A DNA stretch of 64,000 nt, taken from positions 124,001 through 188,000 of the IMG/VR virus record IMGVR_UViG_3300031957_002643. One strand, 5' to 3'. Positions within the stretch are counted from its first letter, which is position 1, and each line of letters starts with the position of its first letter. The position numbers were made by a program, and so were the translations under genes. Positions 1-64,000 of this stretch are shown here, one piece after another. The notes beneath the pieces are model-generated. The model was not told where the DNA came from and did not search any database. It saw only the letters and a list, made by a program, of their open reading frames with translations.

Positions 1-741
1 TTGAAATCTGATTTTTCCAGTTACCAAAAATTGAGTAATGGATTCTGTCATCAACTCATCCACAACAGCCAGATTATTGTTTCTCGCACTTCCAAATGTG
101 AAGAAGGCATTATAGAAATTGGCAATTTCAGGAGGTTGTCTAAAAACGCCATCATCGGCAGCAAAGCCGGTTGGGGCGCTCCATAGATTATATCCATACA
201 TCTCGGAAATAATTTTTTCCATCTCTCCAAATACTTTTTTGGTGAAGACGTGCCACACATAATCAAATTCCAACCCTTTTCGCGGGTAGTTAATGATTTC
301 ATGTGCAAACCGATGCATGAAACTCCAAGGTGTCATTTTGCCCTTGATCATAACGATGACGCCCTCATCATTTAAAACCTCAACATCCAAACCACTAAGA
401 ATAAGAACAATAGACCCTTTTCGCTTATTGGTAGCTATGAGTTTCTTTAAAGATTCGGGATGTTCGTCTCGGGTATATTTTGTCAAATCCCGATTGATGA
501 CAAAATAATCAATATCAACTGGTAGTCGGTCTAGGACCTTTTTAACACGTTCCAATAGATCGGAATTCAAAATGATGTCTTTTTGCTCATCATTCCAATC
601 CGATCCAGTTTTGTGTATAATCTTTTTGTGGCCCAGCAGTCCGAAGAAACGTGGTTTCTTGTAGACGAGTTCAAACGTGTCCGAATCCCAATCGTCACCT
701 TTGATCACCTGTCCAGCTTCTATCAAATCTTGAATTTTCAT
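1..741 (-). CDS. Hypothetical protein, runs off the window start (absent from the ORF track); paralog of the C-terminal half of 26666..27958
   Basis: Open frame from ATG at 741 to position 1 with no stop: MKIQDLIEAG...MTPWSFMHRFAHE...FTFGSARNNNL...ITQFLVTG. ATAAATA lies 5 nt upstream. Confidence 0.8.
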   Translation of the reverse strand, partial: MKIQDLIEAGQVIKGDDWDSDTFELVYKKPRFFGLLGHKKIIHKTGSDWNDEQKDIILNSDLLERVKKVLDRLPVDIDYFVINRDLTKYTRDEHPESLKKLIATNKRKGSIVLILSGLDVEVLNDEGVIVMIKGKMTPWSFMHRFAHEIINYPRKGLEFDYVWHVFTKKVFGEMEKIISEMYGYNLWSAPTGFAADDGVFRQPPEIANFYNAFFTFGSARNNNLAVVDELMTESITQFLVTGKIRFQ

Positions 742-878
742 GAAGATATTTATTGGAAGTATGGCGTTAGATGATCTTTTGCTTCACGAGCGTCATCCCT
801 ACTCGTTGATCGGTCTATCATTAGAGTTGATAGGGTTAAGGACGCCATACTTCCAAAGGTTAATATAACGCAAAAACG

Positions 879-910
879 CGAAAGGGCAACCCGTTAGGAC
901 TGCCCTTTCG
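879..910 (-). terminator. Intrinsic terminator
   Basis: 10-bp stem CGAAAGGGCA/TGCCCTTTCG followed by a T run on the minus strand. Confidence 0.75.
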
Positions 911-996
911 AGGTCCGTTCTGTTGCTAAGTGGACAAATCTCCGATCAAGCTGCATGAGCTAGATCAAGGCTTTCATTATCGTTGCCAGTTGATAG

Positions 997-1037
997 TATT
1001 TATATGACACCATAATTCTTATGTCAACCTATAAATA
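997..1037. promoter_or_regulatory. Divergent pair of T4-type late promoters (TATAAATA on minus 997-1004 and on plus 1030-1037)
   Basis: Exact TATAAATA, the T4 gp55 late-promoter consensus, on both strands. Confidence 0.65.
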
Positions 1038-1061
1038 AAGGAAAATGTGAAGGTATTTTTC

Positions 1062-1871
1062 ATGGCTGATCCACTACGCTTAAAACTGAATGAGATTCTA
1101 ACCGAGTCTGAAGAACTTATGGAACGTCTTGATGTTGCAACGACTGTTCAAAAGATGGGTCCAAAGATTGAAGAGCGTCTTAAGAAAGACAATACTGCAA
1201 ACGGTATCACCGTGGAACAATTCGTCGAACGTGTTATCCAAGTTGATCCCACCCCAAATCAAAAATACGGCATGTGGATCATTCGTGCATATCTAACTGG
1301 TGGAATTCAACGCTACGAAGACCTTTATAAAGTCACTGAACCTCTTGGTATCTTCCATAAGTTCAAAGCAAAAATGGAAATCAAGGACATCAATCAGGTC
1401 AAAAAGCTCATCGATCTAATCCAAATGACCGAACCGTTCAAGGATCAACAAACTGGACGCGAAGGAAAGAAGGGCGAAAAGGACGAACTTATTAACAAAG
1501 GAGAAGCAAAAGTGTTGTATGATGATAAGCGTTTCTCTGTAGTTGTTCCGAAGACCAAAGAAGCTGCATGTCATTTTGGCAAGAACACTCAGTGGTGTAC
1601 CGCTGCAACATCTAGCGACAACATGTTTGACCATTATGCTAAAAATGGTGACCTGTACATCATTCTTGACAAGCCGAACAATCGCCGCTGGCAGTTCTCG
1701 TTTGCCGACCAGCAATTCATGGACGAGCGCGATGAACCGATCAAATTGTACAATTTCTTCAAAGAACATGGAGAACTACTGAAAATTCCAGAGTTCTCCA
1801 CGCACTTCAGTTTCTATACGCATGCTGATGGGGAAGAAGGCTACAAGCTGATTATTCCGCTGAAGTCCTAA
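1062..1871 (+). CDS. Hypothetical phage protein (TQWCT motif)
   Basis: ORF track, natural composition, downstream of a late promoter. Confidence 0.75.
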   Translation: MADPLRLKLNEILTESEELMERLDVATTVQKMGPKIEERLKKDNTANGITVEQFVERVIQVDPTPNQKYGMWIIRAYLTGGIQRYEDLYKVTEPLGIFHKFKAKMEIKDINQVKKLIDLIQMTEPFKDQQTGREGKKGEKDELINKGEAKVLYDDKRFSVVVPKTKEAACHFGKNTQWCTAATSSDNMFDHYAKNGDLYIILDKPNNRRWQFSFADQQFMDERDEPIKLYNFFKEHGELLKIPEFSTHFSFYTHADGEEGYKLIIPLKS

Positions 1872-2158
1872 TTCACCGTATCAAACACCGTAGGATCACC
1901 CCACGTGGCCCCATTCGGACGCTGTTGATAAACAAGTCGCATTATGCCCTTGCCATCAGCCGGAAGTTTACGTGAAATTTGATAAACATCACATCCCTTA
2001 TTGTCGCCCGTGAAAACAAGTCCCGGTTCTCGACAGGATGTCAGCACGCGGACCCATGATAGTTGCACATCCACCATTTCATGAATCACATCATAACGAC
2101 GAGTGCTTCCGTTGTTCACGTATTTGCACTTCTTCTGAATTTCGGCAATATCCAACAT
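1868..2158 (-). CDS. Hypothetical protein
   Basis: ORF track, co-oriented with 2163..2708. Confidence 0.6.
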   Translation of the reverse strand: MLDIAEIQKKCKYVNNGSTRRYDVIHEMVDVQLSWVRVLTSCREPGLVFTGDNKGCDVYQISRKLPADGKGIMRLVYQQRPNGATWGDPTVFDTVN

Positions 2159-2162
2159 TGTA

Positions 2163-2708
2163 TTAGTCCTTATTTTTGGGGAATTTCCGATTGATCACCG
2201 TGAGCGCTTCCGGGCAATTCCGTTCCAAAGATGTTTCCACGCTGGCATAAAAGGCCTTCATGAAATTCGAAATGTATTGAATGATCGCTGCCTTGTCGCA
2301 TCCATTTGGAATGAGGAAATCATCCCCGTTTTCAGTCAAATGCACATACTTGAACATGTGCATGAACGGATCAGCGTCCAGTACATCACGGAGGCATTCA
2401 TGTTCAATTTGATATCGAACAGCACACGCTTGAATCTCACGCTGACGCGGAGTTCGAGGAAAGCTGATGATTTTGCCAGATTGGTGATTCGGAAATGACC
2501 CGCTCTCTTTCAGGTCATTCATACCTGTCAGAACCATTTCGGTTTGCTTCGCGTCCATGCGAGCCATATTCAACAGTTGAACCAGCCACTTCGTATCATC
2601 ATCAAGGTCACAATAGCGGTCCATGGTATAGTGATTGTACCGAATACAATCACGATTGTGTTCACCGTTGGTATTTTTACAGTGAGGGCACTGATCTTCA
2701 TACGACAT
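2163..2708 (-). CDS. Hypothetical protein
   Basis: ORF preceded by the repeated promoter/SD cassette. Confidence 0.75.
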   Translation of the reverse strand: MSYEDQCPHCKNTNGEHNRDCIRYNHYTMDRYCDLDDDTKWLVQLLNMARMDAKQTEMVLTGMNDLKESGSFPNHQSGKIISFPRTPRQREIQACAVRYQIEHECLRDVLDADPFMHMFKYVHLTENGDDFLIPNGCDKAAIIQYISNFMKAFYASVETSLERNCPEALTVINRKFPKNKD

Positions 2709-2764
2709 AATGTTCTCTCCCGTTGAACAATAACTGTTATATACGGAAGAAATACAGTTGTCAA
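2706..2764 (-). repeat. Dispersed ~59-bp sigma70 promoter plus SD cassette, copy 1 (others at 24209..24267, 25832..25890 and variant 37577..37630)
   Basis: TTGACAACTGTATTTCTTCCGTATATAACAGTTATTGTTCAACGGGAGAGAACATTATG, near-identical in three places. Confidence 0.9.
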
Positions 2765-2914
2765 TCTAAATTAATGACTGCCGATACCAGTCAGTTACTA
2801 CTCGCTGCTTATCAGCATGACCGCAACCAAGGTGCTGCTCGGGTCCAAGGAACGAATTCCTCTTGATCTTTAACGACCATGGGACATATGCATGGTCAGG
2901 GATATTTATATGAC

Positions 2915-2944
2915 AAAGCCCCAAGGCTTTCGCCAAGGGGCTTT
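2915..2944. terminator. Hairpin terminator downstream of the tmRNA
   Basis: AAAGCCCC...GGGGCTTT stem with an internal hairpin, flanked by A/T runs. Confidence 0.7.
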
Positions 2945-3237
2945 TTCTGTTTCGAGGGTTGTCAGACCCCAAGTGGCTTACGCAGCGATGCGAGCCTCAA
3001 CGGCAAAATCATTATCATTTGCAGTTATTTAAGTTGTGCCTATAACGGGCCACACCCGGCAATCTCAACTTCGCTAATACACACCCATCGATCCTATTTC
3101 GCCCCCATCAGCAGCACATACTGTCGCCATGTTCGCTACGCCGGTCATGACCAAACCTTAAAGTATGTGCTGTTGGTGGAGGCGTCGGGTACTGCCCCCG
3201 AGTCTGGTCTGCTGTTCGCTCCGCATCATCAATTACA
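2945..3237 (-). ncRNA. ssrA: Permuted two-piece tmRNA (alphaproteobacterial type), tag ANDNDFAVEARIAA
   Basis: Acceptor piece ending GACTCGGGGGCAGTACCCGACGCCTCCACCA (CCA at 3174) comes first, then an intervening 11-bp hairpin, then the coding piece starting GGGGGCGAAATAGGATCGA (3106). Tag frame 3022..2978. TTGACA-17-TATAAG promoter at 3272..3244. Confidence 0.95.
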
Positions 3238-3268
3238 AATATACTTATAAGGGTTACCGATTCAAATG

Positions 3269-3555
3269 TCAACCGGTTTTTTGCTTATTGTCAGAATTTC
3301 TTCCAATATGGTATCCATCACAAAATAAGCACTTGTAGTTGCTGTAATAGTAGCCGTACTTTTTCTGCATTTTTTGTGCAGCCTTAGTGGCAGATTTCTT
3401 GCTTCCATAGGCAATCTTTGGCTGACCATTCGCATTTTCATGAGAGCGCCTACTACGAAGGCCTCGCATGTGACCTTTGCGCAGATTTCTCAAAAAGCGA
3501 GTTAAGGGGCCTTGGTCCAAAACAACCAGCCAGAGGTTTCTAAGTTTAATCATGT
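3269..3555 (-). CDS. Small basic hypothetical protein with C-x2-C..H motif (start approximate)
   Basis: C-terminal part of track ORF 3269..3742, YKCLFCDGYHIG. Confidence 0.55.
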
Positions 3556-3692
3556 GTCTACTTACTGCATTAGTATAATACCAAAACAACAAAGCCCCCA
3601 TTGGGGGCTTTGTCATTGACACAGCACATGTGTGCCGTGGCAGAGCGGTCATTTTACATTTAATAGATAAATGTGCGGATGTCAACCCGATA

Positions 3693-4037
3693 TCAAAATA
3701 AATCTGGTTCTTCGTAGTCGTTTGGCACAAATACATATTCAATGCCAGAGTGAACTAGATAATAGACCCGGTAGCCATGAAGCCTACTGGTGGCATATTT
3801 CACATGCCAATCATCTTTCATTTCAAATTCAAACCGAGAATAACCCAAATCTTTTTCGATTTCTTCATAATTGTCTAAGCCCACGAATTGAATAAATTGT
3901 TCTCGTGAAATTTCATCAGACATATCTATCATGTCTGATAGACCACCATCGCTATCAACATCATGATGATTCCAGTTCACACAGTTGCTATAATATTGAA
4001 ATCGGTGTTCATTCAAAAGAATTGAGAGTTTCATCAA
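3693..4037 (-). CDS. Hypothetical protein
   Basis: ORF track, overlaps the stop of 4034..4630. Confidence 0.7.
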   Translation of the reverse strand: MMKLSILLNEHRFQYYSNCVNWNHHDVDSDGGLSDMIDMSDEISREQFIQFVGLDNYEEIEKDLGYSRFEFEMKDDWHVKYATSRLHGYRVYYLVHSGIEYVFVPNDYEEPDLF

Positions 4038-4630
4038 ACAACTCCACCAAGATAGATGGTTGATTCTTTTTGATTGCCATCAGAATAGAACAGCGTCGAA
4101 CCGTTCAAGGCGAAATCACCAAGATTTAATTCGTCGTATTTGAAATTGAGAAGGTTTGCGATCTCTTTACCCTTGCCTTTCTTGACATAAGCAATAGTAA
4201 TATGAGCACGATAGTCTTTGAACTGGCTTTCTTGACAATCGAAATGATCCTCGATGAGTTTTTTGATTTTCGCAAGTTGTGACGTGTCTTCGTCGCTGAT
4301 TTCCAAATGAACACAATCGGCCTCGCCCTCCATCACGTTTTCGAAAAATCCAATTTCCTTAATAGCCGAAGCGCCCGTGTTTACTACAGGCTGATCGCCA
4401 AGAAGGTCTTGCATTTTCATAGGATCATATTCATTGATCCCGTATCTGACGGTGATGTGATGGAAATGCTCAACTGGCATTCCACGATCATTGTAAAGAT
4501 CGTCACTATCGATAAGTTTTGCCAGCTTTAATGCTTCTGGACATTCAACTAATAGCATAACAATACCGCTTCTTGGTGGCGATTTATTTTCTTCTAGCAG
4601 AATAGAGTTCAAAAGCTTAGCACTTACCAT
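4034..4630 (-). CDS. 2H phosphoesterase (T4 gp57B/Acb1-like)
   Basis: Two HxT motifs: HHITVRYG and DYRAHITIAY. Confidence 0.8.
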   Translation of the reverse strand: MVSAKLLNSILLEENKSPPRSGIVMLLVECPEALKLAKLIDSDDLYNDRGMPVEHFHHITVRYGINEYDPMKMQDLLGDQPVVNTGASAIKEIGFFENVMEGEADCVHLEISDEDTSQLAKIKKLIEDHFDCQESQFKDYRAHITIAYVKKGKGKEIANLLNFKYDELNLGDFALNGSTLFYSDGNQKESTIYLGGVV

Positions 4631-5685
4631 TCGAATTTTAGTTTTACTGAATCGTCCACAAGTTCAAGTTCCACATCAGCACAATTACATTTGGTCTGAA
4701 GGTCTTTAATAATACTGCTTTTAAGAGCGGTCGTGTTTTTCACACGAATTGCTACATAGCGTTCTGCTTCGTTAATATCAAGATCAACAGAATGAATAGA
4801 TGGTTTGTGTACATCGAAGCCCGGTTTCATGACTGGTGATAGACCAAGCTCGTTCGTCATGACATTCAATAAGAATGATGCGCGAGCCTTATAATCATCA
4901 CCTTCTTCAAACACTTCATTCAGGTGGCGTTCGATTTTATATTTTTCAGCAAAAGATGGAACTTTCGGTGCAAGAGCTTCCTTGAGTTCAACAGCACTTT
5001 TAATCAAAATTCCGCCAGCATTTTCATCCTTACGGTCACCAACGAAAACCTGACCATCCTTGATCGTGAACTCATAGATACCCTTCTTAAGTGATCTTCC
5101 AGTATGCTCTTTGAGAACATTGTGTGTCGCTCTATAAAGAATGCTTTCGGATATTGCTTTAGATTCTTCTTCACGAGCTTTCTTACGATCTGCCATGTTC
5201 TTCATCAACTCATGAACGCTTTCCTGTCCAACTAGCGTTTGAACTGAAATATCATCCTCTGGGAAATCACGTGGGCTTTCACCCATTGCCTGCTTTAGAA
5301 GAGCTTCATCATCTGCCTTCTTGCTGGTTGTGACTTGTGGGATTTTGCCATCTTCAGAAACAAAGAAATACTTCACAGGAATATGTGTGGTTTGGTTCAA
5401 TTCCATTTTGATTTGTTCATACATTCCTCGTGGCATTTGTCCGATGGTTGCTTCAACGGTGTAAAGCGTACCGAACGATAAGGACGGGAATTGCGGTGGT
5501 GCAGATTGGAATGGTTTGGGAGCTTTCGCTTCAATATCACGCAAGTCATACTTTTGGAGAGCCATTTCGATCTTCTCCATATAGTCTTCTTTGAAGATAT
5601 CGTAATATGAGAGGATGGTAATTTTGTACTCATCTTCTGTTAGGGCGAAATATTCATGAATCGTTTTCATTGTTATCCTCTGCAT
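4624..5685 (-). CDS. Hypothetical protein
   Basis: 353-aa ORF in operon. Confidence 0.75.
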   Translation of the reverse strand: MQRITMKTIHEYFALTEDEYKITILSYYDIFKEDYMEKIEMALQKYDLRDIEAKAPKPFQSAPPQFPSLSFGTLYTVEATIGQMPRGMYEQIKMELNQTTHIPVKYFFVSEDGKIPQVTTSKKADDEALLKQAMGESPRDFPEDDISVQTLVGQESVHELMKNMADRKKAREEESKAISESILYRATHNVLKEHTGRSLKKGIYEFTIKDGQVFVGDRKDENAGGILIKSAVELKEALAPKVPSFAEKYKIERHLNEVFEEGDDYKARASFLLNVMTNELGLSPVMKPGFDVHKPSIHSVDLDINEAERYVAIRVKNTTALKSSIIKDLQTKCNCADVELELVDDSVKLKFEW

Positions 5686-6163
5686 CGATAATGTTGTTTT
5701 GCTCTTCGAGCATTTTTAGAACTTCTTCGCGGGTTCCGTAAAAATTGTTTTGCTGTGCATTCACTATTGAATTCGGGGCACCAGTCTTCACTTTATCAAG
5801 ATTGTGCTGTTTGCTTTTATGAGCAGCATCTTGTTTCATCTTGATTGCATCTAATGCAATCTTGTAGTATTGTCCGCCAACTTCATACATTCTTGCTTGG
5901 GAACGTGGCTCATAATCTCTAGCCAATTCTGCAATGTGTTTGGCGTTTGACATTGTATGTTTGATAATGTCATCTGTTTTTTCATGACCATCATCAATGA
6001 TTGCATCTTCTTTGCTATCATCAATCGGTTGGATTTCCTGTTCAGCAGGAAGGAAGTCATTAGTAGTAGACACGACATCTTGGCCATCGATAGAGTATTC
6101 TTCGACGGACAAATTAGGCTCTGCCATGCCAAGGCTTTCTGCGATCTTCTTCATATCACTCAT
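5654..6163 (-). CDS. Terminase small subunit (T4 gp16-like); start at 6163 or 6154
   Basis: RMYEVGGQYYKIALD and NNFYGTREEVLKML resemble gp16-family motifs; TATAAATA at the start. Confidence 0.65.
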   Translation of the reverse strand: MSDMKKIAESLGMAEPNLSVEEYSIDGQDVVSTTNDFLPAEQEIQPIDDSKEDAIIDDGHEKTDDIIKHTMSNAKHIAELARDYEPRSQARMYEVGGQYYKIALDAIKMKQDAAHKSKQHNLDKVKTGAPNSIVNAQQNNFYGTREEVLKMLEEQNNIIDAEDNNENDS

Positions 6164-6373
6164 ATTTATAGTCCAAGCAATAAATATAGCGTAGGAGGAA
6201 TTGATGAAATTCATTCCAGTAATAATTCTTTCCCTATTCATTGCCGGATGTGCAACGGATAGAGGAATGATGCCAAGGGGCACAGAGGCGGGACCAACGC
6301 CATATGGATATATTGAAATGTGCGAAGACCCAGAAAGACGGTCTGAGATACATTGTCCAGAAGAGAACGATCA

Positions 6374-6775
6374 ATGAGTACCAAAGAAATTTGTGATGCT
6401 GTCAAAAAGGCAGTAGACAAGGCTATTATATGGATGGCCGATGAACACACCGTTAACCAAATCGAGCACTGGCAATCCCATGCTCACAGAATTATGGAAG
6501 ACGAAAACTATCACACCGCAGATGATTGTGATGGGTTTGCACTAACTAGTGCTGAACTTTTATTTGAACGCGGAATTGATAGAGCACTAATTCGAATTGT
6601 ATATTGCGAAACATCGGAAGGTGGTCATCTGGTATGTGCCGTAGATGATCCAGACGAAGATACGACATGGGTTTTAGACAACAATGAAACCCGTGTAGTC
6701 AAATGGGGTAGTGTAAATTACAGATGGATCAGTTACATGTCGTATGACAATTTGGGTAACTGGATATCATTTTGA
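6374..6775 (+). CDS. Transglutaminase-like cysteine peptidase (BTLCP-type)
   Basis: Cys-His-Asp motifs DDCDGFA, GHLVCAV, WVLDN. Confidence 0.75.
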   Translation: MSTKEICDAVKKAVDKAIIWMADEHTVNQIEHWQSHAHRIMEDENYHTADDCDGFALTSAELLFERGIDRALIRIVYCETSEGGHLVCAVDDPDEDTTWVLDNNETRVVKWGSVNYRWISYMSYDNLGNWISF

Positions 6776-7354
6776 TTTAACTTTAGATGTTCTAGATGCT
6801 GTTGGCGTCTTCTTCGCTTTTGAGGAAGGCGCTTTTGTTTTTGATTTCAATGCCGACTTTGGCTTTTTGGTTGCAGCCTTGGGCTTTTTGATGCCCTTCT
6901 TCTTAGGCTTTCGAACAGTTGGTGGTGCTGAGTTTTCAAACAAAGAACTTTCTGTCAGCGTCATGAACTTGATTCCACGACGACTACACCAAGCAGCAGC
7001 AGCCAACCATTTCGCTTTATTCACCATCAAACTTAAGGTGTCATACTGATTTTTGGCTTTTTCCTCTAATGCCTCTTTTTCCGGCTTGATTTCAATCAGT
7101 CTTGTCTCAACTGCACCCTTTGCATTTCTAAATTTAATAATAAAATCAGGAATATAGATTGATTGGGTTCCTTTGACTGGATTTCTATACGGAATTTCAA
7201 CAGGTTCAGAAGCCCATTCCAGCACGTCTTCATTTAAGTCACAATACTGTGCAAATCGGACTTCCCAGCTTGATCGAAGAACGATGGGATACGATCCTCT
7301 ATATTTCTTTGGATTTCTAGGCGTATAATTTACTGGCTTAGGTCTCTTGGCCAT
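6767..7354 (-). CDS. Head completion nuclease (T4 gp4-like, TnsA-like fold)
   Basis: YTPRNPKKYRG, RSSWE, WASEPVEIPY, YIPDF, LIEIKP. Confidence 0.9.
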   Translation of the reverse strand: MAKRPKPVNYTPRNPKKYRGSYPIVLRSSWEVRFAQYCDLNEDVLEWASEPVEIPYRNPVKGTQSIYIPDFIIKFRNAKGAVETRLIEIKPEKEALEEKAKNQYDTLSLMVNKAKWLAAAAWCSRRGIKFMTLTESSLFENSAPPTVRKPKKKGIKKPKAATKKPKSALKSKTKAPSSKAKKTPTASRTSKVKSK

Positions 7355-7356
7355 GA

Positions 7357-8559
7357 TCAGTTCTTAGGATTTAGATGTCTCGACAGCCATGATCCCGCAT
7401 TATTGATGTTCTGTGTCATAGTATCTCTGACATTCTGAATTGTTTCAGCAGAACCAAACGGATCATAGTTTTTCAGATTACCTAGTTGGCCACCGGCTTC
7501 TCCGAGCAATGGAAGAAGATCAGTGAACCTTCCCTGATCAATTGCCTGTTCAATCAATCGAATATTGGTAATGACATTTCTGATGTTCTGAATTGGTGTG
7601 CCAGAAGCAACAGTCTCGAATACGTTTCGTCTGAGATCATCCAGATTGAGTTCTCCACCTTGAATGGAATTCTGGACTGCCTGAATGAGTTCACCGGGCG
7701 TTACACCAATCCCATTCAGAAAATCATTTACACTGTCTGGAAGAATGCTATCGAATTTTTTCAATACCTTTTCATCATAATTGACACGTCTGGTATCTTC
7801 AATGACCGCTTTGTTCAGTGCAGTCTCAAACAGACCATCAGTATTGTGCAGTTCTTGACTATTATTATATTCATATGTGTCAAAATACTTGTATGCAAGA
7901 GTAATACTTATCTCCTGCATTCCAGACCCATCAGTATAGTCTAGAGTTACATTATCAACGGTCTTGATGATTGGGTCATATAGCTTGTACACTTGAACAG
8001 CATCGGGATCAGTTCCAAGATCGATCAATTTGATATGAGATAGGTATTTTGCCGTAGACACGTCATTTAGTCGAAGCCCCCAACTATATTCGGATGGGTT
8101 CTGTGAAATGCCTTCTGCTAATGATTGGTTCTGAAGGTTACTAGCAGTGCTGATATTATCGCCTTCAATATTGGCATCCGCAGTGCCATAATTTTGAGAA
8201 TGGTAGTGATCTCTGTACCCATTGATAAGACTGCGAGCTTGTGATCTGGAATCGTCGTATAACGTCAATTGGACATCAACGTATTCCTTCTTCGTCTTCA
8301 GATGATATTGAGTGTTGTATGATCTCAGTGTTTCAGTGTTGAAGGCAAATCCCGGTTTTGTGAATGATTTCACAAAGATAGAATTGCCACGGTTGAATTT
8401 TTTATCTAGGACTTCTGCGTTTTCCAGATTGCCATTGAAACCAAATTCAACAAAGAACGTAAAATTGGGGCGAGGCACCGATGGTCTCGCCTGAGAACTA
8501 CCATCGAAGCCTCGCAATTCATATGCGTAATTTTGAAATAGGTGTTTATCCGTAGTCAC
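7357..8559 (-). CDS. Tail tube/baseplate-tube junction-like protein
   Basis: N-terminal tube-like pattern (SFTKPGF, LTLYDD, TLDY..ITLAY), adjacent to the tube gene. Confidence 0.6.
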   Translation of the reverse strand: MTTDKHLFQNYAYELRGFDGSSQARPSVPRPNFTFFVEFGFNGNLENAEVLDKKFNRGNSIFVKSFTKPGFAFNTETLRSYNTQYHLKTKKEYVDVQLTLYDDSRSQARSLINGYRDHYHSQNYGTADANIEGDNISTASNLQNQSLAEGISQNPSEYSWGLRLNDVSTAKYLSHIKLIDLGTDPDAVQVYKLYDPIIKTVDNVTLDYTDGSGMQEISITLAYKYFDTYEYNNSQELHNTDGLFETALNKAVIEDTRRVNYDEKVLKKFDSILPDSVNDFLNGIGVTPGELIQAVQNSIQGGELNLDDLRRNVFETVASGTPIQNIRNVITNIRLIEQAIDQGRFTDLLPLLGEAGGQLGNLKNYDPFGSAETIQNVRDTMTQNINNAGSWLSRHLNPKN

Positions 8560-8580
8560 GTCTTATACCTCTGCCGGTAT

Positions 8581-9246
8581 TTAGACGTTACCGTTGCCAC
8601 CGATACCAGTTGAACTATTACCGAATAGACCTTCGATCTCAGGTGCGTGATCGTAATCGCCAAGCATGTTGCCGTTTTCGTCATAAACCGTGCAGTTATC
8701 GAAACGAAGGGTCAATGAAAGTTCTGTTGGATCAGCACTTTCATATTGCATCTCGGAAATTTCTTCACCTGTGATCTGACAACCGACAAGACACCACTTT
8801 TGAAGAATGTTAGGGTCTTGTGCAGACTGTCCAGCAGAAGCACCACCAGCAAGGACATCAATATCCAATTCGAACTTGTAATTCTCACCAGCACGAGATG
8901 CGGTTTGATCAAAGAAGTTGAATTGCTTAGAACGCTGCTTCTGAATCTTTTCAAGAACAGTGTTATCGATGTCTTCATGGAAACGAACAGTGATGTCATT
9001 CCACTCTGGACGGGTTTGTGCATAAACAATCGAATTGTAGCTGTATAGTGTTGCAGTTTCGAATGATGCAGTTGGTCGTGTAATAGCTTTAATCGCTCTG
9101 GTCAAATCATATGGTGCGGTATCACCCGGTGCACCAAAGTTGTTAAAGACAACACGGAAACGGTTTGTTAGAACCGGCTGTAGAACTGGTGATCTTTCAC
9201 CGTTCATTCCCGGCACACCAAAATTTTGTAATGAATTAACGCTCAT
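8581..9246 (-). CDS. Tail tube protein (gp19-like)
   Basis: NRFRVVF, ITRPTASF, WNDITVRFHED, WCLVGC, LTLRFD. Confidence 0.8.
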   Translation of the reverse strand: MSVNSLQNFGVPGMNGERSPVLQPVLTNRFRVVFNNFGAPGDTAPYDLTRAIKAITRPTASFETATLYSYNSIVYAQTRPEWNDITVRFHEDIDNTVLEKIQKQRSKQFNFFDQTASRAGENYKFELDIDVLAGGASAGQSAQDPNILQKWCLVGCQITGEEISEMQYESADPTELSLTLRFDNCTVYDENGNMLGDYDHAPEIEGLFGNSSTGIGGNGNV

Positions 9247-9275
9247 GAGTTTTCCCTTTAAAACTACACAAGTAT

Positions 9276-9800
9276 TTAGGGCAACGGATCAAGGCACTTG
9301 TCATATATCTTGACATCATGAACTAATAATTTCAAAATACCTTTACACGAATGGGCAAATTCATAGTCTAGATCGCTTGGAATATACTCTTTGGTACTAC
9401 AATTGATTAAAAAATGTGTGTAACCATTCTTTTCGTCGCCAACATATAGTGATAATTCAAATGGAACAGATTTTTGATTATGAATGGCATTCAATACTAT
9501 ATTACTAGTATCTTCGATCATTTTTATAACGATATCATTCCATTTCATTCCTGCGGTTTCGTATACTGTATTTGCATTTTCATCTGTTTTTTCAACCATA
9601 TCAAACGATGCAGTTGGCCGAGTTACGCTTAATACGCATGCTGATAAAGCATTTTTTACTTTTGATTTGATTTCTTCATCCAAACAACCATTTACACCAA
9701 AATTATTAAATGATACTTTGAATTGATTTTTATATGTTGGCTGAAGGATAGGCGTTCTTATGTTCGGAACTCCAAATTCTTTCAATGATGAATCTGTCAT
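9276..9800 (-). CDS. Tail tube paralog
   Basis: Shares FGVP..PILQP, VTRPTASF and WNDI with 8581..9246. Confidence 0.7.
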   Translation of the reverse strand: MTDSSLKEFGVPNIRTPILQPTYKNQFKVSFNNFGVNGCLDEEIKSKVKNALSACVLSVTRPTASFDMVEKTDENANTVYETAGMKWNDIVIKMIEDTSNIVLNAIHNQKSVPFELSLYVGDEKNGYTHFLINCSTKEYIPSDLDYEFAHSCKGILKLLVHDVKIYDKCLDPLP

Positions 9801-9868
9801 GCTTTCCTCTTTTCGATATTTAGCTATTTACACTGATCTGATTTTGTACTATAAGTAAAAATACGCAT

Positions 9869-9943
9869 GGTCGCGTAGCTCAGTGGGAGAGCACTTCGTT
9901 GACATCGAAGGGGTCGCTGGTTCAATCCCAGCCGTGACTACCA
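9869..9943 (+). tRNA. trnV: tRNA-Val(GAC)
   Basis: Cloverleaf, CTTCG-TTGACAT-CGAAG, CCA end. Confidence 0.95.
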
Positions 9944-9944
9944 T

Positions 9945-10019
9945 GGTCCTCGCGCCAGATGGGAAGGCATCGGCTTTACACGCCGACATGACTTGGTTCG
10001 ATTCCAAGGAGGACTACCA
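9945..10019 (+). tRNA. trnV: tRNA-Val(TAC)
   Basis: TCGGC-TTTACAC-GCCGA, CCA end. Confidence 0.93.
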
Positions 10020-10064
10020 AATCTTTTCACAAGTTTGAACTCTGTACTAAATACAATCATATTA

Positions 10065-10613
10065 ATGGTTGTAGGTTCAATGTATATTTCAATGTCAGAA
10101 TATTTAAAGAAATCTAGGTGTTCGCGCCTTTCTCATATAAACTTGTCCGAACCATGTATGGAAATTGGGCATTATCACAATATGGAATTAAGAGTGTATC
10201 TGGCGCATGAGCTTAAAGTGATGCTGCCAGATGAAAGATATCAAGCATATGTCTGCCATGCTTGTAATAATGAAAAATGTTCGAACAAGCATCACATTTA
10301 TTGGGGAACTGCTAAAGATAACCATTTAGATAAAGTTGAAAATGGCACATATAAAACAATATACGAATACAGTGTAGAAAAATATGGAGAAGAAGAATTC
10401 CGTCTGATGTGTTTAGATTATGCAAGTAAGGGCGGAAAAGCTGGTGGGGGACATAACAAGTTATCTAAGGAGGAAATCACAAAAAGAACGAAAGACGTTC
10501 AACGCGAGCCAATCATTAGAGGCCGAATCAAAAGACTTGCTGATAAATGGGATGTTTCGCATTCTCAAGTCCGTAGATTTATTAAAAAATACGTTGACGT
10601 TAATATCAAATGA
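10065..10613 (+). CDS. HNH (His-Me finger) homing endonuclease (start approximate)
   Basis: VCHACNNEKCSNKHHIYWGTAKDN; directly downstream of the tRNA-Val pair. Confidence 0.75.
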   Translation: MVVGSMYISMSEYLKKSRCSRLSHINLSEPCMEIGHYHNMELRVYLAHELKVMLPDERYQAYVCHACNNEKCSNKHHIYWGTAKDNHLDKVENGTYKTIYEYSVEKYGEEEFRLMCLDYASKGGKAGGGHNKLSKEEITKRTKDVQREPIIRGRIKRLADKWDVSHSQVRRFIKKYVDVNIK

Positions 10614-10831
10614 TTGCTACATTTTATTTTCGAATAGAAGGAGTTATCAGCGATGAGTGCTTATTCAACACTGACCGTTTCCAGATCAGCAGCGCTAAAA
10701 GCGCTAAACAAGAATTTCACCAATGAAGAATTAGGCGATCTTTTAGATGTGGTTCTAAAAGATCGCCTATATAATGCTATCGTTGTGAATGACGGATCGG
10801 ACCAAGCGGTTGACGATCACGTTATTGATGA

Positions 10832-11104
10832 TTAGCGTTCAACTTCGACTTCATACCAATCATCAGCAAACACATCTGGTTGAGCAATAGTCCAGACAGT
10901 GATTGAACCATCAACCATCTTCATATCAAGGTGTGGTTGATATTGAACTTCGGTTCCTTCACCAAGAATACTGAGTAGTGGTTCGCGGTTCACATTGAAT
11001 TGCGAACCATTCACCATGAACACAAACATGTTCTTACCATTCCAGCCTTCTCTGGCTAAACGCTTTCCTTGCTTAAGCAAAGCAAGTGCATCTGAAAAAT
11101 TCAT
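10832..11104 (-). CDS. DUF2829 family protein (Tad2-like)
   Basis: MNFSDALALLKQGKRLAREGWNGKNMFV...DVFADDW. Confidence 0.85.
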   Translation of the reverse strand: MNFSDALALLKQGKRLAREGWNGKNMFVFMVNGSQFNVNREPLLSILGEGTEVQYQPHLDMKMVDGSITVWTIAQPDVFADDWYEVEVER

Positions 11105-11355
11105 GATTTCGTTTTCTCCATTTTTTCCATTGCGCCTCTGATCACTGCCAATTCCACTGAGTATTCTTCAGCGATTTCTTCTTGTATTTTGTTCCGAAGT
11201 GGGATGACCCGTTCTTCGACTCGGTTTTTGATCTCAGATTCAACTTCTCTTTTTCGTTTTTCTAATCGAAAGTATTCAGGTGGAGTGCAGCTTTCACAAT
11301 GCCCAAAGTCAATTCCACCATATACGCCACAATTCTTACAATCGTAATGAGCCAT
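11101..11355 (-). CDS. Hypothetical protein with Cys pairs
   Basis: ORF in operon. Confidence 0.6.
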   Translation of the reverse strand: MAHYDCKNCGVYGGIDFGHCESCTPPEYFRLEKRKREVESEIKNRVEERVIPLRNKIQEEIAEEYSVELAVIRGAMEKMEKTKS

Positions 11356-11768
11356 TAGATTTTCTTACCGCCTTCTTTCATGCGATTTTCAATCTTGTGA
11401 TCAGCTCTGTTCTGATTGAATAAAAGTTTTTCGACGAAGGCACCACCAACATCAAGACCAAATCCACCTGCATAATCAAAAATTCTGATCAATGCATCCG
11501 CTAGTTCTACTTCTTCAGCTTTGCGATGGGTTAGTTTGTCATCTGGAATATCTTTACGGACACCTTCTAATGCTTCTGAGATTTCAGAGTGAATAAGCGC
11601 GATCATCTCACCCTTATTACGTTCGAGCGGTTCACCCGTACTCAAATTGGTCCACCAGCCCGCTTTGGCTGAAAGGCCATAACAAAGATCGGATAGACGA
11701 TTAATATCTTCCGCATAATTTTGGCGGATTTCGGTATCCTCTGGAATCGGTTTGTTTGATGTGCTCAT
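11355..11768 (-). CDS. MazG-like nucleotide pyrophosphohydrolase
   Basis: ALIHSEISEALE and EVELADALIRIFD. Confidence 0.85.
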   Translation of the reverse strand: MSTSNKPIPEDTEIRQNYAEDINRLSDLCYGLSAKAGWWTNLSTGEPLERNKGEMIALIHSEISEALEGVRKDIPDDKLTHRKAEEVELADALIRIFDYAGGFGLDVGGAFVEKLLFNQNRADHKIENRMKEGGKKI

Positions 11769-11809
11769 AAGTGTTTTCTCCTATGAGCACATAATAGGAC
11801 ATGCGAGAC

Positions 11810-12136
11810 TTAATCGTATGCCGGAAGTTCTTCACCGGTTCGCAAAGCACGACACAACACATTTTGTGTCTGATCCATTGGAAGGCGGCGGGTCATCGTA
11901 TTTTTAGCAACCCATACATAATGCTCACCACCATTAGCAGCGTAGCTTTGATTTGCAGTCCAATACAGAGTATCATCGCCAATCATTCTACAAATAGAAT
12001 ATCCGCTATATTCTCGCGGTGGACGGTTCAACCATACACCCCATACGACAATCACGAGAGAAATTAATGAAATAACAATCAACCAACCAGTGACCGCTGT
12101 GAGATCGCCATCTCGATCAATGAAAATATCCTTCAT
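11810..12136 (-). CDS. Small membrane protein
   Basis: N-terminal hydrophobic helix. Confidence 0.6.
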   Translation of the reverse strand: MKDIFIDRDGDLTAVTGWLIVISLISLVIVVWGVWLNRPPREYSGYSICRMIGDDTLYWTANQSYAANGGEHYVWVAKNTMTRRLPMDQTQNVLCRALRTGEELPAYD

Positions 12137-12546
12137 TATTCCTCTCCGATTGTATCGATTTGACGGATTTCGAGCGGATTACAACGAACGGACTTCATAC
12201 GGCTTTCCGTTTGATAACCGGTCACGATGCCATGATAACGCCATTCGTATCCGACAATCGGCAAATCTTGGGTTTCTTCCGTCATCGGAGTCAATTCATC
12301 ATCATTTCTTCGTTCCTGATCCGCATGGACGAGACGAATGGTTTCGTCCGCTGTCCAAGTTATAGTGTCATAACGACACTCCACATATGACGTATATTGC
12401 ATAGGTGGTGCTAGGGGACGAGGAGGACTATTTCGATCCACATAATAGAAACTCAAAGCAATTACTGCAACCAGAGCCACAACAGTTTCCACAATCATCC
12501 ACCACCCAAGAGTGGTAACTTCACGGTATTGCTGATTATAAAACAT
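12136..12546 (-). CDS. Small membrane protein
   Basis: N-terminal hydrophobic helix; upstream TTGACA promoter. Confidence 0.6.
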   Translation of the reverse strand: MFYNQQYREVTTLGWWMIVETVVALVAVIALSFYYVDRNSPPRPLAPPMQYTSYVECRYDTITWTADETIRLVHADQERRNDDELTPMTEETQDLPIVGYEWRYHGIVTGYQTESRMKSVRCNPLEIRQIDTIGEE

Positions 12547-12613
12547 AATTCAATTGTGTCCTGTGTTGTTGATTACACAGTATACTAATTATTTTCAATT
12601 GTCAAGAAGAAAA

Positions 12614-12689
12614 TGGTGGAGGTGAACGGGTTCGAACCGATGACCTTCTGCTTGCAAAGCAGATGCTCTCCCAACTGAGCTACACCCCC
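12614..12689 (-). tRNA. trnA: tRNA-Ala(TGC)
   Basis: Canonical cloverleaf, G3-U70, CCA. Confidence 0.95.
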
Positions 12690-12701
12690 ATTTTGTTGTT
12701 T

Positions 12702-12779
12702 TGGTGGAGACGGTGCGGAATCGAACCCACCTCATTCTGCTTGCAAAGCAAAATCGCCACCCTTGGTACATGCGCCCCC
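12702..12779 (-). tRNA. trnA: tRNA-Ala(TGC), atypical D and T arms
   Basis: TGC anticodon, G3-U70, CCA; non-canonical positions 8-25. Confidence 0.8.
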
Positions 12780-12811
12780 AAAAACAACGGGTATGACTTA
12801 CTTATAGTACA

Positions 12812-13048
12812 TCATCGATCCGTTGTAAAGCGGGTATATGAAGAAATAATTTCGGAATACATTTCGTCACATAATGCCTGTGCGTAAGTCCTGACCGCCT
12901 CATCAAACATCTTCTCGCCATTTTGAATGTCGTTGGACATTGATACACTCATTAGCTTATGGTCACCCATGTAAACTTGAAATACAGTCTCACCCTCATT
13001 TGCCGAAAATTTACCCTTAATCAACATACTGAAATATCCACTTGACAT
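12812..13048 (-). CDS. Hypothetical protein
   Basis: ORF track. Confidence 0.5.
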   Translation of the reverse strand: MSSGYFSMLIKGKFSANEGETVFQVYMGDHKLMSVSMSNDIQNGEKMFDEAVRTYAQALCDEMYSEIISSYTRFTTDR

Positions 13049-13258
13049 ATGTTATAAATTAGATATCGTGTTCATAAGCAAACGGAGACCCCGAATGTCT
13101 AAGAACAAAAAACTCACCGGTATCATTTGGCTGTACGACGATGGATCGCATGCGTTTGAAGAAGTCAAAGCACCAAAGAAAACCGATAAGGTTTCTACCT
13201 CTTTGGTTCAATGGATTAAGACCAACATTCAAAGAGGCATAAAATTCAAAGCGCCTGA

Positions 13259-13570
13259 TTAATCGTTTTCAGGCGGATGGAATTCGGCATTCTCGCGTCT
13301 ACTAGATACACAATTCCATCCGTATCCTCGAAGAATAAATTCTTCTCGAAAATACCCGTCAGGAGTATAAACATCCCGAATGGTCATGACTCCTGTATCA
13401 AGATCAACTTCAATATCATTATCACTATAGATCATAACTCCGATTGGCGAGTCGGAAGCATGACACATATGAATCCATTGAAAATCTTCTGGCGAGACAG
13501 TTCCGTCAATATTATTTCCAAACGATGGTGGCTGGATCGTTAGAGCCAGCGCAAGAACAGGTGCTAACAT
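13259..13570 (-). CDS. Hypothetical protein with signal peptide
   Basis: MLAPVLALALTIQP N-terminus. Confidence 0.6.
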   Translation of the reverse strand: MLAPVLALALTIQPPSFGNNIDGTVSPEDFQWIHMCHASDSPIGVMIYSDNDIEVDLDTGVMTIRDVYTPDGYFREEFILRGYGWNCVSSRRENAEFHPPEND

Positions 13571-13592
13571 AATATATTCTCCTTGAGAATAC

Positions 13593-14195
13593 TTATGCTC
13601 TCATTCTAAATTCTGCATCCGATTTACATTCAGATTTCAGCTTGTCCAGCCATGCATGATTCTTGATTTTGGTCATCTTCAATTGTTTCTTGACCAATGC
13701 TTTACCAACGATGCCCTCAAAAGACATACCTTCGAATTCGCCAGTATTGACCTGCCGAACAACTTCTTCGGTGATATTCATGGTTCCAAGATATTCAGTA
13801 ATATGAAGATCGCCAAACAGCTTCAAGAAATCATTTGGTCCGAGAATACCTTTTTTATACGGGTTTACATCAAACAGGACGACATCTTTCACATCATCCT
13901 CTTCATGGTTCCCGGCAAAGCTATTCGGACCAAGGTATTCCATGAAACAGGTCGCACTATCATACCGCTGGTCACGATAGATACGTTCAAGATCATCAGA
14001 ATATTTCCCCATGAACAGATCGATAGCCGGGAAAAACGGATTGCCTTCTCCCAGTAGTTGGGTTCGGGTTCCAAATTTGTAGAACCCGTTCTTTCGAGAC
14101 CATTCGACTCGAATATTGGAACCGTCCAATTTTTCAAAGATATAATAGGGCTGGCCCTTAATGATATCTTTTGGAATACTAGGATACGTTTTCAT
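13593..14195 (-). CDS. Short RNA-ligase-family nucleotidyltransferase
   Basis: Motif I FEKLDGSNI, plus FMEY, FDV, EGIVGK and KIK. Confidence 0.8.
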   Translation of the reverse strand: MKTYPSIPKDIIKGQPYYIFEKLDGSNIRVEWSRKNGFYKFGTRTQLLGEGNPFFPAIDLFMGKYSDDLERIYRDQRYDSATCFMEYLGPNSFAGNHEEDDVKDVVLFDVNPYKKGILGPNDFLKLFGDLHITEYLGTMNITEEVVRQVNTGEFEGMSFEGIVGKALVKKQLKMTKIKNHAWLDKLKSECKSDAEFRMRA

Positions 14196-14197
14196 TC

Positions 14198-14488
14198 TTA
14201 AGTGTTTTCCATATCAACACCGGCATTACGAAGAGCATACCAAAGATGTTCGCGCGGTGCAGTGTCCATTCGGGACATATCTTCATGATACTTGATTGTG
14301 AACTCGCCAGCCTTTTTCAAATTGTCAAGAGTTCGAAGTTGAGAACTGAAATCTGAATACACAAGGGCCAGCATGCCCATATCGAGTTCTTCTTCACCCG
14401 TTTTACCAGACCAACGAGCAACATTTTCTTTCATGGCCGAAGTCAGATCGAGCATGGCAGCGGCAATTTGTTGATCAGTAATTTGCAT
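14198..14488 (-). CDS. Hypothetical protein
   Basis: ORF track, upstream TTGACT promoter. Confidence 0.65.
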   Translation of the reverse strand: MQITDQQIAAAMLDLTSAMKENVARWSGKTGEEELDMGMLALVYSDFSSQLRTLDNLKKAGEFTIKYHEDMSRMDTAPREHLWYALRNAGVDMENT

Positions 14489-14558
14489 AACACAATATCC
14501 TTTGTTGAGTGACTAGTATACACCCAACGAATATAAAGTCAAGCTATATTTTGAGAAT

Positions 14559-14634
14559 TGGCAGGGGCATCAGGACTCGAACCCGAAGTTTCTGTTTTGG
14601 AGACAGACGTGTTAGCCATTAACACTATACCCCT
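14559..14634 (-). tRNA. trnW: tRNA-Trp(CCA)
   Basis: TCTGT-CTCCAAA-ACAGA, G73, CCA. Confidence 0.95.
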
Positions 14635-15098
14635 ACATTTTTACCACAATATGTGGCCGTTTGTGAATGACAATTAGGACATAATAAGCGCAAGTTGTCA
14701 ACCCTATGATCATTACTTATACCATTTATGTGATCAATTTGCAACGACAGGGGCTTTTCATTCCATGTTTCTCCTTGGCCGCATTCATAACATTGGTATT
14801 TTAGTATGTTTTCATTTACTAGACGATTTTTTAAACTTCTCATATTTTTATATGTTGAGTTTTCAACTAACACTTCTTCTAGTGGGAGTCTTCGTTTTTC
14901 TATCCCTCGATTCCGTAAATACACAATGGACGCGAAATGAGAAGTATCAAGACGCAAATCTAATATCCTCTCTTTGATCCGTCTATGATTATATGATCCG
15001 CCTGTGCTTTTTTTAAAATGTCGTAGTACATCCGAAACACATTGACTATCTTTTACTGCTAATTTAAAATCTTCATCACTTTCGTAATTCATAATCAC
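14625..15098 (-). CDS. HNH homing endonuclease
   Basis: CYECG, LQIDHING..ND, LCPNCHSQT; stop codon lies inside tRNA-Trp. Confidence 0.9.
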   Translation of the reverse strand: MIMNYESDEDFKLAVKDSQCVSDVLRHFKKSTGGSYNHRRIKERILDLRLDTSHFASIVYLRNRGIEKRRLPLEEVLVENSTYKNMRSLKNRLVNENILKYQCYECGQGETWNEKPLSLQIDHINGISNDHRVDNLRLLCPNCHSQTATYCGKNVGV

Positions 15099-15169
15099 CT
15101 ACAATACAATGGCCGATTTGGCCACTGTAATGTATTTACAGAAACCTTCTAAAACTATGTAACCGGGTG

Positions 15170-15409
15170 TCAACAGGGGATTTGGAAATAAATGTTCCCC
15201 CGTTTTTGCATAGCCATTGTGCGATTCTGCTTATCGACATTCGATAAATGATATGTAAATACATGTGTCGAAGGATCGATAAGGAGAAAGCTATGAACTT
15301 CATCAAAGAAAACATCAACACCATGGTCATGACTGTCATGTATGTCGTAATGATCGGTAGTGCCGCTGTTGTTATGGGTCAAGCGTTGGTCGCTTAATTC
15401 ATATTTCAC
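15170..15409 (-). CDS. Hypothetical protein
   Basis: ORF track. Confidence 0.55.
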   Translation of the reverse strand: MKYELSDQRLTHNNSGTTDHYDIHDSHDHGVDVFFDEVHSFLLIDPSTHVFTYHLSNVDKQNRTMAMQKRGNIYFQIPC

Positions 15410-15477
15410 AATAAAATAACAAAAGAAAAGGGGGCAACAAAGCCCCCTAATTCATTTCTACATTGTGTTAGTATTGA

Positions 15478-17835
15478 TTAAATACTTGCACCCGGCTCTT
15501 CGATACGAAGTTCAACATAGATGAATTCTGTTGCAGTTACCGGGATCATGGCAACTTCAACCCATAATTCATTACGTGCTCTTCTATCAGCCGTGTTGAG
15601 TGTTTCGTCACAACGGACTGCATAATCCTCGACTGCACCAGCAGCGGATAGACCCGCAAAGTAGCGATTAACCGTATTGCGGACAGAGGACCATGTACCA
15701 GCCAAGTTTGGCTGTCCAAGATATGGAAGAAGCAATTGCTTGACTTCGTATCTGATCTTAGAGACCAAACGTGAAACGTTGACACGGTTCGTAAGTTCGG
15801 AACCACCATAGACAGTCTTGTTGCCCATATTTCTCAAACCGACACGGTAGATGTTTTTAACCATGTTGATCTGATTATTATACAGAATATCGGACTGACC
15901 ATCTGTTAGATTGACGACCTTGTAAGCACCTGCATCCGTGATGTATCCAACAGAAGAAACTCTGTTGATGACACCATTTGCATAACCGATAGATGCCTGC
16001 CATGGGCCGGAATTGTTGTCGGTTCTAACAAGCATCGGAAGTACATAGGCAGATGCCGGTGCAACGATGTTTGTTCCATCAACATTCGCCATAAGTGCAT
16101 GTGGATAATACATGGATGCGACCGCATTTGACGCAGATGCAAAGCCTTCTTCGCCTGTTTCAGATGCAGATGCACTATTTGTCTTCCAATCTGCGGCAAG
16201 AACTTCTTTACCAGATGCAGTTCCAGAAGCTACCATTCTGAATGGAACATCGGCAATGACATGAGCACGCTCATTGATCGCTGTAGAAACAGCAACCATA
16301 TCATCATAAAGTTCTGGATATCCCGGTGCGGCAATAAGCTGGTACAAGATTGATTCAGACTTCAATTCATCCGTGTCAGACAATGCAGCCTGAAGCTTGG
16401 AAGAAATCATGTAACGCTGTGCTTTGCGCAAGAAGCGAGCACCAGCAATTGGCTTCCAGCGACCATCAGCAGATTCCCATGTATCTTTTACACCAGAAGC
16501 AATAGTTACTGGCTCATAGGTATCATCATAAACCTTGACCGTGCACTTCGTTGCAGGGTCATCCAAGTTCAACCAGATGGAACCATTAGCAACAAGAGTT
16601 GGAGCGGTATAGGTAGAAGTGATGCTGACAGAAGACGTAATATCTTCCCAACCAGAACCAGTGTAGCGCTTGATGACCGGGAAGTTATCCAGATTGTCGC
16701 CTGAAATATCTACCCAGAATGCACCTGTTGCTGGTGATGCCGGTGCTGATGCACTGATAACTTTTTCTGTAGCAGTTGGGTCTGCATCAGTCGTTGTGGT
16801 GATTGCAACCCATTCATCAGAAACTTCTTTGTACAATGCAAAATCGGTGATGTCTTCGGAGTACCAAAGGTCACCATTGACCGCAGTTGTAGTTGGTGCC
16901 GCAGCTTGAACAGTTGCAGTCAGAGCAACATAAGCTGTTCCGTTAGCAACCTTCAATGGGTGTTGACCGTCATCTGTAAAGGTGGACAAGTCTTCCCATA
17001 CCAAACCAGAAGTTTTGTCTGTTGGTTCGGTTGTTGAGCGAGTTGGAATGACTTCAACCCAAGTCGCATCAGATGCACGGTACTTTGAAAGTTTAAGATC
17101 ATATCCACCAGAAGAAGCAGTTGTCTTCCACCAGTAGTCGTTTGCACCCGCACCCAATGGTGCAGTGTCAGAAATCCAAACGTCAGCCGTTGCTGCTGTT
17201 CTTGAATTGATAGATGTTGCCGACAAGTCGGTTGAACCAACATCAGCCCACGTTGTACCATCTGTCTTGACTTTAACAGTGCCGTCAGCAGTTGAGTAAT
17301 CAAAGGCGATGTCGCCTTCAGAACCGTTACCAGCAGCCGGTGCAGTTGTGTAAACTGCTGCGGTTAGTGCTTCCCATGCTGAGTTGGCAGCATTCCTGCG
17401 ATAGAAACCAGTTACAACTGCGTCACTATCAATCCAATATGTTCCATCTGCTGGTGGATTGACGGGTTCAGTTGAAGAAGGAAGCAACTGATCGAGATCA
17501 ATGTCAGCACGAACGTAATATGCAAGAGAAGAGGTCGCCATGAAATTCCATAGAGCGTGCAAACCATATTCATTACACTCGTGTCCATGGACCTGCAAAC
17601 CACCACTCGTTACGAATGTCGGATTACCGAGAAGTTGAAGAACTTCTCTTTGTGATGTCACAGAGCGAACCGTGTTGCTTTCCGTGGTTCCTGCGGCAAT
17701 GCCTGTTCCCGATGGGTTCGACTTGCTTTCTCTCGTTGCTAGAACGAAAAGCGGAACAGTCGTCGGAAATGTCTCCGCATACTGTGACTGGTTGTTGATG
17801 CTAACTTGTACGTTAGGCGAGCTTAGTGTAGCCAT
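15478..17835 (-). CDS. Tail sheath protein (gp18-like) with large internal insertion
   Basis: MATLSSPNVQVSI, APGYPEL, YYPH, APAS, NRVNVSRLV, EVAMIPVTATEFIYV. Confidence 0.93.
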   Translation of the reverse strand: MATLSSPNVQVSINNQSQYAETFPTTVPLFVLATRESKSNPSGTGIAAGTTESNTVRSVTSQREVLQLLGNPTFVTSGGLQVHGHECNEYGLHALWNFMATSSLAYYVRADIDLDQLLPSSTEPVNPPADGTYWIDSDAVVTGFYRRNAANSAWEALTAAVYTTAPAAGNGSEGDIAFDYSTADGTVKVKTDGTTWADVGSTDLSATSINSRTAATADVWISDTAPLGAGANDYWWKTTASSGGYDLKLSKYRASDATWVEVIPTRSTTEPTDKTSGLVWEDLSTFTDDGQHPLKVANGTAYVALTATVQAAAPTTTAVNGDLWYSEDITDFALYKEVSDEWVAITTTTDADPTATEKVISASAPASPATGAFWVDISGDNLDNFPVIKRYTGSGWEDITSSVSITSTYTAPTLVANGSIWLNLDDPATKCTVKVYDDTYEPVTIASGVKDTWESADGRWKPIAGARFLRKAQRYMISSKLQAALSDTDELKSESILYQLIAAPGYPELYDDMVAVSTAINERAHVIADVPFRMVASGTASGKEVLAADWKTNSASASETGEEGFASASNAVASMYYPHALMANVDGTNIVAPASAYVLPMLVRTDNNSGPWQASIGYANGVINRVSSVGYITDAGAYKVVNLTDGQSDILYNNQINMVKNIYRVGLRNMGNKTVYGGSELTNRVNVSRLVSKIRYEVKQLLLPYLGQPNLAGTWSSVRNTVNRYFAGLSAAGAVEDYAVRCDETLNTADRRARNELWVEVAMIPVTATEFIYVELRIEEPGASI

Positions 17836-17975
17836 TATGTAGTGCTCCTAAAATCCTTCTAAGATATTTATGACCGATGGTCGTTTTTGTGCGATTTGCT
17901 TTTACGTATCATTGTGCTAGGTATTTATTAAATAGATGAGATATCCGGCCATATCGGATCATATGAGAGATTTTC

Positions 17976-18524
17976 ATGAGCAGCGTCACATTTTATTATG
18001 GATCAAAACTAAAACCAGTCGATTTCAATGATCCATCTTCACTCCGTTTCAACAACGGAAGCGTGTTCTTCACATCATTGAAAGAAGCAGTTGAAAGTCA
18101 TCTATGGCCGAAGGGCTTTCTCTATCATTGTGAAATTGAAACGATAAAAAGAAATCGCCGCCTCAAAGAAGACAGCGAACCAGATGGTAACAGAATGTTG
18201 GAACTGATGCGATCCGCTCCAAAATATGAGCGGACCATCAAAACAAAATTTTCTGGAAATGAAAAAATTGCTTATGCCATGATTATGGACAAGAGCAGAA
18301 CTGGTGCCATCGTTGATCTAATCAGAACAACTTTTTACGATACACACAACGTGGAATTTTGTAATGCAATGGTAGAGATCGGTTACGATGGATATTATGG
18401 AAAATTCCATCCACCAGCAAACTTCCACACGGATAGAGAGAAGTTCTATTATGCGCGTCTCTTCGATTTTGACCGCATTAGAGTGATCAAAACCGAAGAG
18501 ATCAACGCAAGTATCAGTGGCTAG
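17976..18524 (+). CDS. Hypothetical protein, possible ADP-ribosyltransferase-like fold
   Basis: FYYGS...GSVFFT..KEA pattern. Confidence 0.5.
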   Translation: MSSVTFYYGSKLKPVDFNDPSSLRFNNGSVFFTSLKEAVESHLWPKGFLYHCEIETIKRNRRLKEDSEPDGNRMLELMRSAPKYERTIKTKFSGNEKIAYAMIMDKSRTGAIVDLIRTTFYDTHNVEFCNAMVEIGYDGYYGKFHPPANFHTDREKFYYARLFDFDRIRVIKTEEINASISG

Positions 18525-19027
18525 TCAAAGATCGGTTTGTTGAACAGATCGATTGCACGACGAGCAGTTGATGCCAGACGGTAGCGAGTCTGTTCGCCCG
18601 ATTTAGTGTTCGATGTCGAAACACTGATGATTTCGACCGGAACATTGTTTTGGTCCGTGAAACCGGCTTTCACTGCACGATCACGGAAGGCGTTCACGAC
18701 ACCTTCGATTGCAGCGGTATTCAATTCACGATCAAACCCTTTTAGGGAAAGAGATCGTTTTGCCGGATGAAGGTCACGCAGAACACGCTTCATCATCGGT
18801 GTCAGAGAACAAAGCAGGGTATTTGCTTGTTCCAGACTCGGTTCATTCTTGAATTCATTGGGGAGATCACTTGAACCGAAAAGAAGCGCAAAATGCTTTT
18901 CAGCACGCCGGGCAAGAGAAGTTTCATCATGAACGATGATAGAAGTGGGATGGGTTTCAGCCAGTTTCTTCAGAGTAGAAACATCGGAAGAACGAATGAT
19001 AACGGCAGGCATTGATTTCTCCTTCAT
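18521..19027 (-). CDS. Hypothetical protein
   Basis: ORF track. Confidence 0.7.
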   Translation of the reverse strand: MKEKSMPAVIIRSSDVSTLKKLAETHPTSIIVHDETSLARRAEKHFALLFGSSDLPNEFKNEPSLEQANTLLCSLTPMMKRVLRDLHPAKRSLSLKGFDRELNTAAIEGVVNAFRDRAVKAGFTDQNNVPVEIISVSTSNTKSGEQTRYRLASTARRAIDLFNKPIFD

Positions 19028-19109
19028 GACTAGCCATAAGGTATCAAATCATGTACGTTTTGATTTGTCAACTGATAAGTAACATCATCAACAAAGAGGA
19101 CATTCAATT

Positions 19110-19778
19110 ATGAAACTCGAAATTAGACCCGGTGAAGGTGGTGAAGATTCTCGCCTCTTCATGAAGGACCTCGCATCAGCATACACGAAACTATTTTCCC
19201 GTTTCGGTTGAAAGTGGGACCGCACTGATCATGACAACATGATCATCCTTTATGTAACCAAGACGGACAAACGGTTGCATAATGAATCGGGCGGTCATCG
19301 TATCCAACGTATACCTCCAACTGAAAAACGTGGGCGTGTTCATACGTCAACGGTCACTGTAGCTGTGCTTGAAGACATCAAATCTGATCCAAGATATGAC
19401 ATGCGTGATGAAGAACACTTTTACAAAGAATGGTTTTCAGGAACCGGCAATGGTGGTCAACATCGCAACAAGCATCAAAACTCACTGCGATTATATCATA
19501 CACCAACGGGCTTGTTGACCACAGAACAAGGAAAAAGTCGTACATCGAATGAAGCAACCGCAATGAAGCGGATGAATAAGATGCTCGATGAGATGAAGTA
19601 TGGTGCATCTCAGAACGATTTGAACGATGATCGTCAATCAAAAATTGGTTCCGGTATGCGTGCTGACAAGATACGCACTTATCGTTTCCAAGACGATCAG
19701 GTCAATGATCACCAGACAGGAAAGAAAACAACTTGCAAACGAATTATGAGGGGGCACTTTGATGATCTTTGGAAATAA
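19110..19778 (+). CDS. Class I peptide chain release factor, RF1-type (PxT), lacking domain 1, with in-frame TGA at 19209..19211
   Basis: AGAGGA SD, then MKLEIRPGEGGEDSRLF...SRFG*KW continuing in the same frame into ESGGHRIQRIPPTEKRGRVHTST, GNGGQHRNK and KIRTYRF. Confidence 0.9.
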
Positions 19779-19786
19779 ATAGGGGT

Positions 19787-20242
19787 ATGAAGATTTTACA
19801 TTTATTCGAAAACAAATATTGGTATAACACAAAGACAAAACAATCTGTCTATTGGCGTGATCCATTGAAATATCATTCTGAATATTTAGAAACAGACCCG
19901 ACAAAATTTGGTATCGATCCAAACATATTCAAATCAGACTCAATATTCCATGATGAGGCTATGGACATGGCATTGGATATTGCATATGATAATAATTGGG
20001 TTCGGGTGGATATGGGAGCTGATTCAAATGCCGATGCTTCTTATATCGTTGGTGCCAATCAATCAGAATGCAGAACCGCCTTAAAATGGTTGGACCGCAA
20101 CGGAGACTTGAAAGGTATGGATGATGATTTGGAGGGGATACGTTTTCCGATATCCATTCAATGGTTGGACCCTTCGCTTGGTGGTAGAATGTTAAATGAT
20201 ATGACGGAAGTTGAAGAATTCATAAAAGGACGAATCAGATAA
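19787..20242 (+). CDS. Hypothetical protein (MKILHLFE N-terminus)
   Basis: ORF with ATAAATA 5 nt upstream. Confidence 0.75.
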   Translation: MKILHLFENKYWYNTKTKQSVYWRDPLKYHSEYLETDPTKFGIDPNIFKSDSIFHDEAMDMALDIAYDNNWVRVDMGADSNADASYIVGANQSECRTALKWLDRNGDLKGMDDDLEGIRFPISIQWLDPSLGGRMLNDMTEVEEFIKGRIR

Positions 20243-20279
20243 TCATTAATTTGTGTTATCTTTGGAAATAAATAGCTAC

Positions 20280-20663
20280 ATGAAACTTCAAGACCTATTC
20301 GAACGCATTGGTGAACAATTATATATCAAAAATCCTTCTTCTAGGAAACTTCAATCATATTTGAATGACAGGGCTGAAGGATTTGCTCGCGCCATTGTTG
20401 ATACTGATGGGAATTTTTACGTTTTCAATCCATATGAAATGATTCACATCGAATTCAGAAAAAGAATGGGCATCTTCATGGGTAAGGATGATCTCAGTGG
20501 AATTTCATTATATGCATTCAAAGATACCTTGGCTTGCCGATTGGACGATGTTGGTGATGAGGAGGTTCATCCCGAAATGACAAGACGTGTCAGGGCAAAC
20601 AAAAATATTGTTCGGGCTTATGGTGAAGATGTCACTTGTATCGATATTCACGGTGATCCCTGA
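20280..20663 (+). CDS. Hypothetical protein (MKLQDLFE N-terminus)
   Basis: ORF with ATAAATA 5 nt upstream. Confidence 0.75.
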   Translation: MKLQDLFERIGEQLYIKNPSSRKLQSYLNDRAEGFARAIVDTDGNFYVFNPYEMIHIEFRKRMGIFMGKDDLSGISLYAFKDTLACRLDDVGDEEVHPEMTRRVRANKNIVRAYGEDVTCIDIHGDP

Positions 20664-20998
20664 TTCAAAATTCGATCAGCAGGAACATGCGATGTTAAAA
20701 ATTCATGTTCACTGATATGCCAACTGTTGCAACAATCCTTTTTTGGGCATCGGTATATTGCTGGAATGATTTTTTCGATTTCGATTTCGATTTCCAAAAT
20801 CACGTGTGGCCAATCTGAACCTGCTTGGGTTCGAATGATGTATTCGACATCATCTGTTAGCCACACATATGGTGATTTGGGATAGTATGATAGCGGTGCG
20901 GTTAAACCATAAAAATCTGGATTGATCAATTTTGGAAAAATGCCATTTTCCAAAATTGAAGACAAATTCTCTGGTGGGGTGATATGATACAGGCGCAT
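20648..20998 (-). CDS. ADP-ribosyltransferase/Tpt1-like fold protein
   Basis: RLYHIT..NL.SIL..GI.P, VWLT, ILEI. Confidence 0.6.
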   Translation of the reverse strand: MRLYHITPPENLSSILENGIFPKLINPDFYGLTAPLSYYPKSPYVWLTDDVEYIIRTQAGSDWPHVILEIEIEIEKIIPAIYRCPKKDCCNSWHISEHEFLTSHVPADRILNQGSP

Positions 20999-21011
20999 AT
21001 TGTCTTATAAC

Positions 21012-21958
21012 TGAAGAAGCCCTCAGACACAAGGTCCAAGGGCTTCTAAAGCTTGGCCACATGCTATCCTTACAGACCCGCATGTACTCTTTTGAAAGCC
21101 TGAGATTAAGGCTTCTAACGATGACCTTTGGACCGCACCGAAGCCCTTGCGAGGCTTGTTAATCCGTTATCCACAAATTGGTGTCACCACTCAACTTGTA
21201 TTCACCAGTGCTGCCTTTTTTGAGGTGTGGCCTTTCACCTGTCACGCTGTGCTATTCGTCAGACTTTGATCCACCTGCCTTGCGAGCAGTTCGAGGTTGC
21301 AGCCCCTATGAACTCCGTTCTAACAATCATCTTTGGCTTGCGGCCTCCGATGAACCCTGTTCCTTACTAGGCAGGGTATTAAGCACTTTTCACACAACGC
21401 CGAACCAGTCTTTGCGTTTTATCTTCTGAGAAGGGGTTGAACCTTCGACAGATCGCTTTGAATGCGATTGCTCTACCACTGAGCTATCAGTAACCTACCT
21501 CGATGTGCTGGTCCTGTTGCTTCGCTACCTGTTGGTAACAAAATACAACACACCGACTGTCGTTCACCCGCTAAGGCTAATAAACCAAACTTCTGGATTA
21601 GTCATCACCACCAAAGTGATGCCGTCACCCATTGTTTTGCGAACCGCCCTTACCCGCTAAGGCTCGAACCTGTCCACTATCCGTTAACCATCACATTCAA
21701 CCGTTTAGCATGTGAATCTGCGGGTGCTAACCGCACAGGTCTCGGTGTTACCCAAACCTTCATCACCGGTCTTACTGCTTAGCGCATCCATGGCTGAATA
21801 CGCGCCCTAATAGGCTTGGCTCGGACTTGTATAGCTGAACCATTGCTGGCGCGAGTATGTAGGAATTCCCGCTTTGGGCTGGTTACCCAGCTTATTCTTA
21901 ATGGACGCTATACCGCCCAAACTCTTATTTCATTTCCCAGTGGCCGTAACCACATCGT
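21012..21958 (-). ncRNA. Large structured ncRNA, GOLLD-like, with an embedded tRNA-like domain
   Basis: ~950 nt without a credible ORF; TTTACA-17-TATATA promoter at 21994..21966; many minus-strand hairpins with GTAA/GCAA loops; 3' hairpin at about 21016..21046. Confidence 0.65.
21422..21493 (-). tRNA. tRNA-like element with UCA (opal-reading) anticodon; imperfect acceptor stem, no CCA
   Basis: TA-GCTC-AGTGGTA-GAGC, ATCGC-ATTCAAA-GCGAT, GAAGG-TTCAACC-CCTTC. Confidence 0.75.
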
Positions 21959-21975
21959 GAAAACATATATAAGGG

Positions 21976-22932
21976 TCATTTTTCAGTTTGTAAAGCGCTT
22001 TTTTCATTTTCTTCAGTTTTTTTGCGACGATCAAAATCTGCATGTCTTTTCAAATCTTCCGCAAGCTTGATGCAATCGGATGCAGACCGAATAACCTCAG
22101 ACATTTCAGTGATATAGCGAATATAATCATCCACTTCGCCATTATGCAGTGCATCACGATCCAACTTGTCAACCGGATGCCATTCCATAAAACGTTCATG
22201 ATCATACACATTACGAACCATTGCCTCAATGGGTGTTGTTCCGTGATGGTTGGTCTGATATTTCAGCGACACCAGCATTCGAATGATCTTATCGAGCCGG
22301 TCGCGATCACCACGATAGATGCGACCAGTATTCATACAATCCCATTCAGGAGAATCGAACCACAAGCCAATTTCGCGGATCAGTTCTTCACCAGTGCATT
22401 CATCGTCAGAATACGGTGCTGAAGTCTTTGCTTTGATTTCATCCATCGAAACTGGCTGTTGGGCGATCTTCAGGATTTCACCATCGATGAAATGAAGCGC
22501 CTCCTGTTCGGTTCCAAATTCGATATCATTGTCATCTTCATCTTTAGCGGTTACCCACCGTGCAGTTCGAGCCGACACATACCGAACAAGATATTTGTCA
22601 TTTGATGCGACAATACTTGCATCGAAGATTCCTTCACCGCGATATTCGAACCGGTGTTCTGCGAGCAGTGCCAGCTTTTCAGAATAGTATTCAGATGCGG
22701 CATCCGCCGTTTCAAACCACATTGTTTGACCAGTATTGTCAACCACAAGGGAATCCGGGTTGTTATTATCACCACCACGAACACGAATATTTTTGTGATT
22801 GGAAAGAAACCATGTCTTTTCTTCACCACGCCGACGACGAGAAGTGCTTTGAACAACCTTGGCATAACAAATGCCAAGATGTGTATGAACTGGTGTAGCC
22901 AGTTGGAATGAGGTCGTAAGCATCTTATCCAT
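21976..22932 (-). CDS. Hypothetical protein
   Basis: 318-aa ORF with SD. Confidence 0.75.
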   Translation of the reverse strand: MDKMLTTSFQLATPVHTHLGICYAKVVQSTSRRRRGEEKTWFLSNHKNIRVRGGDNNNPDSLVVDNTGQTMWFETADAASEYYSEKLALLAEHRFEYRGEGIFDASIVASNDKYLVRYVSARTARWVTAKDEDDNDIEFGTEQEALHFIDGEILKIAQQPVSMDEIKAKTSAPYSDDECTGEELIREIGLWFDSPEWDCMNTGRIYRGDRDRLDKIIRMLVSLKYQTNHHGTTPIEAMVRNVYDHERFMEWHPVDKLDRDALHNGEVDDYIRYITEMSEVIRSASDCIKLAEDLKRHADFDRRKKTEENEKSALQTEK

Positions 22933-23092
22933 AATTCATTCTCCTAAATGATTACATTTTATCAGTTGAAACTGAGCTTTGATTGACGCCTTTTCTACAT
23001 CAAGCAAAGCTAATTGAATTGAGAATCGGTTCGTGTAGGCTTTGAACAACCAATAACCAATAACAACACATACAGTGCTTATGATCACAATA

Positions 23093-23275
23093 CTAATCAT
23101 TGTTCGTTGCTCTATGGTGATATCCCTGACGGAAGGCAGAGATCAGGGCAGATTTGATTTGCCATACTGCCAGACCATGAAAGTCCAACTCATCGGACCC
23201 GCGAGTTTCCAGCGTTTCCACATCCAACAATTGTTTGGCAATACCTTCTGCCATTTGTTCTTCAGTTTTCATCAC
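23093..23275 (-). CDS. Small protein, DUF6900-like
   Basis: IAKQLLDVETLETRGSDELDFHGLAVWQIKSAL. Confidence 0.65.
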   Translation of the reverse strand: MMKTEEQMAEGIAKQLLDVETLETRGSDELDFHGLAVWQIKSALISAFRQGYHHRATNND

Positions 23276-23278
23276 ATC

Positions 23279-24211
23279 TTATCCTTTCACCAGTTCTTTG
23301 AACGTTGCTTCCGAAATGCGTTGACCATCAACATAGATCAGAGCAGGCCATTGGACATACGGGTTACCAAGCTTGGACGTGCCGTACTTGATATTTTGAA
23401 CAACCGTGATGACCTTGCCGGTATTCGTGGTGCCGGACAGCTTGAAGATGAAGGTGTGCGGATCGACATGATCCAGAGTGACATCATCCAGATCAACCAG
23501 CTTCAGAGCCAGCTTTTCGACAAAGGCGGTGACTTGATCTTCGGCATACTGGTTAGCCAGCTTCGTCAGACGTTCTTCATCAATTTCCATCGGCTCGGAA
23601 ATCCCGTAGGATGAAGCGCCACTGACAGGACGAAGATGATTGCGAACGAAAGACCAGCGCTTGCTGTCATACGAACCATAAGGCATGCGAGCAAGCTTGG
23701 TCCAATTGCTTTCGTACTTTTTGACCATATTTTCGAAACCGAAGCGAACTTGTTCGATATAGTCTTGGGCGATGCCCGGCTTCAGGATTTCGAATTCAGC
23801 AGCAATGTTCGTAATTTCAGAGCGTTCACGGATCACCGCTTCCTGCTGAGCTTTGGTCGGCTTCTTCACGACTTCCATATCTTTGATCTGATTGCGAAGT
23901 TCGACCAGTTTCAGGACAGTAGTGTGGCGATCCGTGTTGCCCATGAAGCAAACATCATGCTTCCGGTCACGGTACTGGTGAAGATCGAACGGGAGATCGA
24001 CCTTCTTGCGCATACCAGCATAGTAGAGATCAATGTCGTCGCCAGCAGCGGCACGGATACGATCACGCATTTCGTCTTCCGCGTCCTTGCGAATAAACGC
24101 ATAGGCACGGTTCAGGCCGTCAAGGACATTCTTCTGGGCGGACTTCGTTTCGAAGTGATCGGCTTCCAGAGCGGCGGTAGCTTGATTGATGTAATCTTGA
24201 GCGGTGCGCAT
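23279..24211 (-). CDS. Hypothetical protein
   Basis: Preceded by promoter cassette copy 2. Confidence 0.8.
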   Translation of the reverse strand: MRTAQDYINQATAALEADHFETKSAQKNVLDGLNRAYAFIRKDAEDEMRDRIRAAAGDDIDLYYAGMRKKVDLPFDLHQYRDRKHDVCFMGNTDRHTTVLKLVELRNQIKDMEVVKKPTKAQQEAVIRERSEITNIAAEFEILKPGIAQDYIEQVRFGFENMVKKYESNWTKLARMPYGSYDSKRWSFVRNHLRPVSGASSYGISEPMEIDEERLTKLANQYAEDQVTAFVEKLALKLVDLDDVTLDHVDPHTFIFKLSGTTNTGKVITVVQNIKYGTSKLGNPYVQWPALIYVDGQRISEATFKELVKG

Positions 24212-24284
24212 AATGTTCTCTCCCGTTGAACAATTATTGTTATATACGGGAGAAATGTATTTGTCAATTCATTTATGAGATATT

Positions 24285-24620
24285 TTATGTAATATCTTCA
24301 TCAATATTCATCGCCCCACCTTGTTTCTCAAAGTAATCGGCAAGCTCATTCAGATGAATCGCGATGATGCGGGCGCGAGCAGGCGAAAGAGTAACGGGTG
24401 TGATTTCAGATTCACCGGGCTTCAACATCAGTCCCAATGTGATACAATCATCCCACAAATGATCAAATCGCATGCATGGTCCAACAATAACGCGGCGGTG
24501 CTCATCATTTGGAGTAGCGCGCACAGCACGAGTGTTATATTGATAGATGTTCATTCCTGCGCGCTTCAACAATTTGTTGAGCTTACGCTGTGCCATCCAA
24601 TTTTTGATTTTCTTGAACAT
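24285..24620 (-). CDS. Hypothetical protein
   Basis: ORF in operon. Confidence 0.6.
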   Translation of the reverse strand: MFKKIKNWMAQRKLNKLLKRAGMNIYQYNTRAVRATPNDEHRRVIVGPCMRFDHLWDDCITLGLMLKPGESEITPVTLSPARARIIAIHLNELADYFEKQGGAMNIDEDIT

Positions 24621-24623
24621 AAT

Positions 24624-25055
24624 TTAATCCTCGATAATTGGTTTTGCGGTGATGTCGAACTTCACACCTTCTTTATTTGCAGTGTACATCATTTCGAACA
24701 TCGGAATTCGCATGTATTTGGAAAGAAGCTGCATGTACAGCCCCATGAACAATTCTCCATGGCCGGGATCATCGCTTCCGTTATCCATGTCCATAAGAAG
24801 TGAGTGCGTCACTTCATGGATTACTGTTTGAGTCGAAACGACCGGAGAAAGATGAATTACCGAACGGCACGCATTACCGGCCCATTTTCTCGTTTGTTTC
24901 GGAATTTCACGAACGGCAGGCGGAAATTCATATCCTTCTTCTTTCCAAATATATTCCACCAATGCGCGAGCTTGATCGAGGCTAACGAATTGCCCTTGGG
25001 GGACAAATTCATGTTGCCAGTCATAAACCCTTTGTCTTTGAAAATCCCGGCACAT
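24624..25055 (-). CDS. SprT-like zinc metallopeptidase
   Basis: VIHEVTH (HExxH) and GHGELF. Confidence 0.75.
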   Translation of the reverse strand: MCRDFQRQRVYDWQHEFVPQGQFVSLDQARALVEYIWKEEGYEFPPAVREIPKQTRKWAGNACRSVIHLSPVVSTQTVIHEVTHSLLMDMDNGSDDPGHGELFMGLYMQLLSKYMRIPMFEMMYTANKEGVKFDITAKPIIED

Positions 25056-25834
25056 CAGAGATAACCCGCAACATTATTGGAGGACGATGAAACCCCACCA
25101 TTGAGATTCATCCGAGAACCCGCACTCTTGCCTTGGACGTATGCATCATAGTTATTTGCGGAACGAGAAGCCGTGCGCGTGATCAGGCCATTCGGAGTAT
25201 TTTTGTCTTCATTGAATTCTTGTTGGACCAGTGCTTCTTTCAGAACAACGAGATCGGTGCCCGGCGTTGCCAGTTCGCGGCGACGACGCTCTTCCCGTTC
25301 GACAACTTCATCCTTCATTTCATCCAGACGGGACGTGATCCGGTCGATAAAACCACGTTGGAAACTGGTGGAGGCCCGACGACGACCACCACGTTCCATC
25401 GCAGCATCAGCGTAATCACGAGACCGCTTGAAGGCTTCGGTTTCGTTTTCCATCGTGTTGTTGATCAGGTGGTACATGTATTCCGCAATCGCAACATCTT
25501 GTTCCTGACCATAAAAATGGTAAGAAACTTCTTTCGTGCGATAGCTATTGCTGTGTCGGGATTGCCACACAATACAGTCAGCAAATCGACCAAGCGTAAC
25601 AATAATCCATTGCATGGAATTCGCAGACTTGCGGCCTGTGGGAATAGTGAGATGCTTGCACTTCTGCTCACGAAGCGAAACTTCATCCATCGTGAGATTG
25701 TATTGTTCGAGCAGATCACCGACCTTATTCATGGCGGCGATAGCTTCAGCTTCAGTACAACCACGATTGGTGGTCTTGGACATCAGGGCGCGAATACGAT
25801 CAGCAGCCTTTTGACGTTCGGTAGTGTTAGCCAT
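25055..25834 (-). CDS. DUF2786 domain protein
   Basis: RIRALMSKT...TEAEAIAAMNKVGDLLEQYNL; preceded by cassette copy 3. Confidence 0.8.
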   Translation of the reverse strand: MANTTERQKAADRIRALMSKTTNRGCTEAEAIAAMNKVGDLLEQYNLTMDEVSLREQKCKHLTIPTGRKSANSMQWIIVTLGRFADCIVWQSRHSNSYRTKEVSYHFYGQEQDVAIAEYMYHLINNTMENETEAFKRSRDYADAAMERGGRRRASTSFQRGFIDRITSRLDEMKDEVVEREERRRRELATPGTDLVVLKEALVQQEFNEDKNTPNGLITRTASRSANNYDAYVQGKSAGSRMNLNGGVSSSSNNVAGYL

Positions 25835-26075
25835 AATGTTCTCTCCCGTTGAACAATAACCTTTATATACGGAAGAAATACAGTTGTCAACTTATATATG
25901 TTTTTTATAATCAAGCCATGGCTGAATTAGGATCGCCCAAAACGTCCCAATCAACATGACAAAACCAATAAAAAGTAGTTCTGGAATGATTTCACCAATC
26001 ATTAATATCTCCTAGCTATATAAAGCTATTTAGGGCGATATTAATTTTATTTGATTATCCGTACACGGATAAGAT

Positions 26076-26151
26076 TGGCTCGGGTGGCAGGACTCGAACC
26101 TGCGACATAGGGATTAACAGTCCCCTGTTCTACCAACTGAACTACACCCGA
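26076..26151 (-). tRNA. trnN: tRNA-Asn(GTT)
   Basis: Canonical cloverleaf, CCA. Confidence 0.95.
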
Positions 26152-26165
26152 ACAGTGTAAAATTA

Positions 26166-26260
26166 TGGCTCCCATCTGAGGTATCGAACCTCACCCGCGT
26201 CTCATCAACGCAGACCTCCGGTTAACAGCCGGGTACCTTCACCGTGCCAGTCCGATGGGA
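26166..26260 (-). tRNA. trnN: tRNA-Asn(GTT) with long variable arm
   Basis: CCCGG-CTGTTAA-CCGGA, ~24-nt variable region, 7-bp acceptor, GCCA. Confidence 0.8.
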
Positions 26261-26261
26261 A

Positions 26262-26345
26262 TGGTGGGTAGAGTGAGAGTCGAACTCACGGGGCTTGCGC
26301 ATCGGTTTTACAGACCGCTCCCGCCCCCTACGGGACTACCTACCC
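26262..26345 (-). tRNA. trnY: tRNA-Tyr(GTA)
   Basis: GCGGT-CTGTAAA-ACCGA, variable arm, CCA. Confidence 0.92.
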
Positions 26346-26665
26346 ATATAGGTACAAAGATTATTCAATTTTCAAGAGAGTTGTATATTATCCGCGCCCA
26401 CGCGGATTATATCGACCGGTCACATAAGCCACAGCGGACTTCATGCCCTTCCACGCATTAGAAGCGACACCAGTGATCATGGCACGAGAAGTCGGATTGA
26501 CACCTGCTGCGAACGCAACAGCCATCATCGTTACTTCATCAATGAGTCCAAAAATGAACATTTTCGTCGTCCTTCTAATCATTCGACACAATTACTTATA
26601 GGACAAATCTCCACAGGTGTCAACACATTCGATAAATATTTTTCAGAACCACTGAAAGAACCAAA

Positions 26666-27958
26666 ATGTCTGATCCTATCAAACTGAAACTTAAAGCTAT
26701 TCTTGAATCCAATGACATTGTTCCGGGCAATGTTGAAATTTTGGGACCGGGCGAAATTGGGTCTGGTTACAAGGAAAATTTAACAGCAGAGCAGGCCAAG
26801 GAGATGCTTGAAAATTATCCTGATGGAATTCTAAAACATGATATATTGGAATTCAGTGCCTTCGTGTTTCTGACGAATAGTGGACAATTTGGTTTTTATA
26901 GTGGCGAACATGACGATAATGTTGAACCATGGGACTGGAAAACCGATCTAAATGAACTGGCTGGTTACGGCAATGATGATGGGTATGATCCTTATAATGA
27001 TTGGGCATATTTGCCATCAACCGAAATCATCGATATGACGAATGGTGGTATAGATTTTTGGAATCATCTTAAATCTATCACCTTTACTAAAAACCAACCG
27101 ATATTAGAGGCACCTGTTGCTGGACATGAAAATGTTGGTGATTTTGAAAAGTCTAGCAGTTGGAGAAAACCAGTAGATAGAAAGTTGGTTTCATCAGATG
27201 CAGGGATTCATCGTATCAAACAGGCGTTCAAGAACACCGATCAGGATTTCTATTTCTATTTTGTAAACACGCCCAAAGCAAATCGACATACCGAAGTCGG
27301 TAGCGTCTCATTGGATTGGGTTCGTGAAAACTTGGACGAAGAAGTCTACACCAAACTTGCTGCCGATATGGAAGAAGCAGAAGATTGGAATAGCATTTTT
27401 GTGATCTACACCAACAATAAGGGAACAGCATGGAGACCCATGACGCCATGGATCATGGCTCATCGATTTGGACATGCCGTTGCGCGTTATAATCTTGGTG
27501 CTAGATCACAGAGACAATTTCCTGCATATGGTGAATTTAACCGGTCGGTTAACACAATGGTTGAAGAATTATTGCACATTGGTTTTGATATCAATTTTGA
27601 TGCAACCAAAATTGAAAATTTTTGGGGTAATGATAATTCCGTCCGAAGAACACAATTGATGTTCAAAAACTTTTGCCAAGCGCATCTGACTTTCAAATCA
27701 GCTAGGGACAAAAATTTGAGAGAATGGTTCGAAGTCTATAATGAACTCATCGCTCAATCACTGATAACAGGTGCAACACCAATCAAAACAGAACCACAAC
27801 CATTCAAGATGGGCAACTCAGTCATGAAGCCAAAGGAAATGTCATCTGAGGAAAAAGATGATTTCAGAAACATGGCTGAAATGTATGCAAGGGATATCAA
27901 TGACTACTATATCCATGACATTCTGACGAGTGCCGTTGGAAGAATTTTGGTAATGTAA
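26666..27958 (+). CDS. Hypothetical, probably virion-associated protein
   Basis: 430-aa ORF, ATAAATA upstream, internal ILEAPV. Confidence 0.8.
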   Translation: MSDPIKLKLKAILESNDIVPGNVEILGPGEIGSGYKENLTAEQAKEMLENYPDGILKHDILEFSAFVFLTNSGQFGFYSGEHDDNVEPWDWKTDLNELAGYGNDDGYDPYNDWAYLPSTEIIDMTNGGIDFWNHLKSITFTKNQPILEAPVAGHENVGDFEKSSSWRKPVDRKLVSSDAGIHRIKQAFKNTDQDFYFYFVNTPKANRHTEVGSVSLDWVRENLDEEVYTKLAADMEEAEDWNSIFVIYTNNKGTAWRPMTPWIMAHRFGHAVARYNLGARSQRQFPAYGEFNRSVNTMVEELLHIGFDINFDATKIENFWGNDNSVRRTQLMFKNFCQAHLTFKSARDKNLREWFEVYNELIAQSLITGATPIKTEPQPFKMGNSVMKPKEMSSEEKDDFRNMAEMYARDINDYYIHDILTSAVGRILVM

Positions 27959-29995
27959 TTACCGAACATCTTTCGGATGTCGTTCACCGACCAACGAAAG
28001 ATATATGTCAAATGGAAGCGTGTTCTTGAAATCATCTGTCATATCTTCAATGTTTATGTTGCCAACATCAAACATTGCTATGAGTTGTGTTAGTGTTTTG
28101 AACGCATTTGACTTTTCTGTTCTATCAGCGGCCCAATTATCTGTTCCATAAACAAAATCAGGCTTATCGCCTGTTGGTTCCAGAGAAGCAGAGCTATAGG
28201 GATTAGAACCAAACAAATTATCTAATACCTCTGACGGTGCAATTTCATCATTACTAAACGCATCCTTACTAACCTCGCACATAATAGGCATCTCATCGAT
28301 TCCTACAGATTGCCAATTTTTCAAGTCATTTAGAAACAGTGAACCATCTCCACCGCCATAGTAATACGTGTATACCATTGAGGTTAAAATATCATAAGCA
28401 TAGTGAGCCAAACTATTATAGATCAATTTTTCCAATGGCTTGGTTGTGTTTTCTAAAACACGCGATGCCACACCTGCCATATTTTTAACCAATCGGTCAC
28501 TTTTTGAAACAAAGTCAAACTCTAATTGCTTTATACTGATATCGCTATATTTCCAAATTGCCTTTTTGATTTTTACATCACCATTCTCGAAGGCATACTT
28601 CAATGCTTTACCCAAAATGATTTCACGATTTTTACTATCAAGTTCTTGAATGAAATCATCAACATCAACACCAAGCATTATAGCTTCAACCCCATGGAAT
28701 ATCGTTGAAACAATATCCTTTGGTGCATTTGTTTCTTTGATAATCTGTTTGATAAATTCATCCTTATAGTCTCTGAAATCACTATCCAGATCGCAGATAC
28801 GTGTTCCTATGTCAAAGCCAAAATAAGATTCATTCACATAAAGACCATCTGGATTATATTCATTGATTAGATATCTCTTGAATTTCTCTGGACCATCTTT
28901 GTGGCCTTCCATCCATGCCATAACTGGTGGGATCAAATCAGGCTTAGCCGTAAGAACTTTCTCACGCTCTTCTGGTGTCAGATCATAAAGATCGAAATTG
29001 TTTTCGGGTTTATATCCTCCACCGACAATATGATCTATGATAGGCATCAACAAAAGATCAACGATATATGGATGATAGTGTTCGGCGGGCTTATCGTTCC
29101 CCTTGCCCTTCATTTCTGTGAGTTCATTGTCCTTGGTTAAAATGAAAGTCAAATGAGGTTCCCAGAACGTACCACCATCTTTTGTTTCATGGAGTGTTCG
29201 GAAGCTGAGGATATTATCACCGCTATGTTCGCGAGGAGAATTCCCACAATGACCCATTGCGCGGGCTTCATCACTACAAGAAGCACGGTCAAGTCTAACC
29301 CATGCTTTAGTTTTACCATCATACCATTTTAGCACTTCGCCATCAAATTCATCATATTCGATATATGAATCAAAGCGCTTATTATATTCATCTTCGATTT
29401 CCGTGAGTTCTTGGAACAGGTCTTCAGGTGATTGATACCCGAATACAAAATTTGCGACCGGTGGCACTGGTTGTGAGAAGAAGTGCCCAATGTTGGCCAT
29501 AAAACTTCCACGCAACCAGTTGCTACTACTCCATGCAATATTGACCGTTAGGTTGAATGAGTCGGTGCCCATTTTAGAAATAAGTTTCTTCAAAAATGGA
29601 AAAGTATTGATTATTTCGTTCGGATTTTCAAAAAATGCTGGTCCTTGATACCTTGATGACATTTGTGCTTCTTTGATAATTGCATAAATTGTGCCTAGTT
29701 TGATTATTCTAACTGCCCAAATAACACGATCCTCTCGAACCAGAATACGTTCACAATCCCTTAGAACGGTTTTCATGATACCTAGTCTGGTTTCGATGAT
29801 TTTTGGTAGGTCTACAGAAATGAACTCTTGTTTGTCTTCCTCATTCCACTGTAATGCTTTAAGCATATGGCTTTCTGTGTTTTCTAATTTCGAAATAAGC
29901 CCCAACATACGTGGACCAATATTATCAATGGCCATGTCCTTGACCATTTCGTTCACATTAGCTTTTTCCAGAAGTAGGGTTAAAAATGACATCAA
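27959..29995 (-). CDS. Large hypothetical protein (MGHCGN motif)
   Basis: 678-aa ORF. Confidence 0.8.
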   Translation of the reverse strand: MMSFLTLLLEKANVNEMVKDMAIDNIGPRMLGLISKLENTESHMLKALQWNEEDKQEFISVDLPKIIETRLGIMKTVLRDCERILVREDRVIWAVRIIKLGTIYAIIKEAQMSSRYQGPAFFENPNEIINTFPFLKKLISKMGTDSFNLTVNIAWSSSNWLRGSFMANIGHFFSQPVPPVANFVFGYQSPEDLFQELTEIEDEYNKRFDSYIEYDEFDGEVLKWYDGKTKAWVRLDRASCSDEARAMGHCGNSPREHSGDNILSFRTLHETKDGGTFWEPHLTFILTKDNELTEMKGKGNDKPAEHYHPYIVDLLLMPIIDHIVGGGYKPENNFDLYDLTPEEREKVLTAKPDLIPPVMAWMEGHKDGPEKFKRYLINEYNPDGLYVNESYFGFDIGTRICDLDSDFRDYKDEFIKQIIKETNAPKDIVSTIFHGVEAIMLGVDVDDFIQELDSKNREIILGKALKYAFENGDVKIKKAIWKYSDISIKQLEFDFVSKSDRLVKNMAGVASRVLENTTKPLEKLIYNSLAHYAYDILTSMVYTYYYGGGDGSLFLNDLKNWQSVGIDEMPIMCEVSKDAFSNDEIAPSEVLDNLFGSNPYSSASLEPTGDKPDFVYGTDNWAADRTEKSNAFKTLTQLIAMFDVGNINIEDMTDDFKNTLPFDIYLSLVGERHPKDVR

Positions 29996-30810
29996 TCTTC
30001 AGTCCTAATAATAAAGCCTTCAATCAAGTCTTGAGAAGAGAAATCGTTTTCCACCAGTGCATTATCCATTTCCCGCATTTGAAGATGAATTTCTTCAATC
30101 AATTCAGCAGGATAAACTTTTACAGGTGGACTAATATGCGCAGTCGTGGTGAATGACATCTCAACAATGTGATAATCGTCCTCTCCGCCACCGGCACCAA
30201 GGTCACGTGCAGATTTGACATAATTGAAATCCCCATCAAATGAAATTGTCGTCAGATATGTCCAATCCAAAACTGAATTCGATAATTGAATATCCATTTC
30301 AGGATTGAATTGTTGTCCGATCTGCTCTGTGACCTGTAGGGCTTCATCCATATTTGATGCCCATAGTGTTAGATCGATTGTCATTTCATACGGAACTGGC
30401 ATGTACCTTTCCACCTGCATAGTTTGGAATGTACCACCAGAACCATCTGTTTCTGTTTCCATATTCCCTTCATACGTAGCTTGTGGAATTCGTTCCTGAT
30501 AGGTTTTGACCTCAGTATAAGAAGGTGCACGTCTGGCTTCCGCCTTTTGACGCAATCCGCCCAATGCCATTGAAAATACTGGAACAGTCAATGCCGTGTT
30601 CATATTTCCACCCGATAGATAGTGAAGTACTGTTCGATCCGATGATGCATACAATAATGGAATATCGCGGAACCTTGGTTGACCATCTGCTCTTTTGCCA
30701 CTCATGACCTGATATCCGGCAAACATCGCACCGATTTGCACCAGATATCTTTTGATCTGGGCATCATAGAAGAATGGTTTTCTTTTGATCGTAAATTCTT
30801 TCATCGCCAT
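29992..30810 (-). CDS. Tail terminator/sheath stabilizer (T4 gp15-like)
   Basis: FFYDAQIKRYLVQIGAMF, IPLLY, PVPY, EQIGQQFNP. Confidence 0.8.
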   Translation of the reverse strand: MAMKEFTIKRKPFFYDAQIKRYLVQIGAMFAGYQVMSGKRADGQPRFRDIPLLYASSDRTVLHYLSGGNMNTALTVPVFSMALGGLRQKAEARRAPSYTEVKTYQERIPQATYEGNMETETDGSGGTFQTMQVERYMPVPYEMTIDLTLWASNMDEALQVTEQIGQQFNPEMDIQLSNSVLDWTYLTTISFDGDFNYVKSARDLGAGGGEDDYHIVEMSFTTTAHISPPVKVYPAELIEEIHLQMREMDNALVENDFSSQDLIEGFIIRTED

Positions 30811-31139
30811 TATGAAATCCTATGATCGATTACAAATTTGAAAGTGATGTTCTCAACGCCCGATATTGTTTTGTATCTCAATACCCGCTTTCCATTAAAC
30901 AGAGACACATCAAATTCAACATTCAATGATTGGCCTGTCGGAACCACAGTCCATTCATGGTCAAATTGGACCTCTGAACCATTATCATTGATATCGAATT
31001 CACCAACCTGTTGAACGCTGCCACGAGTAGCAACATAATGGAACATGAATTTCTTCCACCCGCCTGCATCGGATTCGAGATTAGGATGAACTGTCTTCCA
31101 ATCTGATGATGGGGTTAGAATAACTGAAGTAGATTTCAT
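30810..31139 (-). CDS. Small structural protein, paralogous to the C-terminal domain of 51525..54260
   Basis: YVATRGSVQQVGEFDIND versus YVITRGNNQQTGELLLND. Confidence 0.7.
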   Translation of the reverse strand: MKSTSVILTPSSDWKTVHPNLESDAGGWKKFMFHYVATRGSVQQVGEFDINDNGSEVQFDHEWTVVPTGQSLNVEFDVSLFNGKRVLRYKTISGVENITFKFVIDHRIS

Positions 31140-31213
31140 TGAGCTTTACCGTATCGCTTTTGGATCATTGACAAGCACCATAAGTATCTCGCCAATTTGA
31201 GTTACAGGTATTT

Positions 31214-31531
31214 ATGAGTTCTTGTTATCTATACGCAATTGGACCTGAGAATAATGGTCCTATCAAAATCGGATTTTCAAAAAATCCGAAAAGACGGATC
31301 AAGTCACTTCAGACATCACATCCTGAAACTCTAGTCATCCATTGTGTGGTCGAATTTGAAACGGATAAGGCCAAATATCTCGAACGGTTCATCCATCGAG
31401 ACATCAATTATAAGCGAACCAAGGGTGAATGGTTTGATATGTCACCCGAAGACGCGAAGGGTACTTTGGAATTTTTTCGTATACATTACGAAGACAAGTC
31501 ATTGAATGAAATAAAATTATTGACAAAATAA
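31214..31531 (+). CDS. GIY-YIG nuclease (T5orf172/MUG113 type)
   Basis: YLYAIG, IKIGFS, RRIKSLQTS, LERFIH, GEWF. Confidence 0.85.
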   Translation: MSSCYLYAIGPENNGPIKIGFSKNPKRRIKSLQTSHPETLVIHCVVEFETDKAKYLERFIHRDINYKRTKGEWFDMSPEDAKGTLEFFRIHYEDKSLNEIKLLTK

Positions 31532-31553
31532 TTATACATGCTATTACCACTGT

Positions 31554-31889
31554 ATGAAAGTTGGAACATTCAAAATTAGCAATTTGGTTGCTTGGGGTGC
31601 ATTGCTCGTTGTCCTATCATTGTCTGTAGGATTAGGGATCGGGTTGTCATTTAGAAATGGTGCAGTTTCCGAGTATGAAGATTGGCTAAACCAAGAATCG
31701 ACTCTGGTTACCTTCCTTTATCTGGAAAACACAGGAGCGGGTTTCTATAGTCTTGGTGAGGAACAGATGCCCCTTCGTGAATGCATCTATCGATCCAATG
31801 AAACTCAAATGAGTGAAATTCAAAGTGATACGATTCAAATACGGGTACCAGCATGTCTAGTGAATATGAAACTCGCACCAACGAACTAA
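31554..31889 (+). CDS. Membrane-anchored hypothetical protein
   Basis: N-terminal transmembrane helix. Confidence 0.6.
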   Translation: MKVGTFKISNLVAWGALLVVLSLSVGLGIGLSFRNGAVSEYEDWLNQESTLVTFLYLENTGAGFYSLGEEQMPLRECIYRSNETQMSEIQSDTIQIRVPACLVNMKLAPTN

Positions 31890-32386
31890 TTATAAAGTAC
31901 AAGCGTCAAGATGAGGTTGGTATTCCATTCCTTGCTTGTTCCAAAGATAAGGTTCAACCCCTTGGTGACCCCTACAAGCTCGCATCTATTGAAGGTGGAA
32001 CTGCAATAATCACCAATGGACTTCGTGATTATTCGGTTCCTGTAAAGAATATCATTCTACTTTTCAAGAACAGAAGCATCAATCGTATGTTTTCCGATCT
32101 GATGGATGACTTCAAAGAAAATCTAGATATCTCTACATGCGTTGAGCTTTCATACACGCAGCGTGTCAGCTTCGATTCTGCCATTACCGATTTACGAAAA
32201 TGGTTTCACATGGTGCATCAACTTGTTGGGACGAGCTTTATTGTTATAGATTATGGTCTCGTTTCTGACAACGACGATCATGCTCTCACTATGGTATTTC
32301 CAAATAGCGCCTATGCACTTAATGCTAAACTCACCGGAGAAGAACTTCTAAAAGACCATTCTTATGGTTTTAAGTTTACGAACTAA
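31853..32386 (+). CDS. Hypothetical protein
   Basis: ORF track. Confidence 0.65.
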   Translation: MSSEYETRTNELIIKYKRQDEVGIPFLACSKDKVQPLGDPYKLASIEGGTAIITNGLRDYSVPVKNIILLFKNRSINRMFSDLMDDFKENLDISTCVELSYTQRVSFDSAITDLRKWFHMVHQLVGTSFIVIDYGLVSDNDDHALTMVFPNSAYALNAKLTGEELLKDHSYGFKFTN

Positions 32387-32697
32387 CCAAGACGAATGTT
32401 TTTTACATCTTCTGTTCTGATGCTAACCAGTTTCAGCATTCCTCTTGCATGTTCACGCCAATAACCTTGCATTTGAAGGTTCATAAGCGCATAATAGAGA
32501 TAGTCGGGATTAATGATATCGGTACGAACAACACCGATACCTATATGCTCATCTTTAAATTCTTTTGTAGGCGTCCCGATTGCATCAGGCGTGCCCTTCC
32601 TGATCAACCAAAAATGAGCATCTTCGAAGTTTGTTCCAACTTCGGCTAAGTCTTTGAGACGATATCCATTTTCTTCAAATAAATGACGAATTTTCAT
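32383..32697 (-). CDS. Small protein weakly resembling a type I R-M HsdS target-recognition fragment
   Basis: YRLKDLAEV, INPDYLYYAL, IRTEDVKNI. Confidence 0.45.
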   Translation of the reverse strand: MKIRHLFEENGYRLKDLAEVGTNFEDAHFWLIRKGTPDAIGTPTKEFKDEHIGIGVVRTDIINPDYLYYALMNLQMQGYWREHARGMLKLVSIRTEDVKNIRLG

Positions 32698-32714
32698 GAT
32701 TGTATTTATGAAGA

Positions 32715-32789
32715 TGGTACCCTAGACAGGAATCGAACCTGTGACCTTCACATTCGGAGTGTGACGCTCTTCCTCTGAGCTACTAGGGC
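32715..32789 (-). tRNA. trnR: tRNA-Arg(CCG)
   Basis: TCACA-CTCCGAA-TGTGA, CCA. Confidence 0.93.
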
Positions 32790-32903
32790 GCTTATAGTAT
32801 GGTGCCAGTTCTGGCGATTTTACGAACGCTTCTTGTTTAAAAGCTTCTTCCGAATCACGTAGAATTTTCTGTACGTATTCATCACTATAAATTACCATAT
32901 TGC

Positions 32904-33299
32904 TTATCCTACGTTTTGATCCCACCAAGCATCATTCTTGGCTAGGAATTTCAGGATATCCTGTTTGGTCAGGTAATCCCAATTCGATTGCATCATAGTC
33001 TTGATCTTTTGTTCACTCAAGTTCTGTGATGGATCATTTTTCATACCATCTAAAATATGTTGATACAATGCGTCACTCGATTCCCATAGGTGCACTTTGT
33101 CATCTGTGGCATCATAGAATTTGAATTGACCTTGGGACGATGCTATCAAATAACAATTTTCTCCCAGAAATTCATGATGGATACCACCATTCGATGCATT
33201 TTGTCTTAACATATTGAATGCGGTTCTGATATCCAATCCGCGTCTTGATGTTGCCTGTTCGTTCAATATTGCGGTGATTTTCTGCTTGGTTACGTCCAT
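32904..33299 (-). CDS. Hypothetical protein
   Basis: ORF with ATAAATA upstream. Confidence 0.7.
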   Translation of the reverse strand: MDVTKQKITAILNEQATSRRGLDIRTAFNMLRQNASNGGIHHEFLGENCYLIASSQGQFKFYDATDDKVHLWESSDALYQHILDGMKNDPSQNLSEQKIKTMMQSNWDYLTKQDILKFLAKNDAWWDQNVG

Positions 33300-33334
33300 A
33301 GTTTTAACTCCGATACCAGAACGTATTTATCATC

Positions 33335-33511
33335 ATTACTATTTTACTTACCACACCGCCATATCGGTCGTTGCGTCTAATTGTGAAGCCCGATCTACTC
33401 TTATGCTGGTTGATTCGGTGTACACTACGAATCGTGCGGCGAGTTTACGTCATTCACAGACAAGTAATGGTGCCGTCGCACTTTCCTTGATGTGGTAAGC
33501 AAAATAGTAAT
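33335..33511 (-). ncRNA. Candidate rod-shaped ncRNA (6S-like)
   Basis: 21-bp closing stem with one G-U pair, central bubble, inner stems. Confidence 0.45.
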
Positions 33512-33587
33512 TGGCACCGGGCGATGGATTCGAACCATACCTTCCTGACTCACAATCAGGCGTGCTCGCCACTACACTACGCCCGGC
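33512..33587 (-). tRNA. trnH: tRNA-His(GTG)
   Basis: CCTGA-TTGTGAG-TCAGG, CCA. Confidence 0.9.
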
Positions 33588-33594
33588 ATAAAAA

Positions 33595-33670
33595 TGGTAC
33601 CCCGTGATGGATTCGAACCACCGACAACCCGCCTTCGTAGGACGGTGCTCTTCCACTGAGCTAACGGGGC
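33595..33670 (-). tRNA. trnR: tRNA-Arg(ACG)
   Basis: CCGTC-CTACGAA-GGCGG, CCA. Confidence 0.93.
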
Positions 33671-33922
33671 ATAACCCTTAGATATCTGATCCCTTTCTGT
33701 GTGATCCTGATCTGACACGCTTTTCTTGTTCTCTAAGTGCTTCTTCAGTCATTGCAGCACCAACAGACAAAACTTTCCAGCCTTCAGACCATACATCATT
33801 TTCTTTCAGACCAACTGTATTTCCTACTTTGGCAAAATTCGCTGGCAAAAATGAAACCATGATCGAATTGCCTTTTCTTAGCCTGCACTGATAAAACCGT
33901 TTCATTTTTATACTCCTTGATT

Positions 33923-33998
33923 TGGTAGACCCGACCGGATTCGAACCGGCATCGCCGCAGTGAAAGTGCAACATCCTAAGCCATTAGAAGACGGGTCC
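33923..33998 (-). tRNA. trnE: tRNA-Glu(TTC)
   Basis: TTGCA-CTTTCAC-TGCGG, CCA. Confidence 0.9.
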
Positions 33999-34023
33999 AA
34001 AAGTTATCATCATTCAACCAACT

Positions 34024-34101
34024 TGGTAGTCCCTGCGGGGGTCGAACCCGCTTCTACACCTTGAAAGGGTGTTATCCTAGCCTTCCGTAGACGAAGGGAC
34101 C
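34024..34101 (-). tRNA. trnE: tRNA-Glu(TTC)
   Basis: ACACC-CTTTCAA-GGTGT, CCA. Confidence 0.92.
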
Positions 34102-34106
34102 AAATT

Positions 34107-34183
34107 TGGTAGTTCCGGCAGGATTCGAACCTGCGATCTCCCGATTATCAGTCGGACGCTTTAGCCAACTAAGCTACAGAACC
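34107..34183 (-). tRNA. trnI: tRNA-Ile(GAT)
   Basis: TCCGA-CTGATAA-TCGGG, CCA. Confidence 0.95.
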
Positions 34184-34266
34184 ATAAATTCTAAGGCGGG
34201 AACAAGATTTCATTCCTCTTTAAGATCGAATTGCGTTTTCACATACCGCACTCTAGATCACCATGT

Positions 34267-34344
34267 TGGCGGGGAAGACGGGATTTGAACCCGCGATCTC
34301 CTGTTCGACAGACAGGCGCTTTAACCAGACTAAGCTACATCCCC
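34267..34344 (-). tRNA. trnD: tRNA-Asp(GTC)
   Basis: CCTGT-CTGTCGA-ACAGG, GCCA. Confidence 0.95.
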
Positions 34345-34349
34345 ATGAA

Positions 34350-34424
34350 TGGTGGTGTGAGAAGGGTTCGAACCTCCGACGCGCAGGGCTTCAACCTACC
34401 GCTCTACCGCTGAGCTACCACACC
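34350..34424 (-). tRNA. trnF: tRNA-Phe(GAA)
   Basis: GTAGG-TTGAAGC-CCTGC, CCA. Confidence 0.93.
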
Positions 34425-34769
34425 TTTAACTTTCCTTGTTTCCAAACTCCTTTTCATTTCGACAAAGAAAAACCCTCTGAACCTTTCGATCCAGAGGGTC
34501 TATTCGCTTGACTTATGCACACATGTGATTAGTCGCGATGACCCTCCGGTCTCTCGATAATATCAAATTCGCGATGTTCACGACGCATAGCCATAACTTC
34601 ATTATCTTTCATTGTTTTGGGCTTTTGCCCGGAACTCAAAACGAGGCTTGCTGCATATTCCGCTGCGGCTCTATAATAGGCACCGTCATAGATAAGCATA
34701 TCAACCTCACTGTTTGTACTTATAGGATAAATTCAGACCGTTGTCAAACAAAATCTGAAAAATTTTATC

Positions 34770-35195
34770 CTATTGTTTTTCAAGGAGTTTTTCGATTTCC
34801 CAAAGAATTGTTTTGGGATTTCCTTTTCCCCGAATCTTCTTCATCACCATTCCCATCAATTTCTGGGCATTGGTTTCATCCGGGTTTTCCGCCAGAACTC
34901 CATCAATAACATCTCCAATGGGAATGAGATGATTGGTTTGTTCAGGAAGATATTCACCAATAATTTTGATCTCATCCAAAATTTCTTGGGTTTCTCTGAG
35001 GTCTCTCGATTTCTCAAGGTTCTTCATGAAGTACTTTGCGGCCTTCTGAAGATCATCATTGGTTGGATCGCGTTGCTCATTCTTTGCACGAGTATTCGCG
35101 TCGGCCAGCAGGGTTGTCAGTACCTTTGCACGAAAGGTATCACGATTTTTGCGAGCTTCTAGAGCTTCGCGTTTCAAGTCTTCAAGGTTTTTCAT
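34770..35195 (-). CDS. GatB/YqeY domain protein
   Basis: LKREALEARKNRD..RAKVL, EYLPEQ, MGMVMKKIRGK. Confidence 0.85.
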   Translation of the reverse strand: MKNLEDLKREALEARKNRDTFRAKVLTTLLADANTRAKNEQRDPTNDDLQKAAKYFMKNLEKSRDLRETQEILDEIKIIGEYLPEQTNHLIPIGDVIDGVLAENPDETNAQKLMGMVMKKIRGKGNPKTILWEIEKLLEKQ

Positions 35196-35662
35196 TTTTC
35201 ATTTTCCAGTTCTTTGATTTCGGCCTGAAGCTGACGCAATGATCTCTTTTTCTTAATCAACTGTGCCTTCTTGGCTTTTTGGGACTTTGCTTCTCGCCTT
35301 ACCAGTTCAGCCTCAATAGCCTCTTTATTATCTTCATACCATTGGTTGTATTCAGCGAGTTTTTCTTCAAACTGTGCTCGACACTCTTCGATGGCAATAT
35401 CAGATGGCTTGCAAATAGCGCCTAGTTCAACGCCGGATGAATTATAATAGGAATGTGGCACCGAAAAATAAATATCATCGCGATTTGGTTTGGCCCAATC
35501 GGATATAAAATTCCCACGATTAAAGTCCAAATATTCTTGGACTAATTCGTCATATGTCTTCCCATCACCAAAGTTCACATAGTCGAGTTCCAGACCTATC
35601 CATTTAGGTTCTGGAAGAATCAATTCTGGTTTTTGCTTTATACGAATAGGTTTTCTTGCCAT
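35192..35662 (-). CDS. Hypothetical protein
   Basis: ORF in operon. Confidence 0.7.
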   Translation of the reverse strand: MARKPIRIKQKPELILPEPKWIGLELDYVNFGDGKTYDELVQEYLDFNRGNFISDWAKPNRDDIYFSVPHSYYNSSGVELGAICKPSDIAIEECRAQFEEKLAEYNQWYEDNKEAIEAELVRREAKSQKAKKAQLIKKKRSLRQLQAEIKELENEK

Positions 35663-35663
35663 G

Positions 35664-36686
35664 TCATCCTGCCAACTTATTCGGAATTACTGCTTGGCCA
35701 TGCATCCAGTGCTTGACTGTCTGAACATGATCCTTCCGAACGAACTTTGCAACCTTTTTTCTGAATTCACCGTAGTAAAAAGAATCGGTGACGCGAACCA
35801 GATATCCTTCACTGATTCCCCAACGATCCTCATCCCAAAGCTTCTTGATTAGCTTTTCGTCCCATGGGCCACGATAAATGACATCAACCGGAGTGATTCC
35901 AAGAAGCTGAAACCATTCCAAGGTCTCATCCCACGAAAGGCACATGTTGCGATCATCCCAAACCGAGAAACCGGTAAAGTATGATTTTAATTCTTCATAT
36001 TCGATAGAATGCTGGGCATAGAGGTTTTCACCACAAACGCGCCAGAACTCAGGAATTTCATGGGCAATCTGAGACCAAAAGTTTTTCATCCAATCACGGG
36101 AAGGATGATGGCGGCTATCAACCGAACGAGCATGAATGTGATCGGAATACATCGTGGTATTCTCACCATCCATCTTTTCAGTGATCACGACTTCCTTTCC
36201 AATGAAGCCCTCAAGCGAATCAATCACACGATCATCATCATGGATGTTTTCAGACCAAGGCAAATGAGGGGTGCGCGGGTATTTCACCCAATGTGTGAAA
36301 TCCTTAAGGACATTGCCGCGTTCCAACACCTTTTGAACAGATGGGTCATAGAACAGTTCTCCTCGCAGGCGAGTGCCATTTGGCATGACCGGATTGCCCC
36401 ATTTGTCGTAGACATGATCGTCATACAGATGAGGAGGAACAATGATCTTAGTAATACCACAGGCAAGACGAACGTCTTCGACCGAAATTTCGGTGGTCTC
36501 GCATTGCATATGGTGATCGGCGCAAACCGATGCGCCATTTTCCAGATAGTATCCACCATCCGGCCAAAGGCGACGTTCTATGATATGATGAGCATCCTGA
36601 GCGGGCTTTGAACAGAAGACACACTGATGCCCATCGCGTTCAAAGACACGTTCTCTGAATTCATCTCTGGACAACAGTTTAAACAT
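35664..36686 (-). CDS. HNH domain plus RNA ligase (Rnl2-like) fusion
   Basis: N-terminal VFERDGHQCVFC..AHHI..NGASVC; C-terminal KYPRTPHLPWS, TEKMDGEN, GENLY, EGYLVR, KFVR. Confidence 0.85.
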   Translation of the reverse strand: MFKLLSRDEFRERVFERDGHQCVFCSKPAQDAHHIIERRLWPDGGYYLENGASVCADHHMQCETTEISVEDVRLACGITKIIVPPHLYDDHVYDKWGNPVMPNGTRLRGELFYDPSVQKVLERGNVLKDFTHWVKYPRTPHLPWSENIHDDDRVIDSLEGFIGKEVVITEKMDGENTTMYSDHIHARSVDSRHHPSRDWMKNFWSQIAHEIPEFWRVCGENLYAQHSIEYEELKSYFTGFSVWDDRNMCLSWDETLEWFQLLGITPVDVIYRGPWDEKLIKKLWDEDRWGISEGYLVRVTDSFYYGEFRKKVAKFVRKDHVQTVKHWMHGQAVIPNKLAG

Positions 36687-37099
36687 TTCATTTTGCCTTC
36701 TCGTACTGAACCACCTTACTGATTTTATCATAGATGTCAATCAGAATCGGCTCATTGGCACCTTCCAATTTTTCCAACAGTCGTTCCATTTCTTCCATAG
36801 TCAGGTCGAGACGAGGAACAATGACAACGGGTTTTAGTCGTGCTCTGATTTCCTGCCGTTCCCGATAGTTGGGACGATATTTATACAGACGCGAATACAC
36901 CGCAAACTGTCGTTGCATGATTTCCATAGGGTGCGTAATGCCACGAAAACGGCAACGTTCGGCAACCTTTTGATCAATGATGGATTTATCACTACCGAGT
37001 TTTCGGTTGCCATCCATGAACAGTTGGTCATTCGAAGTGATATATCCTTCTTTCGATTTGAAGGGATTTCGCTTCTGGTTACCTTGATGTTCGAAATGA

Positions 37100-37579
37100 C
37101 TACCCATGTACCGTCCCCCCATAAGCAAGACGATTGTAGATGTCTTCCAGCTTCGCCTCATCGTCGAGACGCAGTTCGTAGCACGGGAAAGGCTTCATAT
37201 TGAACCCACGACGATCAACGACATCCACATCTGACCACTTCGAACCAAAAACTTCGAACTCATCGTTCAGGTACGACAGAATAGTAGTGATGCGTTGCTG
37301 GCCGTCGATCAGCCATTGATCGGTCTTACCATCGATCTGAGAAGAACGATTGTACACGAAGGATGCAATCGGCAGACCAAGCCACAGGCTTTCGATCAGA
37401 CGAATACGCTGCTTCATTGTCCATACAGCCGGGCGCTGGAATTTCGGAAGAACGAAGCGTCCAAGAATACGCTCACCATCAGCCAGTTCACTATGGAGAT
37501 CGCGTTCCATAGCAATAAAACTGATGCAGGTAGACATAGCACTACCAGACATGATTTCAGTTGGCATCTTGTTGGTCAT
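37100..37579 (-). CDS. DUF262 (ParB-like/GmrS-type) domain protein
   Basis: PKFQRPAVW, LIESLWLGLPI, LIDGQQRITT. Confidence 0.85.
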   Translation of the reverse strand: MTNKMPTEIMSGSAMSTCISFIAMERDLHSELADGERILGRFVLPKFQRPAVWTMKQRIRLIESLWLGLPIASFVYNRSSQIDGKTDQWLIDGQQRITTILSYLNDEFEVFGSKWSDVDVVDRRGFNMKPFPCYELRLDDEAKLEDIYNRLAYGGTVHG

Positions 37580-37636
37580 ACTTCTCTCCCGTGTTATATT
37601 CTTTATACACGGGAGAGAAGTATTTGTCAAGTATTA

Positions 37637-38260
37637 TTATCGAGTAACTTCAATGTTACCCGGCTCATCTCTCATGTTATTCAATTGAACTCTAATGTTT
37701 CTCAAAAATGCCGCAGTATTCATTTTAAATTTGAACAATCCACGAATGGCACCAATGACAAAAGCCATACCCCAAATGAGTTTTAGTGACATCGCAAGAT
37801 CGTTGCCTTCAAGTTGAAAAACTTCTACCGCATGCTGTGCAGCACTAGCTCCAACCGTTGCAACAAGAAATGGCCGAAAAGCAGCATCGATAAATTCTTC
37901 ATCGATATTATCTTTTCTGTGATATCCAGCAATAGCTGCCGGAATAGCGGAAGCAAAATTCACACCAAGATCGAAAATTTTAAGTGCTGCTTCTGGTAAT
38001 TTCAGCGTGCTAACTAGGATACTAATCGCTGTGTCTTTTATAGAGCCTTCAGTAATCGTTGATTCCGATTGCATACCAAGAAAGTCTCTGATCGCCCCAA
38101 TTACCTTCTTGAAAAACGTTTCATCTTTTGGAAGACCAGCAAGTTCGTGCATTTCAGCTTTTACATTTTCTTCCATACGATGAAGAAAATCATCCCATTT
38201 AGCATCGCTTTGGGATTCAAACAAAATATCGTTTAATTGTTTTGGGGTAATGTAAGACAC
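37637..38260 (-). CDS. Hypothetical, possibly membrane/virion protein
   Basis: ORF with ATAAATA upstream; ILFES and ITEGS motifs. Confidence 0.7.
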   Translation of the reverse strand: MSYITPKQLNDILFESQSDAKWDDFLHRMEENVKAEMHELAGLPKDETFFKKVIGAIRDFLGMQSESTITEGSIKDTAISILVSTLKLPEAALKIFDLGVNFASAIPAAIAGYHRKDNIDEEFIDAAFRPFLVATVGASAAQHAVEVFQLEGNDLAMSLKLIWGMAFVIGAIRGLFKFKMNTAAFLRNIRVQLNNMRDEPGNIEVTR

Positions 38261-38305
38261 AAATATCTCCTTGGTTAAGAGATATTTATCTCAATTATGA
38301 AATTT

Positions 38306-38391
38306 TGGTGCGGCTGGGGAGACTCGAACTCCCACGGGATTGCTCCCACTGCCCCCTCAAGACAGCGCGTCTACCATTCCGCCACAGCCGC
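38306..38391 (-). tRNA. trnL: tRNA-Leu(GAG)
   Basis: CTGTC-TTGAGGG-GGCAG, long variable arm, ACCA. Confidence 0.93.
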
Positions 38392-38412
38392 ACAGGGTAT
38401 TTCTATTTAGAG

Positions 38413-38492
38413 TGCAATTGGAAGGACTCGAACCTTCACGGGGTCTATCCCACAGCCGTCGCTGCGCGTCTACCAGTTTCCGCCACAATTGC
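38413..38492 (-). ncRNA. tRNA-Leu-like RNA whose anticodon arm is reduced to a 4-bp stem with a GACG tetraloop
   Basis: Perfect 7-bp acceptor GCAATTG/CAATTGC, Leu-type D arm, variable arm and T arm, A73, no CCA. Confidence 0.8.
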
Positions 38493-38497
38493 AAAAA

Positions 38498-38890
38498 TTA
38501 TTCTTCGTCCTTGACCTTGAACAATGGAGTTCTTGGTTCACCACTCAGCGTGTCATTATGAATAGCTTGAAGGAAACGATCCAGAAGGACAATACCAAGG
38601 TCTTCAAACAGGACATCACGGTTGGACTGTTTCCATACAACGCCTGTGCCTTTGGCCAAGGAACGCATAGCATTGTAATCTGGTTTGATTCCATTCTTGT
38701 GATAGGCCACATACGCATTCTGGAAGAGACGCCAATCTTCTGCCGCCGAATCAACTGCCTTGCCAGTCTTCGGCAAATACGAATTTACCAGATTGACATC
38801 ATCACGGCGAAAGCCTTTAACGAGAGTATCAGTTACCATTTCGAACTCCATATTCTTGATGAGAATATATCGTCTATATTGGATTGTCAA
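38498..38890 (-). CDS. Hypothetical protein
   Basis: ORF track (true start probably the internal Met). Confidence 0.6.
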   Translation of the reverse strand: MTIQYRRYILIKNMEFEMVTDTLVKGFRRDDVNLVNSYLPKTGKAVDSAAEDWRLFQNAYVAYHKNGIKPDYNAMRSLAKGTGVVWKQSNRDVLFEDLGIVLLDRFLQAIHNDTLSGEPRTPLFKVKDEE

Positions 38891-38902
38891 TCTATAAAAT
38901 GA

Positions 38903-38933
38903 AAAAGGACCGCTACAACTCAGCGATCCTTTT
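38903..38933 (-). terminator. Intrinsic terminator
   Basis: AAAAGGATCGCT-GAGTTGT-AGCGGTCCTTTTT. Confidence 0.75.
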
Positions 38934-39143
38934 CCGGTTAGATGTGCTTCCGACTCTGTTGGTTAGTGCTGGTATGCGTCAGCCAGAGCCTTGGAAATCT
39001 TGGGTGCATACTCCTATCTAAGCTAAATCATTGAGTTGATCTTCGCTACGTCATGGGTTCCACCTTCCTCATTTAATCCTATCTAGCCTTCCACAAAAAC
39101 TTTTTCTTTTCTAAATCTACAAAGGGGGCTTAAACTAGTCCAA

Positions 39144-39270
39144 TTTGGGTTCCTGCCTTTCTTTTAGCGAACATTAGACACAGGGGGTTTTCAAAAAATC
39201 AAGAGGTCTACAAGTGGGGGTTATCTTACTGCAATTTGGGTTCCTACCTTTCTTTCGGCGATAATTAGAC
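39144..39270. repeat. Two ~39-bp direct repeats, plus a partial third copy near 39054
   Basis: CAATTTGGGTTCCTGCCTTTCTTTTAGCGAACATTAGAC versus CAATTTGGGTTCCTACCTTTCTTTCGGCGATAATTAGAC. Confidence 0.8.
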
Positions 39271-39721
39271 GACAAACTTAGTTGGGGACAATGTTTTATG
39301 TTCCCCGTCAACACTGATGAATATATACGTCTTTACTAGAAAGTCAACTAGCAATTTCATTTGTAATGTTTTGGTAATGTTGGATAGATCGAACCGGACG
39401 ACTTACGGGGTTTTTCTTTGCCCTGCGCCCGGTTCTGGTTTCGCCGCCTTCGATCACGTTCATCGTTAGAAGCGTATGCCTATCAGATGTAGAACCACTA
39501 CTTTTATAAGGCGGGTTTGTAGCCTGCCTCGTCGGGGTCCAAATTCTCCCGCCCGGTTTTTCTATTGAACCGGATAACATTCAGAATGAACTGCAATTTT
39601 TACATCCCTCGGTTCCCTGATCTGGAGCGATGGTCTTGAACTCCATGGTTGGTGATGTTCAGCGGACAGATTATTTATATGATATTGATTTTTGAGTGTC
39701 AACGATGAAAATCAATCATCG

Positions 39722-39946
39722 TCAGTTTTTCATAGCGAACTGGCCAATTGTTGTAATTTCGTTTTGGCTTTTTTTAATGCTATGTGTTGCGGAATGCATA
39801 TAATGACCAAGTGCTCGAATCATATCGTCATGCGTTCCTAGATGTTTCTCTTCACCGTTGACGGTCATGTGATATTCTGACCCAAGACAAAGAACCTTGA
39901 TTGGACCATACGGAGAATCAACTTCAATAATGGTATCGTAATTCAT
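39722..39946 (-). CDS. Hypothetical protein
   Basis: ORF track. Confidence 0.6.
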   Translation of the reverse strand: MNYDTIIEVDSPYGPIKVLCLGSEYHMTVNGEEKHLGTHDDMIRALGHYMHSATHSIKKSQNEITTIGQFAMKN

Positions 39947-39974
39947 GATATTTTAAACTCCGTTGTTTTGAATC

Positions 39975-40298
39975 TTAAGTCTTCTTTGATCCATTTATGA
40001 TGATATCACGTTCTTTCTTGATCTGTTCTATATGTTTGCGTAATTCATCAGTAGCATCATTAAATTTTTTTTGTGCAGCATAAAAATCTCGTGCGGCTTC
40101 CAAATGATTCAACATAAGTCGGAAATTTTCCCAATAGTCTTCAGGAGCTTCTTCCTTAATCAACTTGTCAACATCTTCACGATTAGACACGCTGATGGTA
40201 AACGACCGTGTGTTAATTGTGAAGCTGCCATCTTTTTCAACTTTGACTTCAAAATCGTTGTTTTTCGCAATCAACGAATTTGCATTGTTGAGTTCCAT
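39975..40298 (-). CDS. Hypothetical protein
   Basis: ORF in operon. Confidence 0.65.
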   Translation of the reverse strand: MELNNANSLIAKNNDFEVKVEKDGSFTINTRSFTISVSNREDVDKLIKEEAPEDYWENFRLMLNHLEAARDFYAAQKKFNDATDELRKHIEQIKKERDIIINGSKKT

Positions 40299-40300
40299 GA

Positions 40301-41101
40301 TTAGTCCTTTGAAAATTGAGGCGACTCACGATCAAAGATGACTTCAACAGGATTTGTCAATTCCATAAAGCGATCTGTCGCCCAAGTCATCATCTGCGAG
40401 CGCGTGAAGGTTTCACCCGGATTAGGACGCTTCTTTTCAGGAATGCGAGAAATCTCTTCAATAGTCAATTCGCGCTGAACCAGATCACGAGTGATGAATG
40501 CACCATAACGGTATCGCATAGGAAGAGCAGAATAATCATATTCGGCATCTTCCATCATTTGGAGCATTTCGCGAGTACTGCAATTTTGAAGTTTGCTGTG
40601 ACCAAACACCGAATGAGCAGCAGACGTGATCGCATTGCGTCGGGCATCCAGATAGCGCCACCGAAGCATGTTCACAGCCTCCCATTTATCAGGAACACTG
40701 AGAACACGTGCATCAAAGTGGGGCAACCGATGGCAATACGGTTCCCAATTCTTGATGAGAGAGAACAACTTTGCAGTTGTCATCGACGCCAGCACAGAAT
40801 TGAGCTTGTGACTCTTTGCATCAAACAACATTTGAGCATTATCACCATCGACAAACCATACCAAGCTGATTTCATCGGATTGGGTATAACCGATGACTGC
40901 ATTGGTGGCTTCCACCAAATACTTGGTAGTGTCGATCATGGCTTGTGACAGCCGAGCATCGAACGGACGATCCATACCTCTGGTGAATTTGGAGAAAGAT
41001 CGGCCATCGATCCGTGCATAGATCGGGCGATCAGTCGGAAGGCGTCTACCGGTTTCATGAACCTCGTAGTTCTTCATCCGGTTTCCAAGATCGTCTTTCA
41101 T
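40301..41101 (-). CDS. thg1: tRNA-His guanylyltransferase Thg1-like protein
   Basis: RMKNYE, YARIDGRSFSKFT, GYTQSDEIS, FDAR, WRYLDARRN. Confidence 0.93.
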   Translation of the reverse strand: MKDDLGNRMKNYEVHETGRRLPTDRPIYARIDGRSFSKFTRGMDRPFDARLSQAMIDTTKYLVEATNAVIGYTQSDEISLVWFVDGDNAQMLFDAKSHKLNSVLASMTTAKLFSLIKNWEPYCHRLPHFDARVLSVPDKWEAVNMLRWRYLDARRNAITSAAHSVFGHSKLQNCSTREMLQMMEDAEYDYSALPMRYRYGAFITRDLVQRELTIEEISRIPEKKRPNPGETFTRSQMMTWATDRFMELTNPVEVIFDRESPQFSKD

Positions 41102-41163
41102 GTATTACTCCAAGCTTTTGTTTGAGTATACACGACCAATCCATAATGTCAAGTTAAAAATGG

Positions 41164-41283
41164 TGAAGCCCCCCGGCGATTAACCGGAGGGCTTCATTGG
41201 TCAACGGGACAAGATATCTCACTCATCCCGTTGATGGTGCTTGTGGCAAGGTGTTTCACTCACCACAAGCTCAGGATCACATC
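41164..41283 (-). ncRNA. Candidate sRNA: two hairpins with matching apical sequences, then a terminator
   Basis: TTGAAT-17-TATATA promoter upstream; hairpins at 41201..41234 and 41239..41270; terminator at 41164..41196. Confidence 0.6.
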
Positions 41284-41323
41284 TAATATATAGTACACGC
41301 CTGAAAATTATTCAAGCAAATTA

Positions 41324-41569
41324 TCAAAAAATTTCTGATTTTTTGATAACCTGTTCAGTTGAAAAGAAAAATCCCTTTGGGAATGGTACCTCGCCCATGT
41401 TGATATAAGAGATTTGATCAGATGGTACAATGATATTATTACCGTCTTCGTCCTTCATGCCCAAACCAACCATCGAAATAGCCCCTGCTGCCTCGATAGC
41501 TTTAGTGTTATCCTCAAATTCGAGGAAAATTTCTTTTTCAGATTTCAATACGACCGTTATATTGACCAT
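41324..41569 (-). CDS. Hypothetical protein
   Basis: ORF with SD and upstream promoter. Confidence 0.6.
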   Translation of the reverse strand: MVNITVVLKSEKEIFLEFEDNTKAIEAAGAISMVGLGMKDEDGNNIIVPSDQISYINMGEVPFPKGFFFSTEQVIKKSEIF

Positions 41570-41615
41570 TTGTGTAGCTCCATGTGACTCACCATAGTAT
41601 AAAACACTATTAAAT

Positions 41616-42092
41616 TTAGTGTGTCAATTTGGCGCTGATCATTGATTGGTCCTTATGAGCGTCAGTAAAATATTCAACATCCATATGATCCCAAAACGGA
41701 ATTGCACTTTTCTTAATATCATTGATTATCAAAACATTGTTCGGTGCCATCGCAACCAAAATACCAAGAACCCTTTCAGCATAACCTTGTTTTCTGAATT
41801 TCGGAGATATTTTGATATCGATCAACCTAAGAACTTGATCATCTTCTGTGATGCCTAACCCGAGTGTACCAATATCATCATCTTCTGAATTGTTCACAAT
41901 CAGGTAATTGATACGCCAGTGTTTGGGATATCCCTCGTATGATGTGATTTCACCACCTGATCCTACGGATGTCGGCATGAGATAAAAGCTTTTATCTGAC
42001 TGTCTGAAAAACACAGGAGCGTCACCGTACATCTGTTTGACGACATCATCGTATTTTTCTATTCGTCCTTCAAACAAATGCATCAACATCAA
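41616..42092 (-). CDS. GNAT-family acetyltransferase
   Basis: ISPKFRKQGYAERVL, SAIPFWDHM. Confidence 0.7.
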   Translation of the reverse strand: MMLMHLFEGRIEKYDDVVKQMYGDAPVFFRQSDKSFYLMPTSVGSGGEITSYEGYPKHWRINYLIVNNSEDDDIGTLGLGITEDDQVLRLIDIKISPKFRKQGYAERVLGILVAMAPNNVLIINDIKKSAIPFWDHMDVEYFTDAHKDQSMISAKLTH

Positions 42093-42640
42093 ACACGAAC
42101 CTTCCCACTGATCATATCTGATCGGCCTTGATCCTGAAAATATTCAATACCAAGAGATTCCCAAAACGGCTTAGCGTCATTTTGAATATCGTTGATAATC
42201 AGTTCATGGTTGGGTGCTATCGATGCAAGCATTCCGACTACACGAGTGGCCAATCCTTTACGTCTGAAGTCCTTGTTGGAATCATATCGGGTTTTAGGCT
42301 CGTCCCATATGTCTGCTTCATCTTCTTCGTCGTCTTCCCATGGGTTGGCTTCGACATTCCCATCATTGATTTCGATATTGATTAAACGAATTGGTGTATA
42401 ATCGTCCCAAACACCCAATGTGACTTCACCTACATGATTATCATCAAGCATGATGTTTCCATAAATGCGCATTTCTGGACGTTCTGTTTTGATTGATGTT
42501 ATCTTGCCATCACCTCTGTATATTGCGATATAAAAGTTACGATCCTCGCCATCGACATAAAGGGTTGCAATAGGATGCTTGTATACTTGAGCTTTTGGAT
42601 AGCGCTTAAGGCCTTCCATCAGAAGATGATTCAGTTTCAT
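42089..42640 (-). CDS. GNAT-family acetyltransferase, paralog of 41616..42092
   Basis: DFRRKGLATRVV, IAPNHELIINDIQNDAKPFWESLG. Confidence 0.7.
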   Translation of the reverse strand: MKLNHLLMEGLKRYPKAQVYKHPIATLYVDGEDRNFYIAIYRGDGKITSIKTERPEMRIYGNIMLDDNHVGEVTLGVWDDYTPIRLINIEINDGNVEANPWEDDEEDEADIWDEPKTRYDSNKDFRRKGLATRVVGMLASIAPNHELIINDIQNDAKPFWESLGIEYFQDQGRSDMISGKVRV

Positions 42641-42917
42641 CTGTTTGTGCCTTCCACTTTTCGTCCTTCTTATACCAATAATAAGTTCCACCAGTTATAA
42701 CACCGACAAACATTATGATTGCTACAACAATCATCAGAAGGTCATTTCCCGTCGAAGCGATACATTGAAACAATTCAACATCAGCTTCGAATTTTGCATC
42801 TAACGTTTCAGCGTTCCAATATGCTATATCGTGAGCATCACAGCACATTGATAAATCATTTCCTGCGATTTCATCAGGAAATTGAGTACAACCATCCATA
42901 TAATCTTCAGGCGGCAA
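42606..42917 (-). CDS. Phospholipase A2-like small protein with C-terminal transmembrane helix
   Basis: DGCT, CCDAHDIAY, ADVELFQC. Confidence 0.55.
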   Translation of the reverse strand: MPPEDYMDGCTQFPDEIAGNDLSMCCDAHDIAYWNAETLDAKFEADVELFQCIASTGNDLLMIVVAIIMFVGVITGGTYYWYKKDEKWKAQTDETESSSDGRP

Positions 42918-42918
42918 T

Positions 42919-43374
42919 TTACTTTGCTCTTATATTGGTGACTTTAATAGTCAGTGTTTCATCGATTCTCACCAATTCTGCTTTGAATTGAATGTCTTTA
43001 AAACTACCATTTTCAAATACAAAATATGACCAAGACGCTGTTCCATATCCAGACATCTTATCGGTCTTGGTTGGTTCGCATTCAAAAACCCTCATAAGTC
43101 GTTTGGCTATTTTCCCAATCAATACTGCTTTTTCAGCAGATGATGTCCAACCAGAACTTAGATATATATCAAACTTTGAAAACGTAACAAGCTTACCATC
43201 AACCTCATGATCTGAATACGATGGTGAATTTACGTGATCGATATCAACATTGAGAAGTGCTAAATGGTCCCGTATGGCACCGAATAGAAGTTCAACTGTA
43301 TATTTGTCTAAATCTACGGAATCTAACTGATTTTCCAAAATCATCATTATTTTTTCTTTAGTGTATTCCATCAA
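42919..43374 (-). CDS. Hypothetical protein
   Basis: ORF in operon. Confidence 0.7.
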   Translation of the reverse strand: MMEYTKEKIMMILENQLDSVDLDKYTVELLFGAIRDHLALLNVDIDHVNSPSYSDHEVDGKLVTFSKFDIYLSSGWTSSAEKAVLIGKIAKRLMRVFECEPTKTDKMSGYGTASWSYFVFENGSFKDIQFKAELVRIDETLTIKVTNIRAK

Positions 43375-43868
43375 ATATTCTTCCTAATTGCTTTAACTCG
43401 AATTTCGATCTCATCCAACTTATCGCTGATAAGTACATCAAAAATCATATCACCAAATGTAGCATTGGTGATTAGATAATTGACTCTCTTCATTCTCATC
43501 GCATCTTCTTCTTCGCGTTCGTCAAGATCACCACTCAATTGTTTATGAAGATGTTGAGCCAATTGCTTCATGATGATCACGCGACGATCAGATTGCATGT
43601 CTTCTGTGTCGATATTGACATAGAACCCATAAAGCTTCATCAAACGACCATCGATTGATCCTTCCTGTCCGCCCATGAATTGGTGTGTAGTTTTGAATTT
43701 CTTAGTTACATTCAAAAATCTCTTCATCAGATTTTCAGCTTTGGCTTCTTCCAAATCCACAAGTTTGACATCTGGATTAAACCCATCAACTGGATTTCCG
43801 CTTTCATCTTCATCACCAAATGCTTCATTAAGAATAGAATTCAACTGGTCTCTTGTCACATTAGACAT
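43371..43868 (-). CDS. Hypothetical protein
   Basis: ORF in operon. Confidence 0.7.
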   Translation of the reverse strand: MSNVTRDQLNSILNEAFGDEDESGNPVDGFNPDVKLVDLEEAKAENLMKRFLNVTKKFKTTHQFMGGQEGSIDGRLMKLYGFYVNIDTEDMQSDRRVIIMKQLAQHLHKQLSGDLDEREEEDAMRMKRVNYLITNATFGDMIFDVLISDKLDEIEIRVKAIRKNI

Positions 43869-44212
43869 TATTTTCTTCCTCTATATTTTAGAATTGATTG
43901 CATCGCATTCAAAAGTCCCTCATATTCATTCTGATCGCCATAAATGGCATCAAACCAGTTCAAAATATTCCTAAAAACAATAATAGATGAATTGTCTCTA
44001 TCCGGGTCTTGGCTCATTTCTATAAGCTGTTGCATTCTGCGGGCATTCATTTTTCTTGCGGATTTCCGATCATAGGTGCCACCGCCCTCTACAACTTGAA
44101 GCTCTTCGTCTTCGCGTGCCTGTTTCATAGCCTCTTCATCACCTGCATTGAAATCGGCAGGCGACATCTCATTCAGAATATCATGAATACTTTTTTTGAC
44201 GTTATCTGACAT
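43868..44212 (-). CDS. Hypothetical protein
   Basis: ORF with GTAAATA upstream. Confidence 0.7.
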   Translation of the reverse strand: MSDNVKKSIHDILNEMSPADFNAGDEEAMKQAREDEELQVVEGGGTYDRKSARKMNARRMQQLIEMSQDPDRDNSSIIVFRNILNWFDAIYGDQNEYEGLLNAMQSILKYRGRK

Positions 44213-44269
44213 ATGAAACCTCTTGTAGTATTTACACTATTGGTTCCGATATGTGCGATAGTATTGTAA

Positions 44270-44347
44270 TGGAGAACCGGGAGGGATTCGAACCCCCGGC
44301 GCATGGGGTAAAAACCCATCGCTCTGGCCAGACTGAGCTACCGGTTC
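44270..44347 (-). tRNA. trnK: tRNA-Lys(TTT)
   Basis: ATGGG-TTTTTAC-CCCAT, CCA. Confidence 0.9.
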
Positions 44348-44805
44348 AAAAATGGAATATTAACAAAATCATCAAACATACGAGTTGTATTTCCGTTTTT
44401 TGTTTTTGGTATTGTATGTCGAAATACTAACATAGTATTATTACTGTTTAGAGCCTCTTGAGCATTAATCCATGCGATCTTATCTGTTTCGTTGTCTACT
44501 ACTGCAAACCAGTCTATATGTTTGACATCATACCGAAATTTATAATTCGGACCAGATTTGGTAAGATATAATTTTGTTGTTTCTGGTGATGATTTTTCAC
44601 GATTATAACATTTAACTTGAACTTTGTGTAAATCTCCCTGTTCGTCTTCAACTATGAAATCTATTTTTGAATTATCACCAATGTCGGTAAAGACCGAAAG
44701 CCCATACTTTAAACATTGTGTAATAACCAAAAATTCACCATAAGAACCCAAATCTTTATTATGCATAAGTACCATCCGGTTAATTGTCTCATGGTACTTA
44801 TGCAT
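44338..44805 (-). CDS. PD-(D/E)XK homing endonuclease (I-Ssp6803I-like family); start at 44805, 44775 or 44766
   Basis: DLGSYGEFLV, SKIDFIV, KVQVK; located between two tRNA-Lys genes. Confidence 0.8.
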   Translation of the reverse strand: MHKYHETINRMVLMHNKDLGSYGEFLVITQCLKYGLSVFTDIGDNSKIDFIVEDEQGDLHKVQVKCYNREKSSPETTKLYLTKSGPNYKFRYDVKHIDWFAVVDNETDKIAWINAQEALNSNNTMLVFRHTIPKTKNGNTTRMFDDFVNIPFLNR

Positions 44806-44817
44806 AATATCAAAACT

Positions 44818-44892
44818 TGGTGAACCAGCCGGGATTCGAACCCGGAACAAAGGAATTAAAAGTTCCTTGCCTCACCATTCGGCCTCTGGTCC
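44818..44892 (-). tRNA. trnK: tRNA-Lys(TTT)
   Basis: AGGAA-CTTTTAA-TTCCT, CCA. Confidence 0.9.
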
Positions 44893-44904
44893 ATTAGATG
44901 CATT

Positions 44905-44981
44905 TGGTAAGCCGAGAGGGATTTGAACCCTCGACACGCGGAGTAAGAATCCGCTGCTCTGCCTGACTGAGCTACCGGCTT
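44905..44981 (-). tRNA. trnK: tRNA-Lys(CTT)
   Basis: GCGGA-TTCTTAC-TCCGC, CCA. Confidence 0.92.
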
Positions 44982-45711
44982 ACAAAATGCATCCTGATTT
45001 TTATAGGGAATAGGTTAACGCGCGCTTACGCACGTTTTCGTGCAGCACGTTTGGTTGCGATTGCTGGCATATGGAAGATCATTGCGTCCATGTTTTTACT
45101 TATAGTACTTTTCCGATCAGGTGTCAACACAGAAAATGCATTAAATGCGTTCCATACATGACATTGGTACCGTGATAGCAAGATGATCGGGGAGTGGATC
45201 ATCCAAAATGATGATACCAATCAGCTTGTCATCAGTTGCAGGCCCGGCATACGTTCCTTGAAAGGTCGTAGGGTTGGGAATATTCACGGTCTGAACCTTA
45301 TCACCAACTTTCAGCATTTTAATTACTCCATGTTCCATCAAATGCGAAACTAGTTTCGCAGTATCGTTTTTTCCTGTGTGTATGAATACAGTATCAGGCA
45401 TCAGGAAGCGGATACCACCCCTCAAGCCATTCATCAGGAAATCCACCATGACCGACAGGGGCAGCGAAGTTCCATCCAATATCGAATCCATCATCTGCAA
45501 GGCCCGGATGTCGCAAAACTGCATAAATGCCATTGAACCCTTTCAGATCAGGTCGATTGTCTCTCATTTCAGGATAGATGTTATCCCGAAATTTTACAAG
45601 TCGAGGTTTGCCATCTTTGATGTCATTCGTGATGGGTTGCATCTGAGTGTTTATAATGCGTTGTTCCTTGTGCATTGTGTTCTTATACCAGATATGCTAT
45701 AATTAGTCAAT

Positions 45712-46419
45712 ATGGAAAATAAGATCATATACAAAATTGGAAACCCAAAGCTAAGAGAAAAGTCTGAACTCGTAACAGACTTCTCAACGCTGGACATGTT
45801 TCTAATCCCCATGATGGAACGTGGCATTCAAGAAATGTGCGATCAGGGCGTTCGTGCCGCTGGTATCTCAGCCATTCAAGTTGGTGTTACCAAACAAGTT
45901 TTCATCATTACTCAAGAGTTTTCCCACAAAGTTGTGTGCAATCCAAAAATACTCTCATATGGGAAGAACTCCACCAGTATGTTAGAAGGTTGTTTGTCGG
46001 TTGATGATGAATTCTATGATATCACACGACCAGACAAGGTAAAAGTTGAATATCAAGACAAAACTGGCAAAACCATCAAGGAAACGATCAAAGGCTTCGA
46101 GGCACGTGTCTTCCAACACGAACTGGATCACCTTCATGGTATCATGATGCCAGACCGTGTTCTATTTGACGATGCTCTGATTGATGCGTGTATCAATCAT
46201 GATAATGATCGGATCGTCGAAATAGAATTAGATCGTAAAGAAGTAAATGATGAATTTGCAGTACATTGGACAACCCAAGTATTAAAAAAGTATGGACTTG
46301 AAAATAATACTGGACAAATTAGTGTTAGACGTATAAAAGAGATTTCAGATAGAAATCTTGCAATCAAAAAGATAAGACTGAAGGCGATAACTGATGAAGT
46401 ACAAATTTCCGACGATTGA
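45712..46419 (+). CDS. def: Peptide deformylase with C-terminal extension
   Basis: GISAIQVG, EGCLS, QHELDHLHG. Confidence 0.95.
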   Translation: MENKIIYKIGNPKLREKSELVTDFSTLDMFLIPMMERGIQEMCDQGVRAAGISAIQVGVTKQVFIITQEFSHKVVCNPKILSYGKNSTSMLEGCLSVDDEFYDITRPDKVKVEYQDKTGKTIKETIKGFEARVFQHELDHLHGIMMPDRVLFDDALIDACINHDNDRIVEIELDRKEVNDEFAVHWTTQVLKKYGLENNTGQISVRRIKEISDRNLAIKKIRLKAITDEVQISDD

Positions 46420-47587
46420 GCACATCGATCAAGTTCGCGATGCCATCGCGGACGTTGAGGGCATGGGCGAAGTTGATAAAGGAAAATTTATCATCTTCGA
46501 TTATGTCGTTGCTTTTGCTGACACTTTTCCTCCGGTTGAAACTGATGTGGACGCGATTCGTCGTGAATGTCGTGGTATCACGTTCGACAAGGAAACCGGT
46601 GAAATTATTCGTCGTCCGTTCCACAAGTTTTTCAACGTCAACGAACGTGATGAAACTCGCATGGAACTGATTGATGTGAAGCAGCCGCATGTTGTTTTGC
46701 ACAAGTATGATGGTTCCATGATCGCACCGGTAATTGTTGATGGTGAGATTCTTTGGGGTACTCGTAAGATTGCACAAGAATTCCATGAACTTGTTGCAGC
46801 ACATGTTGCGCGGTCTGATGAAGATTATGTTGGACTGGTCGAATGGTGCACCAAGATCGGTGCAACTCCGATGTTTGAATTTATGTCACCTGACAAACAA
46901 ATTGTGGTCGAACACAAGCGTGAAGAACTTCGTCTGCTTGCGGTTCGTGCCATGAAGTCCGGTAATTACTTCACGCAAAATATGATCGAGAATCTTCATG
47001 TTCGTTTCAATGTTCCGATTGCTGGTCAAGCATTCGATTCGGTTGATAGTCTTTCCGACTTCATTCCGTTCGTGCGTAATCTGAAAGATGATCGTGAAGG
47101 TGTTGTCATTCGCTTCGAGGACGGACATCACGTCAAGCTGAAGACCGAACAATATACTGCGGCACACCGTGCAAAAGAGCTTCTTGTTGATAAGGACGTG
47201 GTTAAAATGATCCTACACGATACGGTTGATGACATCATGCCTTATATTGGTATTGATGATCAAAAATCAGTCGAGCGTTTCAAGGACAAAATTTGCCGTG
47301 GTATTCGCGAAACGGCTGAAGAGATGTTCCGTTTTGCTGGTGAATTGCGTGATAACGGTATGACTGTTGGAGAGATTGCAAACAGCGATGAACTCAAGGC
47401 ATATCCGCATCGAATGCTTGTTTCGGTAGTTATGCGGGCCGTGCGCGGCGCTTCCGTTGACGAGATCGAAAATTCAATCTTGATTGTTCTGCGAAAGTGG
47501 ACTGGATCGGGACCGCGTGTCGATTCAATTCGTCCTGTTTTCGGCGGGCATCGCTTTTCTGATCGCGGGCCTTCCGACGAAGAATAG
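46394..47587 (+). CDS. RNA ligase 1 (T4 RnlA-like)
   Basis: RECRGITF, RRPFHKFFN, KYDGSMI, FEF, EGVVIRF, KLKT. Confidence 0.9.
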   Translation: MKYKFPTIEHIDQVRDAIADVEGMGEVDKGKFIIFDYVVAFADTFPPVETDVDAIRRECRGITFDKETGEIIRRPFHKFFNVNERDETRMELIDVKQPHVVLHKYDGSMIAPVIVDGEILWGTRKIAQEFHELVAAHVARSDEDYVGLVEWCTKIGATPMFEFMSPDKQIVVEHKREELRLLAVRAMKSGNYFTQNMIENLHVRFNVPIAGQAFDSVDSLSDFIPFVRNLKDDREGVVIRFEDGHHVKLKTEQYTAAHRAKELLVDKDVVKMILHDTVDDIMPYIGIDDQKSVERFKDKICRGIRETAEEMFRFAGELRDNGMTVGEIANSDELKAYPHRMLVSVVMRAVRGASVDEIENSILIVLRKWTGSGPRVDSIRPVFGGHRFSDRGPSDEE

Positions 47588-48035
47588 TCTCCCAAGAGGA
47601 AATGAGTGAAAGATATGTTCTCCGAATTTTAGGAAAACCTTTATTCGGGAACATTCTTTCGCTTTCTTCTTCAATCATATCAATCGCATCAATAACATCT
47701 GTTTTGAACTTTTCGTTTTTGATTTTCATTCGGTCAATGCGATTATACACAATCTCTTTCAAAGATGTCAGATATCCATTCATGTCTCGTTTGTCTTTGA
47801 TTGGGTATCGCTTGATCAATAGGGCTGGTTTGACACCATTATCGATTAGATATTTTCTTCGAACAACAGCCAATACATAATGGCGTCCATCCTGTTCAAA
47901 GTATCTAATGACTTCGCTTGCGTCGATCCACAATGACCAAATCTTGCCAGATTTGTTTTCCACAAGAATTCGTAGCTTCTTCTTTTCTAGAAGTCTCGTG
48001 GCAACGAGGCCAATTATTTCAATGTTCATCATCAT
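47430..48035 (-). CDS. Hypothetical basic protein
   Basis: ORF track; 3' end overlaps the ligase gene. Confidence 0.55.
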   Translation of the reverse strand: MMMNIEIIGLVATRLLEKKKLRILVENKSGKIWSLWIDASEVIRYFEQDGRHYVLAVVRRKYLIDNGVKPALLIKRYPIKDKRDMNGYLTSLKEIVYNRIDRMKIKNEKFKTDVIDAIDMIEEESERMFPNKGFPKIRRTYLSLISSWETILRRKARDQKSDARRKQDELNRHAVPIQSTFAEQSRLNFRSRQRKRRARPA

Positions 48036-48241
48036 TATGTTTTACCGGAATGTCTGATTCCTATAACTAATTTATAACAACAATAGTAGTTGTAAGTCAA
48101 TGGATGAAGAAGATTTAGACCTGATAGAACTTGTTACCTATGATAATCTGAATAGCCATATTCAGAACTTAAGACATCATTCTCAAAATACAGATATTTT
48201 CGACCTATTCATCCTAAAATACACAAAAGAAATCTTCGCAA

Positions 48242-49405
48242 CTATAACCAACGAGTGTCTACATAAAAAATATGCCCGGCAACCCGTGTTGTTTCTTGAT
48301 TGCGCTCGGACGCCGCCCAATAAGGATTAACACTGGTCGAATGATACATGGTTGCCCCGCCAGTCGGATCATCACTATGACCAGTTAGAATTTGAATGGC
48401 TATAACCTGTGCAAGTTTCCATGCTTGTCCATCTGGTGTCGCTGGATTTACCTGATCGATATTCAGCATGCGTTCCCTGTTTGGATCATTCTGATTCCAA
48501 CAAGAGAATTGACGATCATGTAAGGCTACGCCCGGAATAGTATCACCGCCCCACATGTTTGCACCAACGGTAGCACGGTTCACGATCACATGACCAATAG
48601 CTCTCATACCCAATTCGCCCTGTGATCTGGCTTCCCCCCACATCGTCAATGCCAGATAAATGAAATCATCTGTTCTGACCAGTTCATTCAAATCATAATA
48701 GTCGGCATCAATGTTTTCCATACTTTTGTGTTCGACTTCATCATGTGATGGTTCTGTCATCCAGCGTTCGAATGTTTCCTCGTCAATCACGATAGGTGCA
48801 TCAACAGCTTCCACAGCATTGACTGCGGCTTCTGCTGATGTTGAATGGGTGACAGCCTTCATTGGAGCCACTACGGTAGAAACTGTCAATCCCAATGATG
48901 CGATGATAGAAGTAATCCGTTGGGATATACTGCCCTCCATCAATTCCTGTTCCATCAATGCATTGACGTAATCTTTGATATCCTTTTCAGAAAGATTACT
49001 CAAAGCATTTCTAAGACCAAAGTTCATCGCAAAAAGATCAACAATATCCATGCCGCCAAGTTCGACGCTTCTATAGTAAACCTTCATGTCCCCAACAATC
49101 AGACTTTTATTATAGTAGCTTCCCTCTTTGGATTTTATTTGTGTGAGGAATAATTCATAGGATTCTTCTACGTGTCTTAGGTCGAACCCGAGATCATCCA
49201 CAAGGTTTTGTTTGATCATATCATGATCGGCTTCTTTCGCGTCCACAAACACGACCGTCTTACGATCACTGAGCACCAGACCACGAACAGCCAATCTGTT
49301 CTTAACCAGATGTCTTAGCTTACTCTTGTGAGGATTGATGTAGATCAGATATTCTTTATTGTAATCATATGGACTTGAGACCCGCTCCATGCCTTCAATA
49401 ATCAT
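48242..49405 (-). CDS. Protein with C-terminal SleB-type cell wall hydrolase domain
   Basis: LALTMWGEARSQ, VIVNR, QFSCWN, DPTGGATMYH. Confidence 0.85.
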   Translation of the reverse strand: MIIEGMERVSSPYDYNKEYLIYINPHKSKLRHLVKNRLAVRGLVLSDRKTVVFVDAKEADHDMIKQNLVDDLGFDLRHVEESYELFLTQIKSKEGSYYNKSLIVGDMKVYYRSVELGGMDIVDLFAMNFGLRNALSNLSEKDIKDYVNALMEQELMEGSISQRITSIIASLGLTVSTVVAPMKAVTHSTSAEAAVNAVEAVDAPIVIDEETFERWMTEPSHDEVEHKSMENIDADYYDLNELVRTDDFIYLALTMWGEARSQGELGMRAIGHVIVNRATVGANMWGGDTIPGVALHDRQFSCWNQNDPNRERMLNIDQVNPATPDGQAWKLAQVIAIQILTGHSDDPTGGATMYHSTSVNPYWAASERNQETTRVAGHIFYVDTRWL

Positions 49406-50025
49406 GCTCGTGCCTCCTTCGGTGGATCGAATTTGTCTTCGCGCTCCCCCTGTTGGTTTTTGTACAGGATGCCATGAATACGTATAGGGGCATTTTTATC
49501 CAATCTAATTTCATTTTCATCAGTAAAGCTTTGAGAAATATTCTGTCCTAATGTAGCAATCCAATCAACATTTCGGATATCTGCTGATGCATGAACGATA
49601 AGCGTGTTCTCCGATGCGTGTTTTCCAAAATACGGAAATGCAGAATCTTTAGAATATGCCCAAAAGACACCAACATTAGCAAGGTTCATGTCTTTTAAGT
49701 CTTTCACGGTGACCGCTCGCCACAATGGAATATGCCAATCTGGTCCAACCACCCCTGATACATATTGGATGGTTGCTGAAAAACGATCTATCAATTCAGA
49801 TTCAAGCCACGATTCGAATTCATCATCCCAATTCATACTATCATCGTCTTCATCGTATCCATATTGATATTCAAATTCTTGGCGCATTTCATCTACGCCA
49901 CCAACGTCTTCATATTGCATATGTCTCAATACCTGTTCATAAAAATGATGACCATCAGTTTCAAACCGAAGCCATTGCCTTGGATCATTTGTATTTTCGA
50001 ATAGAGATTGTAATAGCGACATCAA
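49402..50025 (-). CDS. Putative ADP-ribosyltransferase-fold protein
   Basis: LWRAV, GVFWAY and ENEIRL resemble the R-S-E arrangement. Confidence 0.5.
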   Translation of the reverse strand: MMSLLQSLFENTNDPRQWLRFETDGHHFYEQVLRHMQYEDVGGVDEMRQEFEYQYGYDEDDDSMNWDDEFESWLESELIDRFSATIQYVSGVVGPDWHIPLWRAVTVKDLKDMNLANVGVFWAYSKDSAFPYFGKHASENTLIVHASADIRNVDWIATLGQNISQSFTDENEIRLDKNAPIRIHGILYKNQQGEREDKFDPPKEARA

Positions 50026-50768
50026 CCAAAGAACGGAATTGGTCCGCCTCCACCATCAGTGCTATCGAGAAGGTCTTGAATAAGCTGTTCCTTCATTTCC
50101 TTGCCAGTTGCAATCAAATCGCTACCCTTAAGAACGGTACCGCCCTGTGGACCCGGAATAGTTGCAAGCTTGGAATATTTTTCACCAAGTATCATACGAA
50201 CACCAGCCTCAGTGTATTGCATCAACCATTTGTATGCGGCTGAATTCTTTAAAAGACGATCAATACTTTTAACTGCTGAACACTCAAGCATCACGGTTTC
50301 ATCACCACGCAATGTTCTCCACAGATGAAGTTTCCCTTCACCTTCATCAAACTCAAACATGATGTGTTCACCGAACATTCTACCAATCTGTTCTTGAAAT
50401 TGGGTTAGTGCTTCAAAATTCAACAGACCGGGGAAAGTAGTATCTCTATATCGCAATGTGTGTTGAATGAATGCGGCTGAGAATGGCTCGAATCCATTAC
50501 CGCCCATCAATAGAGCAGTACGAAGGCGTCTGATCTCTTTAACGCTATCAATTTCTTCTGGAAGTTGATAGGCCATCTCACCCGCTTTTGCTTCCAAGAA
50601 CAAGAACCCTTCATGAATAGATTCACGTGAATACGTTCTATATGTCCTCAATGCTTCATCGAATGCGACGTTATAATCATCCTGTTCCAACTCTACTTCG
50701 ATGTTGGTTCCACCGAGTTTGACATAGACGGAATAGAAGAGCTTATCGAGTTCGTTTTTAATTTCCAT
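50022..50768 (-). CDS. Neck protein (T4 gp13-like)
   Basis: IEVELEQDDYNVAFDEAL, ILGEKYSKLATIPGPQGG..LKG. Confidence 0.85.
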   Translation of the reverse strand: MEIKNELDKLFYSVYVKLGGTNIEVELEQDDYNVAFDEALRTYRTYSRESIHEGFLFLEAKAGEMAYQLPEEIDSVKEIRRLRTALLMGGNGFEPFSAAFIQHTLRYRDTTFPGLLNFEALTQFQEQIGRMFGEHIMFEFDEGEGKLHLWRTLRGDETVMLECSAVKSIDRLLKNSAAYKWLMQYTEAGVRMILGEKYSKLATIPGPQGGTVLKGSDLIATGKEMKEQLIQDLLDSTDGGGGPIPFFG

Positions 50769-50844
50769 GGATCGATACCTATTTGATGCTAGGATTATTT
50801 ATTCGAAAGGTAAATAGTAGGAAGCACTTGGTAGGTATTCAGAA

Positions 50845-51273
50845 ATGGCAACAATTAACGTTTACAATAAATTCAAGCTATACATCGGTGATGGAACTAT
50901 CGATCTCGATAACGATCAGTTGAAAATCGCACTGTTGGACAGCAATCACTCATTCGTTTCAACACACACTGACTGGTCACAGGTCAGTGCGAATGAGATT
51001 TCAGCCGGTAATGGCTATACAGGCGGCGGTAAAGTATTGGTGAACGTCACATGGACCGAAACCGGTGGAACTGCGACACTGGACGCAGATAATGTCACAT
51101 GGACCGCTACAGGTGGTGCTCTTGGTCCCGCAAGCCATGCAATCATCTATGATGATACCGCGACTGATGACAAACTCATTTGTTCTATCGATTTTGAAGG
51201 CAGTCAGACAGCAGGCGAAGGAACAGAGTTCCGCATCACATTCAATTCGAACGGAATTTTGAGACTATCATGA
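50845..51273 (+). CDS. Virion structural protein
   Basis: IDLDNDQLKIALL, GYTGGGKVL, LDADNVTW; pattern common in tail modules. Confidence 0.7.
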   Translation: MATINVYNKFKLYIGDGTIDLDNDQLKIALLDSNHSFVSTHTDWSQVSANEISAGNGYTGGGKVLVNVTWTETGGTATLDADNVTWTATGGALGPASHAIIYDDTATDDKLICSIDFEGSQTAGEGTEFRITFNSNGILRLS

Positions 51274-51521
51274 GCATTTTGAGAGACGGTATCCGCGCAC
51301 AAATTGGTGAAGAGCTAATAAAGCACAAGCAGGAAATTGCTCGTAGTGCTTCTAATATTATCAACGATGTCATTATTAGAAAACAGCGCTTTGATGAAAT
51401 CAGAGAATTGATGCAATCCGATACCAATAGCTTTAGTGCACAAGATATTGCTGATCTCGATTCCATCCAAGGCGAATTGTTGATCAGAATCCAAGAAGTT
51501 TACGACCTTGTTAGTAGTTAA
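51270..51521 (+). CDS. Hypothetical protein
   Basis: ATGA-coupled ORF. Confidence 0.65.
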   Translation: MSILRDGIRAQIGEELIKHKQEIARSASNIINDVIIRKQRFDEIRELMQSDTNSFSAQDIADLDSIQGELLIRIQEVYDLVSS

Positions 51522-51524
51522 TAG

Positions 51525-54260
51525 ATGTCACAGTGGTACAATGGATCATGGCTAAACAGACAAGCGGTTACTATTCATCATGAACAGGTTCCGTCTACAC
51601 TAAGCAATTTTGTCTGTTATCTAGACGAGACTGGTTTTGTCAAACCCGGTCTTGATAGCGATATATTTGAGGGTGCAAAGGCCGATGGTTCTGATATCGT
51701 TGTCACCGCGTCCGATGGATTTACCAAATTAGACCACGAGCTTGTTGCGTTTGATGCTGGCAATCAAAAACTAGAGCTATGGGTTAAAATTCCAACTGTT
51801 GCTGCTGGAACAGATACCACTATTTTCGTTTATTATGGGAATGCCGCATATACTGAAACCTATACTGGTGCAGTCTGGACATCCTATCAATATGTTTCAC
51901 ATAATGGTGGTAAAACAGATTCAACCGGTAACGCTGCGGCATCAACCACATATGGTTCACCAACCCTATTAGATGACGGCATCACCGGCAAGGCATATGA
52001 TTTTGAAAATGCTGGTGATATTTTTGACACTGGTCTTGGTGCAATTACCTATCCGTTGACGTTCCAAACATGGGTTAAACCTTCGTCTTTCACAGGCCCG
52101 TATGTGATGGGCAATTACAATTCTTCTAGTGAAGACCTGACCCTCTACACTCAATCATCACAATGGGTATTCAACGTTGAAAATGGTGGCGGTGCTCATG
52201 GTTTTGGTACTGTCAACCAAGGCGCATGGAACTTTTTGGGCGTCACCATTGATAGCCAATACAACAAGACCTACCACAATGGGTCTTTCATTGGAACCAT
52301 TTCTTCTGCTGGTGCTACCGGAAGTATTGATACCGGGAACACTCTTCATATAAATGATAGAGGCGATACAGTAAACACTGCTGGCGGGATCGCCATTGAT
52401 GAGATTCGTTTTTATGCTGGTGTGCTTGATGCCGATCATATCGAAGCCGAATACAACAACCAAGTATCACCAGCAACATTCTATTCCGTATCAAACCAGC
52501 AAGAAGTTTCCGGTGCATATGTTGCGCCGCCAACAGCAGACATAACCTTAACTGATTATGTTCCGCTAATATCTGTTGGGGTTAATATCGTTGCTCCCGC
52601 CGCAGCATTATCATTTGTCACACAAGCGCCAGTCGTAGGAACTGGTGTGGTTGTAAGTCTTGGCTTTGGAACCATCACACTAGATGCACCAGTTGCCGGT
52701 GTTGATGCCAATGTGAATATTCCATCCGCCATCAATGTTGACATTGGAAAACATTGGGGCGGTGCTCGTAAATTCAAACCAGTCAAACCATTTGAATTAT
52801 TCAAAGAAGGCAATTTGAAGAATAAGGATTCCCAATTTATTTCAGGTATCAACCGCCAGATTATCGAGTTCGGTGGTGTCGTTTGTTATATTTGGAAACT
52901 GCTGGGAACCTATGATCAATCCTCAGCAAACGGAAAACCCGGAACACAACTTGATGAAGCATGGGGCGAATTGGACGATGATGGTAATCTCATTGGTATC
53001 CAAGATACTATTCTTGGTGAGAACCGAGATCGCAAGTATTCAGAAAATTCCATTCGCCTCAAAGGAACATATGCCGTTTCAGAAAATGAACTAGATTATG
53101 CTCGCTTCGGAATGGCATTACTTGGTGACATCATCCAAATCGAATTCCACAAGGAAGACATGGTAGAAAAGGTTGGCAGACGATTAAAGCCCGGTGATGT
53201 CATTGAAATGGTTCACCTGAGAGAAATTGGTGAAGATGGTACAATTGCCAATCGTTATTATGAAGTCGATAATATTGCGCGTTCTCCTTCTGGTTACGAT
53301 CACACATATCAATACCACATTCTTGCAGCAACGCTAAAGCCAATCAGAGACAGTCAAGAATTTATTGATCTGATGGAACGTGAAGACGAATACGGCAGAA
53401 CACTTCAAGATCAGATTTCGAATAGGAAATATCTAGAAGGCCTAACTGCGAAGAATCAAGACGCTGCTAATGAGCAAGCGTATACGACCAATTATGACAC
53501 TACACCATTGTACATCACAGATGAGGGACAGATTGTTCCGCATATTTGGACTGATGATGGTGAGCCGCCAAATGGAAGACCTGTTACACAGGTTACGAGT
53601 TTCCCATCAACGCCGACCGAAGGTGATTATGTTGTTCGTATCGATTTCTTCCCAAATAAATTGTATCGCTACCAGTCTGGCAAATGGCTTCTCAAAGAAA
53701 AAGACACGAAGAGAGAATGGCAACCATACAACTGGACCAGAAAACTTCGTGAATTCTCTTCTGATCGAACGATCCATGATGATATCAGACCATGGGAATT
53801 GAAATCCATCCATGATATCGGAACTCCGACACAGGGACGTTCTAATCCATCACCAAAGGGTCATGATATTATTCACGCGAATATTTTTGATTGGGACCGC
53901 AAGATTAAAGTCGAAATTCCAGATGATGTCTTGGAAGAGGCACCAGAAGTCGAACGTTCAGCGACGTTGATTCCTACGAATGCTCAAACCAATATTTCTG
54001 ATTTCCTAAATGCGACATCAGGTCAATATGATTTCTTCTTGGTCTATTATGTAATCACTCGTGGTAACAATCAGCAAACAGGTGAACTATTGCTTAATGA
54101 TGATGGGACCAATGTTTCAATCGACCAAGAAAAATCAGACATTGGGGATGTTGGTGTTACTTTCTATGGCGTACACGAAGGTGGATACAGAAAGCTTAAG
54201 TACACTATGACTGATGGTTCTAATGCAACAATCAAATTCTTCGTGAAGGGTGCTTGGTAA
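51525..54260 (+). CDS. Multidomain protein: DUF2341-like and LamG-like N-terminus fused to a gp14-like neck domain
   Basis: DGSDIVVT..LDHELVAF..LWVKIP..IFVYYGN; IDEIRFY..IEAEYNNQ; IQDTILGENRDRKY..ELDYARFG..IQIEFH. Confidence 0.75.
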   Translation: MSQWYNGSWLNRQAVTIHHEQVPSTLSNFVCYLDETGFVKPGLDSDIFEGAKADGSDIVVTASDGFTKLDHELVAFDAGNQKLELWVKIPTVAAGTDTTIFVYYGNAAYTETYTGAVWTSYQYVSHNGGKTDSTGNAAASTTYGSPTLLDDGITGKAYDFENAGDIFDTGLGAITYPLTFQTWVKPSSFTGPYVMGNYNSSSEDLTLYTQSSQWVFNVENGGGAHGFGTVNQGAWNFLGVTIDSQYNKTYHNGSFIGTISSAGATGSIDTGNTLHINDRGDTVNTAGGIAIDEIRFYAGVLDADHIEAEYNNQVSPATFYSVSNQQEVSGAYVAPPTADITLTDYVPLISVGVNIVAPAAALSFVTQAPVVGTGVVVSLGFGTITLDAPVAGVDANVNIPSAINVDIGKHWGGARKFKPVKPFELFKEGNLKNKDSQFISGINRQIIEFGGVVCYIWKLLGTYDQSSANGKPGTQLDEAWGELDDDGNLIGIQDTILGENRDRKYSENSIRLKGTYAVSENELDYARFGMALLGDIIQIEFHKEDMVEKVGRRLKPGDVIEMVHLREIGEDGTIANRYYEVDNIARSPSGYDHTYQYHILAATLKPIRDSQEFIDLMEREDEYGRTLQDQISNRKYLEGLTAKNQDAANEQAYTTNYDTTPLYITDEGQIVPHIWTDDGEPPNGRPVTQVTSFPSTPTEGDYVVRIDFFPNKLYRYQSGKWLLKEKDTKREWQPYNWTRKLREFSSDRTIHDDIRPWELKSIHDIGTPTQGRSNPSPKGHDIIHANIFDWDRKIKVEIPDDVLEEAPEVERSATLIPTNAQTNISDFLNATSGQYDFFLVYYVITRGNNQQTGELLLNDDGTNVSIDQEKSDIGDVGVTFYGVHEGGYRKLKYTMTDGSNATIKFFVKGAW

Positions 54261-54682
54261 TGAAAATTTGTGATCTACTTGAGAAAGTCCAAATTGAATA
54301 CGTAAGAGGACCAAGAGGAACTACTGAGGTATTGATGAATCCTTCTACCCGTGACGTTTTGAAGGAACTCCACAACCAAGGTGATCTTCGTGGCTATTGG
54401 GAACCTGTTATGGGAAGTTATGCCTTTTGGCCCGGTTCTACTTTGCATGAGGAAGTGATTGGTAATGATCCAATCTTTTTCGAATATGAAGATGTGATCA
54501 AGCTTTATCTATCAAGAAGCAATTTTGGAATCTATCATTTCGAAAACCGCAAAAGAACAAGCGAAGAAGTGTATGAGCTTGCCGGTGGGAGCCGCGAAGA
54601 GCTATTGAAAAACATGGCAAGCTCATCACACGTTCTTAAAAACCTGATCAAAAGCAAAGAAGTAGTCTGGGATGACGAATAG
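54260..54682 (+). CDS. Hypothetical protein (MKICDLLE N-terminus)
   Basis: ORF coupled to the upstream stop. Confidence 0.7.
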   Translation: MKICDLLEKVQIEYVRGPRGTTEVLMNPSTRDVLKELHNQGDLRGYWEPVMGSYAFWPGSTLHEEVIGNDPIFFEYEDVIKLYLSRSNFGIYHFENRKRTSEEVYELAGGSREELLKNMASSSHVLKNLIKSKEVVWDDE

Positions 54683-54904
54683 TTACTCAATTCGTTTGAT
54701 GGTTCGGAAGTCCGTTTGAACAGATTGTCCAACTTCCAATGTCATCACATGGCCGAACCAGAACCAAGTATTGTCCATAGTTGATCCTTTGGTCTTCTCG
54801 TTATAAAGCCACGTTGGTGGATTTTCTTCTGTGAAATATTCAGGATCACCTTTACGCTTCCACGCGGTCATCACCATTTCAAATTTTTTCATCTGTATCT
54901 CCAA
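54683..54904 (-). CDS. Hypothetical protein
   Basis: ORF track. Confidence 0.55.
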   Translation of the reverse strand: MEIQMKKFEMVMTAWKRKGDPEYFTEENPPTWLYNEKTKGSTMDNTWFWFGHVMTLEVGQSVQTDFRTIKRIE

Positions 54905-54907
54905 TAC

Positions 54908-54940
54908 AAAAACGCCCCCGTTTTTACACGAGGGCGTTTC
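54908..54940. terminator. Hairpin terminator downstream of the SPFH gene
   Basis: AAACGCCC...GGGCGTTT. Confidence 0.6.
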
Positions 54941-54965
54941 CGTTGTCTAGATCAGTTTGATCCTA

Positions 54966-56984
54966 TTACTGGTTTCGACCAAGCATCTCACCGAACAGGG
55001 TCGCGGCATTTTCCGTCGAACCCGATCCCATCAGCAGAACTTCAGGGACATTGATCGATCCCAGAACTTCCGGGTTGTCACGAAGGACACCAAGAACGTC
55101 TTGGACGATTGCACGTTGGAAGTCCAGTTGGAGTTCCAGTTCGCGAAGTTCTTGCACGCGGTCTTCACCCAGAACTCGTGCCTGAGTAAGCTGACCAGCA
55201 GCCAGTTCTTCGAGATAGTTACGGTCAGCCGATGCGCGGCGTGCGCGGGTCTGCTCGTAAACTTCAGCGGCAACCACTTCGGCTTGCTGATCAGCCGTTG
55301 CACGCTGTTGTTCAGTTGCGATACGAGCACGCTGGGCACGTTCTTCCTGAACAAAGGTGGTTTCAAGCTGAGAAGCAACTTGGTTACGTTGCGGTGCGAT
55401 CAGCAGTTCAGGCGGAACTGCCGGATCGCCCATCGTGACTTCCAGAATGGTGAGACCCGAAGTCGTAGAACCATTCATGACCGCGTAGGAGATTTCTGCT
55501 TCGATAGAAGCACGGTTCTGAGAGAAGTCCAGAGCGCGCGTCGGACGATAAGCGTAGGCTTGAGTGCCAGCAGATTGCATCACCGGTTGATCATTCTGAT
55601 CGCGCAGATACGGGTGAGGCATGTCGCGTTCGAACAGAACCGCTTCACACACTTCCGTGCTGCCTTCCATGTGACACATATCGTCAACCGGTGCATAGAT
55701 ACGACCGCCCCCGATATTGCGAACGCGAGAGCGGATCATCGGAGTGATGATACGATCTTCGACTTCGTTCAGATCACCAACAGCAGCCACGATAGCCGGT
55801 GCTTGTTCAGCGGTGACTTGTGCCATGACACGAAGTTCCACCGGAATATCCCAACCTTCGGCAATAACATTGATTGCACGATCAGCGGCATGAGACGGGA
55901 CCGGAACTTGCTGACAAGTACGAGTGCCTTGTTGGATTTCACCTTCCGGGGTCACATCCAGCGGAATACGGCAGCGTTCAAAACCACCATTGTATTCGAA
56001 GCGCTGGGCACGAGTTTCAATCAGCGTGATATCATAGATCAGCGGATTGATCATATAGGAACCCGGAGTCAGCGGACGTTCCCAGACACCCTTGCAACCA
56101 ACCGGTACCAGAGTTGCAGTCAAATCGCCCTGCGAAACTTCACGCACTTGGTTACAGTTGTTGTTCCAACCTTCATCGATGTTCGAACGAACAACACCAA
56201 CGAAACCAGTCGGAATAACGGTGGTCACGGTCGGAGTACGATCCAGACCGGCGATATCACGCGGATCGTCAGTGTATCCATCGGAATTGTAGTAGCCGAC
56301 AAGATTGCCGCCAGCATCCGTGATACGAACATTGAACAGATAAAGGTTGATACGATGCGTACCCGGAAGCAGTGGAGTCGATTGTAGACCCTTGCGACCA
56401 CCGAGTCCACCTTCAGCCAGCGGAGTCAGGAATGCCGTAGCATCGAAAACATTCTGGCCAGTCGTGGCGCGTGTGGGACGTTGTTCATCACCACGAGCCG
56501 GAATAGAACCAGAAATTGCAGTACCCGGAAGCGGCGGTGCAGCGATTGCATCTTCAGAAAGCGGCTGACCATCAACAGCGACCAGCACACCGTAATGGTC
56601 TGCCGGAACCGTGACGACCGGAAGCATTTCGAAATCGCCCCACAGACCCATCAGTGGTTCAACATGGAGTCCGGGTCCCCAGATGTGGGCATTCGGACCT
56701 TGTTGATTGGCCAGAGCGATGATTTGGCCATCGCGCATGGAATTACCGAAATAGGTACGGGTATAATGGCCCGTTTGATCATCAGGAACAACGATGATCG
56801 AGGTTGTCCATGCACCGAGAACGAAAAAGAGAGCACCGGCGACTGTGGTCCCCGCACGAACGGCCCATCGATATGAACCGGCAAAACCACCGAGTGCCAG
56901 ACCGGCAATAGCCAGTACAACACCGAAGGTCATAAGGATAATAGAACCCATTAATTTCTCCATAGGTTGGTGACCCAATGTCAC
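54966..56984 (-). CDS. SPFH/band-7 (flotillin-like) membrane protein
   Basis: Two N-terminal transmembrane helices, repeated G..G......PG.Y..NP motifs, VEDRIITPMIRSRVRN, coiled-coil tail. Confidence 0.8.
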   Translation of the reverse strand: MTLGHQPMEKLMGSIILMTFGVVLAIAGLALGGFAGSYRWAVRAGTTVAGALFFVLGAWTTSIIVVPDDQTGHYTRTYFGNSMRDGQIIALANQQGPNAHIWGPGLHVEPLMGLWGDFEMLPVVTVPADHYGVLVAVDGQPLSEDAIAAPPLPGTAISGSIPARGDEQRPTRATTGQNVFDATAFLTPLAEGGLGGRKGLQSTPLLPGTHRINLYLFNVRITDAGGNLVGYYNSDGYTDDPRDIAGLDRTPTVTTVIPTGFVGVVRSNIDEGWNNNCNQVREVSQGDLTATLVPVGCKGVWERPLTPGSYMINPLIYDITLIETRAQRFEYNGGFERCRIPLDVTPEGEIQQGTRTCQQVPVPSHAADRAINVIAEGWDIPVELRVMAQVTAEQAPAIVAAVGDLNEVEDRIITPMIRSRVRNIGGGRIYAPVDDMCHMEGSTEVCEAVLFERDMPHPYLRDQNDQPVMQSAGTQAYAYRPTRALDFSQNRASIEAEISYAVMNGSTTSGLTILEVTMGDPAVPPELLIAPQRNQVASQLETTFVQEERAQRARIATEQQRATADQQAEVVAAEVYEQTRARRASADRNYLEELAAGQLTQARVLGEDRVQELRELELQLDFQRAIVQDVLGVLRDNPEVLGSINVPEVLLMGSGSTENAATLFGEMLGRNQ

Positions 56985-57091
56985 GTATAGCGGTTATAGA
57001 GGTCAAAACATTTTATGTCAATAAGTTTTTCCGTTTGACAATGATTTAAATCACGTATATAACATAGATCAAATACAGAGGAACGCAATTC

Positions 57092-57400
57092 ATGTCTAAT
57101 ACTGAAATCGCAAATACCATTCTGTCTCAACTTGGCGGTCGCCGGTTTATTGTTATGACCGGTGCAAAGGATTTCGTTGCAATCGACAATGGAATCAAAA
57201 TGACGCTTCCGCGTGGCATGAAAAATAAGGCAAATCGTCTTACCATCACTCTGACCGACATGGACACGTACAATATGGAATTTGGTCGTTATGTCCCGTC
57301 AAGCTTCTCCTACAAGGAGATCAACACGGTCGAAGGGGTGTACTGTGACATGCTCCAAGAAATTTTCACGAACGAAACTGGATTTTACACGAAAATGTAA
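57092..57400 (+). CDS. Hypothetical phage protein
   Basis: ORF with SD and TTGACA promoter at about 57036. Confidence 0.75.
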   Translation: MSNTEIANTILSQLGGRRFIVMTGAKDFVAIDNGIKMTLPRGMKNKANRLTITLTDMDTYNMEFGRYVPSSFSYKEINTVEGVYCDMLQEIFTNETGFYTKM

Positions 57401-57497
57401 TATCTAAGATATGAGGCTTGGGCAACACCTCCTTTCTCAGCTCAAGTTTCATGAATGTCGAAAGCCGCCAGTTAATTCAACTGGCGGCTTTCTTCGT

Positions 57498-57998
57498 TTA
57501 GATCAACACAAAGCCTTTGTATGGCTTTCCGAGGATTTCGCAGGCTTTGTCGAAATCCTCCATCATGATCCCATTCTGAGAACTGGTCTGCACATGATGA
57601 TCTTCAACGCCCTTGACACTGGCATCGTCAATCACACACCAATGCGTGATGTTCTCATGATACTCATCACGAAGCATTTTTAAGTGCTTGTGAATTGCAT
57701 CACCGCGATCATCGCAACCCGGATAAGTCGTGACCCATTCGGGGTACAGGTCTTCAGAGATATCATATCCAACACGCATGAAGCGATCACGAATATGATC
57801 TTCTCCGTATGCACCATGTGTGGAATTGATAACGACCTTACAACCAGTCCATTCACAAATGGTGCGAACTGCATGACAGGCGGACTGGTCGAAGAACTCC
57901 ATGAACGAACCTGCTTCGTGATGCATCTCTGAAGGAAGCCACAACAGATTTCGACCAGTGTTCACAACACCATCGATATCCAAAAACAAAATTTTCAT
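57498..57998 (-). CDS. HAD-family phosphatase (Swiss-army-knife RNA repair HAD type)
   Basis: ILFLDIDGVVN, VINST, CVIDD. Confidence 0.85.
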   Translation of the reverse strand: MKILFLDIDGVVNTGRNLLWLPSEMHHEAGSFMEFFDQSACHAVRTICEWTGCKVVINSTHGAYGEDHIRDRFMRVGYDISEDLYPEWVTTYPGCDDRGDAIHKHLKMLRDEYHENITHWCVIDDASVKGVEDHHVQTSSQNGIMMEDFDKACEILGKPYKGFVLI

Positions 57999-58119
57999 AC
58001 ACATAACTCCATGTAACTCATATTACACGGAAAATATGAATGTGTCAATACTGTTGACAATCAAATTAAAACCTGATATACAGTGTTCATTGTCAAGTTC
58101 ATACATGGAAAGGAACTTT

Positions 58120-58656
58120 ATGAGCAACAATGTTTTTGGTCTCGTCCCCGAACGCAAGACCTACGTCGCAATCGATGGCGTCAATCTTCATGCGGCACTC
58201 CGCAATGAGGAAGGGACTATCGATTTCAAGAAAATGCGGGAAGACTGTGAAATCGAATGTGACTATATCAACTTCGGTTACTTTACCGGCGTTGCTGATG
58301 ATGAAGATGGTCACAATCCGATCAAGCCTCTTATCGACTTCCTGTCGTTCAATGGCTTCGAACTGCACACCAAGCCGCTGAACAAGTTCACCACCAATGA
58401 TGGTCGTACTATCGTCAAGGGCAATACCGATGTCGATCTCGCTGTCAAGGTCATGGAAATGGCATGGAACGGTGCCTGTGAACATCTCGTGCTGTTTTCT
58501 GGAAACAACGAGTTTTCTCCCCTCGTCAAAGCGCTGCGTTCTCGTGGTATTCGAGTCAGTATCGTTTCCGGTGAAGGCGTTGTGGGCGAATCTCTGCGTG
58601 CTTCTGCGAACGAATTCATCAACGTGAAAGAAGTTCTCGCGGACTTCAAACGTTAA
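58120..58656 (+). CDS. NYN/LabA (DUF88) PIN-like domain protein with altered acidic motif
   Basis: IDGVNL, KGNTDVDLA, LFSGNNEF, RSRGIRV. Confidence 0.85.
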   Translation: MSNNVFGLVPERKTYVAIDGVNLHAALRNEEGTIDFKKMREDCEIECDYINFGYFTGVADDEDGHNPIKPLIDFLSFNGFELHTKPLNKFTTNDGRTIVKGNTDVDLAVKVMEMAWNGACEHLVLFSGNNEFSPLVKALRSRGIRVSIVSGEGVVGESLRASANEFINVKEVLADFKR

Positions 58657-58713
58657 TTTGTTCCAACCAAAAATGATAAAAGGGGCGGACTACGACTGTC
58701 CGCCCCTTTTTCT

Positions 58714-58980
58714 TTATACCAATTCGAGACTCAAAATCACATAGTCCCGATCAAGAACCGCACTGGAAAATGCACACGGTGTTGCTCGACCAGTGATGTA
58801 TGTAATCTTTACGCGACATTCCTCACCAGAATATTCTCCTTTGAATGGATCGTACTCCTGAAGGATTAGGACATCTCCTAGCTGAAAGTTTCGATCATCT
58901 TTTCTAAGGTCATGCTTCTTGTCACCAGCCTTGATGGCTTGAAAGAATGAAGTCCAAGATTTTACTGTATGTTCTGTCAT
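58714..58980 (-). CDS. DUF3850 / ASCH-superfamily protein
   Basis: FQAIKAGDKKHDLRKDDRNFQLGDVLILQEY. Confidence 0.85.
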   Translation of the reverse strand: MTEHTVKSWTSFFQAIKAGDKKHDLRKDDRNFQLGDVLILQEYDPFKGEYSGEECRVKITYITGRATPCAFSSAVLDRDYVILSLELV

Positions 58981-59658
58981 TTTTATTTCTCCTAATTTTA
59001 GACATAATTGTACCTCGCTATATCCCGGCCCCAATAATATTTCTCTGATCAACAGATTCTAAAAATATTATTCAGGTTAATAGCGACTTAACCGGGTGTC
59101 ATGGTTTTACGATAAGCGTAGAAATCCCACAGAATGCAGTTTCGGTTGCCAGCCGTCCCGGCCCATGATGTATGGTCACCATGGAAACCCTACTCTTTCC
59201 AGAATAGAAAGAATTGCCGTTCAAAGTTCTGTGTTCTGATCAGGCCTATGACCATCTCTTGCCTGATCCGACCGAGGTTCAATATTCTTTTGAATATCTA
59301 TCCAAATCGCCTACAATATCAACCTTGTTTTCTCCGCAGAGAGGGTGTTACAAGGAACACGTTGGTCGCTCATCAAAAGGGACAGAGACCAATCCGACCT
59401 GAATCGATTCTAGGACATTTCGTAAGTGATTCATTTATCAGTGGAATATTAAATACAGTTGGAGCGCCACCATGAAAAAACCTATAGACCGTAAGATTCA
59501 AAAGCTTATATCCCGATATCAAGACAGAGCAGCCATCGCATTAGGAGATGTTACTATAGAAGAAATCAATAGTAAGAATAATCACACACGTGGGTTTCGG
59601 GTGAATTGGGATCGTGTTTGACATATGGAGATTTTACCCATATAAGTAGATGTACGTT

Positions 59659-59952
59659 GTGGGTGTGGCGAAATGGTAGACGCGACAGACTTATAGTGAT
59701 TGAGTGCTCTCTTAGAAATAGGAGATGTAGAACTGCTCAAATTCGGGGAAACCTGTAAAATGGCAATCCCGAGCCAAGCTTTCCTGAAAAGGATTGAAGG
59801 TGTAGAGACTAGACGGGCAGCATCTAAGTTGGGAAACCAATATGATGAAGGGATAGTCCAGACTACAAACCGTAATGGGCAGCGAAAGCTGTAGTTAGTA
59901 CGAAAATCTGTTTCCTTATGGAGTGGGGGTTCGAGTCCCCCCACCCACACCA
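59659..59952 (+). tRNA. trnL: tRNA-Leu(TAA), interrupted (exons 59659..59692 and 59903..59952)
   Basis: Spliced anticodon arm ACAGA-CTTAAAA-TCTGT; acceptor GTGGGTG/CACCCAC; ACCA. Confidence 0.95.
59693..59902 (+). mobile_element. Group I intron (IC3/trnL-type), 210 nt, no ORF
   Basis: 5' exon ends in U and intron ends in G; core elements AATTCGGGGAAACC, AATCCCGAGC, GTAGAGACTAGA, GAAGGGATAGTCC. Confidence 0.93.
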
Positions 59953-60007
59953 ATTGCAAAATACGAACGCTATATTTTCTAATCAACTATAAGTATACCT
60001 AAAATGG

Positions 60008-60514
60008 GTGTACAATATGGAATTAGAAAATATATTTAAAAGACGTGGTTATACTAAGCAAGAATTTATTACTGCTGTTGAAACTTCATTTAGTAAAAGA
60101 CAGGTCTTACATAAATTAAATCTTGTAGAAGCTGGTGGGAATTATAAAGTATTTGATCGTGCTGTGAAAGAGCTTGGGTTGGATACTTCACATTTTAAAG
60201 GCCAAGGTTATCTTTCAGGCAAAACTCATGATTGGTCCAAAAAGATTCCTATACAAGACATTCTGATTGAAAATTCAACGTATACCTCTTCATTCAATCT
60301 TAAAAATAGGCTATTATCAGAAGGACTTTTAATAGAACAATGTTCCAAATGCGGTATCAGTGATGAATGGCAGGGAGAACATTTATCATTGCATTTGGAA
60401 CACAAGAATGGTATAAACAATGATCACAGGATAGAAAATTTGACACTTCTCTGTCCTAATTGCCATTCACAAACCAAAAGCTACTGTGGTAGGAACAAAG
60501 GCAAATACAAATGA
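60008..60514 (+). CDS. HNH homing endonuclease, paralog of 14625..15098
   Basis: CSKCG, LHLEHKNGINNDHRIENLTLLCPNCHSQT. Confidence 0.9.
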   Translation: MYNMELENIFKRRGYTKQEFITAVETSFSKRQVLHKLNLVEAGGNYKVFDRAVKELGLDTSHFKGQGYLSGKTHDWSKKIPIQDILIENSTYTSSFNLKNRLLSEGLLIEQCSKCGISDEWQGEHLSLHLEHKNGINNDHRIENLTLLCPNCHSQTKSYCGRNKGKYK

Positions 60515-60792
60515 TCGACCTTAAAAAAATTCATGACAATGTTGAGTACCCGTTGGTGAAACTCCGTTGTGGTGGAATCGTTGGCATCCATGAAATTGGA
60601 ACACTAAAAACGAACAATAGCGATCAGGTGACGTATTGTGTCCGCTTCACTGGAAGTGAGGACTGGTATTATTATGATGCGCAAGGTTGTTATTATGAAT
60701 CAAATGGTGAATGCAAATGGGGACCGCCCTTCGATATTGAAGGAATTGTCGAAAATCATGAGGTAGAAGATGAAGGGTCCGAAAGAACTTAA
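60511..60792 (+). CDS. Hypothetical protein
   Basis: Coupled ORF; first of a run of small ORFs extending to 61893. Confidence 0.6.
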   Translation: MIDLKKIHDNVEYPLVKLRCGGIVGIHEIGTLKTNNSDQVTYCVRFTGSEDWYYYDAQGCYYESNGECKWGPPFDIEGIVENHEVEDEGSERT

Positions 60793-61342
60793 AAATTATG
60801 TTTCCAAAATGAGGCGATGGTTCAAGGATAGTGGTCGAAAGAATGGCCACATTCCCAGTTTTGCATGGGATGACCTAACCATCTTCAAATTGGAGAGATG
60901 CAAGAAATGGAAATCCCATAGGAAAAGAAAGCATAAAAGTAATTTTGAGTAGCAATCTTCCACATTCATATGAAATTTCAATTTCATCTCATCCTTCTAT
61001 CTTTTCTATAAAAGGAGAAGAAACGATACATGTCAATGGAATTCAATTTATCGTTGATGAAGGCTGGTATGTCAAAAATGTTGGACCATTTAAAACAAAG
61101 AATGATTCAATAGCTTATTATATGGCGGTTATTTACTGATGGGTGTTTCAACTTTACAAGACAAAGATTGTATGTTAGTTTATATCGGTGATGACTTGAA
61201 AGAATTCATGACGGTTTCAACTTATGCTTCTCTTTATAAGATCGATGCCGAATATGTTCGTGAAGAGCTTCGCAAAAACCATATGATGAAACATGAAGGC
61301 CGATTATTGAAGCCGGGTATCTTTTTCAAATGAGTTAGTACC

Positions 61343-61651
61343 ATGGTTGCTTACAAACCACATCACAGAATTCCAGAATGTTGGAAACCGAGATACGATC
61401 AAACGTATAAAGAGATGCGTCGTGCTGACGAGGGCATCACCATGTTTTCATGTCTTTATTCATTGTTGGCCGGTGGTGGTCGTAGATCGGCATCATGGCT
61501 CAATTCTTCCAAATTGGGTTCCCGCGCTCTCAAGAAAGGGTACATCTATTATACACGTGAAGGTGGCGGGTGGAAATGTAATAGAACAATTGTGCACTTG
61601 ACCGACAAGGGCAGAGATTATGTATTGAATAGATTGAAGAAACTGAAATGA
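61343..61651 (+). CDS. Hypothetical protein, possible winged-helix C-terminus
   Basis: VHLTDKGRDYV. Confidence 0.6.
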   Translation: MVAYKPHHRIPECWKPRYDQTYKEMRRADEGITMFSCLYSLLAGGGRRSASWLNSSKLGSRALKKGYIYYTREGGGWKCNRTIVHLTDKGRDYVLNRLKKLK

Positions 61652-61894
61652 AAATAGGTTGTTCTGGGGGTCTTAATTTTGCACCATTAAAAGAATTGAA
61701 GGAAAGAGGATGTGTTTTGTGCATTCCGCTTGTCAGTGGTAGTTCATTGGCTAATGTTGGGTTTTGGTGTGGCGCGAAATACGATAAAAATAAATATGAA
61801 CAATTTGTATATGGAGATATTGGACTTTTTGAAGTGAGAAGTCATATATTTAATTTGCCATCTTCATACGAAATATGTGTCGCAAGTTTTTAAA

Positions 61895-63019
61895 ATGAAA
61901 ATCGCTGTAACATCAATTGCCAAAAATGAAGAACAATTTGTGGAACGTTGGGCCAGATCAGCAAAAGATGCTGATCTGATCATTTTGATTGATACTGGTT
62001 CTACAGATAATACTGTGGAATGGTTCACCAAGTTCTGTGACCAAAATGGAATTAATGGTGTTTGTCATTCTATTACGATTGATCCATGGCGTTTTGATCA
62101 TGCTAGAAACGCCGGTCAAGCTTTGATCCCTAATGATGTAGATTGGGTGATTGATCTTGATTTGGATGAGGTGTTGGTTGATGGATGGCGGCAAGAATTA
62201 GAAAAATCGATTGAAGAACAGCCACATGCTACACGCTTCAGATATCAGTTTGTGTGGTCATGGAATGATGATGGCACACCAGCAGTTCAATTCAATTCTG
62301 ATAAAATCAGAACTCGAAAGAATTATTTTTGGAAGCATCCAGTACATGAATGTCTATACTTCTGGTCTAATGATGAGCGGCAAATAGAGTCATTTGGAAA
62401 TACAGGGGTCAAGATTTACCATTTCCCTGATGAAACAAAACCGCGAAGTCAGTATATTGATTTGTTGAAGCATGCGGTAACGGAACAACCCAATGATGAT
62501 CGAATGGCTCATTATTATGCTCGCGAATTGTATTTTTATAATCGATTTGTTGAGGCCATGCCTGAGTTCGAACGTCATCTGACGTTGGGTAAATGGGAAC
62601 CTGAGCGTGCCATGAGTATGTGTTATATGGCGCGAATCTATCACGCATGGAAGCAACCCGACAAGGCAATCAAGACTGCACGTTTAGCGGTGGCTGAAAA
62701 TCCGAATGCCCGTGAAACATGGATGACCATGGCTGATGTTTCTCATTTTAATGGCCAGCATATGGATTGCTTCCATGCAGTTGTGCAGGCTTTACGAATA
62801 ACGGAACATCCAATGCTGTATATGAGTGATCCCAAAGCGTGGGGGTCTCATTTATATGATATCGGGTCTGTCAGTGCGTATAGTGTTGGAAATTTAACGG
62901 TTGCCATTGATTGGTGTTCCAAGGCATTATCTTTGGACCCGAATAATGATAGAATCAAGATGAATTTGGAAAAGCTGGAAGGGGAAAAGAATGATCGAAA
63001 TAACCCTGAAGAGAGTTGA
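61895..63019 (+). CDS. Glycosyltransferase family 2 with TPR repeats
   Basis: IAKNEE, IDTGSTD, FDHARN, DLDLDE; helical repeats at the C-terminus. Confidence 0.9.
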   Translation: MKIAVTSIAKNEEQFVERWARSAKDADLIILIDTGSTDNTVEWFTKFCDQNGINGVCHSITIDPWRFDHARNAGQALIPNDVDWVIDLDLDEVLVDGWRQELEKSIEEQPHATRFRYQFVWSWNDDGTPAVQFNSDKIRTRKNYFWKHPVHECLYFWSNDERQIESFGNTGVKIYHFPDETKPRSQYIDLLKHAVTEQPNDDRMAHYYARELYFYNRFVEAMPEFERHLTLGKWEPERAMSMCYMARIYHAWKQPDKAIKTARLAVAENPNARETWMTMADVSHFNGQHMDCFHAVVQALRITEHPMLYMSDPKAWGSHLYDIGSVSAYSVGNLTVAIDWCSKALSLDPNNDRIKMNLEKLEGEKNDRNNPEES

Positions 63020-63253
63020 GCGCGAAATCAACCACCAGATGGATGACAAAGGAATGACTCGTGATGAGGCAAAAGTGTTTGTCACGAAAATGATCGCCAC
63101 AGTTCCACCCGGTCTTATTGAATTTGTCGATGATAGAGACCTCATTATAGAATATTTGGATAATTCTCGCGTCATTCATTGATTGTATCTATGTATCTCA
63201 ACGGATGGGACTATTGACAAGTTGGGTGTCTGGTCCCAAATTTAGAACTTCTG

Positions 63254-63520
63254 ATGAAGCCAAAGGCATGGAGGAGACATATGAGTCTCAAATTGCAATC
63301 CGCAGACACCAACCAAATTGAAGTCATGATCGATGAATTTCGTTCTCTTTCAGAAGAGGCCGGATTGATTGGAATGGTGTCATCGGATGATGGTGGTGTT
63401 AGAAACTATTTGGATGACACCGAAGATGGTCGTCGTCTATCTGCGCAGCTAACTACTGTTCAAACCATGTGCAATGAGGTTGCTACTGCACTGGAAGAGC
63501 AGGTTCAAAAGGCTGAGTAA
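63254..63520 (+). CDS. Hypothetical protein
   Basis: ORF track (true start probably MSLKLQ). Confidence 0.6.
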   Translation: MKPKAWRRHMSLKLQSADTNQIEVMIDEFRSLSEEAGLIGMVSSDDGGVRNYLDDTEDGRRLSAQLTTVQTMCNEVATALEEQVQKAE

Positions 63521-63585
63521 CAAAATAGTTACTTCTGACCCGTTCGACAACTACACTGATCGGTTGCTCATGATAAATATACATC

Positions 63586-63987
63586 ATGAGCAACCGATTT
63601 ATTTCATTAGAGCAGAAGTTCAAAGCTGCCGCACAGTATGTGAAATCATTACATGCTGATCGTCAGGTCGATATTGATTCAAATGGCGAACCTGTTGTTA
63701 TTGGCATTGAAGAGATAGCTGATCAGCCAAATCTAATTCGCGTATTCATTAAGCGAAACAACAAAAAAGAAAATTTTGTCATCAGTAAGCGTGCTCGTAA
63801 GGCAGAGCCGATCAAGAAATCATTTGATTCTGATGATGGGTTTCGTAGAAGCGATTCCCGCCCTGTTGAAAAGAAAAAAGAGCCAGCGACTAATGAAGAA
63901 AAGTCTAATGGTGAAAGAAGTTACCGCGTGAGTAATAGTGAAGACTATGAAGAGTTGATCCGCACATTAATGAGGAATAACGACTAA
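63586..63987 (+). CDS. Hypothetical protein
   Basis: ORF with ATAAATA 6 nt upstream. Confidence 0.7.
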   Translation: MSNRFISLEQKFKAAAQYVKSLHADRQVDIDSNGEPVVIGIEEIADQPNLIRVFIKRNNKKENFVISKRARKAEPIKKSFDSDDGFRRSDSRPVEKKKEPATNEEKSNGERSYRVSNSEDYEELIRTLMRNND

Positions 63988-64000
63988 TGGTTACGAAGCA

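What the first reader, a model, noticed from the sequence alone, without database searches (positions are those of the whole stretch)
14625..14634. Two homing-endonuclease ORFs use the U8-A9-G10 of the downstream tRNA as their stop codon
Seen: the HNH stop TAG is 14627..14625, positions 8-10 of tRNA-Trp. The PD-(D/E)XK stop TAG is 44340..44338, positions 8-10 of tRNA-Lys. Established: RNase P cuts at tRNA +1. Inference: tRNA maturation leaves non-stop endonuclease mRNA, which would be tmRNA-tagged and degraded, limiting toxic nucleases. It may instead be a by-product of insertion right at the tRNA 5' end.
Basis: partly seen in the sequence, partly recalled or inferred. Interest (0 to 1): 0.6.

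Follow-up and report, generated by a model that had tools for sequence, protein, structure and literature searches.

The report
Endonuclease genes that stop inside tRNAs
In a 335-kb marine jumbo phage, two selfish endonuclease genes wedged between tRNA genes have no stop codon of their own and end on the conserved U8-A9-G10 of the next tRNA; this is real and recurs in many phages, but it looks mostly like a side effect of tight packing, and the idea that tRNA processing thereby cripples the nuclease mRNA was already proposed for phages T4 and T5.

Summary
The HNH ORF (window 15092..14625, minus strand) and the PD-(D/E)XK ORF (44766..44338, minus strand) both end on the TAG at positions 8-10 of tRNA-Trp and tRNA-Lys(UUU).

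A third ORF outside the window, which is not a recognisable nuclease, does the same at tRNA-Thr. Its only homologue (47% identity) keeps the overlap.

In 80 IMG/VR loci with homologues of the HNH gene, 76 have tRNA genes within 1.5 kb. Eight homologues stop exactly at tRNA 8-10, in five or six separate lineages. Nineteen have their own stop, starting 4-29 nt before the tRNA.

Over 401 tRNAs, stops at 8-10 are about three times enriched among overlapping ORFs, and deep overlaps are depleted.

Best reading: the endonuclease genes sit flush against the tRNA 5' end and stop at the first in-frame stop, a triplet that tRNA function keeps fixed.

RNase P cleavage at +1 would indeed leave an mRNA without a stop codon. 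No RNA data exist to show this, and most homologues do not depend on it.

Precedent exists. The T5 annotation has hegC and hegD overlapping tRNA genes. The 2008 SegB paper proposed that tRNA maturation impairs the mRNA of such genes. This is therefore a new member of a known kind, of moderate-to-low interest.

The parts
14625..15092 (-). HNH homing-endonuclease ORF, 155 aa. The conserved C-terminal motif ...CHSQT.TY.GKN is followed by V-G-V; the last base of the first V codon and the whole G and V codons are tRNA positions 1-7.
14559..14634 (-). tRNA-Trp(CCA) with encoded CCA. U is at -1 in the leader.
   Evidence: 54.1 bits
14625..14627 (-). Shared TAG: the stop codon of the HNH ORF and also U8-A9-G10 of tRNA-Trp. 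A TAA follows one codon later, at tRNA positions 14-16.
15100..15134 (-). Stable stem-loop directly upstream of the GGUGA Shine-Dalgarno (15099..15095) and the ATG (15092..15090) of the HNH ORF. In the minimum-free-energy fold an outer helix also pairs the AUG region.
   Evidence: 91-nt fold, -26.0 kcal/mol, z -4.5
44338..44766 (-). PD-(D/E)XK_5 endonuclease ORF, 142 aa. The family's conserved C-terminus ...FDD..IPF is followed by L-N-R; the last base of the L codon and the whole N and R codons are tRNA positions 1-7.
44270..44347 (-). tRNA-Lys(UUU), second copy, with encoded CCA. U is at -1 in the leader.
   Evidence: 63.4 bits
44338..44340 (-). Shared TAG: the stop codon of the PD-(D/E)XK ORF and also U8-A9-G10 of tRNA-Lys. 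The next in-frame stop lies 54 codons further on.
44757..44809 (-). Perfect 19-bp hairpin whose 3' arm contains the start codon (44766..44764) of the PD-(D/E)XK ORF.
   Evidence: -34.9 kcal/mol, z -6.0; a comparable hairpin stands before the ATG of homologue L088 (z -4.4)
44818..44981 (-). tRNA-Lys(CUU) 44981..44905 and the first tRNA-Lys(UUU) 44892..44818, immediately upstream of the endonuclease ORF. The ORF fills the gap between two tRNA genes.

Best explanation
Free-standing homing-endonuclease genes have settled in the gaps of this phage's tRNA islands, packed flush against the 5' end of the next tRNA gene. These two copies have no stop codon of their own, so translation runs seven bases into the tRNA and ends at the first in-frame stop, U8-A9-G10. 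tRNA function holds that triplet constant, so once an ORF uses it the stop cannot drift. Frames that would read deeper add a long tail and are removed by selection. That explains why 8-10 recurs and why the overlap can persist between distant relatives. The consequence is inferred, not shown. The endonuclease ORF and the tRNA lie on one precursor RNA, and RNase P cleavage at +1 removes the stop. Only unprocessed precursor can then give full-length nuclease, and processed mRNA is a non-stop substrate for ribosome rescue. Together with the hairpins at the start codons, this would keep nuclease output low. I regard it as a tolerated or mildly useful side effect rather than the reason the arrangement exists.
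For: Shown: both overlaps, plus a third in the same genome. The conserved C-terminal motifs of both families end exactly at tRNA +1, so only the stop is missing. Of 80 HNH-homologue loci, 76 have tRNA genes within 1.5 kb. Thirty-one ORF ends lie within 30 nt of a same-strand tRNA 5' end: 8 stop at 8-10, 4 overlap otherwise, and 19 have their own stop 4-29 nt upstream. The overlap state occurs in five or six separate lineages, each with non-overlapping close kin, and near-identical endonuclease genes precede different tRNAs, for example L023 before tRNA-Gln and L036 before tRNA-Tyr. All three distinct PD-(D/E)XK homologue contexts have their own stop 9-76 nt before the next tRNA. ORFs that are not nucleases do the same: an ORFan in this genome and its 47%-identical homologue, and a sulfotransferase. 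Shallow stops are enriched and deep overlaps depleted: a stop starting at position 8 or earlier in 20 of 33 against 21% expected, and more than 40 nt deep in 2 of 33 against 40% expected. About 16 other ORFs in this genome end 5-47 nt before a tRNA, so packing is tight throughout. The closest available relative has a different endonuclease gene, on the opposite strand, flush with the tRNA-Lys(UUU) 3' end. T5 has hegC, hegD and two other ORFs overlapping tRNA 5' ends at other positions.
Against: Position 8-10 is enriched even among shallow overlaps (14 of 31 against 24% expected, p = 0.009). The ORF/tRNA-Thr overlap is kept at 47% protein identity across an in-frame 6-nt indel at the junction. 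Both endonuclease ORFs also carry unusually stable start-region hairpins. The phage encodes its own tmRNA. Each of these would also fit a selected device for low expression. No expression data exist either way.
Confidence: 0.6

Rival explanations
1. Selected expression limiter. The stop is placed inside the tRNA so that RNase P maturation converts the endonuclease mRNA into a non-stop message. Its product is then tagged by tmRNA (host or phage-encoded) and degraded, which limits a potentially toxic nuclease.
For: The sequence logic holds. 8-10 is enriched. The arrangement arose repeatedly. Start-codon hairpins suggest multilayer repression, as in the T4 endonuclease genes (PMC2330249). A phage tmRNA lies in the same window. 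[quoted passage not shown]
Against: Most family members keep their own stop a few bases before the tRNA (19 of 31; all three PD-(D/E)XK contexts). The state flips among close kin. ORFs that are not nucleases show it too. There are no RNA or protein data.
Confidence: 0.25
2. Endonuclease-plus-tRNA cassette. The nuclease gene and the overlapped tRNA move together as one unit, and the overlap simply welds the two so that they cannot be separated by recombination.
For: The overlapped tRNA-Lys(UUU) is a second copy directly after another tRNA-Lys(UUU). Several homologue loci have same-amino-acid tRNAs on both sides of the endonuclease gene, for example L006, L030 and L051; in L087 a separate HNH_3 ORF lies between two tRNA-Ile(GAU) genes. 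The relative G001 lacks the second tRNA-Lys(UUU), and its tRNA-Trp differs in sequence (59% identity).
Against: Similarity among tRNA-Trp and tRNA-Lys genes does not track linkage to the endonuclease gene (identity 0.43-0.66, no grouping). Near-identical endonuclease genes precede different tRNAs. No clean empty site was found.
Confidence: 0.08
3. Not a real termination site: an assembly error, a decayed pseudogene, a false tRNA call, or a TAG that is read through by the phage's own tRNA(CUA).
For: The genome encodes a well-formed tRNA with anticodon CUA (70.7 bits), and TAG is the rarest stop (57 of 437).
Against: Two assemblies agree base for base. Both ORFs keep full-length conserved domains. 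The tRNAs score well. The genome shows the standard code and no excess of backup stops after TAG. The same architecture is seen in unrelated contigs.
Confidence: 0.04

Closest known systems
Phage T4 SegB (GIY-YIG homing endonuclease in the tRNA gene cluster; PMC2330249)
   Same: A free-standing endonuclease gene sits between tRNA genes, directly upstream of a tRNA. SegB recognises a conserved tRNA-gene motif. The authors propose that tRNA maturation cleaves the segB mRNA at its very 3' end and so lowers expression, alongside a sequestering hairpin.
   Different: It belongs to a different nuclease family. In the T4 RefSeq record the segB TAA ends 5 nt before tRNA-Arg +1, so there is no overlap. 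Cleavage specificity here is unknown.
Phage T5 hegC, hegD and neighbouring ORFs in the tRNA region (NC_005859 annotation)
   Same: HNH endonuclease ORFs are annotated as running into the 5' part of the next tRNA gene. The same paper cites an expression-lowering effect of transcript processing as proposed for the T5 endonucleases.
   Different: The stops fall at tRNA positions 12-14 (hegC/tRNA-Ser2), 21-23 (hegD/tRNA-Gln2, a pseudo-tRNA), 22-24 (T5.069, T5orf172 domain) and 4-6 (T5.057), not 8-10. The HNH subfamily is different.
E. coli arfA (mRNA without a stop codon, repressed by trans-translation; PMC10107115 abstract)
   Same: The mRNA lacks a stop codon, so tmRNA activity represses the protein. 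From my own knowledge, an endonuclease cut creates that non-stop mRNA.
   Different: From my own knowledge, the cut in arfA is made by RNase III in a hairpin, not by RNase P at a tRNA. arfA regulation is shown experimentally, whereas here it is only inferred.
tRNA punctuation in animal mitochondria (own knowledge)
   Same: tRNA excision defines the 3' end of the upstream mRNA, and coding sequence abuts or overlaps the tRNA.
   Different: There, polyadenylation completes a partial stop codon. Here, cleavage would remove a complete one.
I-Ssp6803I, PD-(D/E)XK homing endonuclease (PDB 2OST)
   Same: It matches a profile of the PD-(D/E)XK ORF family only weakly (E 0.008). That 2OST is I-Ssp6803I, that it targets a tRNA gene and that it belongs to PF11645 are from my own knowledge, not tested here.
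   Different: From my own knowledge it is intron-encoded within the tRNA, whereas this gene is free-standing between tRNAs. The sequence match is weak.

Membership tests
HNH (His-Me finger) endonuclease, PF01844 / PHROG 10822 | Significant match to the family profile over the catalytic core, with the Cys pairs and the H...N...H motif | tested here: met
   Pfam 28.1 bits (cut-off 21.4), PHROG 10822 E 8e-49. CxxC...DH...N...CPNCH is read in the translation.
PD-(D/E)XK_5 endonuclease, PF11645 | Match above the Pfam gathering score over the whole domain | tested here: met
   55.5 bits (cut-off 26.1), residues 1-132 on profile positions 1-133 of 138. All 26 homologues carry PF11645. A profile hit to 2OST is weak, E 0.008.
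Free-standing homing endonuclease gene | Sporadic presence or absence among related genomes at otherwise conserved sites | tested here: inconclusive
   The relative G001 (sheath protein 82% identical) has a tRNA-Trp without the HNH gene and no PD-(D/E)XK gene. However, the tRNA islands are rearranged, so no clean empty site exists. An HNH paralogue lies next to a group I intron.
Free-standing homing endonuclease gene | Site-specific cleavage of the allele lacking the gene, and gene conversion in mixed infection | not testable with these tools
   This needs purified protein and phage crosses.
Non-stop mRNA controlled by trans-translation (arfA-like) | The mRNA 3' end is generated upstream of the stop codon in vivo | not testable with these tools
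   No RNA runs hold this sequence. Only the position of the expected RNase P site relative to the stop is shown.
Non-stop mRNA controlled by trans-translation (arfA-like) | The protein is ssrA-tagged, and its level depends on tmRNA and the Clp proteases | not testable with these tools
   There are no proteomic data. A phage tmRNA gene is present, but that is not evidence of a link.
Canonical tRNA (the overlapped genes) | Cloverleaf model match with a paired acceptor stem, so that TAG is truly positions 8-10 | tested here: met
   ARAGORN and Rfam RF00005 give 54.1, 63.4 and 70.4 bits. Acceptor pairing was read directly.

The most novel reading that the evidence does not exclude
Capture of the invariant U8-R9-G10 as a stop codon is a convergently selected switch. 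Endonuclease genes in phage tRNA islands (and some other small genes) make their own synthesis mutually exclusive with maturation of the downstream tRNA. Every processed transcript is handed to trans-translation, possibly the phage's own tmRNA. Nuclease dose is thereby tied to the state of RNase P and tmRNA in the infected cell.
Probability: 0.2. Interest if true: 0.6.

Novelty: new member of a known kind. Interest (0 to 1): 0.35.

Why it matters
The finding shows that gene callers and annotators should not treat ORF/tRNA overlaps of exactly ten bases in phage tRNA islands as errors. It gives a simple rule: the first in-frame stop is usually the structurally fixed U8-A9-G10. It documents that one HNH subfamily is almost always found in or beside tRNA clusters and is often flush with a tRNA 5' end. 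If the inferred consequence is real, it would be a natural case of RNase P creating non-stop messages, and it could be tested in T5. As it stands, it extends an arrangement already annotated in T5 and a hypothesis already published for T4 SegB.

Tried and rejected
1. Expression evidence. Only two DNA runs from one seawater study hold the sequence and none is RNA. Laying them confirmed the DNA only.

2. Empty-site comparison. DNA searches of the phage collection found only tRNA-level matches. Loci found with the RNA-ligase neighbour were too distant (47-48% identity, no synteny). The neighbour of tRNA-Lys had no viral-contig relatives. The best relative (sheath protein 82% identical, L093/L094 = G002/G001) has rearranged tRNA islands, so no clean empty site exists.

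3. Co-mobility of endonuclease gene and tRNA. Alignments of tRNA-Lys and tRNA-Trp genes gave no grouping by linkage to the endonuclease gene, so this was left as a weak rival.

4. Alternative genetic code, prompted by the tRNA(CUA) and tRNA(UCA). A script that counted ORF coverage with each stop codon read as sense showed no gain. The genome shows the standard code and no other code was used. There is no excess of backup stops after TAG.

5. Identity of the third ORF. Pfam and PHROGs gave nothing, and the word search found one homologue only. That search sees only proteins 0.55-1.75 times the query length.

6. PD-(D/E)XK in viral contigs: no relatives by pattern scan. A single-sequence PDB search was blank.

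7. Cultured phages with the HNH subfamily (Pakpunavirus, Kayvirus, S-CRM01, a Suspvirus). The four contexts inspected show no overlap with an annotated tRNA 5' end.

8. The careful phylogeny did not finish in time, so the quick tree was used.

9. A recount gives 26 of 44.

The large profile search, structure prediction and complex prediction were not needed and were not run.

Full report
**What is there**

The window is bases 124001-188000 of a single 335,552-bp contig. It has 42% G+C, 44 tRNA genes and one tmRNA gene, and it comes from seawater metagenomes. It is a jumbo tailed phage: a tail-sheath gene lies at 15478..17835.

ARAGORN and Rfam agree on tRNA-Trp(CCA) at 14634..14559 and tRNA-Lys(UUU) at 44347..44270, both on the minus strand. 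Reading the sequence, tRNA-Trp begins AGGGGTA-TAG and tRNA-Lys begins GAACCGG-TAG. The acceptor stems pair with the 3' ends, and CCA is encoded.

The ORF with ATG at 15092 (155 aa) and the ORF with ATG at 44766 (142 aa) are open until exactly those TAGs. The first is an HNH endonuclease (Pfam PF01844; PHROG 10822, E 8e-49). The second is a PD-(D/E)XK_5 endonuclease (PF11645, E 8e-15). A profile of the second family weakly matches PDB 2OST (E 0.008).

Two independent Logan assemblies reproduce the first junction without a single difference.

**It is not limited to these two genes**

A scan of all 44 tRNAs in the genome found a third ORF ending on TAG 8-10, at tRNA-Thr(UGU) (genome 253081..253509, outside the window).

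- This ORF has no Pfam or PHROG family.
- It is called as a gene in the public protein collection.
- It has one homologue at 47% identity.
- On a syntenic 8-kb contig, that homologue also ends on positions 8-10 of tRNA-Thr(UGU), there as TAA.
- The reading frame is preserved across a 6-nt indel at the junction.

In the genome, 26 of 44 tRNAs carry TAG at 8-10. About 16 further mechanical ORFs end 5-47 nt before a tRNA. ORFs and tRNAs are therefore tightly packed throughout.

**Relatives of the HNH gene**

A pattern scan of IMG/VR returned 586 relatives, and the best 80 loci were kept.

- 76 of the 80 have tRNA genes within 1.5 kb.
- In 31, the ORF ends within 30 nt of the 5' end of a same-strand tRNA.
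- Of those 31, eight stop exactly at 8-10: tRNA-Gln in five, tRNA-Leu(UAA) in two, and a TGA in tRNA-Pro in one.
- Four overlap at other positions.
- Nineteen have their own stop, starting 4-29 nt upstream.

The family's conserved C-terminal motif (CHSQT..[FY].G[KR]N) lies 0-12 nt from tRNA +1 in many members. In the window's copy it is followed by only V-G-V, of which all but the first two bases are tRNA bases.

The same holds for the PD-(D/E)XK family. The conserved ...FDD..FPF end is followed here by L-N-R, coded almost entirely by tRNA positions 1-7. Its homologues also sit in tRNA clusters, usually just after a tRNA-Lys(UUU). In the three distinct contexts inspected, each has its own stop 9-76 nt before the next tRNA.

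On one of those contigs, a different HNH_3 ORF ends on 8-10 of a tRNA-Ile.

**How often, against chance**

Over 401 distinct tRNAs in 96 held loci, 33 ORFs of at least 80 aa end inside a same-strand tRNA.

| Measure | Observed | Expected (first stop, random frames) | p |
|---|---|---|---|
| Stop at 8-10, all overlaps | 14 of 33 | 14.5% | 9e-5 |
| Stop at 8-10, close lineages collapsed | 12 of 31 | 14.5% | 8e-4 |
| Stop at 8-10, own genome excluded | 11 of 30 | 14.5% | 0.002 |
| Stop at 8-10, shallow overlaps only | 14 of 31 | 24% | 0.009 |
| Stop starting at position 8 or earlier | 20 of 33 | 21% | 1e-6 |
| Overlap deeper than 40 nt | 2 of 33 | 40% | 1e-5 |

The pattern is a general preference for the shortest possible run into the tRNA. 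Position 8-10 is the commonest outcome because it is the first widely conserved stop triplet.

The loci were mostly chosen for carrying the HNH gene, so this is not an unbiased census. Most of the other overlapping ORFs are also endonucleases (HNH, HNH_3, T5orf172). Some are not, such as a sulfotransferase and ORFans.

**History**

On a quick maximum-likelihood tree of 70 distinct HNH sequences, the stop-at-8-10 state sits in five or six separate places, each next to relatives with their own stop. Near-identical endonuclease genes precede different tRNAs, for example L023 before tRNA-Gln and L036 before tRNA-Tyr. The state is gained or lost easily and does not define a clade.

The closest available relative of the phage (sheath protein 82% identical) shows the following:

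- Its tRNA-Trp has a different sequence and is preceded by a GatB/YqeY-domain ORF with its own stop 37 nt upstream.
- It has no PD-(D/E)XK gene in the fragments held.
- Its tRNA-Lys(CUU)/tRNA-Lys(UUU) pair is followed by a different HNH gene on the opposite strand, flush with the tRNA 3' end.

tRNA boundaries are therefore repeated landing sites for such genes, but no clean empty site was available.

**Mechanism**

Shown: the ORF and the tRNA overlap, so they must lie on one transcript whenever the ORF's stop codon is transcribed. The base at -1 is U in all three cases. A cut at +1 leaves an mRNA that ends two bases into a codon, with no in-frame stop.

Also shown: each of the two endonuclease ORFs has an unusually stable structure at its start.

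- The PD-(D/E)XK ORF has a perfect 19-bp hairpin whose 3' arm contains the AUG (z -6.0).
- The HNH ORF has a stem-loop abutting the Shine-Dalgarno sequence (z -4.5).

Inferred: RNase P cleavage competes with translation, processed mRNA is a non-stop substrate for ribosome rescue, and nuclease output is low.

The phage's own permuted tmRNA and its well-formed tRNA(CUA) (70.7 bits) could both touch this. Nothing links either of them to these genes. The genome shows the standard code.

**What is already known**

The SegB paper (PMC2330249) describes a homing endonuclease inside the T4 tRNA cluster that recognises a conserved tRNA-gene motif. Its Discussion proposes that segB mRNA is impaired by cleavage at its very end during tRNA-Arg maturation. 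It says the same kind of control was proposed for the T5 endonucleases in the tRNA cluster.

In the T4 record, the segB stop ends 5 nt before tRNA-Arg +1.

In the T5 record, four ORFs overlap tRNA 5' ends:

- hegC, by 14 nt
- hegD, by 23 nt
- T5.069, by 24 nt
- T5.057, by 6 nt

[quoted passage not shown] From my own knowledge, that non-stop mRNA is produced by an endonuclease cut. Literature searches found no description of the recurrent use of U8-A9-G10 itself.

**Verdict**

The most likely explanation is tight lodging of selfish nuclease genes, and occasionally other small genes, against tRNA 5' ends. The structurally fixed U8-A9-G10 then serves as the first available stop (confidence 0.6).

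The non-stop/tmRNA consequence is plausible and previously proposed, but it is untested. Judged from the many homologues with their own stops, it is not required for these genes (0.25 as a selected device).

This is a new member of a known kind, with interest 0.35.

Noticed in passing
window 21097-21556 (-): A full-length GOLLD RNA (Rfam RF02032, 177 bits, model positions 1-416). It encloses the tRNA-like gene with anticodon UCA at 21422-21493, which ARAGORN labels 'tRNA-SeC' (55 bits as tRNA).
   Followed up: partly
window 2887-3276 (-): A phage-encoded permuted (two-piece, alphaproteobacterial type) tmRNA with tag peptide ANDNDFAVEARIAA (Rfam alpha_tmRNA 110 bits). It hints at an alphaproteobacterial host. 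No link to the endonuclease genes was shown.
   Followed up: partly
genome 254867-254942 (+), i.e. L086:4867-4942; also L092:4380-4455: A well-formed tRNA with anticodon CUA (amber-suppressor type; 70.7 bits), conserved in the syntenic relative. The genome nevertheless shows the standard code. TAG is the rarest stop (57 of 437), and all three ORFs that end inside tRNAs end on it.
   Followed up: partly
window 59691-59875 (+) and 60008-60514 (+): A group I intron (RF00028, 50.8 bits) is followed by a paralogue of the HNH gene (phmmer E 2e-39; own stop, C-terminus ...GRNKGKYK). No long host ORF was recognised around the intron. The relative G001 has the orthologous HNH gene (L103:1486-1986).
   Followed up: partly
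window 15293-15397 (+): A small plus-strand ORF lies between the sheath terminator and the HNH gene. It has a strong AAGGAG ribosome-binding site and encodes a hydrophobic peptide of about 34 aa (MNFIKENINTMVM...).
   Followed up: no
window 34773-35195 (-); L094:9184-9606; L092:2992-3684; L090 3' end: GatB/YqeY-domain proteins recur next to tRNA genes in this phage and its relatives. Neighbouring contigs also carry a PolyA_pol-family (PF01743) enzyme (L087) and a PTH2 peptidyl-tRNA hydrolase (L092). An RNA-ligase-family gene follows tRNA-Trp (13593-14195).
   Followed up: no
window 26166-26260 (-): ARAGORN calls a 95-nt tRNA-Asn here, but Rfam gives no tRNA match at gathering score. It may be a false call or an interrupted tRNA.
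   Followed up: no
window 45099-45127 (-) and 14515-14542 (-): Sigma-70-like promoters flank the tRNA units. TTGACA-17-TATAAG lies upstream of the tRNA-Lys cluster; I read it by eye, and the scan did not list it because position 6 is G. TTGACT-16-TATACT lies just after tRNA-Trp. A weak TTGTCA-16-TATTGT lies inside the HNH 3' end (14673-14646) and would start transcription a few bases before tRNA-Trp.
   Followed up: no
L106:1064-1672 (-) beside tRNA-Lys(UUU) at L106:980-1063 (+); also L017, L025, L027, L057, L065, L067, L079: HNH ORFs on the opposite strand end flush with, or overlap, the 3' end of a tRNA gene. This convergent arrangement shows that both tRNA boundaries attract these genes.
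   Followed up: partly
L094:6437-8179 (+): In the closest relative, a 580-aa DUF7487 protein follows the sheath gene where this phage has the small peptide gene and the HNH gene. The region downstream of the sheath gene is variable.
   Followed up: no

Follow-up and report, generated by a model that had tools for sequence, protein, structure and literature searches.

Why should a phage gene for a translation termination factor carry a UGA stop where a tryptophan codon belongs? The gene lies at positions 19110-19778 (+) of the window, by which we mean the whole 64,000-nucleotide stretch analysed here (positions 124,001 to 188,000 of IMG/VR record IMGVR_UViG_3300031957_002643, a viral contig of 335,552 bp), and encodes a compact RF1-type factor in a giant phage. 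The same interruption is kept in nearly all of about 90 diverged relatives read at the DNA level, so that it looks like a built-in regulatory read-through site rather than a broken gene. The window also carries a tail-sheath gene, 20 tRNA genes and a permuted, alpha-type tmRNA at 2887-3276 (-) with the tag peptide ANDNDFAVEARIAA.

The architecture of the gene is readily described. A Shine-Dalgarno-like GAGG at 19096-19099 (+) lies 10 nt before the ATG at 19110, which opens 33 sense codons (MKLEIRPGEGGEDS...SRFG; 19110-19208) that include the helix alpha-5 tip motif EGGED (19134-19148). TGA follows at 19209-19211, in the context GGT TGA A, and the same frame then continues for 188 codons (19212-19778) through PPT (19314-19322) and GGQ (19452-19460) to TAA at 19776-19778, giving 222 positions if read through. 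An in-frame TAA at 19080, 30 nt upstream of the ATG, together with a divergent gene ending at 19027, leaves no room for a release-factor domain 1. The two pieces were searched apart. In Pfam the N-terminal piece, the start of domain 2, matches PCRF positions 104-131 (and positions 116-141 of the NCBIfam prfA model), whereas the C-terminal piece, which covers the rest of domain 2 and domain 4, matches PCRF 164-194 plus the RF-1 domain. The TGA aligns with the Trp of 'RKGW' in Thermotoga maritima RF1 and with the G-W column of family members. Everything that the first-pass annotation had described at this locus, from the start codon and the in-frame TGA to the PPT and GGQ motifs, is thus present.

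Is the TGA a sign that the phage has reassigned this codon? Counting open reading frames under alternative codes was uninformative, because removing any stop inflates ORFs in all frames, and we therefore used a greedy gene map under the standard code. This covers 81% of the window, and TGA ends about 34 of its 93 gene calls, several in ATGA overlaps; the three TGA-terminated genes cited in the first-pass annotation (20663, 46419 and 51273) are confirmed. A search for genes split by a single in-frame stop, with coding potential on both sides, returned only this gene for TGA. All 46 relatives with at least 8 kb of sequence likewise have TGA-terminated ORFs, with a median of 31% of ORFs. The many in-frame TGAs and rare TGA stops of a code 4 phage are therefore not found.

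The TGA is conserved across the family. Megablast against GenBank phages gave no match, and tblastn gave only generic release-factor hits below 40% identity, so that no cultured phage there carries a close relative. A protein search with the C-terminal piece, in contrast, returned 4,892 hits. Most were called at 167-190 residues, the length obtained by starting after the TGA, and a minority of 218-240 residues carry Trp at the column. These longer entries could be taken for uninterrupted genes, but this was rejected once the DNA was read for seven of the eight looked up. Four have TGA at the canonical column and were evidently called under code 4, two have a TGA shifted by 2-4 codons, and one (protein P0036, locus L168), the only uninterrupted TGG copy found, is a genuine TGG version, showing that the TGA is not indispensable. 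A scan of viral contigs found 390 relatives, of which 80 were fetched. All 74 with a complete 5' part, comprising 63 distinct sequences at roughly 50-57% amino acid identity to the window, have an in-frame TGA at or within two codons of this column, never TAA or TAG. The flanking codons vary synonymously, the preceding Gly codon among GGC, GGT, GGA and GGG. In three lineages, the loci L048, L084 and L167, the TGA has moved 2-4 codons downstream; the canonical column is TGG in L048 and L084 and Leu in L167. This suggests that the early TGA itself is selected, not only the Trp column. Bacterial genomes supplied 15 more in-frame cases, including isolates of Thalassospira, Pararhizobium, Jiella and Gemmobacter, and plasmids of Bosea (pBSY19_1, locus L165, 3890-4561) and Variovorax (locus L166, 2827-3531) have it as well. 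Public annotation misses the recoding: in RefSeq the Bosea gene is not called at all, a hypothetical protein being placed on the opposite strand, and the Variovorax gene is split into a 56-residue hypothetical protein and a truncated 'release factor-like protein'.

Selection acts on both sides of the TGA. The N-terminal piece, of 33-35 codons, has pS 0.47 and pN 0.027, a ratio of 0.057 that denotes strong purifying selection, and the C-terminal piece is conserved, with 30 invariant columns. In 53 of the 63 distinct sequences there is no in-frame ATG within about 65 codons after the TGA. In the window an ATG does occur at 19239, but it has no comparable Shine-Dalgarno element and lies inside a hairpin arm.

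The context of the TGA is that of a weak terminator. The base that follows it is A in 44 sequences, G in 13, C in 6 and T in none, against T in 82 of 270 real TGA stops (30%) of the same phages (p = 2e-9), although the sequences are related, so that the test overstates their independence, and the next codon is under protein constraint. In the window this base is A. The 60 nt downstream fold better than other windows of the same genes, even though their G+C content is lower. In 40 of 63 sequences, a count subject to the same kinship, pairing starts exactly at +8, and across 27 sequence clusters most have a stable stem starting 5-9 nt after the TGA, built from different sequences. RNAalifold found no single consensus structure, the region having indels and its subgroups using different registers, and a count over named structures was used instead. 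In an ungapped alignment of 50 sequences a helix pairing +8..+18 with +59..+69 is 85% paired, against 76 ± 0.7% in shuffles, with all 10 pairs changed on both sides (0 of 500 shuffles as high), and pairing falls to 47-51% when the partners are slid by one column. A second subfamily of 10 sequences has a different, local hairpin starting at +6, with a covariation score of 0.39 against 0.21 (0 of 500), but here the pair-count measures are not significant. The window belongs to neither group and has too few close relatives for such a comparison; its own stem-loop at 19216-19249 (+) comprises 4 bp (19216-19219 with 19246-19249), a 6-nt bulge and a perfect 8-bp hairpin at 19226-19245 that starts 14 nt after the TGA and contains the ATG at 19239 in its 3' arm. 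The minimum free energy fold of 19195-19290 gives -30 kcal/mol (z = -3.0). This hairpin is followed by a T-rich tail and is flagged as terminator-like, but with one such site found against 2.1 expected it is not above chance as an intrinsic terminator or attenuator.

What kind of factor does the gene encode? The C-terminal piece scores 151 bits with the NCBIfam prfA (RF1) model, 89 with prfB (RF2) and 28 with prfH, against curated cut-offs of 400, 370 and 167, and a full-length homolog reaches only 192 bits with prfA. A PDB search with the homolog P0057 places RF1 (141 bits) ahead of RF2 (about 84 bits), and the match to solved RF1 structures (E = 1e-40) settles the fold. The alignment begins at RF1 residue ~89, and the recognition loop (QRVPPTE..GRVHTS) matches RF1 almost residue for residue, predicting that the factor does not read UGA. 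One family-wide difference stands out, in that the helix alpha-5 tip reads EGGxD[SA], with an invariant Asp, where canonical factors have GTGG[DE]EA, with Glu in both RF1 and RF2. The protein is therefore an RF1-like factor without domain 1, and neither an orthodox PrfA nor a PrfH. Like PrfH (RF-H) and ArfB it is a compact GGQ factor lacking domain 1, but no RtcB partner was seen among the 10 neighbouring ORFs scanned, none of which matched any RNA-ligase family and only two of which had any Pfam match, and unlike ArfB it keeps the full codon-recognition domain with PxT. Pfam searches of neighbours in the window and in Thalassospira gave almost nothing informative, apart from the tail sheath in the former and an AbiEii toxin domain in the latter.

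A sister clade carries a prfB-like cassette at the same site. In 35 bacterial-genome loci (L086, L102-L126, L129-L162), from Myxococcota, Thiobacillus, Chloroflexota and others, the N-terminal piece lies in another frame and ends in CTT TGA (26 loci) or CTT TAG (9 loci), with C as the next base in 31 and a GGAGG- or GGGGG-type element 2-4 nt upstream in 24. This is the prfB +1 frameshift cassette, one codon away from the position of the phage TGA. TGA and TAG swap between close relatives, and TAA is never used. Three Myxococcales loci are uninterrupted, with Tyr at the column, and a subgroup inside this clade (L128, L131, L148 and the Variovorax plasmid) has an in-frame TGA at a later position. 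In the tree, of which only the unrooted splits are used because the outgroup row was poorly chosen, the read-through clade (46 rows) is separated from the rest with SH-aLRT support of 99.

Which tRNA might decode the UGA? A tRNA with anticodon UCA at 21422-21493 (-), 1.6 kb downstream, was detected by ARAGORN and by Rfam (55 bits), and lies in the linker of a full-length GOLLD RNA (RF02032, 177 bits) at 21097-21556 (-), an arrangement already described for GOLLD. It is atypical, with no encoded CCA end, A73 and a mismatched acceptor stem (U1·G72 and A3·A70), and it resembles no tRNA-Trp. It is the only UCA tRNA among 526 tRNAs in the window plus 79 related loci, and none of 60 relatives has one within 6 kb of the gene. 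The closest relative (L002) keeps the TGA and has a syntenic GOLLD (8718-9131) without the tRNA, and bacterial and plasmid carriers show no such tRNA near the gene. We therefore reject it as a conserved partner, although it may be an accessory decoder specific to this lineage. Near-cognate reading of UGA by tRNA-Trp(CCA) is the usual source of UGA read-through in bacteria, making this the most economical decoder, and the phage has its own tRNA-Trp(CCA) at 14559-14634 (-), detected by ARAGORN and Rfam, with G73 and an encoded CCA end, whose role here is inferred.

Our preferred reading, to which we assign a probability of about 0.62, is that codon 34 is a programmed recoding site in a gene that belongs to a large family carried by huge phages, plasmids and tRNA-array islands. 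Most ribosomes would terminate there through host RF2, releasing a 33-residue peptide, while a fraction would read through, most likely with near-cognate tRNA-Trp(CCA) from the host or the phage, to make the full-length factor. Output would then track the balance between UGA termination and tRNA decoding, acting as a sensor of termination capacity like the prfB frameshift site but built on read-through. The comparative analysis itself establishes the conservation of the TGA, the selection on both pieces, the weak-termination context, the downstream helices in relatives and the prfB-like cassette of the sister clade; the production of a read-through protein and its efficiency, the identity of the decoder, the regulatory role, the stop-codon specificity of the factor and what it does for its mobile-element hosts are inferred from sequence alone. 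Since the recognition loop is of RF1 type, a UGA sensor would not report on the factor's own activity, and the feedback loop is not obviously closed. In this phage, moreover, a dedicated tRNA(UCA) could make decoding efficient, so that the site would be a gate and not a sensor. The interpretation offered in the first-pass annotation is thus only partly supported. The condition under which it would have failed, homologs lacking the TGA, was examined and clearly did not hold; the assignment as RF1-type without domain 1 and the exclusion of genome-wide recoding are supported, and programmed read-through is well supported by the comparative evidence, far better than a pseudogene. Its link to an opal-reading tRNA is weak, and its proposals that the factor is made only when RF2 activity is low, and that it acts as a rescue switch, remain inferences, with the interchange of TGA and TAG in the sister clade complicating a simple RF2 cross-regulation story.

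The alternatives carry less weight. True autoregulation, in which the short factor reads UGA (and UAG) despite its PxT motif and terminates its own synthesis when abundant, with read-through or frameshifting restoring it when scarce, would give a self-contained homeostat like prfB. The exchange of TGA and TAG in the sister clade is hard to explain if only one host factor is being sensed, and the invariant Asp at the alpha-5 tip also favours it, but the RF1-like recognition loop, the HMM scores and the exclusive use of TGA in the read-through clade count against it, and we regard it as possible but unlikely. If it were true, a mobile-element factor of broadened specificity (UGA as well as UAG/UAA) would provide the first read-through-based autoregulation of a bacterial-type release factor, an arrangement proposed before prfB was sequenced and listed as unknown in a 2016 review, and would travel with tRNA arrays, tmRNA and GOLLD as a portable translation module. 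A suppressor-tRNA gate, in which the factor is made only once the UCA tRNA is expressed and is so timed within the infection cycle, as proposed for code-change modules in recoded phages, draws support from the proximity of that tRNA and from the reported rise of GOLLD late in infection. The features of the tRNA given above, its absence near the gene in the relatives and the lack of any other gene in the window that needs TGA decoding make it improbable.

Still less likely is a fixed throttle that merely holds a potentially harmful factor at a constant level of a few percent. Overproduced release factors do reduce fitness (PMC12421855), and a leaky context is compatible with a set low yield, but a weak ribosome-binding site or promoter would be simpler, and the persistence of the TGA, its relocation and the parallel cassette in the sister clade all point to a responsive device. 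A sequencing error or pseudogene, which a single in-frame stop in one metagenomic contig would normally suggest, is all but excluded by the recurrence of the TGA in dozens of independent assemblies and by the low pN/pS, as is genome-wide code 4 by the use of TGA as a normal stop. Selenocysteine insertion, to which the ARAGORN label 'SeC' for the UCA tRNA and the hairpin after the UGA might point, fails equally, since the aligned residues are W, Y, L or F, never Cys, and the 72-nt tRNA has no long variable arm or other tRNA-Sec features. Two separately translated polypeptides are likewise all but excluded, by a stop that is always TGA with no T after it and usually no restart codon.

How does this compare with systems already described? 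In prfB, too, a class-I release-factor gene is interrupted early by an in-frame stop, so that yield depends on how slowly that stop is decoded. In the window, however, the frame continues unchanged, the site is in domain 2 and not domain 1, and UGA is not the factor's own codon by the PxT rule. A 2025 survey reports no programmed frameshift in prfA and no TAG in 8,164 prfB motifs (PMC12421855), in contrast to the TAG variants of the sister clade. The class-I release factor of Mimivirus and Megavirus also requires stop-codon recoding (PMC3521657), but it is an eRF1/aRF1-type protein of giant viruses of amoebae and needs one read-through plus one frameshift, whereas here a bacterial RF1-type factor in phages, plasmids and bacteria has a single UGA. 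In the Q-beta A1 protein and in alphavirus-type read-through a leaky UGA is decoded by near-cognate tRNA, with an RNA helix about 8 nt downstream in the animal-virus cases. Those cases yield a C-terminally extended second product, whereas here the short product is presumably inert and the read-through product would be the only functional one, making the device regulatory. The RF1 genes in code-change modules of TGA-recoded phages (Borges et al., 10.1101/2021.08.26.457843) likewise occur with tRNAs, including suppressor tRNAs, but those modules are written in standard code and serve genomes with many in-frame TGAs, while in the present genome TGA is a stop and the release-factor gene is the only interrupted gene seen.

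Regulation of a release factor by its own kind of signal is a textbook case, but one known only for prfB, by frameshifting. A 2016 review (PMC5009743) states that no RF2 gene has an early same-frame UGA and that the UAG/RF1 counterpart is unknown, citing only the giant-virus eRF1 gene as a viral parallel, and we found no description of the interruption in this family in literature searches that reached few subscription-journal papers and so do not prove its absence. The family appears to supply a natural read-through version, in hundreds of phage contigs and in bacterial genomes and plasmids, with a sister clade that reinvents or retains the prfB cassette, including the UAG versions. Because gene callers truncate, split or miss these genes, or translate them under code 4, the family is invisible in annotation. 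It offers a way to study how mobile elements that import tRNA arrays keep termination and decoding in balance, and a compact domain-1-less factor of possible use in genetic-code engineering.

Finally, the gene is typically embedded in or next to large tRNA arrays, and often next to a tmRNA, as in L005, L014 (beta-type), L025 and L079, where the tmRNA lies directly next to it. 'RF-1' genes in mycobacterial tRNA arrays have been mentioned without any note of an interruption (PMC5966550). Arrays of 19 and 31 tRNAs within 12 kb surround the short release-factor gene in Gemmobacter caeni (L096) and Thiobacillus denitrificans (L107), and in the latter a tRNA-Trp lies directly upstream of it. Amber-suppressor-type tRNAs (CUA), and one of ochre type (UUA), lie a few kb from an RF1-type gene and a tmRNA in L014 (11535-11681), L025 (9710-9785) and L079 (9962-10038), an odd combination since RF1 terminates at those same codons. 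The tRNA cluster of the window itself includes an unusually long (95-nt) tRNA-Asn at 26166-26260 (-) and a tRNA-Tyr with a marginal Rfam score (31 bits) at 26262-26341 (-), and a group I intron match just at threshold (50.8 bits against a cut-off of 50) is found at 59691-59875 (+).

What the first reader, a model, noticed from the sequence alone, without database searches (positions are those of the whole stretch)
21422..21493. tRNA-like domain with a UCA anticodon embedded in the large RNA, 2.2 kb from the UGA-interrupted release factor
Seen: intact D, anticodon (loop ATTCAAA, anticodon at 21461..21459) and T arms and a short variable loop (so not tRNA-Sec). The acceptor stem has only 4 good pairs plus a mismatch or bulge, and there is no CCA. 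Inference: either an excised opal suppressor that switches on the phage RF, or a non-chargeable mimic displayed on the large RNA that binds UGA-stalled ribosomes or decoys nucleases. The large RNA, UCA element and RF could form one undescribed stop-codon control system.
Basis: partly seen in the sequence, partly recalled or inferred. Interest (0 to 1): 0.88.

Follow-up and report, generated by a model that had tools for sequence, protein, structure and literature searches.

The report
UCA tRNA-like module inside GOLLD RNA
A phage's giant structured GOLLD RNA carries a tRNA-shaped module in its known variable linker, here with an anticodon matching the UGA stop codon, but about 60 relatives show that this anticodon changes freely and is not tied to the nearby UGA-interrupted release-factor gene, so the proposed stop-codon control system is not supported.

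Summary
A 72-nt cloverleaf with anticodon UCA lies at 21422-21493 (-), found by both ARAGORN and Rfam (55 bits). It sits inside a GOLLD RNA (RF02032, 177 bits), in the linker where embedded tRNAs are already documented.

- **Anticodon variation:** among 52 distinct homologous linker modules the anticodon varies almost as freely as shuffled labels on the GOLLD tree. GUU, UUU and CUU dominate. CUA, UUA and UCA each occur once.
- **No co-occurrence:** the release-factor gene belongs to a large family of phage mini-RF1 genes. An in-frame TGA at a conserved Trp codon is present in 16 of 18 distinct loci checked. About 10 of these loci lie next to a GOLLD, and only this window has UCA. Its sister has CCU, another relative has no linker tRNA, and the rest have GUU or UUU.

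The family's modules keep perfect D, anticodon and T arms but only a 4-bp acceptor stub and no CCA. All 19 other tRNAs of this phage encode CCA. TGA stops are not depleted here.

Most likely the element is a tethered tRNA-like cassette whose UCA is incidental. A suppressor role in this one phage is not excluded (about 10-15%).

The parts
21422..21493 (-). tRNA-like module in the GOLLD linker. Anticodon UCA at 21461-21459, 6 of 7 acceptor pairs, no encoded CCA.
   Evidence: ARAGORN. Rfam tRNA 55 bits. Sequence read directly. Homologous modules at the same position in 51 other distinct GOLLDs.
21097..21556 (-). GOLLD RNA conserved 3' domain (Rfam model span), which encloses the tRNA-like module.
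   Evidence: RF02032 177.4 bits against a gathering score of 150, model 1-416 complete. Alignable with the GOLLDs of phages MD18 and Phosso, L004 and L091.
21557..21935 (-). GOLLD variable 5' domain. The 5' boundary is approximate. The whole RNA is about 840 nt.
   Evidence: Conservation with L091 (83% mean column identity) and with L004, MD18 and Phosso runs from about 21935 down to 21095 and stops there. No long ORF on either strand.
19110..19778 (+). Mini-RF1 gene. It lacks domain 1, has PPT and GGQ motifs, and has an in-frame TGA at 19209-19211 at a conserved Trp position. It is context, not part of the GOLLD element.
   Evidence: The two pieces were searched apart. The N piece hits PCRF and RF1 model positions 108-133. 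The C piece hits RF1 positions 166-334 (4e-44). The same TGA is found in 15 further distinct loci.
14559..14634 (-). Phage tRNA-Trp(CCA) with encoded CCA. It is a candidate near-cognate reader of the RF's UGA.
   Evidence: ARAGORN and Rfam, sequence. The sister locus L091 also has a tRNA-Trp(CCA) about 7 kb from its RF. The reading role is inference.

Best explanation
The element is the linker tRNA-like cassette of a phage GOLLD RNA, a known feature of that family.

**Shown.**
- A conserved RNA of about 840 nt lies on the minus strand (transcription itself is inferred from the Rfam match and the conservation).
- Between its 5' domain and its conserved 3' domain lies a slot flanked by the conserved sequences CAGCACAUC...GUAGGUU and AAAACGCAAAGACUG.
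- In this clade the slot holds a tRNA body with intact D, anticodon and T arms and a canonical anticodon loop, but usually only a 4-bp acceptor stub and no CCA.
- The cassette turns over quickly, both by point changes in the anticodon loop and by exchange of the whole cassette.
- The window's copy belongs to a neighbourhood of Arg-type NCU cassettes. Its sister L091 has CCU, and phages MD18, MAL1 and Phosso have UCU.

**Inferred.**
- The UCA state is an incidental, lineage-specific variant (U36 to A36 on an NCU background), not a dedicated partner of the release-factor gene.
- The module stays tethered to GOLLD and presents a tRNA elbow and anticodon arm to some tRNA-recognising partner on the multimeric GOLLD cage.
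- The RF's UGA is an old, family-wide feature. It is most simply read through at low level as Trp by near-cognate tRNA-Trp(CCA), which the phage itself encodes. The following base is A or C, the leaky UGA contexts known from E. coli.
For: - **Location:** the match lies in the GOLLD linker. Linker tRNAs are described in PMC12286853, PMC12990946 (tRNA-Phe in J13/15, 'inhibited storage') and PMC6582537 (a pseudo-tRNA inside GOLLD, no separate transcript on Northern blot).
- **Homologs:** 76 further loci have a T arm directly upstream of the GOLLD motif, and 14 of 16 sampled reach the GOLLD gathering score.
- **Anticodons among 52 distinct modules:** GUU 19, UUU 11, CUU 4, then UGU, UCU, AUG and many singletons including CUA, UUA and UCA.
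- **Tree:** on the GOLLD 3'-domain tree the anticodon needs 30 changes on 58 tips, against 33.0 for shuffled labels. The window pairs with L091 (CCU), SH-aLRT 99.
- **Fast turnover:** phiCbK and Magneto differ only in the anticodon loop. L021 and L023 sit at zero branch length on the 3'-domain tree but carry different cassettes.
- **Structure:** D, anticodon and T helices are 98.5% paired with many double-sided changes. Acceptor pairs 4-7 are 94-96% paired. Pairs 1-3 are unpaired in 29, 28 and 27 of 52. U33 is present in 52/52, a purine at 37 in 51/52, and CCA in 1/52.
- **Contrast within the phage:** all 19 other window tRNAs end in an encoded CCA.
- **RF is independent of UCA:** TGA sits at the same Trp site in 16 distinct loci, followed by A in 14 and C in 2. 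No other locus has a tRNA(UCA).
- **No recoding signature:** TGA ends 36% of ORFs here, against 33% and 39% in relatives without UCA. The RF is the only convincing TGA-interrupted gene in the 64 kb.
- **Singleton:** the exact UCA anticodon arm occurs in a tRNA context only in this contig among viral contigs.
Against: - The window's copy is more tRNA-like than most of its family. It has 6 of 7 acceptor pairs, a perfect loop with U33 and A37, and 55 bits. Its sister L091 has lost the acceptor stem. A released, CCA-repaired tRNA is therefore not excluded.
- The residue required at the RF's UGA is Trp, and C35-A36 are Trp-type anticodon positions, so the coincidence is suggestive.
- RF and GOLLD lie within 2-6 kb of each other in about 10 distinct loci, which could reflect a functional link of some kind.
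- Only 64 kb of a 335-kb contig and flanks of 10 kb or less elsewhere were examined. A tRNA(UCA) elsewhere in the relatives' genomes cannot be ruled out.
- Nothing here shows what the tethered module binds.
Confidence: 0.68

Rival explanations
1. Excised opal suppressor. RNase P and 3' processing release the module, the CCA-adding enzyme completes it, a synthetase charges it (TrpRS through C35-A36, or ArgRS from its NCU ancestry), and it raises read-through of the RF's UGA.
For: - Canonical loop with U33 and A37, UCA anticodon, 6 of 7 acceptor pairs, 55 bits.
- The UGA sits at a conserved Trp codon.
- From my own knowledge, not checked here: a T4 tRNA-Arg(UCU) derivative is a classical UGA suppressor, and T4 tRNAs lacking CCA are matured by host enzymes.
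- Relatives encode PolyA_pol/CCA-type nucleotidyltransferases near their RF.
Against: - UCA occurs in 1 of about 10 RF+GOLLD loci and 1 of 52 distinct modules.
- The RF's TGA is conserved without it.
- There is no CCA, while 19 of 19 other tRNAs encode it.
- A73, U20 and U1.G72 match no standard Trp or Arg determinant set (my knowledge of identity rules).
- TGA stops are not depleted.
- The acceptor top is unconstrained family-wide.
- In Mycobacterium no separate transcript of the GOLLD pseudo-tRNA was seen (PMC6582537).
Confidence: 0.12
2. Anticodon-nuclease decoy or bait, a family-level function. The GOLLD multimer displays many copies of an anticodon arm that soaks up host anticodon nucleases or other anticodon-loop enzymes. 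Anticodon turnover would track whichever host tRNA is under attack.
For: - The loop geometry is strictly kept (U33 52/52) while anticodon identity changes fast.
- The common anticodons (Lys UUU/CUU, Asn GUU, Arg UCU/CCU, Thr, Glu, Gln) are typical targets of known anticodon nucleases (my knowledge).
- The window encodes Rnl1-like and Rnl2-like RNA ligases, and relative L097 encodes RtcB. These are tRNA-repair functions.
- The acceptor end is dispensable.
Against: - This is purely circumstantial.
- A UCA loop would mimic only tRNA-Sec, an unlikely target.
- Some GOLLDs lack the module altogether.
- The same anticodons are also the ones AT-rich phages most often supply as real tRNAs.
Confidence: 0.15
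3. Tethered UGA reader. The non-chargeable UCA arm, still attached to GOLLD, docks in ribosomal A sites showing UGA. It would either recruit the cage to terminating ribosomes or compete with RF2.
For: GOLLD is reported to pull down ribosomes (cited in PMC12286853). The loop is canonical.
Against: - The same arguments of non-conservation apply.
- Other family members would then read Asn or Lys codons, which gives no coherent function.
- A-site entry without EF-Tu and an acceptor end is mechanistically unlikely (inference).
Confidence: 0.04
4. Decaying pseudo-tRNA. The module is a neutral remnant of a tRNA gene captured in the linker and has no function at all.
For: - The acceptor top is degenerate and there is no CCA.
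- Odd loops occur: G33 in phiCbK, and loops ARAGORN reads as 2- or 4-base anticodons.
- All three nonsense anticodons occur.
- Several GOLLDs lack the module.
Against: Three arms are 98.5% paired with 295 double-sided compensatory cells, against 106 in shuffles. G18/G19, the T loop and U33 are invariant or nearly so. That is strong purifying selection on the L-shape and the loop.
Confidence: 0.1

Closest known systems
GOLLD RNAs with a tRNA in the linker (Rfam RF02032; Kretsch et al. 2025, PMC12286853; Mycolicibacterium tRNA-Phe in J13/15, PMC12990946; Mycobacterium pseudo-tRNA, PMC6582537)
   Same: Same RNA family by covariance model. Same position of the insert, between the first hairpin of the Rfam model and the pseudoknotted core. 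Same phage and tRNA-array context. As in Mycobacterium, a pseudo-tRNA-like acceptor end.
   Different: The anticodon is a nonsense one (UCA). I found no report of that for GOLLD in the library searched. The clade-wide pattern seen here (4-bp acceptor stub, no CCA, near-random anticodon turnover) is not stated in the papers read.
Code-change modules of TGA-recoded 'Jade' phages: suppressor tRNA(UCA) + TrpRS + RF1 (bioRxiv 10.1101/2021.08.26.457843)
   Same: A phage carrying both an RF1-type gene and a UCA anticodon element within a few kb.
   Different: - Here the genome is not recoded. TGA ends about 36% of ORFs and only the RF has an in-frame TGA.
- In Jade phages the module itself is written in standard code, whereas here the RF is the interrupted gene.
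- No TrpRS was seen near the RF.
- The UCA element is not conserved among relatives.
prfB (RF2) autoregulatory in-frame UGA with +1 frameshift
   Same: A release-factor gene interrupted early by UGA, conserved across many lineages, which suggests translational autoregulation.
   Different: - No frameshift is needed here. The N and C pieces are in the same frame.
- The gene is RF1-type (PPT motif) and would not itself read UGA.
- The UGA replaces a conserved Trp codon.
tRNA-like domains built into larger RNAs (tmRNA tRNA-like domain, plant-virus 3' TLS, mascRNA precursors)
   Same: A tRNA-shaped fold carried by a larger functional RNA.
   Different: Those have functional acceptor ends (aminoacylated, or cleaved by RNase P) and no canonical anticodon loop, or a fixed one. 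Here it is the reverse: a canonical and variable anticodon loop with a degenerate acceptor end.

Membership tests
GOLLD RNA (RF02032) | Covariance-model score at or above the curated gathering score over the whole model | tested here: met
   177.4 bits against 150, model 1-416/416, E=3e-48.
GOLLD RNA (RF02032) | Conserved 3' domain plus a less conserved 5' domain, total above 800 nt | tested here: met
   Conservation with L091, L004, MD18 and Phosso extends about 380 nt 5' of the Rfam span. The total is about 840 nt.
GOLLD RNA (RF02032) | Phage or prophage context next to tRNA arrays | tested here: met
   20 tRNAs, a tmRNA and a tail sheath gene in the window. The contig is in IMG/VR.
GOLLD RNA (RF02032) | Assembly into a multimeric nanocage | not testable with these tools
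   Known only from cryo-EM of other members (PMC12286853).
tRNA (RF00005) | Cloverleaf with D, anticodon and T arms and a 7-nt anticodon loop with U33 | tested here: met
   55 bits. The arms were read directly. Family-wide these arms are 98.5% paired.
tRNA (RF00005) | 7-bp acceptor stem with a 3' NCCA end (encoded or added) that can be aminoacylated | tested here: inconclusive
   The window copy has 6 of 7 pairs (A3xA70) and no CCA. In the family, pairs 1-3 are unpaired in 27-29 of 52 and CCA occurs in 1 of 52. All 19 other window tRNAs encode CCA. Charging cannot be tested.
Opal suppressor tRNA | UCA anticodon in a canonical loop | tested here: met
   Loop AUUCAAA.
Opal suppressor tRNA | Recognisable amino-acid identity set | tested here: inconclusive
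   A73, U20, U1.G72 and A3xA70 fit neither the bacterial Trp set (G73) nor the Arg set (A20, U/G36). Only C35-A36 (Trp) or C35/A73 (Arg) match (identity rules from my knowledge).
Opal suppressor tRNA | Conserved together with genes that need UGA decoding | tested here: not met
   15 further distinct RF-TGA loci have no tRNA(UCA). UCA is a singleton among 52 modules. The genome is not recoded.
tRNA-Sec | Long variable arm and 8/5 or 9/4 acceptor/T geometry | tested here: not met
   5-nt variable loop and 7/5 geometry. The ARAGORN 'SeC' label follows from the anticodon alone.
Class I release factor RF1 (the neighbouring gene) | GGQ motif, P-x-T codon-recognition motif and domains 1-4 | tested here: inconclusive
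   GGQ and PPT are present. The best NCBIfam model is prfA (151 bits) but far below the equivalog cut-off of 400. Domain 1 (about the first 107 model positions) is absent and part of domain 2 is shortened. It is RF1-like, not a full RF1.
prfB-type programmed frameshift | In-frame UGA bypassed by a +1 shift | tested here: not met
   The RF1-homologous pieces before and after the TGA are in one frame in all loci.

The most novel reading that the evidence does not exclude
In this one phage lineage the GOLLD linker cassette has been co-opted. A U36-to-A36 change turned an Arg-type module into a UGA reader. Released or still tethered, it raises read-through (as Trp) of the conserved UGA gate in the phage's mini-RF1. 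That would link a nanocage RNA to control of translation termination. A broader version is that GOLLD linker modules are fast-evolving, displayed anticodon arms whose identity is the functional variable.
Probability: 0.1. Interest if true: 0.85.

Novelty: new member of a known kind. Interest (0 to 1): 0.38.

Why it matters
As filed, the finding is mostly explained. It is a GOLLD RNA with its known linker tRNA, and the link to the release factor is not supported. The follow-up turned up two things that matter more.

1. **The linker module is acceptor-truncated and swaps anticodon fast.** In this GOLLD clade it is under strong selection for the tRNA L-shape and a canonical anticodon loop, but not for an acceptor end, and it changes anticodon almost at random. 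This constrains hypotheses for the still unknown function of GOLLD. Display or bait fits better than a simple tRNA precursor.

2. **The neighbouring gene belongs to a large family of UGA-gated mini-RF1 genes.** These phage genes lack domain 1 and carry an in-frame UGA at a Trp codon across relatives as low as about 51% identical, in contigs up to 608 kb. I found no description of this in the library searched. It looks like a testable translational gate, analogous in spirit to the prfB frameshift.

Tried and rejected
- **Whole-genome TGA recoding: rejected.** Code-11 coding density is about 89% and TGA ends 36% of ORFs. Other TGA-bridged ORF pairs are shadows or neighbouring genes.
- **tRNA-Sec: rejected** on variable-loop length and arm geometry.
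- **prfB-like frameshift in the RF: rejected.** The pieces are in the same frame.
- **Wider RF search in viral contigs: unproductive.** The search for related loci with a two-sequence RF alignment returned only the same three loci. The wider family came from the search for homologous proteins and the look-up of encoding contigs instead.
- **Exact 17-nt UCA anticodon-arm scan: mostly chance hits.** The 7 viral hits are self plus 6 chance matches.
- **MFE folding of the isolated 72 nt: not informative.** It gave a non-cloverleaf fold with z=-1.6.
- **Hirsh-type U11-A24 in the phage tRNA-Trp: dropped.** It is present in the window copy but not in the sister's (C11-G24), and it is common in normal tRNA-Trp.
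- **Depletion of TGA stops in the UCA-bearing phage: none found**, from small samples.
- **Promoter and terminator scan around GOLLD: nothing above shuffled expectation**.
- **Papers not held:** Weinberg 2009 and Morgado 2020 could not be read.

Full report
**1. What is at the coordinates**

ARAGORN finds 20 tRNAs and a tmRNA in the window. One tRNA is at 21422-21493 on the minus strand with anticodon tca. Rfam's tRNA model matches the same 72 nt end to end at 55.0 bits.

Read directly, the element has:
- a 4-bp D stem with a GG loop;
- a 5-bp anticodon stem with loop AUUCAAA (U33, UCA at 21461-21459, A37);
- a 5-nt variable loop;
- a 5-bp T stem with loop UUCAACC;
- an acceptor stem with U1.G72, U2-A71, an A3xA70 mismatch and four Watson-Crick pairs;
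- discriminator A, followed by UAAAAC rather than CCA.

It is not tRNA-Sec, and ARAGORN's label follows only from the anticodon.

**2. The 'large RNA' is GOLLD**

The element lies inside a complete match to GOLLD (RF02032, 21097-21556 minus strand, 177.4 bits). It sits in the unpaired linker between the first hairpin and the pseudoknotted core. Conservation with relatives extends a further ~380 nt upstream, giving an RNA of about 840 nt.

Embedded tRNAs in this linker are already described:
- A tRNA-Phe in J13/15 of a Mycolicibacterium GOLLD, with an 'inhibited storage' idea (PMC12990946).
- A pseudo-tRNA inside a Mycobacterium GOLLD with no separate transcript on Northern blot (PMC6582537).

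The window is part of a 335-kb IMG/VR contig. It carries a tail sheath gene, an alpha-type permuted tmRNA, a group I intron and two RNA ligases.

**3. Homologous modules and their anticodons**

GenBank phages with related GOLLDs carry a module at the same place:
- Phaeobacter phage MD18 and DSS3_MAL1: UCU.
- Sinorhizobium phage Phosso: UCU.
- Caulobacter phiCbK: 'UCC' in a loop with G33.
- CcrMagneto: CUU.

phiCbK and Magneto differ only in the loop. Roseobacter phage DSS3P8 has no module.

A scan of IMG/VR for a T arm directly followed by the GOLLD motif AAMGCAAAGACTG gave 78 loci. One is self and one is a chance match. Of 16 loci sampled, 14 reach the GOLLD gathering score. One of the other two runs off the end of its locus.

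The flanks CAGCACAUC...GUAGGUU and AAAACGCAAAGACUG are conserved throughout.

Among 52 distinct modules the anticodons are GUU 19, UUU 11, CUU 4, UGU 2, UCU 2 and AUG 2. Singletons are AUU, UAU, GAU, UUC, CCA, UUG, CUA, UUA and UCA. A few loops are irregular.

On a maximum-likelihood tree of the GOLLD 3' domain, with the module excluded, the 14 anticodon states need 30 changes on 58 tips. The minimum possible is 13, the shuffled mean is 33.0, and only 9 of 200 shuffles are as low. Both routes of change are visible:
- Loop point changes on one body: L047 UGU against L078 GUU, and phiCbK against Magneto.
- Whole-cassette exchange: L021 and L023 sit at zero branch length on the 3'-domain tree but carry different cassettes.

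The window's sister is L091 (SH-aLRT 99, 82% identity). Its module has anticodon CCU on a nearly identical anticodon stem. The window's UCA therefore sits among Arg-type NCU cassettes and differs from them at position 36.

**4. What kind of tRNA is it?**

Counted on an alignment of the 52 modules:
- The D, anticodon and T helices are each about 98.5% paired.
- There are 295 cells with changes on both sides, against 106 in shuffles.
- The covariation score is 0.68 against 0.21, and no shuffle in 500 reaches it.
- Acceptor pairs 4-7 are 94-96% paired.
- Acceptor pairs 1-3 are unpaired in 29, 28 and 27 of 52 sequences. That is about what chance gives.

U33 is present in 52/52, a purine at position 37 in 51/52, and an encoded CCA in 1/52. 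G never occurs as the discriminator. By contrast, all 19 other tRNAs of this window end in an encoded CCA.

The family is therefore under strong selection for the tRNA L-shape and anticodon loop, but not for a functional acceptor end. The window's own copy, with 6 of 7 acceptor pairs, is at the better end of the range. Its sister's acceptor stem is essentially gone.

**5. The release factor**

- 19110-19208 (33 aa) matches PCRF and RF1 model positions 108-133.
- 19212-19775 (188 aa) matches RF1 positions 166-334 (4e-44) and contains PPT and GGQ.
- Domain 1 is absent.

A search of 5.8 billion proteins found 4883 hits at E<=1e-10 in the 103-329-aa band. Among the best 120, 104 are 141-196 aa, that is, ORFs called from a start after the stop. 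The other 16 are 218-240 aa with W at the site.

I checked the DNA of 18 distinct loci.
- **TGA at the conserved Trp position in 16:** the window, L091 (76% identical), L089 (70%), L092, L096-L099 (52-60% identical, contigs up to 608 kb), seven distinct GOLLD-linked loci, and L227. The next base is A in 14 and C in 2.
- **One locus (L226)** has TGG there and a TGA four codons downstream.
- **One locus (L228)** is uninterrupted.

None of the other loci has a tRNA(UCA) within the DNA fetched, which was up to 10 kb on each side.

**6.

RF and GOLLD lie within about 2-6 kb of each other in about 10 distinct loci. The linker anticodons there are:
- UCA: the window only.
- CCU: L091.
- No module: L004/L005.
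- GUU: L026, L031/L044, L034, L049, L057.
- UUU: L029, L077.

Orientation is not conserved either. The two genes are convergent here and on the same strand elsewhere.

The exact UCA anticodon arm occurs in a tRNA context only in this contig among IMG/VR contigs. The genome is not recoded. TGA stop usage is 36% here, the same as in relatives without UCA (33% and 39%), and orthologues gain TGA stops as often as they lose them.

The third, suppression or ribosome binding, needs experiments.

**7. Most likely mechanism**

Shown: the element is the GOLLD linker cassette, homologous to fast-changing cassettes in relatives. The RF's UGA is older than, and independent of, the UCA state.

Inferred:
- The module stays tethered and presents an elbow and anticodon arm on the GOLLD multimer.
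- UCA is an incidental variant.
- The RF's UGA is read as Trp at low level by near-cognate tRNA-Trp(CCA), which both this phage and its sister encode. The UGA-A and UGA-C contexts are known to terminate poorly in E. coli (my knowledge).

I put about 0.68 on this reading. I put about 0.12 on a genuine excised suppressor in this one phage. Lesser weights go to a nuclease-decoy role, a tethered UGA reader, or a functionless remnant.

**8. Comparison and novelty**

This is a new member of a known kind: a GOLLD RNA with a linker tRNA. A nonsense anticodon in that slot is a new detail, but CUA and UUA occur there too, so it looks like part of the slot's general variability.

It resembles the suppressor-tRNA + RF1 code-change modules of TGA-recoded Jade phages (bioRxiv 10.1101/2021.08.26.457843) only superficially. 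Here nothing but the RF is interrupted, and the pairing is not conserved.

I found no paper in the searched library on suppressor anticodons in GOLLD or on UGA-interrupted phage RF1 genes. That is absence from one library, not proof of novelty.

Noticed in passing
window 19110-19778 (+); also L091, L089, L092, L096-L099, L026, L029, L031, L034, L044, L049, L057, L077, L226-L228: A large family of phage mini-RF1 genes: no domain 1, PPT and GGQ kept. An in-frame TGA sits at a conserved Trp codon in 16 of 18 distinct loci checked, followed by A or C. One locus has the TGA shifted 4 codons downstream and one is uninterrupted. Gene callers mostly report only the C-terminal ~180 aa. It looks like a conserved translational gate. 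I found no description in the library searched.
   Followed up: partly
window 19110-21935; L026, L029, L031, L034, L044, L049, L057, L077, L089, L091: The mini-RF1 gene and GOLLD lie within about 2-6 kb of each other in about 10 distinct phage loci, in varying orientation. This may be no more than a shared 'translation island' with the tRNA arrays.
   Followed up: partly
L010-L087 (linker modules), L006 vs L007, L021 vs L023, L047 vs L078: The GOLLD linker slot turns over very fast. Near-identical GOLLDs carry different anticodon loops or entirely different tRNA cassettes. All three nonsense anticodons occur (CUA in L014, UUA in L019, UCA in the window).
   Followed up: yes
window 46394-47587 (+) and 35664-36740 (-): A T4 Rnl1-type RNA ligase (PF09511, 3.5e-30) and an Rnl2-type RNA ligase (PF09414, 5.9e-31). 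This is tRNA-repair-type machinery in the same tRNA-rich region. Relative L097 has RtcB near its RF.
   Followed up: no
window 2887-3276 (-): A phage-encoded two-piece (permuted, alphaproteobacterial-type) tmRNA with tag ANDNDFAVEARIAA. Similar tmRNAs sit next to GOLLD in phages MD18, MAL1, DSS3P8 and the phiCbK group. This hints at an alphaproteobacterial host.
   Followed up: no
window 59691-59875 (+): A group I intron match just at the gathering score (50.8 bits against 50).
   Followed up: no
window 26166-26260 (-): ARAGORN calls a 95-nt tRNA-Asn(GUU) that Rfam does not report at gathering score. It could be an intron-containing or aberrant tRNA next to a normal tRNA-Asn.
   Followed up: no
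L099 11024-13272: Three further partial matches to the GGQ half of the RF (46-49% identity) lie just downstream of the RF gene in a 608-kb contig.
   Followed up: no
L096 (107-kb JGI contig), within 10 kb of its TGA-interrupted RF: The tRNA array includes a tRNA with a CUA (amber) anticodon, together with PTH2 and a CCA-adding-type nucleotidyltransferase. The suppressor type does not match the RF's interrupting codon.
   Followed up: no

What the first reader, a model, noticed from the sequence alone, without database searches (positions are those of the whole stretch)
21012..21958. ~950-nt highly structured non-coding RNA, GOLLD-like
Seen: sigma70 promoter at 21994..21966, no credible ORF, and minus-strand hairpins GCTGG-GTAA-CCAGC, ACCCTG..GTAA..CAGGGT, two YTC-GCAA-GG, two AGCCTTAGCGGGT repeats and GAAGCCT..AGGCTTT, ending in a GAAGCCCT/AGGGCTTC hairpin. 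G-U pairs favour the minus strand. Established: GOLLD RNAs are ~800-nt phage-associated RNAs found near tRNA genes. Family identity is an inference from size and context.
Basis: partly seen in the sequence, partly recalled or inferred. Interest (0 to 1): 0.8.

Follow-up and report, generated by a model that had tools for sequence, protein, structure and literature searches.

The report
GOLLD giant RNA in a jumbo phage
The stretch is a genuine GOLLD RNA gene, a known family of about 800-900-nt phage RNAs that assemble into hollow RNA cages, found here in an uncultured marine jumbo phage and carrying a tRNA-like insert with a stop-codon (UCA) anticodon.

Summary
The observation and the interpretation both hold. 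Rfam's GOLLD model (RF02032) matches the minus strand at 21556..21097 over its full length, at 177.4 bits against a gathering score of 150 (E=3e-48).

The roughly 400 nt upstream (21958..21557) are a GOLLD 5' domain. They share a conserved element with 59 of 114 other GOLLD loci from IMG/VR.

The GOLLD linker holds a tRNA-like module (21493..21422) with anticodon UCA. It has no encoded CCA, whereas all 18 other Rfam-called tRNAs of the window encode CCA.

A salt-marsh metatranscriptome holds an 841-nt contig about 90% identical to 21894..21052, with nothing laid on the flanking genes. A close relative is therefore present in RNA libraries as one long RNA.

The window is identical over the shared 7.5 kb to part of a 335-kb IMG/VR contig, so this is a jumbo myophage; its alpha-type tmRNA suggests an alphaproteobacterial host.

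By analogy with solved GOLLD structures (12-mer and 14-mer cages), the RNA most likely self-assembles into a cage with the tRNA-like linker inside. Its biological role is still unknown.

Verdict: a new member of a known kind. The promoter and terminator calls are weak.

The parts
21966..21994 (-). Promoter-like site TTTACA-17 nt-TATATA, unverified. It overlaps the TGA stop (21978..21976) of the upstream 318-aa ORF.
   Evidence: Read. Not called by the consensus scan, because the -10 hexamer lacks the final T. No transcript 5' end was mapped: the RNA-library contigs reach only 21906.
21922..21958 (-). Presumed 5' leader with a small GUGG-UUACGG-CCAC hairpin. It is not conserved in relatives.
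   Evidence: The alignment A4 shows that this part is variable.
21557..21921 (-). GOLLD 5' domain. Conserved helices include GGGCG/CGUCC (21918..21903), GCUGG-GUAA-CCAGC (21891..21878), GCGG../..CGC (21872..21851) and GCCA/UGGU (21850..21839). The centre, about 21817..21691, is specific to this RNA.
   Evidence: 59 of 114 IMG/VR GOLLD loci share the element at the same distance from the 3' domain. Across 52 sequences, 15 of 17 pairs covary, 97% of cells are paired, and 0 of 500 shuffles reach this. In the whole-domain consensus the window forms 14 of about 25 helices.
21497..21556 (-). First hairpin of the conserved 3' domain (Rfam model positions 1-62; P14 in the published numbering).
   Evidence: It carries the invariant GUGUUGUAUU...CAGCACAUC motif used to fetch relatives.
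21422..21493 (-). tRNA-like module in the GOLLD linker, 72 nt, anticodon UCA (complementary to UGA). The T-loop, D-loop and anticodon loop are canonical. The acceptor stem has U1.G72 and an A3xA70 mismatch. No CCA is encoded.
   Evidence: Rfam tRNA 55 bits. ARAGORN reports 'tRNA-SeC (tca)'. Comparison with the 18 other Rfam-called window tRNAs, all of which encode CCA.
21097..21421 (-). Rest of the GOLLD 3' domain (Rfam model positions about 126-416). It includes the ACCCUG/CAGGGU hairpin, the GCAA-loop hairpins and the closing GAAGCCU-UAAUCUC-AGGCUU hairpin.
   Evidence: Full-length cmscan alignment, 177.4 bits, not truncated.
21015..21085 (-). 3' tail with two hairpins: ACAUGC...GCAUGU at 21085..21059, and a 14-bp hairpin at 21048..21015 containing GAAGCCCU/AGGGCUUC. 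This is a possible terminator or 3' protective stem. The next ORF starts at 20998.
   Evidence: No U-run follows, and the scan did not call it. Relatives (Phosso, BL57) have classical terminators at the equivalent place.

Best explanation
Window 21958..21013 (minus strand) is the gene of a GOLLD RNA of an uncultured marine jumbo myophage.

Shown here: it has the complete conserved GOLLD 3' domain. It has a 5' domain homologous to that of many other phage GOLLDs. It has a tRNA-like module in the variable linker that follows the first 3'-domain hairpin. A relative about 90% identical occurs in RNA libraries as one contig of at least 841 nt covering all three parts.

Inferred from the solved structures of other GOLLDs (env-38 14-mer; S. 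agalactiae 12-mer): the RNA folds into two separate domains and self-assembles, without protein, into a closed dihedral cage held by kissing loops and A-minor contacts. The 5' domains form the caps and the 3' domains form the rings. The linker, here the tRNA-like module, points into the lumen, giving about 12-14 tethered tRNA-like bodies per cage.

Inferred from my family-wide comparison: the linker module is a tethered tRNA mimic rather than an ordinary tRNA gene. The elbow and anticodon loop are kept, but the acceptor end is degenerate and carries no CCA. The most likely role is in the phage's handling of the translation/tRNA machinery during infection, either by holding the tRNA-like bodies away from partners that recognise the tRNA elbow or anticodon, or by presenting them to such partners. 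That last step is speculative.
For: - Rfam GOLLD match at 177.4 bits (gathering score 150), model positions 1-416 of 416, E=3e-48.
- The 5' element is shared with 59 of 114 IMG/VR GOLLD loci. Covariation: 97% of cells paired, 258 double-change cells against 84 in shuffles, 0 of 500 shuffles as good, and slid controls fall to 25-48% paired. The window forms 14 of about 25 consensus 5' helices.
- The fold z-score is -4.58.
- RNA-library contig X3 record 1 (841 nt, depth 44) lies on 21052..21894 from its first letter to its last, with 72 substitutions and 16 gaps. Depth is zero on 20600-21026 and 21942-22400.
- Context: 20 tRNA genes, a tmRNA and an RF1-like ORF lie in the window. The window is identical over the shared 7.5 kb to part of a 335,552-bp IMG/VR contig. 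A tail sheath gene is present.
- GOLLD with a tRNA-like element at the same linker site occurs in roseophages MD18 and DSS3_MAL1, Sinorhizobium phage Phosso and Caulobacter phage BL57.
- Family-wide, only 3 of 75 linker tRNA-likes encode CCA, against 44 of 46 free tRNAs just downstream in the same loci. Acceptor pairing is mostly 4-6 of 7, against at least 6 of 7. The linker elements nevertheless keep GTTCRA (73 of 73), the D-loop GG (72 of 73) and U33 plus R37 (64 of 73).
- Literature: cage structures with the linker inside (PMC12286853, PMC12990946).
Against: - No structure, oligomer state or transcript ends were measured for this RNA.
- The transcript evidence comes from a relative, in assembled contigs of metatranscriptomes, which can contain DNA.
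- The central part of the 5' domain (about 21817..21691) does not fit the family consensus, so the stoichiometry cannot be predicted.
- The promoter and terminator are not canonical.
- The window's own tRNA-like module has a fairly good acceptor stem (6 of 7 pairs), so processing into a working tRNA is not excluded.
- The set of relatives was chosen by one sequence pattern and contains related sequences, so the family-wide counts are not independent events.
Confidence: 0.85

Rival explanations
1. The GOLLD RNA is a storage or release scaffold for a real opal-suppressor tRNA. The linker element is cut out by RNase P and 3' processing enzymes, receives CCA from the host enzyme, is charged, and reads UGA at a set stage of infection. 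This is the 'inhibited storage' idea in PMC12990946.
For: The cloverleaf is well formed: Rfam tRNA 55 bits, canonical U33, A37, T-loop and D-loop, and 6 of 7 acceptor pairs. Anticodon UCA is complementary to UGA. An RF1-type ORF lies 1.6 kb away (release factor 1 reads UAA/UAG, not UGA; established knowledge). Suppressor tRNAs and release factors are known phage cargo (own knowledge). One other linker element in IMG/VR has anticodon CUA.
Against: The phage uses TGA as an ordinary stop: 42 of 106 ORFs end in TGA, and large conserved genes are intact under the standard code. Only two same-frame ORF pairs are split by a single TGA, and none has a family match that would show read-through. The element is the only one of 19 Rfam-called window tRNAs without an encoded CCA, and it has A3xA70 and U1.G72. 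Family-wide, linker elements lack CCA and have degenerate acceptor stems. In M. aubagnense the embedded pseudo-tRNA gave no separate signal (PMC6582537). In the relative about 90% identical, the acceptor strands and the anticodon loop carry substitutions and indels. The RF1-like ORF is only the C-terminal half.
Confidence: 0.1
2. There is no single large RNA. Instead the stretch is a tRNA gene flanked by structured intergenic DNA, small RNAs or attenuators that happen to resemble GOLLD.
For: The promoter and terminator are not canonical, and the transcript ends are unmapped.
Against: The CM match is full-length and above the curated threshold. A homologous 5' domain sits at a fixed distance in dozens of phages. 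An 841-nt RNA-library contig spans the 5' domain, the tRNA-like module and the 3' domain.
Confidence: 0.03
3. It is another class of large phage RNA (ROOL, a group I/II intron or a tmRNA-like RNA), or a protein-coding region read in the wrong code.
For: Size and tRNA-island context are shared with ROOL. The window does contain a group I intron and a tmRNA elsewhere.
Against: In an E<=1 scan of 20500-22500, only GOLLD, tRNA and one chance-level hit (sX14, 20.7 bits against a gathering score of 80) were found. There is no ORF longer than 84 aa. The standard code accounts for 86-88% coding coverage of the window.
Confidence: 0.02

Closest known systems
GOLLD RNA family (Rfam RF02032); env-38 marine GOLLD, 833 nt, 14-mer cage (PDB 9MEE, PMC12286853)
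   Same: It has the full conserved 3' domain, a structured 5' domain of about 400 nt, and a variable linker after the first 3'-domain hairpin. It is of marine, phage origin and lies near tRNA genes. Its total length is about 0.85-0.95 kb.
   Different: The linker here is a 72-nt tRNA-like module, where env-38 has a short disordered loop of about 40 nt. The central 5' domain is idiosyncratic. The oligomer state is unknown.
GOLLDs with a tRNA or pseudo-tRNA in the linker: Mycobacterium/Mycolicibacterium tRNA-array GOLLDs (PMC6582537; PMC12990946 citing Morgado 2020); alphaproteobacterial phages MD18, DSS3_MAL1, Phosso and BL57
   Same: A tRNA-like element sits at the same linker position, within a tRNA island. 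The acceptor end is degenerate and lacks CCA.
   Different: The anticodon here is UCA, complementary to a stop codon. It is the only such case among 75 linker elements sampled; the others are mostly Asn GUU, Lys UUU/CUU and Arg UCU. In the roseophages a tmRNA follows the GOLLD directly, and in BL57 it lies adjacent on the opposite strand. Here the tmRNA is 18 kb away.
S. agalactiae GOLLD, 700 nt, 12-mer cage (PDB 9L0R; PMC12990946)
   Same: The 3'-domain fold family is the same, and the 5' domain acts as a cap.
   Different: The Sag RNA lacks several helices (P9, P11a-c, P21b). Which helices this RNA has could not be mapped without the full-length consensus.
ROOL RNA
   Same: It is a large phage RNA near tRNA islands that forms cages with an internal linker (PMC12286853).
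   Different: It has an unrelated sequence and fold, and no Rfam match here.

Membership tests
GOLLD RNA (RF02032) | Conserved 3' domain matching the family covariance model at or above the curated gathering score | tested here: met
   177.4 bits against 150, model positions 1-416 of 416, not truncated, minus strand 21556..21097.
GOLLD RNA (RF02032) | A large structured 5' domain (about 400 nt) upstream of the 3' domain, less conserved than the 3' domain | tested here: met
   Homology to 59 of 114 GOLLD loci at a fixed distance. Helices covary. The window forms 14 of about 25 consensus helices, with a variable centre.
GOLLD RNA (RF02032) | Variable linker after the first 3'-domain hairpin, sometimes holding a tRNA | tested here: met
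   A tRNA-like module at 21493..21422 lies between model positions about 62 and 126. 75 of 127 sampled sites have one at the same place.
GOLLD RNA (RF02032) | Phage or prophage location, usually near tRNA genes | tested here: met
   20 tRNAs and a tmRNA in the window. A tail sheath gene. A 335-kb IMG/VR viral contig identical over the shared 7.5 kb.
GOLLD RNA (RF02032) | Expressed as one long RNA | tested here: inconclusive
   An 841-nt metatranscriptome contig of a relative about 90% identical covers 21052..21894, with no coverage of the flanks. There is no RNA data for this exact phage, and the ends are unmapped.
GOLLD RNA (RF02032) | Protein-free self-assembly into a closed dihedral cage (12-14 chains) | not testable with these tools
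   Known for env-38 and S. agalactiae GOLLD only (PMC12286853, PMC12990946).
ROOL RNA | Match to the ROOL covariance model | tested here: not met
   No ROOL hit at E<=1 in 20500-22500 or at the gathering score in the window.
Functional tRNA (for the linker module) | Cloverleaf with canonical D-loop, T-loop and anticodon loop | tested here: met
   Rfam tRNA 55 bits against a gathering score of 29. U8, A14, GG, UUCAA, U33 and A37 were read.
Functional tRNA (for the linker module) | Intact 7-bp acceptor stem and a 3' CCA end like the phage's other tRNAs | tested here: not met
   U1.G72 and an A3xA70 mismatch, and the discriminator is followed by UAAAAC. All 18 other Rfam-called tRNAs in the window encode CCA. 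Post-transcriptional CCA addition cannot be excluded.
tRNA-Sec (ARAGORN's label) | Long variable arm and an extended acceptor/T stack (8+5 or 9+4) | tested here: not met
   The element is 72 nt, with a 5-nt variable region and a 7+5 layout. The label follows from the anticodon alone.

The most novel reading that the evidence does not exclude
GOLLD cages may be devices that display or sequester tethered tRNA mimics, not tRNA precursors. In most sampled family members the linker keeps a perfect tRNA elbow and anticodon loop but has lost the acceptor end and CCA. In this phage the mimic carries a stop-codon anticodon (UCA) and lies near a half-size RF1 gene. It could therefore act as a caged decoy or as a regulated reader of UGA. 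Possible targets are a host tRNA-directed defence, such as an anticodon nuclease, or termination at UGA late in infection.
Probability: 0.12. Interest if true: 0.75.

Novelty: new member of a known kind. Interest (0 to 1): 0.38.

Why it matters
GOLLD is one of the few natural RNAs known to build protein-free cages, and its function is still unknown. This example adds a marine jumbo-phage member whose linker is a compact, well-formed tRNA-like body with a stop-codon anticodon. That makes it a convenient construct for asking, by cryo-EM and processing assays, whether linker tRNAs are caged, released or used as mimics.

The side result matters too. Linker tRNA-likes almost never encode CCA (3 of 75), while free tRNAs next door almost always do (44 of 46). 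This constrains the published 'stored tRNA' hypotheses. The metatranscriptome data also show that GOLLD-family RNAs are present, some at high depth, in salt-marsh RNA libraries.

Tried and rejected
- A near-identity search of 20 kb against INPHARED phages found no match. The distant search gave only GOLLD and tRNA-level hits.
- The upstream 318-aa ORF and the downstream 116-aa ORF have no Pfam, PHROG or NCBIfam family and no tblastn match in phages, so gene context gives no functional clue.
- A search for close relatives with the double AGCCTTAGCGGGT pattern returned three loci: the window's own contig (L127), one distant GOLLD (L126, linker anticodon UUG) and one metagenome contig (L128) with no blast similarity to the window and no GOLLD or tRNA hit. 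Conservation of the UCA anticodon in close relatives therefore could not be read.
- Stop-codon recoding was rejected: 42 of 106 ORFs end in TGA and coding coverage is normal under the standard code. The two ORF pairs split by one TGA (24321-24803 with 24804-25064; 61139-61333 with 61343-61651) have no family hits.
- The tRNA-Sec and tRNA-Trp(UCA) readings were rejected on structure and on the use of TGA as a stop. The module is not a copy of the phage's tRNA-Trp (58% identity).
- The original GOLLD paper (Weinberg 2009) and Morgado 2020 are not held. Their content is cited only through papers that quote them.
- Mapping the published P1-P27 numbering and the inter-chain contact loops onto this sequence was not possible without the full-length consensus or the env-38 sequence as a reference.

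Full report
**What is there.** On the minus strand, between a 318-aa ORF (22932..21976, TGA stop) and a 116-aa ORF (20998..20648), lies about 960 nt without a credible ORF.

A gathering-threshold Rfam scan of the whole window gives one match to GOLLD (RF02032). It lies at 21556..21097 on the minus strand, scores 177.4 bits against a curated threshold of 150, has E=3.3e-48, and covers model positions 1-416 of 416. A permissive scan of 20500-22500 adds only a tRNA inside the GOLLD match and one chance-level hit; there is no ROOL or other large-RNA family. The 947-nt RNA folds much better than its shuffles (z=-4.58).

**The 5' half.** Rfam models only the conserved 3' domain, so I tested the upstream 400 nt separately. 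A pattern taken from the first 3'-domain hairpin fetched 120 IMG/VR loci. In 59 of the 114 that have enough upstream sequence, blastn finds the window's 5' element (about 21935..21820) at the same distance from the 3' domain.

- 97% of cells are paired, and 15 of 17 pairs have compensatory changes.
- There are 258 double-change cells, against 84 +/- 6 in shuffles (0 of 500 shuffles as good).
- Slid controls fall to 25-48% paired.

A whole-domain alignment with RNAalifold gives about 25 consensus helices. The window forms 14 of them, including a long-range ACAA/UUGU helix that ties the 5' domain to the start of the 3' domain. The centre (about 21817..21691) is specific to this RNA, as expected for the 'less conserved 5' region' of GOLLD (PMC12286853).

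**The insert.** Between the first 3'-domain hairpin and the rest of the 3' domain lies a 72-nt tRNA-like element (21493..21422). It scores 55 bits on the Rfam tRNA model, and ARAGORN reports anticodon UCA and labels it 'SeC'. It has canonical D-, T- and anticodon loops. Its acceptor stem has U1.G72 and an A3xA70 mismatch, and it runs straight into the conserved GOLLD strand (A|UAAAACGCAAAGACUG) without CCA. All 18 other Rfam-called tRNAs in the window encode CCA, and 17 of them have 7 of 7 acceptor pairs. It is not tRNA-Sec (no long variable arm), and it is not a copy of the phage's tRNA-Trp.

A tRNA in the GOLLD linker is already known (PMC12286853; PMC12990946; pseudo-tRNA in M. aubagnense, PMC6582537). 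Among the 127 pattern sites, ARAGORN calls a tRNA at this exact place in 75. The anticodons are mostly Asn GUU (26), Lys UUU/CUU (19) and Arg UCU (4). UCA occurs only in the window, and CUA occurs once.

Within the same loci, the linker elements differ sharply from the free tRNAs just downstream:

| Feature | Linker elements | Free tRNAs just downstream |
|---|---|---|
| CCA encoded | 3 of 75 | 44 of 46 |
| Acceptor pairing | mostly 4-6 of 7 | at least 6 of 7 in 44 of 46 |
| GTTCRA T-loop | 73 of 73 | 38 of 46 |
| D-loop GG | 72 of 73 | 39 of 46 |
| U33 plus R37 | 64 of 73 | 44 of 46 |

So the linker element looks like a tRNA body without a working acceptor end. Two caveats apply: one search pattern chose the sample, the rows are related to each other, and ARAGORN's ends may be off by a few bases.

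**Expression.** The window comes from a seawater metagenome. Four salt-marsh metatranscriptomes hold related sequence. In X3, one 841-nt contig (depth 44) lies on 21052..21894 from its first letter to its last, with 72 substitutions and 16 gaps (about 90% identity). Shorter contigs of the same relative occur in X4 and X5. Nothing is laid on 20600-21026 or 21942-22400. Because the contig ends inside the predicted RNA, this is best read as a discrete RNA of at least 841 nt that spans the 5' domain, the tRNA-like module and the 3' domain. The tool warns that RNA libraries can hold DNA, and the exact ends are not mapped.

In that relative, the tRNA-like part carries changes in both acceptor strands, an A-to-U change at loop position 32, and a 1-nt insertion beside the anticodon stem. 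Part of the differences was not printed, so its anticodon is unknown. Other GOLLD-family contigs that match only the conserved hairpin reach depths of 66-105.

**Genome context.** The window is identical over 7.5 kb to IMGVR_UViG_3300031957_002643, a 335,552-bp contig. It encodes a tail sheath, and its structural proteins are distantly like those of the jumbo phages Phosso, Atu_ph07 and PA5oct. Nothing similar by DNA is in INPHARED.

The window holds 20 tRNA genes and an alphaproteobacterial-type permuted tmRNA, which points to an alphaproteobacterial host. GOLLDs with a tRNA-like linker also occur in roseophages MD18 and DSS3_MAL1 and in Phosso and Caulobacter phage BL57; the roseophage DSS3P8 has a GOLLD without one. 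In the roseophages and BL57 a phage tmRNA lies next to the GOLLD.

An ORF 1.6 kb away (19239..19778, plus strand) is the C-terminal half of an RF1-type release factor, with the PxT and GGQ motifs. It scores 151 bits on the prfA model, far below the full-length cutoff.

The phage uses the standard genetic code: 42 of 106 ORFs end in TGA, and the large conserved genes are intact.

**How it most likely works.** Cryo-EM shows that GOLLD RNAs self-assemble without protein into closed cages. The marine env-38 RNA forms a 14-mer and S. agalactiae GOLLD forms a 12-mer. The 5' domains form the caps, the 3' domains form the rings, and the linker faces the lumen (PMC12286853, PMC12990946). This RNA has the full 3' domain and a family-type 5' domain, so the same behaviour is the best inference, with about a dozen tethered tRNA-like bodies inside. 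That is inference, not a result obtained here.

Function is unknown for the whole family. The published ideas are encapsulation and 'inhibited storage' of the embedded tRNA. My within-locus contrast (no CCA and weak acceptor stems, but intact elbows and anticodon loops) favours a tethered mimic over a tRNA precursor. For this particular element, with 6 of 7 acceptor pairs, release as an opal suppressor cannot be excluded, and I give it about 10%.

**Verdict.** This is a new member of a known family, ordinary for a specialist. It has two modest points of interest: the stop-codon anticodon in the linker module, and the family-wide acceptor-end decay. The promoter and terminator assignments are unproven.

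Noticed in passing
window 19239-19778 (+): A 179-aa ORF that is the C-terminal half of an RF1-type release factor. It has PCRF and RF-1 domains, the PPT (PxT) and GGQ motifs, and matches prfA positions 168-334 of 347 at 151 bits, well below the full-length cutoff. The N-terminal domains are absent: the neighbouring ORFs (17976-18524 +, 18521-19027 -) match no family. The closest phage hits include 635-kb uncultured megaphages and gut phages.
   Followed up: partly
window 2887-3266 (-): A phage-encoded two-piece (permuted) alphaproteobacterial-type tmRNA with tag ANDNDFAVEARIAA. In the roseophages the tmRNA sits directly downstream of the GOLLD, and in Caulobacter phage BL57 it lies adjacent on the opposite strand. 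Here it is 18 kb away.
   Followed up: partly
window 9869-44981: There are 20 tRNA genes besides the GOLLD insert. All 18 Rfam-called ones encode 3' CCA. ARAGORN alone calls a 95-nt 'tRNA-Asn' at 26166-26260, next to a normal tRNA-Asn. It may carry an insertion or be a false call.
   Followed up: no
window 59691-59875 (+) and 60008-60514 (+): A group I intron, just at the Rfam threshold (50.8 bits against 50), followed by an ORF with an HNH endonuclease domain. The interrupted host gene was not identified.
   Followed up: partly
window 23093-24211 (-): A 310-aa ORF and a 60-aa ORF lie in the same frame, separated by one TAA. The first matches the N-terminus of phrog_8776 and the second matches the C-terminus of phrog_2555. 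This may be a split or rearranged gene.
   Followed up: no
window 24321-25064 (+) and 61139-61651 (+): Two ORF pairs lie in the same frame, each separated by a single TGA (160+86 aa and 64+102 aa). They are the only formal candidates for UGA read-through in the window. None has a family match, so they are uninformative.
   Followed up: partly
L006-L125 (IMG/VR loci), linker after the first 3'-domain hairpin: Across sampled GOLLDs, 75 of 127 linkers hold an ARAGORN tRNA. The anticodons are dominated by Asn GUU and Lys UUU/CUU. Nearly all lack CCA and have weak acceptor stems, but their elbows are intact. Free tRNAs just downstream are normal.
   Followed up: partly
window 21534-21568 in runs X3-X6: Contigs of other GOLLD-family RNAs (550-760 nt) that match only the conserved first hairpin reach word depths of 66-105 in salt-marsh metatranscriptomes, so the family is abundant there.
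   Followed up: no
window 57958-58656 (+) and 54966-56984 (-): An NYN-domain (RNase-like) protein and a 672-aa protein with an SPFH/Band 7 domain.
   Followed up: no
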